From a virus: a stretch of 42,798 bases of DNA. The stretch is taken from IMG/VR virus record IMGVR_UViG_3300045988_177667, positions 1 through 42,798 of that record, one strand, 5' to 3'. Position numbers and translations under genes: made by a program. Shown in pieces: positions 1-42,798 of the stretch (position 1 is its first letter; each line of letters opens with the position of its first letter). The notes under the pieces are model-generated. The model saw only the letters and a list, made by a program, of their open reading frames with translations, searched no databases and had not been told where the DNA came from.

Positions 1-55
1 TCACATTCGCACTCGCCACCCTCCACCCCAACTACTTCGTCCTCTGGACCGCACA
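1..55. repeat. 55-bp terminal overlap of the window, identical to 42744..42798 (circular-assembly closure)
   Basis: Bases 1-55 (tcacattcgcactcgccaccctcc...ggaccgcaca) recur exactly as the last 55 bases. The overlap lies inside the terL reading frame, which is continuous across it. Confidence 0.95.
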
Positions 56-1250
56 CCGCACACGCACCGCAGACGAAACATTCAACGACATGAAAGGAAT
101 GGCACAAATACCCGACATCGCCCCGTATGTGAATAAAATACGGCAAGCAAACGGACAGCAAGCCATCCTCTTCAACAACGGGTCACGAATCCTGTTCGGA
201 GCCCGCGAAGGAGGATTCGGACGCGGATTCCACGGCGTAGACATGATCCTCTTCGACGAAGCCCAAATCCTCGGCGCAGCCGCACTAGACGACATGATCC
301 CCGCCACAAACACCGCCCCGGATCCGCTCATCATCAAAATTGGGACACCGCCAAAACCAAAAGACCCATCCGAAGCGTTCAGCGAATTCCGCAACCTCGC
401 CCTGCAAGGCGAAATAAAAGACGGCCTCTACCTCGAACTAGCCGCCGACTACGACGCTAACAGCGACGACAGGAAACAATGGGAAAAAGCCAACCCATCA
501 TACCCGCGCCGCACCCCCGAGTCCGCCATTCTAAGAATGCGCCGACAGCTCGGGGAAGAATCATTCCGACGCGAAGGCCTCGGAATATGGGACCGCGCCA
601 ACGACAGACTCGCAATCGACCCTGTCGCCTGGAACACCGCCACAATACGGCCAGAAAACACACCACACGGCATGCGATGGTGCGCCGCGATCAGGTTCGC
701 ACCCGACGGATCAACATGCGCCCTAGCCAGGGCAGGACACAAAGCCAACACGCCCACACACGTCGAACTGTGCACACACCAAGGCGTCCGCCGTATGAGC
801 GAGGGCACGCAATGGATAATCGACTACATTGCGGACACCAAAGACAGGTGGGCGCAAATCATCGTAGACGGAAAATACGGCGCCGGCGACACAATCGAAA
901 GACTCCGTTCGATCGGAGTACGCCCACAAGTCATCATCACCCCCACAATCACGCAAATAATAGACGCCTACAGCATGCTAGACGCCTCACTACGCGAAAA
1001 CACAATCACACACCTAGACGACATGCAACTGAGGACCGAGGCCGCTTCTGCTACTCCACGCCCAATCGGAACATCCGGAGGGTGGGCGTTACAGGCCCCG
1101 CCCGGCGCCACCGTAGCCGGCCTAGAAGCCTGCACGCTCGCAATGTGGGCGGCACGCACAACAAAAAGACGGCCCCGTTACAAGCCTTATGATAAAATCG
1201 AGAACGCCAATAGTAGAAATGATCGTGGCGGCGGAGTATTGTTCCTATGA
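3..1250 (+). CDS. terL: Terminase large subunit, C-terminal continuation of the ORF that starts at 42500
   Basis: The frame of ORF 90..1250 is open back to base 3 and joins in-frame with 42500..42798 through the overlap, for a total of 497 aa. It has a Walker B-like ILFDEAQ and sits directly upstream of the portal with an ATGA overlap. Confidence 0.85.
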   Translation, partial: TFALATLHPNYFVLWTAHRTRTADETFNDMKGMAQIPDIAPYVNKIRQANGQQAILFNNGSRILFGAREGGFGRGFHGVDMILFDEAQILGAAALDDMIPATNTAPDPLIIKIGTPPKPKDPSEAFSEFRNLALQGEIKDGLYLELAADYDANSDDRKQWEKANPSYPRRTPESAILRMRRQLGEESFRREGLGIWDRANDRLAIDPVAWNTATIRPENTPHGMRWCAAIRFAPDGSTCALARAGHKANTPTHVELCTHQGVRRMSEGTQWIIDYIADTKDRWAQIIVDGKYGAGDTIERLRSIGVRPQVIITPTITQIIDAYSMLDASLRENTITHLDDMQLRTEAASATPRPIGTSGGWALQAPPGATVAGLEACTLAMWAARTTKRRPRYKPYDKIENANSRNDRGGGVLFL

Positions 1251-2869
1251 CTGAAATTTATCCTGATGATGGGCGATTCGTTAATGCTACGCCGGCACCG
1301 ACCCGCATTTCCGGACTTCCCGACGACGACCGGGTAACATTTCTGCAACTGTGGCAGAAATGGCAGCAGCATTCGAACAAAAACAAGCTGCTTTCCGTCT
1401 ACTATGACGGCCACCGCGCTTTCCAGGACCTTGGTATCAGTATTCCGCCGCAAATGACGCGCACCAAGGCCGCGTTGGGGTGGCCTCAGAAAGTCGTCAC
1501 CATGCTCGCCAGGAGGCACGTATTCGAGGGCTACTCCCTGAACGGGGCGCCCGACGCTTTCGAAGCAAACGAAATACTCTCCGCGAATAACTATGATCTT
1601 GATCTCGCCCAGGCGATAACGTCCGCGTACAAGCATTCCTTTTCGTTGCTCACAGTGACGCGGGGGGATGAGACCATTGGTGAGCCGCCTGTCGTGGTGC
1701 AGGCCCGTGATGCGGAATGGTCCGCCGCACTATGGGACACTAGACGTCGCATAATCGAAGCCGCCCTCACAATCGATCAGACTGACAAGTACGGTCAGCC
1801 GGCCGGCGCCATCATGCACACACCCACCGCCATTTGGCGAATCGACGCCAAAGAGAACGGCGGCGGCTGGAAAGCAGAGAAGCTCGGAGACACGCCCAAC
1901 CGTATTTTCGTTGAAGCACTCTGCTACGACCCGCAGCTGAACCGGCCGTTGGGGCATTCACGAATCACCCGTGAAGTAAGATATCTCACGGACGCGGCGG
2001 TGAGGACACTGGTCCGCGCAGAAACGTCCGCCGAATTTTTCTCCTCCCCGCAGCGGTACGTGCTCGGTGCGGAAAGAGCAGATTTTGCCGGCCAAGACAG
2101 GTGGTCCGCAATCATGGCACGCGTACAGGTTTTGGAGCCGAATGAGAACGGAGACATTCCCAGCGTTGGGCAATTCTCACAAATGACTATGAGCCCTCAC
2201 CTGGAAATGTACCGTCAGCTGGCGCAAAATTTGTGTGCAGCCACAAACCTCCCTCAATCCGCTATCGGGGTATTCGCGGAGAACCCCGCCTCGGCTGAGG
2301 CGATGCAGGCGGCCGAGGCGGGGCTCGCGGACGAGGCCGAGTATCAGTGGCGCATTTTCACTGCCCCGTTGCGGCGCACACTGCAGAACATCGTTATGGT
2401 TCGGGATAAGCTCGACGAGCCGCCGCAGGAGTCGTGGAAGACCTCAGTGAAGTGGACCCCCGCCCGCTATTCCTCGCCGTCGTCTGCCGCCGATTTCGCA
2501 GTCAAAATGGTCAGTGCTTTCCCGTCATTGCAGGAGTCTCAGACTCTCATGCGGCGTGCTGGACTCACCGAGGACGATCTCGCAGATATCAACGCCGAAA
2601 ATCGTAAAAAGAATGCGATGTCTCTGCTTGATCGTGCTCTCGCCGCCACGAACAACGGGAATACCGTGGATGAGAACGGCGAGAACACCGAAAACAGTGA
2701 CGCGGCCAACAATGATGGCGACGATGGTGCAGACAACGCCGTCAACAATGTCAGCAATAACGGCAACGGTAGCGGCAATAACCTGAACCTTAATAACGCA
2801 CCCAATACAAAAAACAGGGTTAAGCGCAACATTAAACTCCCCGGCGGCACCAAAACACCAATAAACTAA
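1247..2869 (+). CDS. Portal protein (called by position and size), with an Asn/Gly/Asp-rich low-complexity C-terminal tail
   Basis: A 540-aa ORF whose start overlaps the terL stop (ATGA). Its size and its position between terL and the head morphogenesis gene are typical of portals. Confidence 0.7.
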   Translation: MTEIYPDDGRFVNATPAPTRISGLPDDDRVTFLQLWQKWQQHSNKNKLLSVYYDGHRAFQDLGISIPPQMTRTKAALGWPQKVVTMLARRHVFEGYSLNGAPDAFEANEILSANNYDLDLAQAITSAYKHSFSLLTVTRGDETIGEPPVVVQARDAEWSAALWDTRRRIIEAALTIDQTDKYGQPAGAIMHTPTAIWRIDAKENGGGWKAEKLGDTPNRIFVEALCYDPQLNRPLGHSRITREVRYLTDAAVRTLVRAETSAEFFSSPQRYVLGAERADFAGQDRWSAIMARVQVLEPNENGDIPSVGQFSQMTMSPHLEMYRQLAQNLCAATNLPQSAIGVFAENPASAEAMQAAEAGLADEAEYQWRIFTAPLRRTLQNIVMVRDKLDEPPQESWKTSVKWTPARYSSPSSAADFAVKMVSAFPSLQESQTLMRRAGLTEDDLADINAENRKKNAMSLLDRALAATNNGNTVDENGENTENSDAANNDGDDGADNAVNNVSNNGNGSGNNLNLNNAPNTKNRVKRNIKLPGGTKTPIN

Positions 2870-2876
2870 CACCATT

Positions 2877-3602
2877 ATGCTGTCAACCGCAGAAATCGGG
2901 GCATACGGGCGAGCAATAGACTCACTCGTCACGCTCGCCCAAAATGACTTACACACACTCTGGGCGCACGCCGCTAGACAGCGCCCCGAGCAAGCGCGCG
3001 ACCTTCTACTCGAACTCATGCCTGCCCTCGTAGACCAATACGGTAGTGCGGCCGCCGCAATCGCCGACGAATGGTACCGAGACATGCGACTAGACCAGGA
3101 TGTCCCCGGTGACGCCCCCACGGTACAAACGTCACTCACCCCACAGGGCGAAATTGACGACAGTGTCAGATTCAGTGCGGGCGCACTATACGCCGGAACC
3201 CCTGACATCGCCCTATCCTATCTGACCGGGGCGCTCATCCGATACGTCAGCGACGGAGCCCGCTCACAAATCGCAGACATGACATGGTCCGACCCGGAAG
3301 CCATGGGCTGGGAAAGACGAACACGCAACCCACAAGCATGCAATTTCTGCGTCATGCTCACAATGAACGAATGCTACTACCGCAGCCAGGGGACGGCATC
3401 GTTCGGGGCGCACGACAATTGCAAATGTGTCGCCGTCCCAGCATGGGACCCAACCTCACGCGAAGTTCCCGCGAAAGCATACACGCTCGCAGCCAGACAC
3501 AAAACTGAAAAAGGTCGCAAACGCCATCGTGAACTCGTCTCATCGTGGATAGACACACACCAGGAAGAGCTCACAGAATGGCGCACCCGGCCAATTGAAT
3601 GA
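2877..3602 (+). CDS. MuF/SPP1 gp7-like head morphogenesis (minor capsid) protein, putative
   Basis: A 241-aa ORF immediately after the portal. It has a C-terminal Cys cluster (CNFC...CKC). The call rests mainly on position. Confidence 0.5.
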   Translation: MLSTAEIGAYGRAIDSLVTLAQNDLHTLWAHAARQRPEQARDLLLELMPALVDQYGSAAAAIADEWYRDMRLDQDVPGDAPTVQTSLTPQGEIDDSVRFSAGALYAGTPDIALSYLTGALIRYVSDGARSQIADMTWSDPEAMGWERRTRNPQACNFCVMLTMNECYYRSQGTASFGAHDNCKCVAVPAWDPTSREVPAKAYTLAARHKTEKGRKRHRELVSSWIDTHQEELTEWRTRPIE

Positions 3603-3605
3603 TTG

Positions 3606-3614
3606 TGCTACAAT
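3606..3614 (+). promoter_or_regulatory. Candidate extended -10 promoter element (TGcTACAAT) upstream of the scaffold and capsid genes
   Basis: The sequence tgtgctacaat lies in the 110-bp gap between the MuF-like gene and the scaffold gene. No clear -35 element was seen. Confidence 0.3.
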
Positions 3615-3712
3615 GCATAAACAAGGGGCCACTGAAGGACGGCTGCAAAGCCCAAAAGTAGTTGCCTGAAAACATCACAATAACCGCACGGTCAAAATAT
3701 AGGAAACGCCCA

Positions 3713-4195
3713 ATGAGCGACAACGCCGCAAGCGACACGCCAGCCGACAGCAGCGCCACTAACGACGACAACACCCCCAAGAATGGGGACAACGCTGCTA
3801 GTAAGCCTGAAATCGACTGGAAGAGCGAGTCCCGTAAGTGGGAGAGCCGCGCCAAGGAAAATCGGCGCGCCGCCAACGAACGGGATGAGCTTGCCAAGGC
3901 CATCGGCGACAAAGACGCCACAATCGAAGCCCTAAAGTCAAAGGTCGCTGACTTTGAAGCTGCTGCTAAGGTCCGCGAATGGTCCGCTAACGCGGCCGCA
4001 GAGCACGGTATCAGTGCCGATTTGATCCGAGGAACAACCGAGGATGAAATCAACGCTCATGCTGCCGCAATCGCCAAGGCATTGCACGACGCTAAGCCGT
4101 CCGTCGCCCCCGTGGTACCACAGGCCGGAGCCACGCCCGACAATGACGGCGGCAATCTTGCAGAATTCGCTCGGAATGTTTTCACCGGCGACTGA
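3713..4195 (+). CDS. Capsid scaffolding protein (putative)
   Basis: ATG at 3713 with an AGGAAA Shine-Dalgarno 6 nt upstream. The product is a 160-aa acidic, Ala/Lys/Glu-rich, coiled-coil-like protein directly upstream of the major capsid gene. The ORF-track start at 3662 is less likely. Confidence 0.55.
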   Translation: MSDNAASDTPADSSATNDDNTPKNGDNAASKPEIDWKSESRKWESRAKENRRAANERDELAKAIGDKDATIEALKSKVADFEAAAKVREWSANAAAEHGISADLIRGTTEDEINAHAAAIAKALHDAKPSVAPVVPQAGATPDNDGGNLAEFARNVFTGD

Positions 4196-4254
4196 TACAA
4201 GTACAGCCGCTATTCTAAAAGTAAAACACTAGAAAGAAACGGAAACCAACTAAA

Positions 4255-5187
4255 ATGGCCGTGTTTGATTCAGGCAAGGCGAAGGTCCTCATGCCTCGGC
4301 AGATCGCCGACGGGATCATCACTCGCACCCAGACTCTCTCCACCGTCGCCAAGCTCAACGGTGGAATCCCCATGACCTTCGGCGACGTGGACATTATCAC
4401 TTTCGATAATTTCCCGCGCGCTGAGTTCGTTGACGAGGGCGCTGAGAAGGCACCCACCTACGGTGAATTCGGTTACGTAACCGCTAAGCCGCATAAGGCT
4501 CAGGTCACTATGCGTTTCAGCGAGGAGGTTCAGTGGGCCGATGAGGACTATCAGCTGGACGTCCTCAACCGGCTCGCACAGAAGGGTAGTGAGGCGCTTT
4601 CCCGCGCCCTCGACCTCGGCCTTTACCACCGTGTTAACCCGCTGACCGGCGCCGTTATCGACGCGTGGACCAACTACCTTACCTCCACCACCAAGAGCGT
4701 CGAGATCGGCACTACGGAGATGGACCAGGCGATCCGTCAGGCCGCCGGTCTGCTCATTAACGACAATGCCGCGCCGATTACCCCCACTGGTCTCGCCCTG
4801 GCCCCGTCCGCCGTTTGGGCGCTCGGTAGCCTCCAGACCAAGAATGCTGACGGTTCCCCGTCGGGCACGCCGCGTTACCCGCAGATCGGCCTCGGCGTTG
4901 ACATTGACAATTTTATGGGCCTCCAGGCCGCCGCTGGAAACACCGTTGCCGGCAAGCCCGAGGCGACCGCCGCCACCAATGTCGAGGGCATTGTCGGTGA
5001 CTTCGTGGATGGTATTCGGTGGGGAATTCAGCGGTCCCTGCCGCTCGAGATTATCCGTTTCGGTGACCCGGACGGTCAGGGCGACCTGAAGCGACGGAAC
5101 CAGATTGCTCTGCGTCTCGAGATTCTGTACGCTTGGTATGTTTTCCCGGATAAGTTCGCGACGATTAAGACCAAGGCTGGCGCCTGA
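4255..5187 (+). CDS. Major capsid protein (putative HK97-fold)
   Basis: A 310-aa ORF following the scaffold gene. Its position and size are typical. Codon usage clearly favours this frame over the 344-aa antisense ORF. Confidence 0.7.
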   Translation: MAVFDSGKAKVLMPRQIADGIITRTQTLSTVAKLNGGIPMTFGDVDIITFDNFPRAEFVDEGAEKAPTYGEFGYVTAKPHKAQVTMRFSEEVQWADEDYQLDVLNRLAQKGSEALSRALDLGLYHRVNPLTGAVIDAWTNYLTSTTKSVEIGTTEMDQAIRQAAGLLINDNAAPITPTGLALAPSAVWALGSLQTKNADGSPSGTPRYPQIGLGVDIDNFMGLQAAAGNTVAGKPEATAATNVEGIVGDFVDGIRWGIQRSLPLEIIRFGDPDGQGDLKRRNQIALRLEILYAWYVFPDKFATIKTKAGA

Positions 5188-5255
5188 TAAAATCGCCGTA
5201 AAGAAACAAAACACAACCCATCCAAACAAAATTTTTCTTAGAGGCGATTTCGGAA

Positions 5256-5465
5256 ATGCGATATTACAAGCACCGAGACCACGACATTGTGATTCATCTC
5301 GCAAACGACCATAATGTGGCGCTTGGAGACGAATACACTGAAATCGATCCTGAGAATGATGACACTGGCGGGGCAGATGAGCCCACCTCCCCCTCCCCTC
5401 GTACTGCCCCGCCAGTACCCGCCTCTCGTCGAGGACGAGGCCGCCCTAGAAAGACGGCAAAGTGA
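5256..5465 (+). CDS. Small head-module protein with a C-terminal AT-hook-like motif (RRGRGRPRKT)
   Basis: A 69-aa ORF between the capsid and connector genes. Its stop overlaps the next start (GTGA). The N-terminus is acidic and the tail is basic with a GRP core. Confidence 0.45.
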   Translation: MRYYKHRDHDIVIHLANDHNVALGDEYTEIDPENDDTGGADEPTSPSPRTAPPVPASRRGRGRPRKTAK

Positions 5466-5947
5466 TCCCTGACGACATTATCCCGTTCGCCACGGTCGAA
5501 GACCTAGAAGCGCGGTGGCGGGCACTCTCCGACAACGAGCGTATTCGCGCCGACGTACTCCTCGCCGACGCAACCGATCTCATCGTGTCGAAATGCCCCC
5601 GCTGGGAATCCGCTACCCCTCGCACTCGAAAGCGAGTAGCATGTGCTGTAGTGCGACGTGCAATGCAGGGCGGGGATGTTATCGGCGGCGTCACAGACAG
5701 CGGAGGCGGAATCTACTCCGAGCCGCACGGGATTATAGCCTCAGAATCGCACACAACTGGACCATTCTCTGACCAATTTACGTATCAGAATCCCGAGGGC
5801 GGTCTCTACCTGAAACGCGAGGAAAAAGACGCCCTCGGAGGCTCCGGTGGTGCGTTCGAGGTAGACCTCCTGCAAGATTATGATGCGCGATCCGTCACCG
5901 ATCAACTGATCGAAGACATTAACGCGATCAGCGGGCAGGAACCGTAA
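5462..5947 (+). CDS. Head-tail connector/adaptor protein (putative)
   Basis: A 161-aa ORF with a GTG start overlapping the upstream stop. It occupies the first position of the head-tail joining block. Confidence 0.5.
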   Translation: MIPDDIIPFATVEDLEARWRALSDNERIRADVLLADATDLIVSKCPRWESATPRTRKRVACAVVRRAMQGGDVIGGVTDSGGGIYSEPHGIIASESHTTGPFSDQFTYQNPEGGLYLKREEKDALGGSGGAFEVDLLQDYDARSVTDQLIEDINAISGQEP

Positions 5948-6276
5948 TGCTATCCGGATACGTTCCCGTCACGCGACGCAGAAGAGGCCCGGCATCGAAA
6001 GACCAGTACGGTAATCCCGTGCCGGGGCAGTGGGAGAACGTTGCCCTGCCTCCTGCTGTGTTTGCGCCGGCCACGTCCACTGAGCCGATCAGTGCTGGGG
6101 CAATGCCCGTCACCGTGCCCGCCGCCCTTTACTGGCGGAATACCACAATCGACGTGACTTCAGAAGATCATCTCATTGTAGACGGCATAGAATACCGTGT
6201 CGAAGGCCGCCCCTCGCCTTACCCTAAGGGGATGGTTGTGCAGATTCGCGCCAACGAAGACAAGGTGAGCGAATAA
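5947..6276 (+). CDS. Head closure / head-tail joining protein (putative)
   Basis: A 109-aa ORF with a TAATG overlap with the upstream gene. The call is positional. Confidence 0.45.
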   Translation: MLSGYVPVTRRRRGPASKDQYGNPVPGQWENVALPPAVFAPATSTEPISAGAMPVTVPAALYWRNTTIDVTSEDHLIVDGIEYRVEGRPSPYPKGMVVQIRANEDKVSE

Positions 6277-6533
6277 TGCCGAAAGTAAAATTCCAGCTCA
6301 ACCGTGACGGTGTCGCCGATCTTCTGCGCGGCCCTGACGTAGCCCGGACGATTGCACTTGAGACGGGGCGCGTAGCCAACGCCGCCGGCCGCGGGTTCGA
6401 GGGTGAAACGACGCACGGAAATCGTACCCGCGGATACGTCAGAGCGCGCACTATTGCTGCAATGCGCAGACAGATGAGGGAGCATACGCTGGAGCGTGCG
6501 ATCGGCTTCGCAATGGGTGGCGGCGGGAAATGA
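6276..6533 (+). CDS. Neck/tail-completion block protein (putative)
   Basis: An 85-aa ORF, translationally coupled on both sides. Confidence 0.4.
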   Translation: MPKVKFQLNRDGVADLLRGPDVARTIALETGRVANAAGRGFEGETTHGNRTRGYVRARTIAAMRRQMREHTLERAIGFAMGGGGK

Positions 6534-6919
6534 GTCCAACATATGATCGTGCCCCCGTGGTGCCGGACATAAAAAAGAGGCTCATGGACTTCCTGTCCGC
6601 ACACATGAGCGTGCCGGTAGTGGCCCGCAGACCCGAGAACCCGGATCGTCCCGCCGCGTTCATTCGAGTCCTCTCAACAGGAGGCACAGGAGTCACGAAG
6701 AAAGCACTTTGCACCGCACTGGAGACGATCGACGCTTACGCGCAGTCGTCGGGTGAGGCGATGAAAATCGCGTGCGATGCCGTGAATGTGGCGCACACTA
6801 TGCCCAACTATCGGGATGGTATAGTGATGGTACAATCATCTTATCCGATAGAAATGCCCGATCCGGACACGTCTCAGGCGAGGGCGACTGCAATATTAAC
6901 AATTACAGCACACAGGTGA
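6530..6919 (+). CDS. Tail terminator / tail completion protein (putative)
   Basis: A 129-aa ORF with an ATGA overlap, immediately upstream of the major tail gene. Confidence 0.4.
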   Translation: MSPTYDRAPVVPDIKKRLMDFLSAHMSVPVVARRPENPDRPAAFIRVLSTGGTGVTKKALCTALETIDAYAQSSGEAMKIACDAVNVAHTMPNYRDGIVMVQSSYPIEMPDPDTSQARATAILTITAHR

Positions 6920-6926
6920 ACAAATA

Positions 6927-7511
6927 ATGGCTGTTAACGCTGACAATGCACTCATTTTCTCGTCCGACAATGACGCGCTCTGGCTGGGCGACTACGTCGA
7001 GAAGTTCGGTGAGAAGGTCACGTCGCTCACTCAGGACCTTTCCGGCGTGACCGGTCTCACTAATGTTGGGTGGATTAGCGAGGACGGGTTCAAGCTCACG
7101 TCCGATGACTCTGTCACCAAGATCAAGGGGCACCAGGGTCACGGAGTTGTCAAGACTTTCCTCGACTCCTCAGAGACGACTTTCAGTGCCACTCTCCTGG
7201 AGACGATGCTCGCCCCGCTCTCCTGGTATCTTGACGCTACTAGCGAGAAGGTTGAGGATGGCGGCGCCACCAAGGGCGTGAAGATCACCGCTAAGTCGTC
7301 CCGCAAGGTCAAGCTCCTCTGCGGTGTCGCCGATTTCTTCGACGTGTCTGGCGTGGGTGCGCAGATTCGTATCGTTTTCCCGCGCCTGGAGCTCGGCGAG
7401 CGCGGCGAGATCACTTTCCAGCAGGCCGAGATCACCGGCTACGAGTACAACCTCTCCGTGCTGGGCGACTACATTATCTACTCCGACCACAAGGCCCTGC
7501 TCCCCGCCTGA
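6927..7511 (+). CDS. Major tail protein (putative)
   Basis: A 194-aa ORF preceding the chaperone pair and the tape measure. It is followed by a hairpin. Confidence 0.6.
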   Translation: MAVNADNALIFSSDNDALWLGDYVEKFGEKVTSLTQDLSGVTGLTNVGWISEDGFKLTSDDSVTKIKGHQGHGVVKTFLDSSETTFSATLLETMLAPLSWYLDATSEKVEDGGATKGVKITAKSSRKVKLLCGVADFFDVSGVGAQIRIVFPRLELGERGEITFQQAEITGYEYNLSVLGDYIIYSDHKALLPA

Positions 7512-7519
7512 CAACAATA

Positions 7520-7570
7520 CTTCCCCGCTATTCCGTGTTTCGGATGGGTTGTCGCGGGATAGCGGGGAAG
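7520..7570 (+). terminator. Hairpin after the major tail gene (12-bp stem cttccccgctat/atagcggggaag), a possible attenuator
   Basis: Perfect 12-bp inverted repeat with a 27-nt loop. There is no U-tract. Confidence 0.35.
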
Positions 7571-7627
7571 ATCCAAAACAAACACAACCCACCCACTTTA
7601 TTAAACAAATTTTGAGGACAACCCATT

Positions 7628-7954
7628 ATGTCTGACAAGACCACGAAGAGCAAGGCAAAGTCCGCTGGCGCCAAGGCGCCGGCTGACAGGCTGGCTAAGG
7701 CTGAGGCCACGCGCGACCCGATTCACGTGGACTACGAGGGTATCGAGTTTGATATTCCTCCGGAGGCGCTGGAGGACTTCCGCGCATTCGAGGCTCTCGA
7801 CGCCGGCAATCCGTTCCCGCTTTTCCGCCTTATCGTAGGCGACCACAAGGACGAGGTCTACTCTGCTCTGGAGGACGAGAACGGTCGCGTCCCGATCGAC
7901 GCGGTGACCGACTTTATGCAGTCAATCGTGTCCGAGGTGGGCGCGGGAAACTGA
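7628..7954 (+). CDS. Tail assembly chaperone (G-like, zero-frame product)
   Basis: A 108-aa acidic ORF between the major tail protein and the tape measure. It ends 1 nt after a GGGAAAC slippery heptamer. Confidence 0.7.
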   Translation: MSDKTTKSKAKSAGAKAPADRLAKAEATRDPIHVDYEGIEFDIPPEALEDFRAFEALDAGNPFPLFRLIVGDHKDEVYSALEDENGRVPIDAVTDFMQSIVSEVGAGN

Positions 7955-8349
7955 CAATTCTCTCACCACTACTCCGCGAGTATGGGTGGGAGATAGAAGC
8001 CGACCTGCAACGATACTACAACACAGATCTCCTCGATCTATATCGAGGCAGAATAACCCCAAGGCGGGTAATGGCACTCATCGGAGGACTCCCGCCAGGG
8101 TCAACATTCGATAGGGCGCGAGGCGGAGACAGATACTGGTCCGACGAAGTAGCCGCCACAATAATGTCAGCACACAACATTCAGACCACATTGCTTGCCG
8201 TCAATGGTGTCAAGAAAGATAAGTGGCCTGAGGGGCCGAAACCGCCCGCTGAAGGATACCGGGAAACCGGTAACCCCAAGGTATCAAGCAAGCACGCTAA
8301 GGCACAGAAGGCCAAGGGTGAGAAATGGCTTGCCCGATACGGCAGATGA
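7628..8349 (+). CDS. Tail assembly chaperone G-T fusion made by programmed -1 frameshift at 7945..7951
   Basis: The -1 frame is open from the slippery site to 8349. It reads GKLTILSPLLREYGWEIEADLQRYYNTDLLDLYRGRITPRRVMALIGGLPPGS, which is typical of T-parts. Confidence 0.7.
7945..7951 (+). promoter_or_regulatory. -1 ribosomal slippery heptamer G GGA AAC
   Basis: The zero-frame codons are gcG GGA AAC tga, which fits the X XXY YYZ pattern. The -1 frame continues as GGG AAA CTG. Confidence 0.7.
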
Positions 8350-8379
8350 CCCGCGTTTCTATTGGATAGTGTAAAATGG

Positions 8380-8422
8380 TTCACGCCAAGACAAACACGA
8401 AAAACGGTTTGATTGGCGTGAA
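8380..8422 (+). terminator. Hairpin (ttcacgccaa/ttggcgtgaa) followed by tcatttt in the 108-bp gap before the tape measure gene
   Basis: Perfect 10-bp inverted repeat with a 23-nt loop. A T-rich run follows. Confidence 0.3.
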
Positions 8423-8457
8423 TCATTTTCGCTACACATGATTTCGGAGAGGTATCA

Positions 8458-11400
8458 ATGGCCGGATATGATCTCGGGACCGCATGGATTCAGATCAGCC
8501 CGTCCGTGCGAGGCCTCGCTCGGAGTATCAATAGCGAAATCAGTAACGTCGATACTGGGCCGGCCGAGAGAAAGATCACATCCGGGCTTGGTGGTGCGTT
8601 CAAATCGGTAGCGAAAGTCGCCGGCGCCGCGCTCGGAGGACTCGCAATCGGCGGAATCGCAGTTGCGTTCGGCGGTGTCGCAAAAGAGGCATTCAATGCT
8701 GCCGACGCCACAATCAAATTCAAGCAAACGCTCGCGTTCGCCGGTAAAAGTGCGGACGAAATCAACGCGCTCACAAAAAGCACACGCTCCTACGCGGACC
8801 GCACGATTTACGAGCTCGACGATATCCAGTCCATTACCGCGCAGCTTGCATCCAACGGCGTAAAGGGCTACGATAAGCTCGCCGAGGCTGCCGGTAACCT
8901 GAACGCTGTTGCTGGTGGAAATGCGCAGACGTTCAAAACGGTCGGTCTCGTTATGACGCAGACTGCGGGCGCCGGAAAACTTACCACCGAGAACTGGAAT
9001 CAGCTTTCCGACGCCATTCCTGGCGCGTCCGGTAAATTGCAGGAAGCCATGAAAAAGAATGGCGCCTACACTGGCAATTTCCGGGAAGCCATGGAAAAAG
9101 GCGAGATCACCGCCGAGGAATTCAACCAAGCAATCCTCGATCTCGGTATGGAGGACGTGGCCATTGAGGCCGCTACATCCACCAAAACCCTGGAAGGCGC
9201 TTGGGGGAATTTCAAAGCGACCCTTGTGACTGGGGCGCAGGAAATCGCCGAAAAAGCACTACCGTGGATCACCGCATCCCTTGACGCCATGAGCAAAGGG
9301 TTCGAAAAAGTATTCAACTGGGTGAGCAATTCATTCATCCCCAGTATTACGAATGCTTTCAACGTTATCCGCAAGGGTGATTTTACGGGCCCGATCTTCT
9401 CGTTCGAAGAAGACTCTAGTTTCGTTGATTTCCTTTTCCGCATGCGTGACGCTGCCGCCGCTGCCGGGGAATGGATCAACAAGACGCTCGTCCCGTCGTT
9501 GAAGAATCTTAAAGATTTGCTTCTGTCCGGTGATTTCACAGGGACGATTTTTGGATTCGACAAAGATTCCGGAATCATTTCCTACATCACCAATGTTCGT
9601 AACAGTTTTGTCGAGCTAGGTAAATTCATTGTCGGGACGCTCGTCCCTGGTATCGCCACGGCGCTCAGCACCATCGCGAACAGCAGCCTCGTCCAATTCA
9701 TGGAGAATCTCACCGTCGCTATTCTCAATAGTAAAGTGGCGGTTTATAGTATTGCGGCTGCGTTTACGGCATGGAAAGCTGTCATGGTCATGTCCTCAAT
9801 GCAGCAATGGTTGAATGACATGGAGGGCGTAGCCGGGGTTGCGGGGCGTGTCACCACGGCCATTAATGCGATGACCGTGGCGAAAGTCAAAGACGTGGTG
9901 GAGACCGCGCAGCTCAACCTCATGTACGCCGGCGAATTCCTGTCAAATATCGCGCGCGCAACGACGCAGATCACGATGCAGGCGGTTGCTTGGGGTAGGG
10001 CCACGGCAATGATGGTCCTCCACAAAACTGCAACAATCGCCTCGACCGCGGCACAGTGGGCATTCAACGCAGCAATGGACGCCAACCCAATCGGCCTCGT
10101 CGTGATCGCTATCGCAGCATTGGTCGCGGCAATCATTGTGGCATGGCAGAACTCCGAAACATTCCGCAACGTCGTCATTTCCTGTTGGGAAGCAATCAAA
10201 ACAGCCGCCGGGGCCGTGGCCGATTGGTTCGCCGCTAACGTATGGCCTCTCATGCAAGTCGCATGGGATGGAATCGTCGCCGGCGCCCAATGGATGTGGG
10301 GCGTCATGGTATCCGTCTGGCAAGGAATGCAGCCCGTTATTCAGGCGGTCATTGATTGGATCGTCGGCACCGCATGGCCCGCGCTCCAGGCGGCATGGGA
10401 CGGAATCGTCGCCGGCGCCCAATGGGTATGGAACGGCATCGTCAACGTCTGGCAGGGAATACAGCCCGTCATTCAAGCTGTCGTCGATTGGATTGTAAAT
10501 ACCGCCTGGCCCAACCTTCAAGCCGCCTGGGACGGTATTTCCGCGGGCGCAATGATCGTTTGGAACGGAATGGTCGCCGCGTGGCAAGGGATCAGCGACA
10601 TAATCCGACCCGTCGTCGACTGGATCGTCAACGTCGCCGCCTTGTATCTCACCACGGCATGGGATGCCATTAGTTGGGGTGTGAGTGCGCTCTGGTCTAC
10701 GATTCAGTGGGCGTGGGACGCTATTTGGGCGGCAATCATGCCCGTCGCCACACAAATCTACAATGATATTTGGCCCATGGTGGTGGGCGCTTTTAACGCG
10801 ATTAAAGACACCGCCTCCATGATGTGGGCCGATATTCAGATCGCGTGGACTGCTATTCAGACCGCAATTCAGCCCGTTGCGGATTGGATTTACAATACGG
10901 TTTGGCCGTGGGTTGTAGGCGCCTTTAATGCGATTAAGGATACGGCCACTAACATGTGGGGCGATATTCAGTCCGCGTGGGCTGCGATTCAGGCTGCTAT
11001 GCAGCCGGTAGTTGAATGGATCTACTATACAGCGTGGCCTTGGGTCGTAGATACTTTCAACACTATCAAGGACGCGGCGTCCAATCTTTGGGGTACGGTT
11101 CAGGCTGCGTGGACCTCTATTCAGGCGGCTATGCAGCCCGTGGTCGAGTGGATTTACTATACGGCCTGGCCCTGGGTCGTCGACACATTCAACACAATTA
11201 AAGATACCGCCTCCGCACTTTGGGGCACCATATCAGCAGCATGGAACGGCATTTGGGCCACCATTCAGCCCGTCGTTGATTGGATCTACAATATTGCATG
11301 GCCATGGGTGGTCGGCGCGTTCAATGCTATTAAAGACACGGCGTCTATTATGTGGGGCTCCCTATCGGCGACGTGGAACGGCATTTGGGCCGTTATGCAG

Positions 11401-13020
11401 CCGGTGGTGAATTGGATTCAAACCTATGCTGCACCTGTTATTAGTGTGGCCTGGGAAATAATCTCTACGGGTGCGAAAATTCTGGGCGGAATCATTGCGT
11501 TCGTATTCGCGTCCATCATCGCTGCGGTCACCATGGGGGTCGCCGTAATTCAAGGCGCAGCCACCACGATCAGCGCAGCCTGGAACACCGTTGTTTCGTG
11601 GACCAGCTGGCTGAAAAACATGGTCGTCTCCGCATGGAACATCCTGAAAGGCGAAATCCAAATCGTTAAAGATTGGATCGCCAACACGCTCGTCCCCGCA
11701 ATCACGAGCGCCTGGGACAGGGTCGTAGCCGCCGCTAACACCATGAAAGACGGCGTTAGGACGGCGTGGGACAAAATCAAGGAAGCCGCAGCTAAGCCCG
11801 TTAACTTCGTTATCGGCACAGTCTACAACAATGGGCTGCGGAAACTCGTTAACGGTATGATGGAGAAACTTTCTCTCGATCTTCGTCTTCCCGAGGCTCC
11901 CACGATTGGCGGGTACGCGTCCGGTGGTGTCCTGCCCGGATACTCCCCGGGCCGTGACATTTACCATTTCGTATCACCCGATGGCGGTGGCCGGCTCGCC
12001 CTTTCCGGCGGAGAAGCAATCATGCGGCCCGAATGGGTGAAAGCTGTCGGCGGCCCTGCAATGGTTAATGCAATGAATCGTGCCGCCGCGCACGGGGACA
12101 GGATTCCCGGCGGCGATGCCGGCTATGCCGCATTCGCCCCGGGCGGTATTTGGGACCCTGTCAAATCAACGGTAGAAAAGGGCGCGTCTGCTGCCCTTAA
12201 TTGGATCACCGGCGCGGCCGACGCGGTATCCTCGATATTCTCCGACCCAATCGGAGCCGTCGAGACTGTCATCAAGGCTCCGGTTCACAAGCTTCTCGAT
12301 TCGTGGGGCGGCGACGGGGCGAAACCATTCTTTGACGCAGGCAAAGCGGGCGTAGATAAAACCATTGACGCGCTCGGCGATTGGATCAAAGATCACATGC
12401 CTGTGGTCAGTGGATTCGGTGGCGGAATCGGTGCAATCGGTGCGGCCGCCGGCGACCTCGTGAATACGGCGCGACGGGCTATAGGTACACCGTATGTTTG
12501 GGGCGGCGTCTCCCCGGGCGGTGGGCTCGATTGTTCTGGTCTCGTTTATTGGGCGCTCAACGCAATGGGCGTTCATGTGCCGCGTCTCACGGCGGCCGGA
12601 TATCAGGCAATGTCATCGCCCGGTAACCCTATGGTTCCCGGTACGCTTCTGTTCTGGGGTTACCCAGCTCACCACGTTGCTATCGCCTCCGGTAACGGCA
12701 TGATGGTTGAGGCGCCGACTTTTGGTATTCCGGTGCGTGAGGTTCCGATCTATGGTGGGCCGTCCGCGGGTAATCTCCGCTACGATAATGGCGGTTTCCT
12801 GCAGCCCGGCCTCTCAACGATCGAAAATAAAACTGGTCGTCCTGAGCCTGTTTTTACGTCGGCCCAGTGGGAGAAAATGGATAAATTGATCAGCCTCCTG
12901 GAGAATCGTGCGCTCGGCCCTGACGTGCTCGAAATTCGGGACGTTGACAATGATCTTGTGGGGCGTATGCAGGTAGAGGCAACGTCGGCCATAGTAGACT
13001 ATGACCGAATGAACCGATGA
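8458..13020 (+). CDS. Tape measure protein with a Trp-rich 44-aa tandem repeats and a C-terminal NlpC/P60-like peptidase domain
   Basis: A 1520-aa ORF after the chaperones with GGAGAGG as its Shine-Dalgarno. It has hydrophobic and repeat-rich segments. The motif GTPYVWGGVSPGGGLDCSGLVYWAL...HHVAIASG is NlpC/P60-like. Confidence 0.9.
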   Translation: MAGYDLGTAWIQISPSVRGLARSINSEISNVDTGPAERKITSGLGGAFKSVAKVAGAALGGLAIGGIAVAFGGVAKEAFNAADATIKFKQTLAFAGKSADEINALTKSTRSYADRTIYELDDIQSITAQLASNGVKGYDKLAEAAGNLNAVAGGNAQTFKTVGLVMTQTAGAGKLTTENWNQLSDAIPGASGKLQEAMKKNGAYTGNFREAMEKGEITAEEFNQAILDLGMEDVAIEAATSTKTLEGAWGNFKATLVTGAQEIAEKALPWITASLDAMSKGFEKVFNWVSNSFIPSITNAFNVIRKGDFTGPIFSFEEDSSFVDFLFRMRDAAAAAGEWINKTLVPSLKNLKDLLLSGDFTGTIFGFDKDSGIISYITNVRNSFVELGKFIVGTLVPGIATALSTIANSSLVQFMENLTVAILNSKVAVYSIAAAFTAWKAVMVMSSMQQWLNDMEGVAGVAGRVTTAINAMTVAKVKDVVETAQLNLMYAGEFLSNIARATTQITMQAVAWGRATAMMVLHKTATIASTAAQWAFNAAMDANPIGLVVIAIAALVAAIIVAWQNSETFRNVVISCWEAIKTAAGAVADWFAANVWPLMQVAWDGIVAGAQWMWGVMVSVWQGMQPVIQAVIDWIVGTAWPALQAAWDGIVAGAQWVWNGIVNVWQGIQPVIQAVVDWIVNTAWPNLQAAWDGISAGAMIVWNGMVAAWQGISDIIRPVVDWIVNVAALYLTTAWDAISWGVSALWSTIQWAWDAIWAAIMPVATQIYNDIWPMVVGAFNAIKDTASMMWADIQIAWTAIQTAIQPVADWIYNTVWPWVVGAFNAIKDTATNMWGDIQSAWAAIQAAMQPVVEWIYYTAWPWVVDTFNTIKDAASNLWGTVQAAWTSIQAAMQPVVEWIYYTAWPWVVDTFNTIKDTASALWGTISAAWNGIWATIQPVVDWIYNIAWPWVVGAFNAIKDTASIMWGSLSATWNGIWAVMQPVVNWIQTYAAPVISVAWEIISTGAKILGGIIAFVFASIIAAVTMGVAVIQGAATTISAAWNTVVSWTSWLKNMVVSAWNILKGEIQIVKDWIANTLVPAITSAWDRVVAAANTMKDGVRTAWDKIKEAAAKPVNFVIGTVYNNGLRKLVNGMMEKLSLDLRLPEAPTIGGYASGGVLPGYSPGRDIYHFVSPDGGGRLALSGGEAIMRPEWVKAVGGPAMVNAMNRAAAHGDRIPGGDAGYAAFAPGGIWDPVKSTVEKGASAALNWITGAADAVSSIFSDPIGAVETVIKAPVHKLLDSWGGDGAKPFFDAGKAGVDKTIDALGDWIKDHMPVVSGFGGGIGAIGAAAGDLVNTARRAIGTPYVWGGVSPGGGLDCSGLVYWALNAMGVHVPRLTAAGYQAMSSPGNPMVPGTLLFWGYPAHHVAIASGNGMMVEAPTFGIPVREVPIYGGPSAGNLRYDNGGFLQPGLSTIENKTGRPEPVFTSAQWEKMDKLISLLENRALGPDVLEIRDVDNDLVGRMQVEATSAIVDYDRMNR
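10261..11450 (+). repeat. About nine in-frame tandem repeats of 132 bp (44 aa) inside the tape measure gene
   Basis: Units begin at 10261, 10393 and 10525 (AWDGIxAGAxxxW...QPVIQAVxDWIVxTAWP). Further units begin at 10711, 10843, 10975, 11107, 11239 and 11371 (AWxxIQxAxQPVxxWIYxTxWPWVVxxFNxIKDTAS). Confidence 0.85.
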
Positions 13021-13048
13021 AAACCATTGTGACGGAAAGCATATAATA

Positions 13049-13828
13049 ATGCCGATTACGGGATGGATTGCTACACACACAGGGCTGCCGTCAATAATGG
13101 CCACAGGCAAGGAACCCGTCTACGCGGGGGATCGCCTTTTCGCTGTCCCGGGTATGGCTCGAGACAAAAGACCTCTCACTGGGCGTGCGAAAATGATTCG
13201 CGAGCTTGAGGGCCCCAAACTGACTGAGCCTGTGACAATGATCCTCTCGGACGCTTACGCCGTGCCGGGCACCACACTAAAATACACTCAGGGCGACTCC
13301 TCGGTCACGTTGACTCGCCCTGAGGTGGAGTGGTGGCGTGGCATGGTGAGCGGCCTCAACGGGCGCACCGTGCCCGGGCTCATCTGGGAGGAGGCCCAGG
13401 ATAAAAGAGAATGGTCCTCCCCGATTTCGAGATACAACTCACTTATCGCCAGGTGGCCGATGCTCGAAGTAGCCCGCACAGGAGGCGGACAATTCGTCCT
13501 AGACGACCCGTCACACGTTAACAGCGTTTGGGAAATCCTGCAGAAGCGTGAGCCTCTCATTCTTACGCCCGGCGCCCCCGCTGACGTCCTACCATCACGA
13601 TTCATCACCGTAGACAAAGTCGACAGCGCAAGAATCACCGGAGACGGTATTATCCGGTGGAACGTGAAATGGCATGAACTCCCCGAGGACTCACCCATGC
13701 TTGTCGGCCCTCACGCCGGCTGGGGGGCAGCACCATGCGTCACCTGGGGTGAATGGCGCGAAGTCGACAAAGTCTGGAAATCGCGCACATACATTGAGAT
13801 TTGCAAAATGATTGCGGGAATGCCATGA
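13049..13828 (+). CDS. Distal tail protein (Dit position), putative
   Basis: A 259-aa ORF, the first gene after the tape measure. Confidence 0.5.
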   Translation: MPITGWIATHTGLPSIMATGKEPVYAGDRLFAVPGMARDKRPLTGRAKMIRELEGPKLTEPVTMILSDAYAVPGTTLKYTQGDSSVTLTRPEVEWWRGMVSGLNGRTVPGLIWEEAQDKREWSSPISRYNSLIARWPMLEVARTGGGQFVLDDPSHVNSVWEILQKREPLILTPGAPADVLPSRFITVDKVDSARITGDGIIRWNVKWHELPEDSPMLVGPHAGWGAAPCVTWGEWREVDKVWKSRTYIEICKMIAGMP

Positions 13829-14898
13829 GAAACGGCCCCACACTGGCCGCCCTTTCAGACGGCCTCAGCATCGGCGCAAGAATCGACATCATTCGAGGCG
13901 GAGAAGTCCTCAAAACCGGAATACCCGCCTCCGAAGTGAAAGTCGAGTGGTCCTCAACGAACCGCCAGGTCCCGGGCGCCCTATCTTACTCTTGCCCGAT
14001 GTCCTGGGTTCCGGAATGGCCATTGGACGCGCTCAACAATTTCGGGCAGCGTTCCATGGTGACAGCGCTTTACGAGAATCGGCGCGGCGACTACTGGGAA
14101 ATTCCGCTCGGCGAATTCGTCAACATGGAATGGTCCGTGTCGAAAGAGAAGGTGAACGTTTCCTGTAAGGATTTGACGCAGATTCTTGCCGATAATCCGA
14201 GGCCGTGGCCGTCCTCCCCAAGCGCTGGGGCCACTCTGCTCTCCGAAGCCAACGAACTCGCCGAATATGTGCGAGTAAAACTGGAGGACGACGTATGGGA
14301 CGCGCCTATCCCCCGCACCACGCAATGGGGAAACTCACGAATCGAATCAATCTATAAACTCGTCGAATCGCGAGGCTGCGGTATTCGTAGCGGAGCCGAT
14401 GGAATGCTGCATATTTTCAAGCTTCGTGACAAGACGGCGCCTGACGAGATTTATACGTATGAGTCGGGGTTTCTTTTGGAGGCTCCGCGCGCTCCGAGGT
14501 CGGGCGGCCGTCGTCCGAATCGTTGGTACGTTACCGGCAGTAAGCAACAGAAAGCTCAGGGCGAGCAAGAGGAGCGTTGGACCGCGGAACGCGAAATCAC
14601 TGACCCGCCATACGAGCCGGCCGGCTATGGTTGGGTTACTTCGCACAAAGAATTCAGCGCCGCCGGGTCGGCGCGAGAGGTATCCGAGGCCGCAGACACG
14701 TACATGATTCAGGACATCTCTTCTCGCTCTTCCAGGTCTTTGACGATTATTCCGGATGCTCGTATTGAGGTGGGGGATATTGTTGGTGTGATTACTGAGC
14801 AGGGTGAGCATATTGCTGGTCGTGTTTCCGCTTACAGTCTTCCATTGTCTGATCCGTCCGCTACAATGAGGGTAGACATAGAGGTACTGGGAGAATAG
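13825..14898 (+). CDS. Minor tail protein (Tal position), putative
   Basis: ATG at 13825 overlaps the upstream stop (ATGA). The product is 357 aa. The ORF-track start at 13801 is less likely. Confidence 0.5.
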   Translation: MRNGPTLAALSDGLSIGARIDIIRGGEVLKTGIPASEVKVEWSSTNRQVPGALSYSCPMSWVPEWPLDALNNFGQRSMVTALYENRRGDYWEIPLGEFVNMEWSVSKEKVNVSCKDLTQILADNPRPWPSSPSAGATLLSEANELAEYVRVKLEDDVWDAPIPRTTQWGNSRIESIYKLVESRGCGIRSGADGMLHIFKLRDKTAPDEIYTYESGFLLEAPRAPRSGGRRPNRWYVTGSKQQKAQGEQEERWTAEREITDPPYEPAGYGWVTSHKEFSAAGSAREVSEAADTYMIQDISSRSSRSLTIIPDARIEVGDIVGVITEQGEHIAGRVSAYSLPLSDPSATMRVDIEVLGE

Positions 14899-14906
14899 CG
14901 GGCATC

Positions 14907-16823
14907 ATGGTTAGACCGTCACTATTGCTTGATACGGCGCCACGAAATGGCGGCGGCCGCAACAATAACAATGTTATTGTTCAGCAATCCTCAGTATCGT
15001 GGACGTACGGGAAAATCACTGGCACGTCCGCCACGGACTCTACGCTCCCGTCCGGCTGGGTAGAGGTGGGTATCCCTTACAGTAATCCGACCTCTCATGC
15101 CGTTGGCGAATCCGATGGGATTGCCACATGGATAGGCGCCCGCGTACTCGTTATCATTGACTCATCCGGCCGTGTAGTCAAGATCAGTGACCCTATCGCC
15201 GAACCGCCTTCCGGCGCAAAGGTCGAGAACCTCGGGCACACTGGCAAAATGCTCAGTCAGGCCGCGAAAGACGCTGAGCGCGCTTTCAAGGAAGCCGACG
15301 CGATTCGAGACCGAGCCAACAAAGCCGAGGGTGCTGCGAACAAAGCGGCGAAAGACGCGGAGAAAGCTGTCCAGATTGCGGAAGCTAATCGGCCTCCTGT
15401 AGTGGCCCAGACCGCGCCAGAGAATCCTGTCACAGGGTTGATTTGGTATGTCACCGACAATGCGGGGCACATTACTGACGTGCGTATTTGGGATGGCACA
15501 CAGTGGGTGACCAGGACAATGGTCGCCGGCAGTATTCTCGTCCCATCGTCCGTGGGAAACGTTTCACTGGCTGACGGTTCTGTGTCCGCACGTAATATTT
15601 ACGCGTCCGGGGAACTCTGGGCCAAGATCGCGGCGTTCGCGTCCGTCACTACAGAAATGCTGACCGCAGGAAACGCCACATTCAACGCAGCAAAGGTCAC
15701 CGGCGATCTCATCGGTAACAGGCTTATTGGTGGGGAACTTTCGCTCGTTGACACCGAGCCGACGTCAGGTGAGAAGAATATTCGATTCGGGCTCGGCAGC
15801 GAATATGAGTTCTGGGAGTCTATTTGGTCTCCCAAAATCGCGACCGTAGAGGAACTCGAAGGCGGTACGCGGTTCGTTCTGACGGACAGGGATCGTCCTA
15901 ATCGTAACGATGGCGCGCAGATGGCAATCTACGATATTGCTGTTGCGAAACCAAAAACATACGGTATCGCCGGTGAGGGCGTTGGCAAGGTCGAGGGGTA
16001 TATTCTTTTCACTCCGTCGTGGAACGGCCGTGCGATTCTCACAATCAACATTGGCAAGAATAGAATTATTGCTGTTGACGAGCAGGCGACGGCTGGGAAG
16101 AAAATAAGATTCGATTTCACGCTCCCCGACGGTACGTGGATCCAAGACACTGACACGCCTTTCTACATTAGTGCCCGCACGAATGATGTTTTCACGCCGG
16201 GAATGCAGCTCGGGATCATTTATTCCATGTACGTGTCATGGAAAATGAGCCGCTCCTCCGGTCTGCATATTTTCCGCGACGACGAGGGTGTTGCGAAAAT
16301 ACAGATCACCGACCGTCAGGGCGGCGAGCTCATTATGGACACGAATGGTGTGTCCTATGACCCGCCAGGGTCAGCTTCGCCTCACGCGTCGTCGTGGCGT
16401 ACTTTCACAGAGCCGCCTTTCGCCCACATGGCAACAAACAACGCACAATTGTGGACTGTGAAAGACAAGTGGACCAAGGTCCCGGTCGGGTCGCAGGAGA
16501 AGATCGTTCGCGGCGGAATGCAAGTGGATGGTGTCGAAATCATTATCCCGCAGAGCGGGCTCTATCGTCTAGACGGCACAACATGGTACAGGTCATCATG
16601 GGCGGGATATGTTGGCGGCACAAGGGTCGCTCGCAGCAACGATGTCGAATACGGCGTTTACATGTATGCTGCGCTGAACCACGGCCTGTGGACTGCACTG
16701 CAGGTGACAGGTGTTAGGCGCCTGAACGTCGGAGATCGGATCGCGCTTTATACGTATCAGAATATTGACGAGGGTACAATTATGGATTGGGGCGAGATGA
16801 CGGTTAGCTGGCTCACCTACTGA
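14907..16823 (+). CDS. Minor tail / putative receptor-binding protein with a coiled-coil segment
   Basis: A 638-aa ORF with a Lys/Ala/Glu-rich coiled-coil stretch (AKDAERAFKEADAIRDRANKAEGAANKAAKDAEKAVQIAEA). It lies in the tail-tip block. Confidence 0.5.
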   Translation: MVRPSLLLDTAPRNGGGRNNNNVIVQQSSVSWTYGKITGTSATDSTLPSGWVEVGIPYSNPTSHAVGESDGIATWIGARVLVIIDSSGRVVKISDPIAEPPSGAKVENLGHTGKMLSQAAKDAERAFKEADAIRDRANKAEGAANKAAKDAEKAVQIAEANRPPVVAQTAPENPVTGLIWYVTDNAGHITDVRIWDGTQWVTRTMVAGSILVPSSVGNVSLADGSVSARNIYASGELWAKIAAFASVTTEMLTAGNATFNAAKVTGDLIGNRLIGGELSLVDTEPTSGEKNIRFGLGSEYEFWESIWSPKIATVEELEGGTRFVLTDRDRPNRNDGAQMAIYDIAVAKPKTYGIAGEGVGKVEGYILFTPSWNGRAILTINIGKNRIIAVDEQATAGKKIRFDFTLPDGTWIQDTDTPFYISARTNDVFTPGMQLGIIYSMYVSWKMSRSSGLHIFRDDEGVAKIQITDRQGGELIMDTNGVSYDPPGSASPHASSWRTFTEPPFAHMATNNAQLWTVKDKWTKVPVGSQEKIVRGGMQVDGVEIIIPQSGLYRLDGTTWYRSSWAGYVGGTRVARSNDVEYGVYMYAALNHGLWTALQVTGVRRLNVGDRIALYTYQNIDEGTIMDWGEMTVSWLTY

Positions 16824-16857
16824 AGATTGTGTAACAATATTTTTAGGAGAAAACAAT

Positions 16858-17559
16858 ATGCCTAATACTAGGTGGACCGGCGGCATCGTCCCCACGGTAG
16901 ATGATAATCTCATTGAGGCCTGGGATGCGTATGATGATTCCGCCGGCAGAGTTATGCCAGCGGCGTCCGTAGCCGCGGCACGGGTCATGCTTGCGGCCGC
17001 ACCATCCGGGGCGGTATCGAAAGCGCGCCCCGCAGTTTTCATTATTGACGACATTCTGTACACCGCTGACGGCTCCAAGGCTGGCGACGGGTCATTCAAC
17101 ATTAACCCAGCGAATTCGTTCAGCGGTGTACTTTACCGGCACCGTGATAATACGAACGGCCGTGGACGCCCTACCTCGGATCATGCTACTTACACGTGGG
17201 GTGACGGTATTGTTACCCTACCTATTAAGAGTCTCATGGAGTTCTCGCTTGACGTGTGCGTGAGCATTGCGCATGAGGATTATCATTCCGAGGAGGAGAA
17301 GGATAAGGCTGTCGGCTCGTATTTCTTCGGATTCAAGCTCGACAATAGGGGTATTTGGCAGACCGAGATTCAATACAATCGCACGTTTATGACGCACCAT
17401 ATGCAATGGCGCCTTTCCGTGGAAGCCGGCTCACACAGGGTCGCTTACACTACGGCGGGCAGCTATGGTGCCGACCCGTACTGGCATTACGATGGCGGCG
17501 TTTTCCCGGGCACGGTGTTTACGGTGGCTACCCTTGGCGCGACCCGCGTTGACCTGTAA
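16858..17559 (+). CDS. Tail-tip/fibre-associated protein, function unknown
   Basis: A 233-aa ORF with an AGGAGA Shine-Dalgarno 7 nt upstream. Confidence 0.45.
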   Translation: MPNTRWTGGIVPTVDDNLIEAWDAYDDSAGRVMPAASVAAARVMLAAAPSGAVSKARPAVFIIDDILYTADGSKAGDGSFNINPANSFSGVLYRHRDNTNGRGRPTSDHATYTWGDGIVTLPIKSLMEFSLDVCVSIAHEDYHSEEEKDKAVGSYFFGFKLDNRGIWQTEIQYNRTFMTHHMQWRLSVEAGSHRVAYTTAGSYGADPYWHYDGGVFPGTVFTVATLGATRVDL

Positions 17560-17600
17560 TCAACAAATATAGTTCACTATTGGAGATAGGTGATAATAAT

Positions 17601-17993
17601 ATGACTAAAGTCATAGCTACGGTTGTGAATGCGGCCGGCAAGACAGTCAACGCAACAATGAGCGTCCGCCCTGAAACCGTTTACACGTCCGACAATATTA
17701 CGACAGTCCCCGCACCCGTGCGCGGCGACGCCGACGACAAAGGCAGGATCGAGGTGGAAGTAGACGCCAGCCACGGCGGACGATGGGCAATCGTTCTGAA
17801 CGTCGCCGGCGTGTGGGCACGTGAAGTCCGAGGTGCAGAGCTGCCCGCGTCCGGCGACGTGCAGGTGACATCCCTGTCAGCATGGAACGGCGGCACTACC
17901 CCCGATCCTGGCAATCCTGGCGGAGGCGGCCAGAACAACGGTGGCAAGATCACCGTCAGCGACGATGGTCTTACCTGGACCTACGGAGAGTGA
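17601..17993 (+). CDS. Small tail-associated protein with a Gly-rich C-terminal part
   Basis: ATG at 17601 preceded by GGAGATAGG. The product is 130 aa. The ORF-track start at 17580 is less likely. Confidence 0.4.
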   Translation: MTKVIATVVNAAGKTVNATMSVRPETVYTSDNITTVPAPVRGDADDKGRIEVEVDASHGGRWAIVLNVAGVWAREVRGAELPASGDVQVTSLSAWNGGTTPDPGNPGGGGQNNGGKITVSDDGLTWTYGE

Positions 17994-18002
17994 GAAAACA
18001 CA

Positions 18003-18998
18003 ATGGCAAACGTTACTGGGTACACTAAGGCCGGCGTAGATAAGCTGGTCGCCCCGCTGTTCTCTTCAATCTCGCCTTTCGCGGTCGGCGGACACTACTA
18101 CTCCCCCGTCACGTATTTCTGGCCCGATTTCTACAATGAGGGTCAGGCCGGGAAGATTTCGAAGTGGGCCAAGACGCTGGCCTATGGGAATGCGCTCGGC
18201 TATGTGATCATGAATCGTTCCACGGGCGATTGGTCCGCCAAAGACAACGACTTTCTTACGCAGGCGCAGCGTGCCCAGGCGGCCGGGGCAAAGAGGGTTC
18301 TCTGGTATATTCCTACCCGTTATGGTGTCGCGTCGCTCGCTAAGGAGGACGCCGCTAGGAATGGTGTGCCGGACCCGGATAAGTTTACGCGCGAATACAT
18401 TATGCAGCTGTGCGCCAACCTGCGCTCCCAGTACGATGGTCTTTTCCAGGGTGTATTCTTGGACGAGGTAATCAACGGATGGGGCGTCCAGGCGGGACGC
18501 GTTGGTTGGTACGGTGATCTCATCGGCGAAATTCGACACACCTACGGCAAGGATTTCACAATCGCTATCAACCCTGGTAGCAATATTACTGAGGCAGTGT
18601 GCTCGCTCGATTTCGATGTGTGCATGAGCTTTGAGAATACTGCCGCCAAGTATTTGACGGACGACCCTAATAACCCGATTGCGAATGATGTGATGCGGGC
18701 GCAGCCTTCCACCAAGTGGTGGCACGTTATTCATGGGGTTACGAAAGAGAATTTCCGGCAGGTAATCGATCGCGCCGCATCGTTCGGTGTGTCACATTTG
18801 TATGTGACCGACGGCGAGCTGGTGCAGGGCGAGGGCGGCCAGTGGGTTCCTGAGAAGAATCCTTACCAGAATCCTCCGTCGGATTGGATCATGGAGCGCG
18901 TGGTTGCTTGGCATGGCGGCTACCTCGACCTGGCTGAGCGTGTTGCCGCGTTGGAGGCGAAAGCGGCTCCGGCTCCGTCTCCTCAGCCGGGCGCCTGA
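18003..18998 (+). CDS. Spherulation-specific family 4-like protein, a putative glycoside-hydrolase-like polysaccharide depolymerase
   Basis: A 331-aa ORF, the last gene of the tail block. The pattern GYVIMNRSTGDW...RVLWYIPTRYG...GVFLDEV resembles spherulin-4/GH114-like TIM-barrel families as I recall them. Confidence 0.4.
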   Translation: MANVTGYTKAGVDKLVAPLFSSISPFAVGGHYYSPVTYFWPDFYNEGQAGKISKWAKTLAYGNALGYVIMNRSTGDWSAKDNDFLTQAQRAQAAGAKRVLWYIPTRYGVASLAKEDAARNGVPDPDKFTREYIMQLCANLRSQYDGLFQGVFLDEVINGWGVQAGRVGWYGDLIGEIRHTYGKDFTIAINPGSNITEAVCSLDFDVCMSFENTAAKYLTDDPNNPIANDVMRAQPSTKWWHVIHGVTKENFRQVIDRAASFGVSHLYVTDGELVQGEGGQWVPEKNPYQNPPSDWIMERVVAWHGGYLDLAERVAALEAKAAPAPSPQPGA

Positions 18999-18999
18999 G

Positions 19000-19015
19000 T
19001 GTTTCACGTGAAACA
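19000..19015. promoter_or_regulatory. parS: parS-type 16-bp palindrome TGTTTCACGTGAAACA (chromosomal ParB/Spo0J site consensus), copy 1
   Basis: Exact palindrome starting 2 nt after the stop of the last tail gene. Its right half forms the base of the adjacent terminator stem. Confidence 0.8.
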
Positions 19016-19054
19016 TTCCCCCTCACCACAGAAATCGTGGTGAGGGGGAATGTT
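19012..19054. terminator. Terminator hairpin between convergent operons (18-bp stem aacattccccctcaccac/gtggtgagggggaatgtt)
   Basis: Perfect 18-bp inverted repeat with a 7-nt loop. TTTT follows on the + strand. It lies in the 76-bp gap between 18998 (+) and 19075 (-). Confidence 0.7.
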
Positions 19055-19074
19055 TTCGTACCCGACGGAAGAGA

Positions 19075-19542
19075 CTATAGTCCCAGGCGTTGATAGTCTC
19101 CTCCGTGCTCGCGAGCAATATCGTCCAAGACGCCCATGAGGTCGGAGCGTGCATCGTCCTGAACGGTGATAGACGGCGAGTTCAGGATCGAATGAATCGT
19201 ACTGTTGATTTCCCGAAATCGGCGGCCAGCGATTGCGTCACACTCTACACTGTCCCAACGCCGTGCTAGACGGCGCGCAAGATCAGACGTATTCTCTCCG
19301 CTTGTTTCATGGTATACACCTACAACGTTCAATGGCCAACCCCAGACAACCCATTTGCTGAAAGTGCCGCCGTCGTCATTTTCTACGGTGACATCAATCC
19401 CAACGCCCTTATGCTGGTTGTGCCACTTCAGAAGAGCGACCATGTGCGCTTCGTCAATATCACACACGTCGGGCTTCGGAAGCCATAACTGTACAAGGCT
19501 GATCTCTCGCTCGATCTCCAGCATTAGATTATTTGCTGTCAT
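19075..19542 (-). CDS. Hypothetical protein
   Basis: A 155-aa ORF, the last gene of the leftward module. It overlaps the upstream gene by 4 nt. Confidence 0.55.
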   Translation of the reverse strand: MTANNLMLEIEREISLVQLWLPKPDVCDIDEAHMVALLKWHNQHKGVGIDVTVENDDGGTFSKWVVWGWPLNVVGVYHETSGENTSDLARRLARRWDSVECDAIAGRRFREINSTIHSILNSPSITVQDDARSDLMGVLDDIAREHGGDYQRLGL

Positions 19543-19793
19543 GAAACGCTCCGCAGAAGTAGGCTACAACGCATCGCAGAATGCTCCGGGCTGCAGGATT
19601 CCTCGTGAGTCCATCCTGCTGAGACTCCGCGCTTCGTCGTCACCGCAACACCGTTATCGGTGATCTCGATATTCCCTGACGGGGAGTCAATGACGGTAAC
19701 TCCCGTGCGGTCCGAAATGCGGGGCGACGTAATCGTGTTCTGCAATTCCTTAGCAATAGTCAGCGCAATTTCCCGGCGATCAATCTTGTTCAT
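19539..19793 (-). CDS. Hypothetical protein
   Basis: An 84-aa ORF, translationally coupled to its neighbours. Confidence 0.5.
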   Translation of the reverse strand: MNKIDRREIALTIAKELQNTITSPRISDRTGVTVIDSPSGNIEITDNGVAVTTKRGVSAGWTHEESCSPEHSAMRCSLLLRSVS

Positions 19794-20311
19794 TATTTCA
19801 TCTCCATAGCCGATGGCGTGACGCCGGTCTGCCCCTGATAGTGTGATCCGAGACCATTGGTGCCGTATGGCATGCTGGCCGGCCTGTCCAGATCCTCGAA
19901 AGCGATCTGCGCAATCCTATCCCCCGGGAAAAGACGAGCAGCCTTACTGGAGTGTAGATTGGCGATTTCCAGAGTCACGTTTCCCTGGAATCCCGGATCA
20001 ATGTATCCCGCAGACACGTGCACGAGAATTCCTCGGCGCGCCCACGACGACTTACCTTCCACCCTAGCTACTAGGTCGGCTGGCACGCTGACTTTCTCCT
20101 GGGTGGACGCGAGAATAAACTCACCCGGCAACAGCTCATAACCATTCTCGCCGATGGTGACATTCTCGTCGTCGTGACGGTAGGTGATAATGTTCTCGTC
20201 TAGCCGCACTTCTACCGACGCCGGTTGAATAGACAACGGTTTACGCCAGTCGGAGATGAGTTCACCCCAATCGATTCTGCGTCGGAGAGTGAAATCACTC
20301 AGTGTAGCCAT
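19793..20311 (-). CDS. dcd: dCTP deaminase / dUTPase-superfamily enzyme
   Basis: The 172-aa product has VEGKSSWARRGILVHVSAGYIDPGFQGNVTLEIANL. This closely parallels the E. coli Dcd core ([33 protein letters not shown]). Confidence 0.8.
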   Translation of the reverse strand: MATLSDFTLRRRIDWGELISDWRKPLSIQPASVEVRLDENIITYRHDDENVTIGENGYELLPGEFILASTQEKVSVPADLVARVEGKSSWARRGILVHVSAGYIDPGFQGNVTLEIANLHSSKAARLFPGDRIAQIAFEDLDRPASMPYGTNGLGSHYQGQTGVTPSAMEMK

Positions 20312-20765
20312 TCTGGCGACTCCCGTCTTCGTTTTCCTTGATCATATGGACCGTGTAACCTTTATTGCGTAGGATTGCTTCGGCTTCGAGGGCAAGTGCA
20401 GGCTTCTCTCCCGGGATAATTTCTACCATGTCTTTACCGCGTTCCGACAGTACGATCGCGCAGACGTACGCATCGTCGTCCGACGAGTCGCTGTAAGTGA
20501 GCACATACCCGCCTATCTCATCCGAATATGTGCACCTAGTAAAAGTGACCCTTCCTTCCCGCCATGAACGCAAGGTAAGTGTTACTCCCTGAACAAATTG
20601 CACGGTGTGCATAAGCCCACGGATCGCGGCAGGCGGATCGATAGCATAACTCCTGATAGTGAAGTTACAGTCGGTGGCATGCATAAACGCAGCCGCGCCC
20701 CACAGTTCACCACATTTCGCCAAATCAACGAAAACAATGTTGACAATATTTTCCATAACGCTCAT
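20295..20765 (-). CDS. Hypothetical protein
   Basis: A 156-aa ORF that overlaps both neighbours. Confidence 0.5.
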   Translation of the reverse strand: MSVMENIVNIVFVDLAKCGELWGAAAFMHATDCNFTIRSYAIDPPAAIRGLMHTVQFVQGVTLTLRSWREGRVTFTRCTYSDEIGGYVLTYSDSSDDDAYVCAIVLSERGKDMVEIIPGEKPALALEAEAILRNKGYTVHMIKENEDGSRQNGYTE

Positions 20766-21769
20766 CTCTCTTCTGGAATGTAGTTACTGAGGTGATCGTG
20801 TGAAATGGCGGACATGAACTCTGTGAGCCTGTCTCGAACCTCCCTGGCACGCCCCTGTGGGGTGAGCTGTCTATCAATAGTGTCCCAGTAGACGTTTCGC
20901 AGAATTGCAATCACCGACTGGCTTCCATGGTCGTTGACGAGTTCACGAAGATACCACGCCGCCTTTCCCATATCAACATTCTCGTCAGCATCATTCTTGT
21001 GACCCGCCCTGAAAATATACTTCAAAGCACTGCCTGTCAGATAGTCTTTGTCGCGAATGAAAGTGATGGGCTCAGGATCGAGGGCCACATAATGCGATGG
21101 GTGAGACACGGCATTCTCGTGCACATCATCCTTGACATACTCATCATTCTTCATCACGATATGGAGAACATTATCGTTGGTGGTCAACTCATAGAGCTGC
21201 TCGTCGAACGTGAGAAACGCTCCCCCACCATTCTCATCCTCATACCAAATGCACCATTCGCCAGTGAAATACCGACAAACCTTCCTGACAAGCGCGTCAT
21301 AATCGTCGGAGACATGAAAACGAATCGGTTCGCCCACAAACTTCAACTCACAGCCGGGATCAGACTTATATCTGCCAATACGCCACCAATACCAGCCATC
21401 ATGCTTCTGTTCCAGAGAAACGTAGCGGCGGCTCCAACACTCTACCCGCCGTTCACTGAAAGAATTGCGGCGGACGTGCACCTCCCAAAACCCATCATGC
21501 GGCACTACCTTCGAAACATACTCATACACGCCATTCGGATAGTAAATCTTCTCGCACCCATCATCTACGAGTGACACCACATAATCTCCTCTTTCTGTCT
21601 GTGTGATCGAATACTCGTCGTATCTGAAATAGTGTATCCGTTCTACACCGTCATGAATAGAATTGAAACCAATCCCCTTGCTGTTGTCGGTTTGTGCTAT
21701 GATTCTCTCTTTATTGCCGTCTGGCAAGTACAGCCAAACCGGTTTCAAAAACACCTTGTCCACAATCAT
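20762..21769 (-). CDS. Protein with a DUF3310-like C-terminal domain
   Basis: The 335-aa product has a C-terminal HPSHYVALDPEPITFIRDKDYLTGSALKYIFRAGHK...MGKAAWYLRELV. This matches the DUF3310 pattern as I recall it. Confidence 0.55.
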   Translation of the reverse strand: MIVDKVFLKPVWLYLPDGNKERIIAQTDNSKGIGFNSIHDGVERIHYFRYDEYSITQTERGDYVVSLVDDGCEKIYYPNGVYEYVSKVVPHDGFWEVHVRRNSFSERRVECWSRRYVSLEQKHDGWYWWRIGRYKSDPGCELKFVGEPIRFHVSDDYDALVRKVCRYFTGEWCIWYEDENGGGAFLTFDEQLYELTTNDNVLHIVMKNDEYVKDDVHENAVSHPSHYVALDPEPITFIRDKDYLTGSALKYIFRAGHKNDADENVDMGKAAWYLRELVNDHGSQSVIAILRNVYWDTIDRQLTPQGRAREVRDRLTEFMSAISHDHLSNYIPEER

Positions 21770-21779
21770 TCACGCTATT

Positions 21780-22133
21780 TCAGTTGCCGAGAGTGCCGAC
21801 CGTAGCGAAGTAAGCGAAGAATACTTGGAGCCACCAAAATGCGCGCCACGCCAATGACAGTCCAATAACACCTACAATGAGAGCTACCGCACCCATTGCC
21901 ATACCTTCGCCTGTGGACCGCGGCTTGCGGAGCCATGCCATGAAACGATTAGTGGGGCGCGGGGGCGCCATCACGCTGAGCGGCACAGACCATGCGGGCG
22001 GCGCCGGGGCAGGCCGAGGCTGCGGAGGTGGCGGAGGCGGTGGAGGGGTAGGTGCACTAGCCGCGGGCGGAGGCGGCGCGGGAGTCGGCGCCGACGGGGC
22101 ACTCGAAAAAGTAGGCATAATAGTTTTCCTCAC
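21780..22133 (-). CDS. Pro-rich protein with a hydrophobic C-terminal membrane segment
   Basis: The 117-aa product has a PTPAPPPPAASAPTPPPPPPPPQPRPAPAPP tract followed by MAMGAVALIVGVIGLSLAW and FFAYFATVGTL. The start is uncertain. Confidence 0.45.
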   Translation of the reverse strand: MRKTIMPTFSSAPSAPTPAPPPPAASAPTPPPPPPPPQPRPAPAPPAWSVPLSVMAPPRPTNRFMAWLRKPRSTGEGMAMGAVALIVGVIGLSLAWRAFWWLQVFFAYFATVGTLGN

Positions 22134-22318
22134 TTTCCGTTCAGTTCTGCCATGAGACGGTTGGTCCAGCCGTCACTGTAATTGAAATTCGTACGCTTAG
22201 TGTGGCGTGTGCTCTTGATTCTCTTCGCTCGATTCCTCTTGTGTTCTTGAAACTCGATTGTCTTGCGACGAACCTCATCCCCGCGTCCGTCCATACGGCG
22301 AATTGCTGGGTATTTCAT
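22130..22318 (-). CDS. Small basic protein
   Basis: ATG at 22318 overlaps the upstream stop (ATGA). The product is 62 aa and Arg/Lys-rich. Confidence 0.45.
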   Translation of the reverse strand: MKYPAIRRMDGRGDEVRRKTIEFQEHKRNRAKRIKSTRHTKRTNFNYSDGWTNRLMAELNGK

Positions 22319-22710
22319 GATTTGATCCACTCGATTCCGTCGCCGAGAAGCCCGCGCAAATCATTGATCAAGTTGCGCGCGTTCCCGAACTCCTCTTCGC
22401 TGATATCAAAGATTCGGTAGACGTTTCCTTCGGTGCAGACCACAAGGAAGGAATCGTGGGCGTGTTCTGGGATGAAAACATTGCGGACGTTTCCGATGAG
22501 GGCGGGCCGCTGAACCGGGATGGCCTGTACGAGGTCGGCCCCGGTGAGAATTGCGACAGCGGTCACTCGCTCAACGGGGATTCCCCGGAATTCGTTCTCG
22601 CCTTTCTCGTATCCTTTTGCGGGGAAGTGAATTTTAGTGCCCTTCAGGTTAGTGAATACAGCACCTCCTGTAGTTTTGCATGATCCGTATCCTGTGCGAC
22701 GGCGTGCCAT
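22315..22710 (-). CDS. Hypothetical protein
   Basis: A 131-aa ORF with a GAGAAGAGGA Shine-Dalgarno upstream of its ATG. Confidence 0.55.
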   Translation of the reverse strand: MARRRTGYGSCKTTGGAVFTNLKGTKIHFPAKGYEKGENEFRGIPVERVTAVAILTGADLVQAIPVQRPALIGNVRNVFIPEHAHDSFLVVCTEGNVYRIFDISEEEFGNARNLINDLRGLLGDGIEWIKS

Positions 22711-22798
22711 AGTAATCCTCTTCTCAAAATATGTGTGTGATGGTGGTGGGTGGTGGGTGGCCCGTCACGGTCGACGGGTCGCCGCCGTTATGTGTATG

Positions 22799-23095
22799 TC
22801 AGTGCTCCAGCCACCAATCCGCCAGGTAGGCGATGGTCTCGTCAGTCAGAGCAGAAAGCCCCTCGTGGACGACAGTGAATCCATCGGCATCGTACTGCCA
22901 GAGTCCCCAGGAGACGACGTCGTCGCACGCGTGGAGTCCGAGTGCTTTGCCGCCGTCGGTGGTGCGTCGTATGAGGCCGATGGTCTCGCCGGTCTCGTCC
23001 TCCCAGTAGTCCGTGTCGCCCCAGGCGTCGGCAGCGGTGCCGACGGCGTAGGCGATGTCGGTGTCGGTGGTGATGTTCTCAGTGGTGGTGGTCAT
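22799..23095 (-). CDS. Small acidic protein, the first gene of the leftward 4-kb module
   Basis: An internal ATG at 23095 has a GAGAGG Shine-Dalgarno 8-9 nt upstream. The 98-aa product begins MTTTTENITTDTD. The longer ORF-track version extends into the promoter region. Confidence 0.5.
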   Translation of the reverse strand: MTTTTENITTDTDIAYAVGTAADAWGDTDYWEDETGETIGLIRRTTDGGKALGLHACDDVVSWGLWQYDADGFTVVHEGLSALTDETIAYLADWWLEH

Positions 23096-23300
23096 TGTCT
23101 TGTCCTCTCTATCCCTGGCTGGGTGGCTTGTCCTCCCTGCCGATGTCTTAATCATGCTCTCCCGCATGCCGTGAGTCAATCCTACGTGACGGTGACCCAT
23201 CCCACAAAACCAATGTGTGTGAGGTATTGACAGACAGTGGGCGCGTGTGATATACGCGCGCGCACGCACCTATATATATCGAGAAGACACTCAGACGTCC
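23096..23300. promoter_or_regulatory. Divergent intergenic control region between the leftward module and the lysis cassette
   Basis: A perfect TTGACA lies at 23227..23232 (+), with AT-rich -10 candidates 16-18 nt downstream. TTGACT lies on the - strand at 23174..23179. A GCGCGT/ACGCGC inverted repeat and a TATATATAT run are also present. Confidence 0.4.
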
Positions 23301-24809
23301 ATGATAAAATTAAAGCCACCGAAAACCTTTACGAAAGGCGGTGCAAAATTGGCAGATTCCGTCACAGAATATGCTGCGTCGGAAATGAAATATTGGTGCA
23401 CCACAGGCGACTACGGGGGCACCGGTTATGCCCAGGATAACCGGTGGACCTGTTACTGGAATTCCAATGATGCCGGATGGAAAACTGGTCCCGGTGACAT
23501 GGATTGCAGTAGCGGCGTAGCGGGCGCCTACAATATTGCATTCCACAATGTCTGGGGAACCGGCTGGGACGATCCGATCATGTTCCCGCGGACCGGCGAA
23601 ACATGGACAGAAACTCTGAATTCCTTGGCCGCGAATCGCGGTTTCATGGATATCGGGGACACTTGGTACGGGTCTACGCCGTCGGGCGGATTCCATGTCG
23701 GCGACATGGTCCTGAAAACTACCGGAGACGGTGGACATGTCGCAATGTGCGTGCGCGAAGACGATGGCTCATTCAACGCGGGCGACCCTTTGCTCGCTGA
23801 GGCGTGGATTAATGAGAATGGCGAAATTTCTGAAGGGCAGATGGGGGATCAGACCGGCTACGAAACACATGTAGTCCGGTATAGTAGTCACCCGATGACT
23901 GTCGCGAGCTCGTGGTCAACCTGTATCCGTTTCGGAAAGCGAACCGATTCCGATAACGGGCACGAGTCCGCCGGCTCGTACCGCCTTTCTTCAATTCAGG
24001 AGGCCGTTCTCAGGGCCGCCGATGCGGAGAGTTGTCCGTGGTGGGCCGCTCTGGCGTGCCTGTGGATGGAGACCGGCGAGCGTGGCGCAAACATTTACGG
24101 GCACGACGCCGGAGGCGCTGGCCCGCACGGCGAGGAGGTGACCGAGGAGAATTTCCGCGAATTCCTTGCGGCAATTCGAGACGGTGAAAACTCGAACGGT
24201 GTCGGGCCACTGCAGATCACGTATCCGGGCTATTTCTTTGATGATCCGGATCGTGAATGGTGGATGCCTGAAAAGTCGGCTGAGGTCGGCTGCCGTATTC
24301 TTCGTGATCTCATTAACGCGGAGGGCGATTCTTATGAGGCCTTGAAGCGTGTCGGGTCGCGGTATAATTCAGGAAACCCGTATGACGCGTATGAGTCTTA
24401 TGGGATTCTTTTCAGTAATCGTTGCAAGTCTTGGTATGATTATGGCCGCCCGTCTGGGGGTGCCGGAGAGGAATTTTGGGATATGAGCGAGGGCGTTGAT
24501 CTGCTCAGGGAGATTCGCGATCTTTTCCGTAGTGGAAAGGCGGGGGACCACTTTGCGGGCGACATGAATTGGTATGCCAAGGCGACCTACGAGGAGGTTA
24601 AGTCTATTCACGCGTCTGTGGATCAGATTCTGCATTCTGTGACTCCGGGTCAGGAGAATGTTCGTGAGGCGGGCGCGATCTATGGTGCCGTGAACGAGAT
24701 TCGTAAGGCAGTGTCTACGCCGTCGTCTTTGCAGGCGCATGATGGTGTCGCGGAGTCTCCGACTCCGGAGTCTCCCGCCCCGGCTCCGGCTCCGGAGCAG
24801 AATTCCTGA
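23301..24809 (+). CDS. Endolysin with an N-terminal Cys/His peptidase-like domain and a lytic-transglycosylase-like domain
   Basis: The product is 502 aa from the ATG at 23301. DCSSGVAGAY...GHVAMCV looks like a Cys-His peptidase signature. WMETGERGANIYGHD looks like a transglycosylase Glu motif. The domain assignment is from memory of endolysin families. Confidence 0.65.
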   Translation: MIKLKPPKTFTKGGAKLADSVTEYAASEMKYWCTTGDYGGTGYAQDNRWTCYWNSNDAGWKTGPGDMDCSSGVAGAYNIAFHNVWGTGWDDPIMFPRTGETWTETLNSLAANRGFMDIGDTWYGSTPSGGFHVGDMVLKTTGDGGHVAMCVREDDGSFNAGDPLLAEAWINENGEISEGQMGDQTGYETHVVRYSSHPMTVASSWSTCIRFGKRTDSDNGHESAGSYRLSSIQEAVLRAADAESCPWWAALACLWMETGERGANIYGHDAGGAGPHGEEVTEENFREFLAAIRDGENSNGVGPLQITYPGYFFDDPDREWWMPEKSAEVGCRILRDLINAEGDSYEALKRVGSRYNSGNPYDAYESYGILFSNRCKSWYDYGRPSGGAGEEFWDMSEGVDLLREIRDLFRSGKAGDHFAGDMNWYAKATYEEVKSIHASVDQILHSVTPGQENVREAGAIYGAVNEIRKAVSTPSSLQAHDGVAESPTPESPAPAPAPEQNS

Positions 24810-24935
24810 CGCAGCATATTGGCATTTATCGTAGCCTGTTCATTCGCTATTATGCTGAGTGTCGTTCCACGATAGATGTGACATGCGGGGAGCTTCACTC
24901 TCTTCCCTCTCCGCGATCTCCTGTGGTAGTGGTAG

Positions 24936-24987
24936 AGCAAGTCTCCGGACGGTCAATGAAAGATCGTCCGGAGACTTGCTTTTGTTG
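24936..24987 (+). terminator. Intrinsic terminator after the endolysin gene
   Basis: Perfect 16-bp stem agcaagtctccggacg/cgtccggagacttgct followed by TTTGTTG. Confidence 0.75.
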
Positions 24988-25147
24988 TGTGCTATACTTT
25001 CCAGCGTACCGCTTAATGGTTAATACACAAATATTTTCCTACGCGTTCCGACGGTGCAATAAGAGAATACTACCGCCCTCACGATGACTCCTAGAGCTGC
25101 TAAGAGAAATGTAGGAAACGTGAGGGCGGTAGTGTACAATTCATCCA

Positions 25148-25378
25148 ATGAAAGTGAAAATTAAGGTGACTAAGTCGCTTTATGTTGCTACTATTTTTGC
25201 GGCTGTCATGGTGACAGCAAACACTGCGCTCATGGTGCATGAAGATTTCACCAATGGCACTATGAATGTAACTCGCGATTCCTTGTGGTGTGTTGGCGCA
25301 CTCATTCTTTGGGCCAGTGTGCGCACTGTCCGATTCATGCGGACTGTCGGCTACCATCCTGGCTTCCATAGAAAGTGA
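25148..25378 (+). CDS. Small membrane protein in a moron-like cassette
   Basis: The 76-aa product has two hydrophobic segments (LYVATIFAAVMVTANTALMV and LWCVGALILWASV). The DNA is locally AT-richer. The cassette is bracketed by the 24936 terminator, a TGcTATACT element (24993), a 15-bp-stem hairpin (25069..25133) and the 25388 hairpin. No good Shine-Dalgarno was seen. Confidence 0.4.
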   Translation: MKVKIKVTKSLYVATIFAAVMVTANTALMVHEDFTNGTMNVTRDSLWCVGALILWASVRTVRFMRTVGYHPGFHRK

Positions 25379-25387
25379 TCGAATCGT

Positions 25388-25429
25388 AACATTCCCCTCT
25401 AGCAATCATCGTTGCTAGAGGGGAATGTT
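25388..25429 (+). terminator. Hairpin of the AACATT...AATGTT family (18-bp stem aacattcccctctagcaa/ttgctagaggggaatgtt)
   Basis: Perfect 18-bp inverted repeat with a 6-nt loop. TATAAT (25431..25436) follows immediately. Confidence 0.6.
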
Positions 25430-25486
25430 ATATAATATGCGTTAGCAACCCTGCAAAAACAATACGATAAAGAGGACATTAAACAC

Positions 25487-25858
25487 ATGGTGGCCCCTTT
25501 CCTGAGCGATGTTCTCTCTGACGCTACTTTGGTTGCCTTGTCCGCGCTCACGGGCACAATATTCTCAAACGTAACGCAACGCAAGAATGCGCGAGACCAG
25601 GAACAGATCTCAATCCTGGACATTACCGTCCGGTCCCTTTCTGAGAGAGTGACCGCCCTGGAGACCAGTCTTGCGGCCGCCGAAAGAGCGGCGGACCGGG
25701 CAGAAGATGGGCGCAGGCGGGCGGAAGTAAAATGGTGGGAGGCTGTCTCTTTCGCACACACTGTTCTCGATTGGGGACGGTCTCTGAAAATTCTGATACC
25801 ATCTGATAAAGAGGACTCAATCCCTACTGAGCCTCAAATTCCGGAATCTATGAGGTGA
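25487..25858 (+). CDS. Lysis-cassette protein with an N-terminal membrane segment and a coiled coil
   Basis: A 123-aa ORF with an AAAGAGGA Shine-Dalgarno. It has a hydrophobic N-terminus (LVALSALTGTIF) followed by an Ala/Glu/Arg-rich helix. Confidence 0.5.
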   Translation: MVAPFLSDVLSDATLVALSALTGTIFSNVTQRKNARDQEQISILDITVRSLSERVTALETSLAAAERAADRAEDGRRRAEVKWWEAVSFAHTVLDWGRSLKILIPSDKEDSIPTEPQIPESMR

Positions 25859-25867
25859 TTCATAAAC

Positions 25868-26101
25868 ATGTTTACTCCTGAGGTCCGCAAGGCGCTTTAC
25901 GCCCTGCTCACTGCTGTTCTCGGCGTTTTTGCGGCGTTCAATGTTATTTCCGCTGACCAGGCGTCTCAGTACGCTGACGCTGCGACCCAGATTGTCGGTG
26001 CTCTGACTCTGGCTCTGGCCACGTATCACACTCGCCCCGGCGCGGCCGCTGGCCGTCACGCCGCCGGTGAGGGTGAGGCTACTGAGGACAAGGTCGCCTG
26101 A
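25868..26101 (+). CDS. Holin (putative)
   Basis: The 77-aa product has two hydrophobic helices (ALYALLTAVLGVFAAFNVI and IVGALTLALATY) and a charged C-terminal tail. It is the last gene of the lysis cassette. Confidence 0.55.
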   Translation: MFTPEVRKALYALLTAVLGVFAAFNVISADQASQYADAATQIVGALTLALATYHTRPGAAAGRHAAGEGEATEDKVA

Positions 26102-26116
26102 CCTCCGTCATTCATA

Positions 26117-26166
26117 GAAACATTACTGCCCCCTACCGAACAAGTGGTAGGGGGCAGTAATGTTTC
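26117..26166. terminator. Terminator hairpin between convergent operons (21-bp stem gaaacattactgccccctacc/ggtagggggcagtaatgtttc)
   Basis: Perfect inverted repeat with an 8-nt loop. The right arm contains the left half of parS copy 2, and the left arm begins with a GAAACA half-site. Confidence 0.7.
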
Positions 26167-26176
26167 ACGTGAAACA
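26161..26176. promoter_or_regulatory. parS: parS-type palindrome TGTTTCACGTGAAACA, copy 2
   Basis: Exact 16-mer that overlaps the terminator stem. Confidence 0.8.
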
Positions 26177-26183
26177 CGGGGCA

Positions 26184-26199
26184 TGTTTCACGTGAAACA
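26184..26199. promoter_or_regulatory. parS: parS-type palindrome TGTTTCACGTGAAACA, copy 3 (an 18-bp palindrome at 26183..26200)
   Basis: Exact 16-mer 23 bp centre-to-centre from copy 2. It ends 1-2 nt before the stop codon of the RuvC-like gene. Confidence 0.8.
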
Positions 26200-26200
26200 T

Positions 26201-26686
26201 TCACCGTCGCTCCACGTCGTCTCCGACGATGCGTGCGATCACACCCTTGTCGTGACGTTTAGTGACTGCCCACAGGAAAAGATGACGCCCCGCATCGCGC
26301 GCGTCGTCCGCATCGGGCTGACCTACACTGGCTCCTGTGGGCCAAAAACCAAGTAGCTTCAAAACATGGTCGGGCATGGTTGTTTTCGCCATTGCGGGAG
26401 TCTGCCAGACGATATCTCCGATCTCCCATTCCAGTACAGCGTTGATTTTTACTGGGGTGAGGTCTGCAAGAAAATTGTTGCCCGGTCGAAGATCAAACCG
26501 TTCACACACGACAATGTCTGGGGCGAATTCGTTTCGTGTGGCCAGAATGTCATAGACGCTGGCAGTCCAATGCTCATACTTGAACTGTTGAACATGAATG
26601 ATCGAGAGTTCGCGGTCGTCGTGAAAGTCTCCGACGACGATTCCTGTTGATTTGCCGGGATCAACGGCCATCACCCGCTGCATCAT
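26201..26686 (-). CDS. RuvC-like Holliday junction resolvase
   Basis: The 161-aa product has an N-terminal VMAVDPGKSTGIVVG and later acidic residues (VVCERFD, DADDARDA) typical of RuvC-fold resolvases. Confidence 0.65.
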   Translation of the reverse strand: MMQRVMAVDPGKSTGIVVGDFHDDRELSIIHVQQFKYEHWTASVYDILATRNEFAPDIVVCERFDLRPGNNFLADLTPVKINAVLEWEIGDIVWQTPAMAKTTMPDHVLKLLGFWPTGASVGQPDADDARDAGRHLFLWAVTKRHDKGVIARIVGDDVERR

Positions 26687-27744
26687 ATCTTTTCCTCTTT
26701 CCTCTTTCGTAGGCTTCGCCGCGACTTGTTCACGTTGACAATACTTTTCGTAGTGTCTGTGCGCACGCCGTCTACTTCAAGCCACAATGTGTCAGGCGCC
26801 ACCGGCTCCCCGCGACCTTTCTTCAGAGCCCACGGTGTGCCCGGTTCGCTCGGAAAAGGCAGATGTTTGTAGCACCATATTGCGCAATCCTGCGTGGAAT
26901 CAAAACGAAACTCCTCTTTCGGCACGTATCTTTTCATGTCGTAAATGCGTCGCATGAGTTTCGGGATAAGCCATTCCGGTACTTCTCTGTACATGCGAAT
27001 TGACGGGCTGCTGCACGGGCAGACCACAGTCCTACCGCCACTGAAATGCGAGACACGAAGCCACTTGTCTTCCCCGCAATTCACGCAACGCATGTGGAAA
27101 TGCTTATGACCATCTCTCATAATCTTCCATTCGGGGGATACTACTTCCCACTGCTCGAAGCGTCGCCCCACCATTTCCTGCTGCACGCCAGTCGTCGTCT
27201 TATAGGTTTTCTTGCCGTGGAGAATAAGACGATCGTGAGCTTCCCTCCTGCTCTCGGCGCGCACTACTGAAATTTCGCCGGGGCGAAATACGCCGTTCTC
27301 TGTGGCAAATTCCCAATCGAACACAACCGATGGGTTGAATTCGTTGTAGCACCATTCGATAGCCGACGACATGCCGTCGAACTCGAAATTATCTACACCG
27401 TTCCGCTCCCGCCATTTCCAAATCTTAAGACGAATATCATTGTAGGAGCGATACGGCATAAGCGTGCCATTCACCTCACAGTACTGGTTCGAGTACGGTG
27501 CGTCCGATGGACGATTCAGCACTATGTCGAGATTGCAGGGGGCGATCGGTTTAGTAATGTCGGGGCGTGTGAATCGCCACTTATTGTGCTCGGGGACTTC
27601 CAGATACTTGAAACACCATTCAATGGCGGCGTCAATCGAGGGAAATTGGAAGTTCTCGCTACTGGTGCGGTAGCTGAGCTGGGTGAGTCGGTTGGCGACT
27701 ATCCTGTACTGTTCGTATGATGGTTGCGTCATTTGCGTGTTCAT
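26683..27744 (-). CDS. Protein with three AIEWCY-type repeats and a zinc-ribbon-like Cys cluster, function unknown
   Basis: ATG at 27744 follows an intergenic hairpin and a GAGAAGAGAG Shine-Dalgarno. Three repeats are present (ENFQFPSIDAAIEWCFKYL, DNFEFDGMSSAIEWCYNEF, EEFRFDSTQDCAIWCYKHL). A Cys cluster CVNCGEDKW...VVCPCS is also present. Confidence 0.5.
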   Translation of the reverse strand: MNTQMTQPSYEQYRIVANRLTQLSYRTSSENFQFPSIDAAIEWCFKYLEVPEHNKWRFTRPDITKPIAPCNLDIVLNRPSDAPYSNQYCEVNGTLMPYRSYNDIRLKIWKWRERNGVDNFEFDGMSSAIEWCYNEFNPSVVFDWEFATENGVFRPGEISVVRAESRREAHDRLILHGKKTYKTTTGVQQEMVGRRFEQWEVVSPEWKIMRDGHKHFHMRCVNCGEDKWLRVSHFSGGRTVVCPCSSPSIRMYREVPEWLIPKLMRRIYDMKRYVPKEEFRFDSTQDCAIWCYKHLPFPSEPGTPWALKKGRGEPVAPDTLWLEVDGVRTDTTKSIVNVNKSRRSLRKRKEEKI

Positions 27745-27816
27745 CTCTCTTCTCGGTTGAATGGCGGGGGCAACATGATTGCTGCCCCCGCCATTCAAAT
27801 CATGCGACCATGTGTG

Positions 27817-28407
27817 TCAGAAAACTACCGACCACGCGTTCGAAGTATCCTTTTTGGCCTCGAAATCAATGGAAGAAATCTCAGCCCTTGGAGGCCAAAA
27901 TGCGGGCTTCGGGGCGCCATCCTCACCGAGGACTGTGACACCGTTCTCGTCCTGCTCGTATGCGGGGCGTCCGTAATCGTCAAGACGAGGCCTGGGCTTG
28001 CTCATTCGCGTCACCAATGTTGCGTGAGCGCCCTCCAGATTCTCGCACACTTGCTTCACGGTCGCGTCGATCTTCTGCGGCGAGAGAAGACTGGCCCTCT
28101 CTCTAGCATCGGCCGGCCACAGGCCTGCCGCGCTGAAATACTTCGGAATGTTGAAATGGATATAAGTCTTTCCATTCTTGTTGATGGTGAAGACAGTGCG
28201 GTCGGTGAGTGCTTTTCCGGCATCATCGTCGTCGCCGTCGATCATCCAATCGGTGACAAGCATCGGCCTGCCGCTCTTGGACGTGGTCATTTCGGATTTA
28301 GTGATGAATGCGGAATGCTTTCCGGGCTTGGGCGGCTCGAAATTGCCGCCGCCGGTAGCGACTTCCAGGGATGAGAGGTCGGTGCCGAAGTTGAAGCCAG
28401 TTGCCAT
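27817..28407 (-). CDS. DUF669-like putative ssDNA-binding/annealing accessory protein
   Basis: A 196-aa ORF. The N-terminal pattern MATGFNFG...FEPPKPGKHSAFITKSE...TSKSGRPMLVTDWMI resembles DUF669. It is adjacent to the Sak4-like ATPase. Confidence 0.5.
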   Translation of the reverse strand: MATGFNFGTDLSSLEVATGGGNFEPPKPGKHSAFITKSEMTTSKSGRPMLVTDWMIDGDDDDAGKALTDRTVFTINKNGKTYIHFNIPKYFSAAGLWPADARERASLLSPQKIDATVKQVCENLEGAHATLVTRMSKPRPRLDDYGRPAYEQDENGVTVLGEDGAPKPAFWPPRAEISSIDFEAKKDTSNAWSVVF

Positions 28408-28452
28408 AATTATTGTGCTCCTATGGGATGGGGTAAGAGAATTGCGATTGTG

Positions 28453-28566
28453 TCAGTTCTCGCCGTCGGCGGGCTTGCTGCGGAGTGCTTCCCTGATCGC
28501 GTCGGCGGCGATAGCGAGAGTCTCAGCGGAGACGCCACGGTCAGCGGTAACAGTGATCTTAGCCAT
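28453..28566 (-). CDS. Small ORF (37 aa, MAKITVTADRGVSAETLAIAADAIREALRSKPADGEN)
   Basis: It fills the gap between two genes. A GAAGAGAG Shine-Dalgarno-like run lies upstream of its ATG. It is below the ORF-track length cut-off. Confidence 0.35.
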   Translation of the reverse strand: MAKITVTADRGVSAETLAIAADAIREALRSKPADGEN

Positions 28567-28592
28567 AATAGTTTTCTCTCTTCCTGCGGTTG

Positions 28593-29345
28593 TTAGTGGC
28601 TAGTGATGTAATTGTGAATCTTGGTCATGCTCGGGTTCCCCATTGCAGGCGGGAAACCGCGCGTCTGTTGCTTTGTCACAACGTTCGGTTTGCGAGTGTA
28701 CAGGACCGGCACGGTGATCTCTTCCCCGTCCCCATTATCCACGTTCGCCCACTCCATGTAGCCGACGAAATTGAACAGGGCGGGAATGCGTTGCCCGGAC
28801 TTCTGCCCCTCAAAAGAAGGGGCAATGAAAACCTCCCCAGTAACCTCACTGCTCTCGCGTGCGGAATGCGTGATAGCAATGAATGAAATGTCGGGGGCGT
28901 CCAGGAATACGCTGATCGCCTTCAACAGGGAATCGTATACTGCCCGCCATTTCGTCCAAGTGTCATTCGACACGGCCTCATAGTGGGAGAGGATGAGTTC
29001 CTGGCACTTGTCCAACGTGTCAAACACGACAGTCTTGTAGGGGAAGTCCGCAAGATTGCGCGCAATATTGTCGCAAAGGTTGGCGCAATCAACCCACTTG
29101 TCACAATGCACGACAGTAATGTTCTGCAGATTCCCCCAATCCCGTACGGGGAGAGTGCCGGATTCGAAATCAACATACAAGACGGGCGACATGTCGTCCA
29201 CCTGTGATGCCGTGGCCGCGAGCGAAGTTTTGCCGACGCCGCTCACGCCATGAATGAGCATGTTGAAATGGTTGTTCTGCTCGGGGTTCACGACCGTCAT
29301 TCCGAGACGGGTGAGAGTATCCTCGAAAGTCATGATATGTTTCAC
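28593..29345 (-). CDS. RecA-fold AAA ATPase, Sak4-like
   Basis: A 250-aa ORF with a Walker A (HGVSGVGKTS) and a Walker B-like VVFDTLD. Confidence 0.6.
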   Translation of the reverse strand: MKHIMTFEDTLTRLGMTVVNPEQNNHFNMLIHGVSGVGKTSLAATASQVDDMSPVLYVDFESGTLPVRDWGNLQNITVVHCDKWVDCANLCDNIARNLADFPYKTVVFDTLDKCQELILSHYEAVSNDTWTKWRAVYDSLLKAISVFLDAPDISFIAITHSARESSEVTGEVFIAPSFEGQKSGQRIPALFNFVGYMEWANVDNGDGEEITVPVLYTRKPNVVTKQQTRGFPPAMGNPSMTKIHNYITSH

Positions 29346-29348
29346 CTC

Positions 29349-30098
29349 CTAACCGTTGATAGTGTAGTTTTGGAATGCTTCTGTGTGGCGCTCGTGCGAG
29401 CAGTACCAACATAGGGGAGACGATTGGAGACTGTCAACCCTACCGTCATGTGACCTTGCTCTCTTCCAAATGTTTTGGAGTCTCTCTATGGCTGCGAACG
29501 CAACGTCCTGCTGCCACGGGAAGGAGAACTCACTAATACTGTCGGGCACGATTTCTACGCTACAGTCCCTGGGGAGGGCAACAATAGAACAGTGGGCTAC
29601 CTCATGTCCGAGCTGTGTAAGGCCGTACCCGTAGAGCATGATCTGAATATAGTATTTACGGAATTGTGCACCCGCTATCGTGTCGGCGAATCGCGGTAGA
29701 CCGTTGTCCCATTTAATGCTCTTCCGGAATGCGGAAATCTTTTTCCGCGAGAGTAGTTTCCAGTCCAAGACCGTTGCCGCTGCAATATCGAAACGATCCA
29801 CACACCCAGAAATACGCCCATAGTCTTCAAGATCACATACCTCTACTCTCTGCTCCACTAGAACATTCTGTTCGTTTTTTGTGCGTGATTCTGCGAAAGC
29901 GTGAAACGCTGTGCCGAGGAATGGCGCCAACGGGGTGCCCGTATTCTTCGTATCGTGCTGGATTACGAGAAGCTTATCGGCAATGCACCGCTCACAATCG
30001 TCCCCGATCTCGCTCACGCCGATGCGCGTTTGTTTGTCGCGTTCGGTTGGGGCGAAAACATTACTGACCGCTGTTGCGGCGGCCGGGCTCAAATTCAA
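29349..30098 (-). CDS. RecB/Cas4-family PD-(D/E)XK exonuclease
   Basis: The motifs are VDRFD...LDWK (D...DxK), QIMLY (QxxxY), and Cys pairs CERC and CWYC. The likely start is TTG at 30098, after AGGAGG. The ORF is open to 30221 but would then overlap the upstream gene. Confidence 0.55.
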   Translation of the reverse strand: MNLSPAAATAVSNVFAPTERDKQTRIGVSEIGDDCERCIADKLLVIQHDTKNTGTPLAPFLGTAFHAFAESRTKNEQNVLVEQRVEVCDLEDYGRISGCVDRFDIAAATVLDWKLLSRKKISAFRKSIKWDNGLPRFADTIAGAQFRKYYIQIMLYGYGLTQLGHEVAHCSIVALPRDCSVEIVPDSISEFSFPWQQDVAFAAIERLQNIWKRARSHDGRVDSLQSSPLCWYCSHERHTEAFQNYTING

Positions 30099-30327
30099 AT
30101 TTCTCCCCCTCCTGAATTGCAGCGATGGCGGCGAGCCTGACGTCGCGGTGAACCTCAATGTCTCCGCTCGCAATGTCTTCAATGAAGAATAGCCTCGCGT
30201 CACCAGCCGGCATGATCTCATAAACCGTGCCGCCCAGCTCTTCTGCCCGCATTGCGGCCTGTTCGAGATTCGAGTAGACCCGGTAATCGCCTTTCCGAAG
30301 CGATTCCCATACTAGGTAGACACCCAT
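30061..30327 (-). CDS. Hypothetical protein
   Basis: An 88-aa ORF in the leftward operon. Confidence 0.5.
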   Translation of the reverse strand: MGVYLVWESLRKGDYRVYSNLEQAAMRAEELGGTVYEIMPAGDARLFFIEDIASGDIEVHRDVRLAAIAAIQEGEKFEFEPGRRNSGQ

Positions 30328-30372
30328 TAGTGTTTTTACTCTCTCTTCCTAAATGTTGAATGTTGGTGTGTG

Positions 30373-30591
30373 TTATTCAATGATGGTTGCTGTGAGTCCG
30401 GCCCGCTCCTCGATCGCCGTAGAAATGACAGCCGCATAGCATTGGATCCGCCAGATATTTTCTGACCGAATATTGGGCACGTGCAGTTGCATGGTTTTGA
30501 CGCCGAATTGTGTCGGCCACTTCAGAATAATGGTGCGGCCGGCGATTTCGTCAATCGTAGTGCTCTGTGTGATGCGCATAATATTTTTCAC
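30373..30591 (-). CDS. Hypothetical protein
   Basis: A 72-aa ORF that overlaps the upstream stop by 4 nt. Confidence 0.5.
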   Translation of the reverse strand: MKNIMRITQSTTIDEIAGRTIILKWPTQFGVKTMQLHVPNIRSENIWRIQCYAAVISTAIEERAGLTATIIE

Positions 30592-30881
30592 CCCTCCTCT
30601 GTGGTGAGTTCGTAAATGTCGAGGCTGTTATTGGTGGCCATGCCGCGCACAATGTTAATGTTGTCCGCCGTGACATGGATGACATTAATGTCTGAGTGTC
30701 CATCGTCCACAGGGGCAACGATCAGGAAATTCCTGCCAACCAATTCACTGTCATCGGATACGAGAATGTTTCTGATAGTGCCTGTCATGCGACGTCTTAC
30801 TAGGCGAATGGCCGAGTCGTCGTGTGTTTCTGTCTTCATGGCACATACTGTATTCGTGTGATGGTGGTGTACGCAACCCAC
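30588..30881 (-). CDS. Hypothetical protein (start uncertain; an alternative ATG lies at 30839)
   Basis: An ORF of 83-97 aa downstream of the SNF2 gene. Confidence 0.45.
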   Translation of the reverse strand: MGCVHHHHTNTVCAMKTETHDDSAIRLVRRRMTGTIRNILVSDDSELVGRNFLIVAPVDDGHSDINVIHVTADNINIVRGMATNNSLDIYELTTEEG

Positions 30882-30904
30882 TGGAGCGTGGCGTCTATCA
30901 CAGC

Positions 30905-32299
30905 TTATATGAGGCCGCTCTCACGCAGACGCTCGTACCCCGCAGCCAGCCTAGGCTCCACAGCCGTCACGTCAACAGTATTCTCACACTGCAAAAGAAA
31001 ACGATTCACTCTCTTTGTCTGCCCCTTACGATTCAACCTTGCAGACGCCTGCAAATTCAAAATCACACTATTATCCTCACTTAACCAAATCTCATTGTTG
31101 CAAACATTCTGCAAACCATCAATCCCTTCGGCGGCGGCCGCAATGACGGCACAGAGAAACCTCGGCCCATCGGGCTCCAAGAACCGTCGCCACTCATCAT
31201 GGTAGTCACTAGACAACTCAACAGTCCGATAGCCGGCGTCGGCCAATCGCTTCCGTAACGGCGTCATGAATTTACGCGAGTGACACCACAGGACAACCCT
31301 CTCGTCAGGCGGAAGATCGGACAGGATATCGAGAACAGCGTCGATCTTCGAGGATCCTCGCTCCTCGAACTCAACACTATCGCCCACGACCCTCAACGGT
31401 CCGAGAGTGATCTGCCTGAGACGCCCGTCTAGAACGGCGGCGGACGAGGCCACACTGGCCCCACCATCCATAACCGCCAAACGATGCTCCACAAACTCCC
31501 GATACATCCTCCTCTGTTCACGGAACATCCCACAGGCAACGCGTTGAACATTCACGGGAGGTAGATCACCGAAAACCTCACTCCCCCGCATTGCAGACCA
31601 ATTGTCGCCCACAGAATCGCGAAGAGCACCAGGGGCCTTTTCGCCACCATAGATCCTGGCATACGGGGACGCCGCAAAAGGATTGAACTCAGAAACAAAA
31701 AACTCATCCGCAAACCGGTAGAAACTACGGTCGACACTGTCCGGGTTCAAGAATTTAAGAACACCATAAATGTTGACGGGCTTATTACCGGCAGGCGTGC
31801 CCGACAAGCCGAGACGATACTTCGACCTCAATGCTTTCACAGCCCGGAAAGATTGAGTGCGATGATTCGCGATACGGTGAACCTCGTCCACGACCACCAT
31901 GTCGAACGATTTCCTTGAGAAAGAAACGGACGGCCACTTCCCCGTGTCCACCGCCTTTCCCAGAGAAACGAGCAGCTCAAAATTAATGACCCACCAACCA
32001 TCCTCGCCGTTCAACATGTCCTCGATGTTGGCGCGCCCCGCCTTGGTAGTGCGAGACAGCACTCTCGCCTCCTGGCCAGTGATAACCTTGATACTGGCCT
32101 GCCATGACGGAATGACGCGTTTCGGACACACAACAATAACCCGCCTGTCGGCGTTAAGTTTCTGTGTCACCCAGATGGCGCCGTAGGTTTTGCCACAGCC
32201 CGGTTCCCACGCAAGCAAGGCACCGCCACCGCATCGAATCGCACGAACGGTGCGGTTGATTTCTCTTTCCTGCGCCCCAGTGGGCCGAATGTTAATCAT
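30905..32299 (-). CDS. SNF2/DEAD-like superfamily 2 helicase
   Basis: A 464-aa ORF with motif I (EPGCGKTY), motif II (VVDEVHRI), LGLSGTP, and a C-terminal helicase domain. Confidence 0.75.
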   Translation of the reverse strand: MINIRPTGAQEREINRTVRAIRCGGGALLAWEPGCGKTYGAIWVTQKLNADRRVIVVCPKRVIPSWQASIKVITGQEARVLSRTTKAGRANIEDMLNGEDGWWVINFELLVSLGKAVDTGKWPSVSFSRKSFDMVVVDEVHRIANHRTQSFRAVKALRSKYRLGLSGTPAGNKPVNIYGVLKFLNPDSVDRSFYRFADEFFVSEFNPFAASPYARIYGGEKAPGALRDSVGDNWSAMRGSEVFGDLPPVNVQRVACGMFREQRRMYREFVEHRLAVMDGGASVASSAAVLDGRLRQITLGPLRVVGDSVEFEERGSSKIDAVLDILSDLPPDERVVLWCHSRKFMTPLRKRLADAGYRTVELSSDYHDEWRRFLEPDGPRFLCAVIAAAAEGIDGLQNVCNNEIWLSEDNSVILNLQASARLNRKGQTKRVNRFLLQCENTVDVTAVEPRLAAGYERLRESGLI

Positions 32300-32381
32300 T
32301 GAAATTCGTCCAAACGATCACTAGAAGACAAATGGCGAGCATGAACACAAGGCATGTCATCTGCTCTTTCCTTTCTGACAT

Positions 32382-32423
32382 GAGGAACCCCGTCCCGTTG
32401 ACAATGACGGGACGGGGTTCCTC
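32382..32423. terminator. Strong hairpin without a U-tract inside the leftward operon (17-bp stem gaggaaccccgtcccgt/acgggacggggttcctc)
   Basis: Perfect 17-bp inverted repeat with an 8-nt loop, between genes ending at 32431 and starting at 32299. Confidence 0.55.
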
Positions 32424-32430
32424 GTGGTGG

Positions 32431-32643
32431 TCAGTGGGCGATGACGTGACGCGCCACGGCGTCCCAGTAGGCGTCCTCGTCAACGTCCACCACATAGTAG
32501 GGAGTGCCAGTGGAGGAGAAGTACTGTCCGATCACATCATCGGCGATCGCAGCGACATCGTAGTCGTCAATCTGGTCAAGCGTGGGGATGATGTCGAACA
32601 TGATGACGTCATCCCGAGTGCTGCGACGAGCAATGGTATCCAT
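32431..32643 (-). CDS. Small acidic hypothetical protein
   Basis: ATG at 32643 is preceded by a purine-rich Shine-Dalgarno (GAAGAGAAGAGAGAAGAG). The product is 70 aa. The ORF-track version begins at a TTG at 32727. Confidence 0.45.
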   Translation of the reverse strand: MDTIARRSTRDDVIMFDIIPTLDQIDDYDVAAIADDVIGQYFSSTGTPYYVVDVDEDAYWDAVARHVIAH

Positions 32644-32748
32644 AATCTCTTCTCTCTTCTCTTCGAGTCGGTGCCACCGTTCCTCGGTGACGACTCTAAT
32701 ATAGGCAGACCGTGCACGCCTCGTCAACCCAACCGAAAGCGACTCCGA

Positions 32749-33648
32749 TCACATCTCCAGTTGGAGGAGAGACAGCGCCCTACCCACGGCCACACTCACG
32801 TCACCACCGCACTCCAGCAGCCTCATGCAATCGAAAGTCGTGTGCGCCCTCCCGTCCGCGAGCGGATCATCCGCATGATGCGAGAAGACCAGACCACTGT
32901 TCAACATCGTCACACCCGGGGCCGTATCCCCGCCACGCGTATACCGCCACCGCCACCCCACCTGCTCGTAAGGCCAACCGAACAAACCAACAAGATCATT
33001 AAACCCGTATTTTGAATTGAATTCTCCAATCACCCCACCATAGCCACCATCAGGCACAGACGACGAAGAAACATCATCATTTTTCTCCTCGTACCCGATA
33101 TTCTCCAACCATTTATCAACATTCAAGCGGGCGCCGTCAATGAGCCAATGGCGCACCCTCAACCCAAGACGATGTGATGGCAGGAAAAAAGCTCGAGACG
33201 CCTCGGCACACGACCCGTCCCACTGGGACACGGGCCCCAACACACTAAAACACGTCCTACCGATCGCTTCGCACTCTCCCGCGGTCATGCTGCGAGTGCA
33301 CGGCAAAACAACGCGGAAACGCGGAGACGGAAAGGAAGATGACGCTGTCTCCCATACAATGCCGGCGAGATTCGCAGCACGCATACGATCCCCGACAAAA
33401 TCTTTCCGCGACCCATGGTCCGCATCCAAAACAATAGCAGACCGGAACACGAAATTTCTCTTCTGCCGCCTGCCCCCCGCAAGAATGCCAGCGAAAAACG
33501 CGGGGGCGTCATTCTTCTCGCATTTCGAGGGCGCCTCACACAAGGCGGCGAAATCGGTAAGGTTTACGCTAGTGGCACGCCACCCCGTGATGGAGCGAAC
33601 ATTGCCCGCTACCATCACGGGGAAACGCGCCCCGAAAACATCACTCAC
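32749..33648 (-). CDS. Putative primase/polymerase-like replication initiation protein
   Basis: A 299-aa ORF with an acidic IVLDADHG motif. It overlaps, and so is probably coupled to, the following helicase-like gene. The assignment is weak and made from memory. Confidence 0.35.
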   Translation of the reverse strand: MSDVFGARFPVMVAGNVRSITGWRATSVNLTDFAALCEAPSKCEKNDAPAFFAGILAGGRRQKRNFVFRSAIVLDADHGSRKDFVGDRMRAANLAGIVWETASSSFPSPRFRVVLPCTRSMTAGECEAIGRTCFSVLGPVSQWDGSCAEASRAFFLPSHRLGLRVRHWLIDGARLNVDKWLENIGYEEKNDDVSSSSVPDGGYGGVIGEFNSKYGFNDLVGLFGWPYEQVGWRWRYTRGGDTAPGVTMLNSGLVFSHHADDPLADGRAHTTFDCMRLLECGGDVSVAVGRALSLLQLEM

Positions 33649-35212
33649 TGTACGATGGTTCCGCTATCTGATCCCGCAGAATCGCCTCAACGAGATCATT
33701 ATCCACAATAGCCCCTTCCGTCCGAAACTTCACGCCCCGACGAAGAATATACTGCCGATACTCCTCCACACTCCGCGGAGACAAATTCTTCGCCTCCAAA
33801 ACCTGATACAAACGCGTCTCAGTCGGCGGATTACTACTGAAATCATCAACCATACGCGTCAAATCCGGAACAAAAACATAGTCGACCATTTTCAACGCGT
33901 CAGGCAGCCAGAAATCGGCGGCCAGGCTGAAAGCCTTCCTCACCGCGGACGATGACACGCTCATCTGCTGCTCAAAAAGAGACAGAATAGCAGCCACGCG
34001 CATAACATGATTCCCCATACGATCAATGACCGCCTGCACTGCCCGCTGGAAAGGCGACTCGCGGGCCGCCTCCCTACCCCAGGCTCGCACCGTTTCAACC
34101 CAAACATTCCGAGCAGACTCAGTCACAGTCATAGTCATTGGCGTATTGACAGGCCAAAATTCGGTGGCACAAGTGACAGTACCACGGAATTCATGCTGCA
34201 TCATACCCAACATTGTTGAAATGCGCTCGGAAGCATGCTCAACGAAACCATCGCCACCGTGCACGCCCCGGTCATTGTTGGTGACCCATCCGAAAGACGA
34301 CGGATCAGACTGGCGATTCTCCTCGTCCAACGCGAAAAGAATGCGCGGACCCCACCCAGTCTCAAACAAAGACTGTGACATACTATCGACTACGTCGCCG
34401 AGAATCCCAGTGCCGCAGAAAGCAAGAGAATGAGGAACCCTCTCACTATCAGCTCGCCTGACGCCGTCGTCTCCGACCCGCACTGACTCGACCGTTTTGC
34501 CCGAGTAGACGTCGGTCAAGAAACCGATGAGCCCACTACGATAACCCTCACCCTGTGACGCAGAATACATGTTCTGCAATTCGTCCACAAACATGATAGA
34601 CGCCCCGCCAGGACGCTGCGCCATCCGAAGATTCAAACCTTCGGCCGTCACATTCGACCCGAACAAAACATTCGCCATCAAGGAACGCTCGCACGGACTA
34701 TTATCAATAGTGTTCAGCAAATCTTTACGATCAGCCTCGAACCCTGCGATACTATTATTGATATCGTCCCGCTCCGTCCGATACTCATCAATATCGACAC
34801 GCCCACTCCTCTTTTCCAGGGATTCCAGGCGGCGGTACAGCATGCGGAGTGCTGAATCCAGCTCCTGCACGGCCGCCAAAGACCGAGACGAATCCATCCA
34901 GAACGCGCCCACGCAGTCTTCAAAAAAGCTACGCACCAAAGACTGCGCCGTCGTCTTCCTCGACAAAGTAGACGCCCCCAGACAATGCGAATACAGGGTC
35001 AACGGCACCATATTCTGCGCGTTCGCAGACAAATGAGTCCTCGCAGACAACGGGGCGGACACCATCGTCAAGAAAGTCGTCCACAAAAACCTGAGTGGCG
35101 TCTCCGGCGACCTGGACTGCAAATAGTCAATGATCCTGTCAACGAACCAATCATAGTGCACGCCCCCATCCGGGGACGCGAACTCGTAATCCGCAATCCT
35201 CTCAACACTCAA
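33641..35212 (-). CDS. DUF3987-like putative replicative helicase/NTPase
   Basis: A 523-aa ORF with a degenerate P-loop (CLGASTLSRKTT) and a Walker B-like IMFVDEL. It is paired with the primase-like gene. Confidence 0.4.
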   Translation of the reverse strand: MSVERIADYEFASPDGGVHYDWFVDRIIDYLQSRSPETPLRFLWTTFLTMVSAPLSARTHLSANAQNMVPLTLYSHCLGASTLSRKTTAQSLVRSFFEDCVGAFWMDSSRSLAAVQELDSALRMLYRRLESLEKRSGRVDIDEYRTERDDINNSIAGFEADRKDLLNTIDNSPCERSLMANVLFGSNVTAEGLNLRMAQRPGGASIMFVDELQNMYSASQGEGYRSGLIGFLTDVYSGKTVESVRVGDDGVRRADSERVPHSLAFCGTGILGDVVDSMSQSLFETGWGPRILFALDEENRQSDPSSFGWVTNNDRGVHGGDGFVEHASERISTMLGMMQHEFRGTVTCATEFWPVNTPMTMTVTESARNVWVETVRAWGREAARESPFQRAVQAVIDRMGNHVMRVAAILSLFEQQMSVSSSAVRKAFSLAADFWLPDALKMVDYVFVPDLTRMVDDFSSNPPTETRLYQVLEAKNLSPRSVEEYRQYILRRGVKFRTEGAIVDNDLVEAILRDQIAEPSYSE

Positions 35213-35523
35213 TTGTTCTCACCCTCCACGTCGACAAGAAAACTATTGAAAGCGTCAATAATTTCGTCGCCGTCGAAAGTATAGCCAACATCAAACATGG
35301 GGCCCCAATAACGGTTCGTCTGTTCGAAAATCGTCGCCTTGTAGCCGCGCACAGTATCCGCCTCGAAAATAAACCGGTGCCCGGGCGATGCGACGACAAT
35401 GTGGATGCTGTTGTTCCAGGCGCTTACTTCCAGGCCGAGCGAATCATTCCCGCCCTTACTGGCGTAATTCTTGCACGCCTCAGTAACATGCTTCAGGAAT
35501 TCCCAATCGAACAGCTTGATCAT
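35209..35523 (-). CDS. Hypothetical protein
   Basis: ATG at 35523 overlaps the upstream stop (ATGA). The product is 104 aa. Confidence 0.5.
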   Translation of the reverse strand: MIKLFDWEFLKHVTEACKNYASKGGNDSLGLEVSAWNNSIHIVVASPGHRFIFEADTVRGYKATIFEQTNRYWGPMFDVGYTFDGDEIIDAFNSFLVDVEGENN

Positions 35524-35828
35524 TCGTCCTCCCACAGTCTTGTCTTGATTTCGACGAGCAGCTCCCGAAGCCCCCATGCTTCTCTTCCTTTTACTGTTGT
35601 TATTGTTTCGTCCGTGTCACGATCTCGAATGCCCACCGAATACTCGCCACCCACAATATTGAGAGTGCACCCGCACCGTTTCCCGACGACATCCAAGTAG
35701 AGGACGGGCAGGTCACTGTCCAATATGGCGTCCTCGCCCGCGTCCAATAGGATGGACTCGCAACGCGGATCATTAAGCATCTCCACGACGAATTCGGTCA
35801 CGATATGGCGCAGCTCATCGTTAATCAT
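35520..35828 (-). CDS. Hypothetical acidic protein
   Basis: A 102-aa ORF, coupled to its neighbours. Confidence 0.5.
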   Translation of the reverse strand: MINDELRHIVTEFVVEMLNDPRCESILLDAGEDAILDSDLPVLYLDVVGKRCGCTLNIVGGEYSVGIRDRDTDETITTVKGREAWGLRELLVEIKTRLWEDE

Positions 35829-36160
35829 GACTCCTCAGCTTCCTTCATGCCGACCAGCTCTGCGAAACGATTCACAGCATTGACGATAGTTCCCCTCTCA
35901 GCGCCACTCTCGTCCACGAGGACATGATTAGACAGCTGAATAACACGCACCCGCCAATCACCATCCTTCGTCACAATAATCCTGAAGACAGTCCTATCAT
36001 CAGAGTTCACGGCCATCACCTTGAAGAAAACCCTAGAAGGACGACCGCCGTCATTGTGGCCCTGCAAAGCGACGATCGAACACTGAGGCCACTGAGCGAA
36101 ATCGCCGACACAACTAGCAAGAAAAGCAAACACGGCCTTATCGATACTGGAGTCACTCAT
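35825..36160 (-). CDS. Hypothetical protein
   Basis: ATG at 36160 overlaps the upstream stop by 8 nt. The product is 111 aa. Confidence 0.5.
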   Translation of the reverse strand: MSDSSIDKAVFAFLASCVGDFAQWPQCSIVALQGHNDGGRPSRVFFKVMAVNSDDRTVFRIIVTKDGDWRVRVIQLSNHVLVDESGAERGTIVNAVNRFAELVGMKEAEES

Positions 36161-36434
36161 TGCCGGCCGCCTTACCGCGGTTCTCCGCAACAATCAAAGC
36201 GCGATGGACGAACTCGCCTACACTCTCCGGAGGAATCGCGATGCTCTTCCGCTTAACATGCCTTGCCCTCACCGTCTCGCCGGCGACCACGATGCGACAG
36301 GTGCTGCCAATAGTGATGATGCCGCCATCGTAAATCTTACGGGCAGGCGCATGCACATTGAACTCGTGGCGGCGCCCGTCATTATTCCACTCATGGACCG
36401 CCTGAGCGAGAACCGTTCCGAAAACTGTACCCAT
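36153..36434 (-). CDS. Hypothetical protein
   Basis: A 93-aa ORF. Confidence 0.5.
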   Translation of the reverse strand: MGTVFGTVLAQAVHEWNNDGRRHEFNVHAPARKIYDGGIITIGSTCRIVVAGETVRARHVKRKSIAIPPESVGEFVHRALIVAENRGKAAGNE

Positions 36435-36500
36435 AGTAATGCTTCTCTCTTCCCAAATATTGTGATGGATACTACTATTTACTGTTGAAGTGCGTAGGGT

Positions 36501-36992
36501 TTAAATATCGGAGCCGATCACCCACTCGGCCGACACGCCCACTAGATCACACAAATCAACCAACGTGTCCCGCGCATCGGACCGGGCGTACTCCCACATC
36601 GGCGAACCCTTATCACTGCCCAGCATTTCTTCCAGGCAAAGAATGAAATCATTCACCAAACGAGCACTTTCTTCTTTCATCTCTTGGCGCTTGACATGTT
36701 TCCGAATCCACCCAGCCGCAACAGCCGTGTTCTCACCCATAGTGGAAATCTTCCCCCACCATGCATCCGCCGTTGTTTTCTCCACATCTAAATACCAAGC
36801 CGTCGGCCTACCATCGTCGAAAACGTACGCTTCAACAATGCCGACCTTAGTATCCCAAATAATGACAGTAAAACCATCATCGTCGTGATAGTAGGACATG
36901 GCAGGCGGCATATTCTCCCGAATAAACCCCATCTCAACGTCCCGATCAGTCACCCCTTCATCGTTGGGGCCACCATATTCAAACCATAACAT
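36501..36992 (-). CDS. Hypothetical protein
   Basis: ATG at 36992 follows a GGAGAAGAGA Shine-Dalgarno. The product is 163 aa. Confidence 0.5.
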   Translation of the reverse strand: MLWFEYGGPNDEGVTDRDVEMGFIRENMPPAMSYYHDDDGFTVIIWDTKVGIVEAYVFDDGRPTAWYLDVEKTTADAWWGKISTMGENTAVAAGWIRKHVKRQEMKEESARLVNDFILCLEEMLGSDKGSPMWEYARSDARDTLVDLCDLVGVSAEWVIGSDI

Positions 36993-37575
36993 TATTCTCT
37001 TCTCCTCTCTTTTTTCCTGAAACGGCCTCACCGGAAACAAACATCATCCCACCCATCGGCTTCGTGTAAATGTGGAAGCGCGTTGAATGCGTGAGCGGCG
37101 TCGCCGGCTTCCACTGGGCAGCACCCTCAACGGGGGTGCGGGAACGCGAAACAACAGGATCATGGGTGAGGTCATCCACAAAGCGGTCCCAGATGGGACG
37201 CTTCGACACATCCTCCCTAATGAGCTGATCAATGTCCAGCTCGACGCCGCTTCGCCTCATAGCGACCATCATGGTGCCGATCGTCGCCCCACCGGACGAC
37301 ACTACCAGGGTCGAATAGTCGTCCTCGTCAACATGGAGACCATGCTCATCGGCCAGGGTGAGAATGCGGTCATAAATTTTCGCCACGCCCACCATGGAAG
37401 CCAGCGCCTCGCTAGCGGAACGACGATCGCCCGACCGAAACTCGGGCAGATGGGCGGGTACGAGGCGATCGGACAGAAGAATGTCTTCCCCGTCCATTAT
37501 CCGTGTTGTGCCGTCCAACCAAATGCCCCGCGACCAATTCGTGACGTCGACGGTGAAATGCGCGTCATAAAACAT
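36979..37575 (-). CDS. Hypothetical protein
   Basis: ATG at 37575 follows a GAGGAAGAGGA Shine-Dalgarno. The product is 198 aa. Confidence 0.5.
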   Translation of the reverse strand: MFYDAHFTVDVTNWSRGIWLDGTTRIMDGEDILLSDRLVPAHLPEFRSGDRRSASEALASMVGVAKIYDRILTLADEHGLHVDEDDYSTLVVSSGGATIGTMMVAMRRSGVELDIDQLIREDVSKRPIWDRFVDDLTHDPVVSRSRTPVEGAAQWKPATPLTHSTRFHIYTKPMGGMMFVSGEAVSGKKRGEENNVMV

Positions 37576-37622
37576 GATGTCCTCTTCCTCTAGTGTTTGT
37601 GCCGTTCGGAATCGGGGGGGGG

Positions 37623-37805
37623 TTACCGCACCCCCACCGTCCCCCAGATGGCCCAAATAGCTGCCACGACACCGAGCGTCCCGATCACAGCGAGACACGA
37701 TGCGGTCAGGTAGATGACGGCGGCGAGGATGATTTCACTGCTCCTCTTCAAAGGGCGGCGGGTAGCAACGTTGGTGCGCTTCGGTGCCGCGTGCCTCATG
37801 CTCAT
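37623..37805 (-). CDS. Small single-pass membrane protein
   Basis: ATG at 37805 follows GGAAAGAGGAGA. The 60-aa product has a basic N-terminus and a hydrophobic IILAAVIYLTASCLAVIGTLGVVAAIWAIW. Confidence 0.45.
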   Translation of the reverse strand: MSMRHAAPKRTNVATRRPLKRSSEIILAAVIYLTASCLAVIGTLGVVAAIWAIWGTVGVR

Positions 37806-38137
37806 GGTGTCTCCTCTTTCCACGTGATGGTCTTGGTTGTGTTGCGGGGCGTCTGCCCCGTCTGACGGAGCCGTTGTCTTGCTCCCGATGGTCTTAACTC
37901 TAGGGTCACGATGGCGGTCTGTCCACCCCACCTGAGTGAGACGTCTGTCACGCTCTGGGGTGTTGGTTCCAGACACACACGGCCCATCACCCCCAAAACA
38001 TCGGGTGATGGGCCGCATATGGTTGCATCCTCCATCCCGTGCGATCACGAAACGGAGGACGCGACACCAGTCCAGGTGCAGGAACCTCTCAGGGCCTCGA
38101 AGATTAGTATGTCATTGTTAACCCCTGTTGCACCGTC

Positions 38138-38575
38138 TCATATGAGGTCAATGCCCTTCTTCTCCAGTACGCGCTCAATCGCCTCAACATTCTCCACATC
38201 CTCACCAGTGACACTAATGTTGCACTCGATCTCGCCGTCACTGTTCTCAAGAATTTCGAGCTCGAGCGCAATACGGTCCAAACCGAAAATTATATGCCTG
38301 CCCGATAGTGCGATAGGCCGCACGTCCACGTATCCAATTGCACGGAGAGCGTCGAGGGCGCGGATCATCATGTCAGCGCCGCGTGTGACAGCGGCGAGCA
38401 GCGCCGTCAAATATTCGGGCGTCTCCCACTTGTCGGCGACGTGCAACGTGTAGTCCGTGCCGTCCATGTGCTCGATCAGAATTGCGAGGCGCGCGCCACG
38501 ATCGTCTGACAGCTTCGCTTCTCTATGCAGGTCTATACGTCGAATGAGCATTCCCTCACGTGTTGTGTTATTCAT
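38138..38575 (-). CDS. Hypothetical protein, the first gene of the leftward early operon
   Basis: ATG at 38575 follows GAAGGAAGAGAGGA. The product is 145 aa. The ORF-track start at 38608 is a TTG. Confidence 0.5.
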   Translation of the reverse strand: MNNTTREGMLIRRIDLHREAKLSDDRGARLAILIEHMDGTDYTLHVADKWETPEYLTALLAAVTRGADMMIRALDALRAIGYVDVRPIALSGRHIIFGLDRIALELEILENSDGEIECNISVTGEDVENVEAIERVLEKKGIDLI

Positions 38576-38625
38576 TCGCGTTCCGTCCTCTCTTCCTTCG
38601 TGCACCAACCTTCGTTAGCGTGTCT

Positions 38626-38656
38626 ACTATAGAAGAGCGGTGTGTGATGCTGTCAA
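38626..38656 (-). promoter_or_regulatory. Candidate leftward early promoter (TTGACA-N19-TATAGT on the - strand)
   Basis: The - strand reads ggTTGACAgcatcacacaccgctcttcTATAGTag, about 45 nt upstream of the first early gene. The spacer is longer than ideal. Confidence 0.4.
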
Positions 38657-38851
38657 CCCCCCAGTGTGTGTGACTCGTGTCTCAGTGGGCTATGGGAGCT
38701 CCCACGGGCTTGCGCCGCCGCTCCGCCCGTCCCACACCCCTCTACACACAATGTGACAGAGAACACTCCTCCTGGGCCTTGGGCAACACAAGACCCAGGA
38801 GGCATTCTTATATCAACGAAACAGCAACGACCCGAGAGGAAGGCCACGAAA

Positions 38852-39196
38852 GTGAGCAACACCATCCACCGTACTGACGACCCCGCCCTCGAGACCATCG
38901 AGCTCGGCGCCATCTACCGGGTTCATGCTCCTCGCACCGGCGAGCCCTGGACCCTCTACACGACGGGTGACGATTGCGGCGTCGACTCGATCGCCCCGCT
39001 GGAGGTGCCCGACGGATGGGACGACTCCTACGAGTACGCGATGGTCGACGAGAACATTTGGTCTCGTCTCGCTCGCCTCGCCCATGACGCTTTCCTCGCC
39101 AACGCGATCCTTGAGGTCGCCATCGTTCCCGTCGTCGACGAGGAGGCGGACGCCGACTCGCACGCTCTGCTGCACCGTCACTCCTGGCCCTACTGA
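38852..39196 (+). CDS. Acidic hypothetical protein
   Basis: GTG at 38852 follows GAGAGGAAGG. The product is 114 aa. The upstream part of ORF 38666..39196 looks non-coding. Confidence 0.45.
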   Translation: MSNTIHRTDDPALETIELGAIYRVHAPRTGEPWTLYTTGDDCGVDSIAPLEVPDGWDDSYEYAMVDENIWSRLARLAHDAFLANAILEVAIVPVVDEEADADSHALLHRHSWPY

Positions 39197-39217
39197 TCTG
39201 ACTGTCCCGAGGACGAC

Positions 39218-39250
39218 GAGGCCCCATCTCCGACGAGGAGGTGGGGCCTC
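39218..39250 (+). terminator. Hairpin after 38852..39196 (gaggcccca/tggggcctc)
   Basis: A 9-bp GC-rich stem with inner CTCC/GGAG pairing. There is no clear U-tract. Confidence 0.4.
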
Positions 39251-39595
39251 AGTGCGTCTTAGATGGAGGAAAGGCGGTGTGTGATGGGTGTGTGATGTCG
39301 ACCACCGCACAGTGTCGATCTCTCACAGTTTCCGTTAACCTTCTGTTTACTTTGTTCACCTCCCGTTCACTTTCTACGCATGTGGGTTGTTTGCTAGCAA
39401 CTGGTTTTCTAGGACAAAAACACCCGTTTGTGTTACTACAATGTTGGTGCGTGTCGTCACACTTTCTGCCTTTGTAGCAAGGTTTTGCGCCAGAGAGTTC
39501 CTTGTGATTGCAACGTTTAGTCCCCGTTTGTGATTGTTTTGTTGGCAGTGTTTGTTGCTGGGACTTTAGTCTATATGCTACACTCGAGTAGACGA

Positions 39596-39675
39596 ATCGT
39601 CGAAGACGATCGGCGGCGCAGCCGCTGAGGAGCCCTAGCGACGCAAGCGAGCGTCAGCGCCGCCGGGTGTTTTCG
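39596..39675 (+). other. GC-rich compound hairpin followed by TTTT (orphan terminator or small structured RNA candidate)
   Basis: It contains atcgtc-gaa-gacgat. A 9-bp stem cggcggcgc/gcgccgccg then encloses a 37-nt GC-rich interior. ggtgTTTTcg follows. Confidence 0.35.
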
Positions 39676-39726
39676 AAGAGCTCGCCACTGTGTTGGGCCC
39701 AACCTATACTCTTAAAAGAGTACTAG

Positions 39727-39765
39727 AATTAGACACTGTCTAGCTGTGTTAGACAGTGTCTAATT
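39727..39765. promoter_or_regulatory. Paired palindromic operator-like sites AATTAGACAcTGTCTA / TAGACAgTGTCTAATT
   Basis: Two 13-bp palindromes (TAGACAnTGTCTA) lie 20 bp centre-to-centre. Together they form a 16-bp inverted repeat with a 7-bp spacer. Confidence 0.5.
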
Positions 39766-39910
39766 AGGGAATATGTGTTGTAACGTAATTAGTGTTCAAT
39801 GGTGAACATGGTGATCGTTAACAGTGAACAGTGTGTGGTGAGGACAACAATGCTGCTGTAGTGGTACACAACATACACACCTATTAAGTACACAAACCCA
39901 GAAACAATAA

Positions 39911-39970
39911 GGCGCGTGTTGTGTTACGTGCGTGCTCGCAGAGCTGCGCGCGCACTACACAACACACGCC
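39911..39970. repeat. Structured hairpin element, copy A (conserved 35-nt core, 14-bp outer stem)
   Basis: The sequence is ggcgcgtgttgtgt-tacgtgcgtgctcgcagagctgcgcgcgcact-acacaacacacgcc. The core matches copy B at 33 of 35 positions. Confidence 0.6.
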
Positions 39971-40047
39971 AACCCACAAACAAAGAGAAGAAGAAAAGCG
40001 AGGAGAGGAGGAAGAAGAAGGAAGAGGAGGAAGCAACAGAGAGAGTA

Positions 40048-40105
40048 GTGTTAGACGGTGGAGGCGCTCGTCTCGCTGACGCTGCGACGCGCCACCACCT
40101 AACAC
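40048..40105. repeat. Third imperfect GTGTT...AACAC hairpin
   Basis: gtgttag/ctaacac, ggtgg/ccacc and ggcgc/gcgcc are paired segments separated by bulges. Confidence 0.4.
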
Positions 40106-40139
40106 GACACAAAAAGAAGAGCAAAGAAGAAGAAACACG

Positions 40140-40484
40140 GTGAGCAGAACAAGCACAAAAGAACACAAACAATTCAGAAAACAAGTACTCGCCAGAGCAC
40201 AACAAATGGGCATCACACACTGCCCAGCATGCGGAACCAAACTCCAATACAACAACAACGGACAACGCAAACCCAACAGTGCCGAAGCCGACCACATAAT
40301 CCCAGCCTCGTTAGGCGGAACCAACCACCCAGACAACGGGCGAGTCCTCTGCGCCAAATGCAACAGCAGACGCGGCAACGGACGAGGAGGAAAAGGAAGA
40401 GCACGCCACTACCAGAAAAACGAAAACGAACGAGACAGACTACCCGTAGCCGTCATGCCCACCGAACACACCAACACATGGTGA
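40140..40484 (+). CDS. HNH endonuclease (terminase-associated type, judged by position)
   Basis: The 114-aa product reads HCPACGTKL...EADHIIPASLGGTNHPDNGRVLCAKCNSRRGN, the classic HNH with Cys pairs. It has a GTG start. It is located upstream of terS/terL, as in HK97-like cos phages. Confidence 0.8.
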   Translation: MSRTSTKEHKQFRKQVLARAQQMGITHCPACGTKLQYNNNGQRKPNSAEADHIIPASLGGTNHPDNGRVLCAKCNSRRGNGRGGKGRARHYQKNENERDRLPVAVMPTEHTNTW

Positions 40485-40580
40485 ATCACCCACCGCCATT
40501 CCAGCAGCAGAAGAAAGACGGGACACAGAGAAAGCGAGGAGAAGAAGAGACAGAGAAGAAGAAACAAAGGAAGACGCAAT

Positions 40581-40637
40581 GGTGTTCGGGGATAACGTGC
40601 GTGCTCGCAGGGCTGCGCGCGCACTACCCCGAACACC
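40581..40637. repeat. Structured hairpin element, copy B
   Basis: The sequence is ggtgttcgggg-ataacgtgcgtgctcgcagggctgcgcgcgcacta-ccccgaacacc. The perfect 11-bp outer stem differs in sequence from copy A but keeps complementarity. Confidence 0.6.
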
Positions 40638-41532
40638 AACACACAAAGGAAGAAGAAGAGGAAGAAGAAGAGAATACGGGAACAGTGAACTAAGACAAGA
40701 CACCACACACCCACCACCACCACCATTCCACAATACGCAACACAATGCGACACGACATGCACCACTACCACCGCACACGTTACAACATGACTGATGTGCA
40801 GACAGTAAACACCGCACGCCCTTCCACCCAACACAAACCATCACCGCCATCCCACAATGACACACCCCCTGACACAAAGACACCACCCTAAACCAACAAT
40901 GCTGTGACAGCAAACACACAGATGGGGAGAAGGGAAGAGGAAAGAGAAGAATGAGACACAGTCTCACCACAATGCCGCCCCCGCACCACCGCACTTCCTC
41001 CACCCCGCAACACAAGAGGAACAAGACAACACAAGAGAGACGGGAACAACATGAAGGGGATGACCCAACCCAACACAGGACACCACAGCACACACCACCC
41101 CCCGCCATTCAACGCGGCCACCACACAAACAGGAGAGGGACACCGATACAAATGGGAGGGGACACCAACATCAGACAGGGAGGTCAGTACTGCAACACCC
41201 GCCCTTCACTCACCATGCCACCCCCATCCACCATGCCACCCCACCATCCACACTGCCCCCACCCACCACCAATGCGAGGGGGGAGCAGACAGAGGATACC
41301 CCACCACAGACGAACACACACCCACACACACACACCGCACACCCGGCAAGACACAGCACACGACACGACCGCAGTACCGATGAGTACTGCACCGGGATAG
41401 GCGGGGCACGGGCCACACGCACTGACCGGGCAGGACAGCAGCAGCACACACCACCGCCATTCCACACACCACACACCAACGAGGATGGACACCATCCACT
41501 GTCTCACCTCACACTGTTCGCGTTCATACAAC

Positions 41533-41650
41533 CAACGAACGATCATGATCAACGACGATCAATGATCATCGTTCAATGATTGATCAACGAACAATGAACG
41601 ATGAACATGATGATGATCAATGATGATCAACAACGAACATGATCAACATG
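41533..41650. repeat. Iteron-like array rich in GATC (TGATCAAYRA and CAACGAAC words)
   Basis: Eight GATC sites lie at 41541, 41547, 41557, 41564, 41582, 41615, 41625 and 41641. (T/C)GATCAA occurs six times and CAACGAAC three times. Confidence 0.6.
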
Positions 41651-41766
41651 ATGATGAACACACGACGATGATGTGATGCATGACATGCATACCAATACCA
41701 TGCACCATGCATGGTGCCAACGCACGCCACAAGGCAATCGCATAACGCACAAACGCACAAACGCAT

Positions 41767-41811
41767 AAAAATGCATAAAAACAAAAGAAATGTTACAAAA
41801 ACATGCAAAAA
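41767..41811. other. Phased A-tracts (predicted intrinsically bent DNA)
   Basis: A5 runs begin at 41767, 41777, 41797 and 41807, with A4/A3 runs at 41783 and 41788. This gives a 10-bp phasing. Confidence 0.5.
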
Positions 41812-42044
41812 CATTCAAGGCACAATCCAACGATGGCGTTCAAAAAAACCATGGCAACAAAACGAGACGAACAAAAAGGGGGCCCCAAACCCGTAAGGGA
41901 TCCCTTAAAGTAGGACCCGCATCACAAAACAAGACAGGGAACGGAACAAACGAGACGCACACCACACAATTTATGTGATGGGGGCCACTCCCCCTCCCCC
42001 ATCCGGCCGCGAACACCCCGAAGGTCTGCCCATCCCTCCCTGCT

Positions 42045-42171
42045 TGTGGAAAACCCTGTGGATAACTCCAGTAACCCATGCCACAATGTGATCGCCATCA
42101 TGTGGAAAACTCCCAAACCTGTGGAAAACCCTGTGGATAACTTTCTAGCTTGTGGATAACCCTGTGGAAAA
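42045..42171 (-). promoter_or_regulatory. Cluster of seven co-oriented DnaA-box-like 9-mers (TTATCCACA x3 and TTTTCCACA x4 on the - strand)
   Basis: TGTGGATAA occurs at 42057, 42132 and 42151. TGTGGAAAA occurs at 42045, 42101, 42120 and 42163. Six of these form three 22-bp units with 12-bp box spacing. Confidence 0.6.
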
Positions 42172-42201
42172 CTCTTGCCGGACGTGACCAGTATCACCAC
42201 A

Positions 42202-42207
42202 TATAAT
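42202..42207 (+). promoter_or_regulatory. TATAAT -10 hexamer 7 nt upstream of the 42215 ATG (possible leaderless late transcript)
   Basis: The sequence is cacaTATAATaggaaacATG. No convincing -35 was found. The last DnaA box lies about 31 bp upstream. Confidence 0.35.
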
Positions 42208-42214
42208 AGGAAAC

Positions 42215-42496
42215 ATGACAACCCACACAAACACCACAATCACCATATACGAACCCAACAGCCCCGCACCCATCACAGACGCCACAAACACAGGCAACCC
42301 AACACTCATACGCCAAGCACTCGCACACAAAATCGCCACCGTCATAGACGACCCCAGAACAGGCGACACAGCACTCACAAAACTCACCGCACAACTCATA
42401 CAAATCACAGACCAACTCGCCACCACACAAAACGAAAACACACAAACACACACCCCCGACATTCCAAACGAAACACAAACCTGGGACGGCATCTAA
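42215..42496 (+). CDS. Candidate small terminase subunit (called by position only)
   Basis: A 93-aa Thr/Gln-rich ORF that ends 4 nt before the terL ATG. Confidence 0.35.
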   Translation: MTTHTNTTITIYEPNSPAPITDATNTGNPTLIRQALAHKIATVIDDPRTGDTALTKLTAQLIQITDQLATTQNENTQTHTPDIPNETQTWDGI

Positions 42497-42499
42497 AAA

Positions 42500-42798
42500 A
42501 TGAGCGAAAAACACCTAAGCGAAATCGCCGCCCACCTCACCCTCCCAGAAAACATCACACACACCGCCTGGCCACCAGTCCAACGCCGCCTCCAAGAAAT
42601 GCAATACCCCCTCGACATATGGCAGCAAGACTGGCTCAAAGCAATCCTCGCAAAAAGAAAAGACGGCCACTACGCCGCCAGCATCGACGGAATCCAAGCC
42701 AGCATCCCCAGACAGGTCGGCAAAACATACACAATCGGCGGCCTCACATTCGCACTCGCCACCCTCCACCCCAACTACTTCGTCCTCTGGACCGCACA
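42500..42798 (+). CDS. terL: Terminase large subunit, N-terminal part (continues at base 3 across the circular junction)
   Basis: ATG at 42500. The product reads MSEKHLSEIAAHL...ASIPRQVGKTYTIGG with a P-loop. The frame is open to the window end and is in phase with 3..1250 through the 55-bp overlap. Confidence 0.85.
   Translation, partial: MSEKHLSEIAAHLTLPENITHTAWPPVQRRLQEMQYPLDIWQQDWLKAILAKRKDGHYAASIDGIQASIPRQVGKTYTIGGLTFALATLHPNYFVLWTA
42744..42798. repeat. Second copy of the 55-bp terminal overlap
   Basis: Identical to bases 1..55. Confidence 0.95.

What the first reader, a model, noticed from the sequence alone, without database searches (positions are those of the whole stretch)
42045..42171. 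Seven co-oriented DnaA boxes in 127 bp immediately upstream of the packaging genes
TGTGGATAA, the reverse complement of the perfect DnaA box TTATCCACA, occurs three times. The one-mismatch variant TGTGGAAAA (TTTTCCACA) occurs four times. All are on the same strand.

Six of them are arranged as three 22-bp units, TGTGGA(A/T)AACCCTGTGGA(T/A)AAC, with 12-bp box spacing. A single perfect 9-mer is expected about 0.3 times per genome on both strands combined.

The cluster ends about 31 bp upstream of a TATAAT and the first late gene. Bound DnaA could therefore gate late transcription, seed replication, or be sequestered. The repeats could instead be terS recognition sites or phage iterons that only resemble DnaA boxes.
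Basis: partly seen in the sequence, partly recalled or inferred. Interest (0 to 1): 0.75.

Follow-up and report, generated by a model that had tools for sequence, protein, structure and literature searches.

The report
DnaA-box array inside a phage cos site
Seven conserved binding sites of the type used by the bacterial replication initiator DnaA start 18 bp inside the physical left end of this uncultivated phage's DNA and stop just before its packaging genes, so a host replication protein may take part in late-gene control or DNA packaging.

Summary
Seven co-oriented TGTGGA(A/T)AA boxes lie at 42045-42171, against 0.66 expected in the whole window. They are kept in every complete cos-terS version from about 60 near-identical metagenomic phages (44 distinct versions, 5-9 boxes), while the spacers between them drift.

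The window is a circular assembly of a cos phage. Contig ends, adapter junctions and fold-back artefacts place the virion left end at 42027, with an 11-nt 3' overhang (42016-42026). The array starts 18 bp inside that end, where lambda and HK97 bind small terminase. It stops 29-30 bp before a conserved TATAAT in front of terS-terL.

The same 22-mer double box also occurs in at least 96 unrelated viral contigs (GC 34-70%) and 308 isolated phages. It often lies upstream of terminases from different families, and T5-like phages have box pairs with the same 3-bp gap. This points to host DnaA rather than a phage-specific protein.

Best reading (about 0.45): a DnaA-bound array at the junction of cos and the late operon. 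Small-terminase-only sites (about 0.25), an origin and a DnaA sink remain open. The host is unknown and no binding has been tested.

The parts
40140..40484 (+). HNH endonuclease gene. It is the last gene before the right genome end, the usual partner of HK97-type cos terminases.
   Evidence: Pfam HNH/HNH_5, E=1e-10; PHROG HNH families. Spartoi, MrSmee and G4 have an HNH gene in the same position.
41980..41994 (.). GGGGG-CCACT-CCCCC hairpin, a conserved element on the right side of cos in this terminase family.
   Evidence: Sequence. An equivalent G-run/C-run hairpin lies 25-35 nt before the end in Spartoi, MrSmee, G4 and many of the 80 prophage loci.
42016..42026 (.). cosN: the inferred 11-nt 3' cohesive overhang, 5'-CCCCGAAGGTC.
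   Evidence: Contigs L070 and L098 end at 42015. At least 9 contigs start at 42027. Fold-back contigs L032 and L057 turn round at the complement of 42016.
42027..42044 (+). Left genome end, a C-rich segment TGCCCATCCCTCCCTGCT. It corresponds to AGCGATCTCTCCCC in relatives.
   Evidence: Contig starts; Illumina adapter fused directly to TGCCC in L047. Alignment with the deposited ends of isolated relatives.
42045..42066 (+). Double box unit 1: TGTGGAAAA-CCC-TGTGGATAA-C. The first box is 18 nt from the end.
   Evidence: The offset is 18 nt in 43 of 44 variants.
42081..42091 (.). Conserved palindrome (T/C)CACA-A-TGTGA between unit 1 and the single box. A possible second protein site.
42101..42109 (+). 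Single box TGTGGAAAA. It is 44 nt (start to start) after the second box of unit 1 and 19 nt before unit 2.
42120..42141 (+). Double box unit 2: TGTGGAAAA-CCC-TGTGGATAA-C.
42151..42172 (+). Double box unit 3: TGTGGATAA-CCC-TGTGGAAAA-C. In relatives, units of this kind, about 31 bp apart start to start, are gained or lost (5-9 boxes).
42202..42207 (+). Conserved TATAAT, a candidate -10 element. It lies 29-30 nt after the last box whatever the copy number, and a purine-rich SD-like stretch follows it.
   Evidence: The consensus scan found no matching -35.
42215..42496 (+). 93-aa small-terminase-like gene.
   Evidence: phrog_1459 'terminase small subunit', E=6.8e-5. It aligns with gene 1 of Spartoi and MrSmee and with the annotated TerS of G4. 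Family of 436 proteins, one of them named terminase small subunit by UniRef. AlphaFold2 gives three helices and no classical DNA-binding domain.
42500..42798 (+). 5' part of the large terminase gene. It continues across the assembly junction to window position 1250 (497 aa).
   Evidence: 55-nt overlap and joined translation. Pfam Terminase_6N. 46-50% identity to the terminases of Arthrobacter, Rothia and Propionibacterium phages.

Best explanation
The seven 9-mers are DnaA-type boxes that make up the cosB-like segment of this phage's cohesive-end site.

Shown:
- The virion DNA ends at 42015 and 42027, with an 11-nt 3' overhang between them.
- The array begins 18 bp inside the left end and stops 29-30 bp before a conserved TATAAT in front of terS-terL.
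- Boxes, flanks and spacings are under purifying selection, while spacer sequences and copy number (5-9) drift.
- The same double box is used by many unrelated phages.

Inferred:
- Host DnaA, rather than a phage-specific protein, oligomerises on the co-oriented boxes. These step by 12 bp within units, and units recur every 31 bp, about three helical turns.
- The resulting nucleoprotein block acts in cis at the boundary between cos and the late operon. It may set when transcription enters or starts at the terminase operon.
- It may also, or instead, serve as an architectural platform, the role IHF plays in lambda cosB. The terminase it would help consists of a 93-aa TerS without a classical DNA-binding domain, TerL and HNH, and must cut 18 bp away.

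I cannot separate the transcriptional and packaging roles. I put them together at about 0.45.
For: Reality and selection:
- 8 copies in the window against 0.66 expected.
- 293 boxes in 44 distinct versions. The logo is C-Y-TGTGGAWAA-C-Y-C, and 58 of 63 box columns are invariant.
- box steps are 12 nt (125 cases), 19-20 nt (71 cases, with 30 different spacer sequences) and 44 nt (41 cases). The first box is 18 nt from the end in 43 of 44 versions. The last box is 29-30 nt from the TATAAT in 42 of 44.

Physical ends.

DnaA identity:
- All seven boxes fit TT(A/T)TNCACA.
- The flanks match E. coli oriC R1 (CCC-TGTGGATAA-C) and R4. I recalled the oriC sequence from memory and confirmed it at 100% identity in E. 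coli genomes.
- The only tolerated variation is at box position 3: A 68, T 219, G 2.
- The exact 22-mer occurs in at least 96 unrelated IMG/VR loci with GC 34-70% and in 308 INPHARED records, from Microbacterium, Streptomyces, Lactococcus, Escherichia, Salmonella, Klebsiella and other hosts.
- In the other phages, the small ORFs between array and TerL belong to different PHROG families or to none. The TerLs belong to at least three PHROG families. No shared phage-encoded binder is evident.

Link to cos and the late operon:
- A second, unrelated HNH-cos clade (L207, L228, L279, L280) has an array about 32 nt inside its left end, in the same orientation.
- In 20 of 21 unrelated loci with a TerL within 3 kb, the double box is upstream of it, and 16 of these are co-oriented.

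Precedents:
- T5-like phages carry 8 DnaA boxes 'always in pairs separated by 3 bp' in a non-coding terminal region (bioRxiv 10.1101/866236).
- Lambda cosB combines TerS sites with a host-factor site (PMC4669245).
Against: - No binding data exist, and the host is unknown, so its DnaA box preference cannot be compared.
- Closer relatives of this terminase family carry, at the same +18 position, a single T-run+CCAC(A/G) in the opposite orientation. By my manual tally, about half of these are not DnaA consensus (CCACG, CCACC, CCCCA). That looks more like the HK97 TerS site, which is an A-tract plus G/C at +15 to +29 (PMC11331095).
- Lineages whose gene 1 carries a Zn-ribbon have their own repeats in this slot. 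So the slot is primarily a phage-specific recognition site.
- The TATAAT has no -35 by the consensus scan. It is followed by an SD-like purine run, so it may not be a promoter.
- Finding the array upstream rather than downstream of TerL in other phages is largely expected, because non-coding DNA lies there.
- No role for DnaA in packaging has been reported: two literature searches found none.
Confidence: 0.45

Rival explanations
1. Small-terminase-only recognition repeats, a complex cosB. The 93-aa TerS oligomer, alone or with TerL and HNH, binds the repeats to position cos cleavage and start packaging. On this view the match to DnaA boxes is an accident, inherited from the family's T-tract+CCACA element and then multiplied.
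For: - Position: the array starts 18 nt from the nick, the first box spans +19 to +27, and it lies on the terS side. HK97 TerS binds +15 to +29 through an A-tract and one G (PMC11331095). Lambda cosB is 120 bp with three R sites (PMC4669245).
- The cos architecture is homologous to that of Spartoi, MrSmee, G4, L063 and many of the 80 prophage loci. These have T-run+CCAC(A/G) at the same offset.
- Of 21 Zn-ribbon gene-1 lineages, 20 lack TTTCCAC upstream of gene 1, and those inspected (Bifidobacterium lineages) have their own direct repeats there.
- Simple and complex cosB variants coexist among lambda-like phages (PMC4669245). 936-type lactococcal phages also have repeats and putative terminase sites around cos (PMC6105707).
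Against: - The identical 12-mer unit and 22-mer pair occur upstream of terminases of unrelated families, with unrelated small ORFs, and next to iterons in apparent origins. Phage-specific proteins would not converge on this.
- The array is in the opposite orientation to the family's T-run+CCAC element. It matches the orientation seen in 16 of 20 unrelated phages.
- The TerS model shows only a helical hairpin, with no DNA-binding domain and no match in the PDB. HK97 TerS also lacks a classical DNA-binding domain, so this point is weak.
Confidence: 0.25
2. Replication origin. DnaA bound to the array opens nearby DNA and recruits the phage primase-helicase. On this view cos merely shares the large non-coding region.
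For: - In other viral contigs the same double box sits beside iteron-like repeats and replication genes.
- A 1.5-kb non-coding stretch precedes cos. It contains GATCA/ATGATGA repeats at 41530-41680 and an 85% AT 27-mer at 41775.
- No dedicated initiator protein was recognised in the phage.
Against: - No AT-rich element is adjacent to the boxes. The nearest lies about 245 bp away, across the cos cut.
- The fixed 18-nt and 29-30-nt distances to the cos end and the TATAAT are not explained.
- The replication module (26-38 kb) is on the other strand, 4-16 kb away. It includes a primase-polymerase and a D5-type helicase, which usually act without DnaA (the last point is my own knowledge).
Confidence: 0.1
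3. DnaA sink. The array has no cis function. On replicating phage DNA it titrates DnaA and so shuts off host initiation, like a phage-borne datA.
For: The boxes are all consensus type. Copy number is free to vary between 5 and 9. Box arrays are widespread in the non-coding ends of many phages.
Against: This does not explain the strict anchoring to the cos end and the TATAAT, the conserved unit phasing, or the conserved orientation relative to terminase genes.
Confidence: 0.1

Closest known systems
Lambda cosB (R3-I1-R2-R1: TerS sites plus an IHF site)
   Same: A segment of about 120 bp lies between the cos nick site and the small-terminase gene. It holds several repeated protein sites, and a host DNA-binding protein takes part. 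Simple and complex versions exist among relatives (PMC4669245).
   Different: The repeats here are DnaA-type boxes in direct orientation. Lambda has 5' overhangs of 12 nt, a winged-helix TerS and no HNH. Here the overhang is 3' and 11 nt, and the TerS has 93 aa. A host-factor role is only inferred.
HK97 cos and small-terminase site
   Same: The system has HNH plus TerS plus TerL, a 3' overhang (10 nt in HK97, 11 nt here) and a TerS without a classical DNA-binding domain. The recognition site starts about 15-18 bp inside the left end and contains an A/T tract next to G/C (PMC11331095; HK97 left end).
   Different: HK97 has one 15-bp site. Here there are 5-9 boxes over about 130 bp. The TerS shows no detectable sequence or fold similarity to any solved small terminase, HK97's included.
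T5-like phage iss region (paired DnaA boxes in the terminal repeat)
   Same: Consensus DnaA boxes arranged in pairs separated by 3 bp lie in conserved non-coding DNA near a genome end. DnaA binding is proposed but untested (bioRxiv 10.1101/866236).
   Different: T5 has long direct terminal repeats, and its boxes sit in inverted-repeat modules about 8% into the first-injected DNA. Their proposed role is an injection stop. Here the phage is a cos siphovirus-type genome and the boxes are direct repeats at the packaging-initiation end.
Chromosomal DnaA-box arrays (oriC DnaA-oligomerisation regions, datA, DnaA-regulated promoters)
   Same: Consensus boxes with the R1/R4-type flanks are co-oriented with 2-3 bp gaps. 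In E. coli oriC the element to be opened lies 5' of TGTGGATAA, 13 bp from R1. Here the cos overhang lies 5' of the array, at 18 bp.
   Different: There is no adjacent AT-rich unwinding element or DnaA-trio. The element is on a phage genome next to the packaging genes.
cos regions of 936-type lactococcal phages
   Same: An 11-nt cos is flanked by inverted repeats, direct repeats and putative terminase-binding sites R1-R4 (PMC6105707).
   Different: Those repeats are phage-group specific and do not resemble DnaA boxes.

Membership tests
DnaA-box cluster (DnaA-binding array) | Each 9-mer fits the consensus TT(A/T)TNCACA | tested here: met
   7 of 7 in the window. 287 of 293 boxes in relatives are TGTGGA(A/T)AA.
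DnaA-box cluster (DnaA-binding array) | Several boxes clustered and co-oriented at short, regular spacing that allows DnaA-DnaA contacts | tested here: met
   Three pairs have a 3-bp gap and units recur every 31 bp. The spacing is conserved in 44 variants. T5-like phages use the same 3-bp gap (10.1101/866236).
DnaA-box cluster (DnaA-binding array) | The motif is shared across elements of unrelated hosts, as expected for a universal host protein | tested here: met
   At least 96 unrelated IMG/VR loci with GC 34-70%, and 308 INPHARED records from many host genera.
DnaA-box cluster (DnaA-binding array) | Bound by the host's DnaA, and box type matches the host oriC | not testable with these tools
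   The host is unknown. No prophage exceeds 51% TerL identity, and all lysin relatives are metagenomic.
cosB / small-terminase recognition region of cos phages | Lies next to the cos cleavage site, on the side of the terS gene | tested here: met
   The left end is at 42027, the first box at 42045 and terS at 42215.
cosB / small-terminase recognition region of cos phages | The recognition sequence is specific to the phage's own TerS and co-varies with it | tested here: not met
   The same 22-mer precedes terminases with unrelated small subunits. Within the wider family, however, the slot does co-vary with gene-1 type.
cosB / small-terminase recognition region of cos phages | Bound by TerS, and required for cos cleavage | not testable with these tools
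   The TerS-like protein is identified only by a PHROG hit (E=6.8e-5), synteny and family naming. Its model has no recognisable DNA-binding domain.
Theta-type replication origin with DnaA boxes | An AT-rich unwinding element and/or iterons directly adjacent to the boxes | tested here: not met
   The flanks are a GC-rich cos segment and the terS leader. The nearest 27-mer with more than 80% AT is at 41775, across the cos cut.
Theta-type replication origin with DnaA boxes | Next to or inside the replication initiator or helicase genes | tested here: not met
   The replication genes lie at 26-38 kb on the - strand.
T5-type injection stop signal | Box pairs embedded in inverted-repeat modules within a long terminal repeat that enters the cell first | tested here: not met
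   The phage has cos ends with an 11-nt overhang and no terminal repeat. The boxes are direct repeats at the packaging-start end.

The most novel reading that the evidence does not exclude
Host DnaA is a packaging cofactor. In this phage, and independently in other HNH-cos phages, DnaA oligomerised on co-oriented boxes just inside the left cohesive end replaces the missing DNA-binding domain of a minimal small terminase. The array is oriented toward cosN as oriC R1 is toward the unwinding element. DnaA could therefore recruit or position terminase and help melt the 11-bp cohesive-end duplex after nicking. This would couple packaging to the state of the host's replication initiator.
Probability: 0.15. 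Interest if true: 0.85.

Novelty: new variant of a known kind. Interest (0 to 1): 0.65.

Why it matters
If DnaA really occupies this array, a universally conserved host initiator is wired into the switch to late gene expression or into genome packaging of a phage. These are roles so far assigned to phage proteins and, in lambda, to IHF.

The same double box recurs upstream of terminases of several unrelated families, and near the genome ends of isolated Microbacterium and T7-like phages. One experiment on a cultivable representative could therefore explain a widespread and apparently unremarked motif.

The work also gives exact genome ends (an 11-nt 3' overhang) for an abundant uncultivated human-associated phage group. 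It further shows a conserved cos architecture across many actinobacterial phages and prophages.

Tried and rejected
- **Close relatives among isolated phages.** blastn of 41000-42798 against INPHARED found no match.
- **RNA elements.** Rfam and tRNA scans of the window found nothing.
- **Host identification failed.** The best prophage TerL is 51% identical, in Brachybacterium. The nearest isolated-phage capsids are at 59-61%, from Brevibacterium and Schaalia phages. All lysin homologues are metagenomic.
- **Structure of the 93-aa protein.** A shallow alignment gave pLDDT 54. With 71 sequences it rose to pLDDT 75, a three-helix hairpin. Foldseek against the PDB and a PDB sequence search returned only coiled-coil noise, so fold-level membership in a TerS family is not shown.
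- **First conclusion, revised.** I first concluded that these were TerS-only sites and that the DnaA resemblance was accidental. I based this on the position and on the conserved flanks outside the 9-mer. The same flanks turned out to occur at E. coli R1 and R4, and the 22-mer turned out to be widespread in unrelated phages.
- **Upstream-of-TerL bias as a functional link.** I rejected this as weak, because non-coding DNA is available mainly upstream of terS.
- **Phage-encoded DnaA domain IV-like binder.** No such domain was found among the 31 ORFs scanned.
- **Assembly artefact or repeat-induced contig breaks as the cause of the ends.** I rejected this for four reasons. The ends fall 18 nt outside the repeats. 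Adapters are fused to them. Two assemblies fold back at the same base. The position is homologous to the deposited ends of cultured relatives.

Full report
**1.

The + strand carries TGTGGAWAA at 42045, 42057, 42101, 42120, 42132, 42151 and 42163. The only other copy in the 42.8-kb window is at 33699 on the other strand. Shuffles give 0.66 copies on average and never 8.

Six boxes form three 22-bp units, TGTGGAWAA-CCC-TGTGGAWAA-C, at 42045, 42120 and 42151. A TATAAT lies at 42202-42207 and the first packaging gene starts at 42215. All seven boxes fit the Schaper-Messer DnaA consensus TT(A/T)TNCACA.

**2. What the window is**

The first and last 55 nt are identical, so this is a circular assembly of a 42,743-bp phage genome. 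The gene order is:

- a 93-aa small-terminase-like gene at 42215 (phrog_1459, E=6.8e-5);
- the large terminase, from 42500 across the junction to 1250, followed by the portal and capsid genes;
- a replication module on the opposite strand at 26-38 kb, with an SNF2 helicase, a primase-polymerase and DUF3987 helicase, an exonuclease and AAA_24;
- an HNH endonuclease gene at 40140-40484;
- about 1.5 kb of A/C-rich DNA without convincing ORFs.

No integrase, tRNA or Rfam element was found.

**3. The array starts 18 bp inside the physical left end of the genome**

A TerL search of IMG/VR returned 62 loci encoding TerL 94-100% identical to the window's. The evidence for the ends is as follows.

- At least nine independent contigs, plus a Logan assembly, begin exactly at TGCCCATCCCTCCC, which is window position 42027.
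- In L047 the tail of an Illumina adapter is fused directly to that base.
- Two contigs end at 42015. Another carries a Nextera adapter slightly further in, after 42008.
- Two fold-back artefact contigs turn round exactly at the complement of 42016.

Together these define a cos site with an 11-nt 3' overhang, 5'-CCCCGAAGGTC (42016-42026).

The architecture is HNH stop, G5/C5 hairpin, about 30 nt, overhang, C-rich left end. It is homologous to the deposited ends of the nearest cultured relatives: Rothia phage Spartoi, Arthrobacter phage MrSmee and P. freudenreichii phage G4, whose TerL is 46-50% identical. It also matches many of the 80 actinobacterial prophage loci recovered.

**4. The array is under selection and its geometry is fixed**

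There are 44 distinct versions of the cos-terS interval, holding 293 boxes in all.

- The logo is C-Y-TGTGGAWAA-C-Y-C. The C after the box is invariant (293 of 293).
- The only tolerated change is at box position 3. Reading the box as TTNTCCACA, this position is T in 219 boxes, A in 68 and G in 2.
- Neighbouring non-coding DNA in the same genomes is only 75-87% identical. Even so, 58 of 63 box columns are invariant.
- Copy number varies: 5 boxes in 11 versions, 6 in 2, 7 in 25, 8 in 3 and 9 in 3. The changes are gains or losses of units.
- The step within a unit is 12 nt (125 cases). The step between units is 19-20 nt (71 cases, with 30 different spacer sequences).
- The first box is 18 nt from the end in 43 of 44 versions. 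The last box is 29-30 nt from the TATAAT in 42 of 44.

So the array is anchored both to the cos end and to the start of the packaging operon.

**5. Evidence that the slot is a terminase-recognition slot**

In HK97, TerS binds 15 bp at +15 to +29 from the cos cut. It reads an A-tract and one G. HK97 also has an HNH partner, a 3' overhang and a TerS without a classical DNA-binding domain (PMC11331095; HK97 left end). Lambda cosB is a 120-bp set of TerS sites plus an IHF site at the same place. Simple and complex versions coexist among its relatives (PMC4669245).

In relatives of the window phage, one or two copies of T-run+CCAC(A/G) lie at about +18. About half of these are not DnaA consensus. 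They are in the opposite orientation to the window's boxes.

Some lineages have a gene-1 protein that carries an N-terminal Zn-ribbon. Of 21 such lineages, 20 lack this element. Those inspected, Bifidobacterium prophages, have their own direct repeats at the same place. At this stage I favoured TerS-only sites.

**6. Evidence that the boxes are nevertheless DnaA boxes**

At least 96 of the loci belong to unrelated contigs with GC 34-70%.

- Many carry arrays of up to 13 boxes within 600 nt. Some are tandem CCTGTGGATAAC repeats with 11-12 bp steps.
- Some lie next to iteron-like repeats and replication genes.
- Many lie just upstream of terminase genes. Eight of ten large neighbouring ORFs tested are TerL of three different PHROG families, and L226 and L220 add two more.
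- The small ORFs in between belong to different families or to none.
- With a TerL panel, 21 of 96 loci have a TerL within 3 kb. The box pair is upstream of it in 20 and co-oriented in 16. The upstream bias itself is expected from where non-coding DNA lies.

One unrelated clade (L207, L228, L279, L280; GC about 58%) repeats the whole arrangement. An HNH gene is followed by a genome end defined by two contigs that start at the same base. About 32 nt further in comes an array of TGTGGA(T/A/C)AA boxes, then a small ORF, then TerL.

Among isolated phages, 308 records match. They include Microbacterium phages with boxes at about 250-380 nt from the left end. They also include a Berlinvirus with eight matches in the first 150 nt of the record, next to its TerL gene.

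The flanks I had taken as evidence against DnaA are those of E. coli oriC R1 (CCC-TGTGGATAA-C) and R4. I checked this by finding my recalled oriC sequence at 100% identity in E. coli genomes.

There is also a literature precedent. T5-like phages have eight DnaA boxes 'always in pairs separated by 3 bp' in the non-coding terminal repeat, with DnaA binding proposed but untested (bioRxiv 10.1101/866236).

**7. Synthesis**

An identical extended motif and pair geometry across phages of very different hosts, with different terminases, is best explained by a universal host protein. In this phage, however, the boxes occupy the exact place where cos phages put small-terminase sites, and they keep a fixed distance to the operon start.

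My best reading, at about 0.45, is a DnaA-bound array acting in cis at the junction of cos and the late operon. It would control transcription into or at terS-terL, or serve as an IHF-like platform for a minimal terminase, or both.

A plausible origin is that the family's T-tract+CCACA TerS element already resembled a DnaA box and was then replaced by, or elaborated into, true box arrays. That step is inference.

The shown facts are the sequence, the ends, the conservation, the spacing rules and the cross-lineage recurrence. DnaA binding and any function are inferred.

**8. Rivals**

| Rival | Confidence | Main point for | Main point against |
|---|---|---|---|
| TerS-only sites | 0.25 | Position, and the behaviour of relatives | The cross-lineage identity of the motif, and the orientation |
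| Replication origin | 0.10 | The same double box sits beside iterons elsewhere | Flanks are GC-rich, the nearest AT-rich stretch is 245 bp away across the cut, and the replication genes are distant |
| DnaA sink with no cis role | 0.10 | Consensus boxes with free copy number | Does not explain the double anchoring |
| Chance or assembly artefact | excluded | none | Section 1 and the end evidence in section 3 |

**9. Limits**

- The host is unknown. Only actinobacterial affinity and human-associated samples are evident.
- The TATAAT has no -35 by the consensus scan. It is followed by an SD-like purine run, so a promoter is not established.
- The TerS model (pLDDT 75) is a helical hairpin with no match in the PDB.
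- The tallies of motif variants in relatives were partly made by eye.
- The lineages are not fully independent. I count about 16.
- The literature searches cover open-access text only.

**10. Verdict**

The feature is real and strongly conserved. It is a new variant of known kinds, namely cos recognition regions and phage-borne DnaA-box clusters, rather than a new category. It is still of above-average interest. It places host-initiator sites at a packaging site, and the pattern recurs widely enough for one experiment on a cultivable phage to be informative.

Noticed in passing
window 1-55 and 42744-42798: The first and last 55 nt are identical. The window is a circular assembly (true length 42,743 bp), and the large terminase gene spans the junction.
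   Followed up: yes
window 40500-42000: About 1.5 kb has no convincing ORF. The + strand is strongly A/C-rich (AT skew +0.54 to +0.64). It contains GATCA/ATGATGA-rich repeats at 41530-41680 and an 85% AT stretch at 41775. Relatives are about 83-87% identical here, and there is no Rfam match. It could be a long leader, a non-coding RNA, part of an origin, or cosQ-type packaging-termination DNA.
   Followed up: partly
window 39926-39967 and 40595-40636: A 42-nt direct repeat (88% identical, each copy partly palindromic) brackets the HNH endonuclease gene. This suggests a cassette-like insertion or paired regulatory sites.
   Followed up: no
window 39727-39765: A perfect 16-nt inverted repeat, AATTAGACACTGTCTA / TAGACAGTGTCTAATT, with a 7-nt spacer. 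It looks like an operator, in the region between the divergent early and late gene blocks.
   Followed up: no
window 42081-42091 and 42183-42199: Two further conserved small elements lie in the array region. One is the palindrome (T/C)CACA-A-TGTGA between unit 1 and the single box. The other is a dyad, CRTGAC...ATCAC, between the last box and the TATAAT. They may be sites for other proteins.
   Followed up: partly
window 33699-33707 (- strand): One isolated perfect box, TGTGGATAA, lies inside the 3' end of the DUF3987 primase/helicase-like gene. It is compatible with chance (0.66 expected).
   Followed up: no
L104-L109, L063, L110-L189 (relatives of the terminase family): A conserved cos architecture runs across actinobacterial phages and prophages. 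An HNH gene is followed by a G-run/C-run hairpin and about 30 nt. The left end, AGCGATCTCTCCCC, follows ...CGGCAT, and then comes a T-run+CCAC(A/G) at about +18. Lineages whose gene-1 protein has an N-terminal Zn-ribbon carry lineage-specific direct repeats instead, for example AAGCGTGACG, GGTAACG, GAAACGTTTC and AATGGGTGAAA.
   Followed up: partly
L195-L303 (IMG/VR), H40-H99 (INPHARED), L304, L305: The double DnaA box TGTGGAWAACCCTGTGGAWAAC is widespread in unrelated phages. It often lies upstream of terminase genes or near genome ends: Microbacterium phages at about 250-380 nt, and Berlinvirus A7 with eight matches in the first 150 nt of its record. Elsewhere it sits beside iteron-like repeats such as AGATCTAAGACTAAGATCT.
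   Followed up: partly
L207, L228, L279, L280: A second, unrelated HNH-cos phage clade (GC about 58%, TerL phrog_9) has a genome end at CCCTTCTCGCT. About 32 nt inside it lies an array that mixes TGTGGATAA, TGTGGAAAA and TGTGGACAA. The last of these is the actinobacterial-type box TTGTCCACA.
   Followed up: partly
L032, L057, L047, L071, L092: Public viral contigs of this phage carry library artefacts at the true genome ends. These are fold-back inversions, Illumina and Nextera adapter remnants, and a chimeric junction. They are useful as evidence for the ends, but they are errors in the deposited contigs.
   Followed up: yes
window 19793-20311 (-) and 20762-21769 (-): A dCTP deaminase/dUTPase-like gene and a DUF3310-containing gene lie in a small leftward block after the tail genes. 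They may relate to nucleotide metabolism or DNA modification.
   Followed up: no
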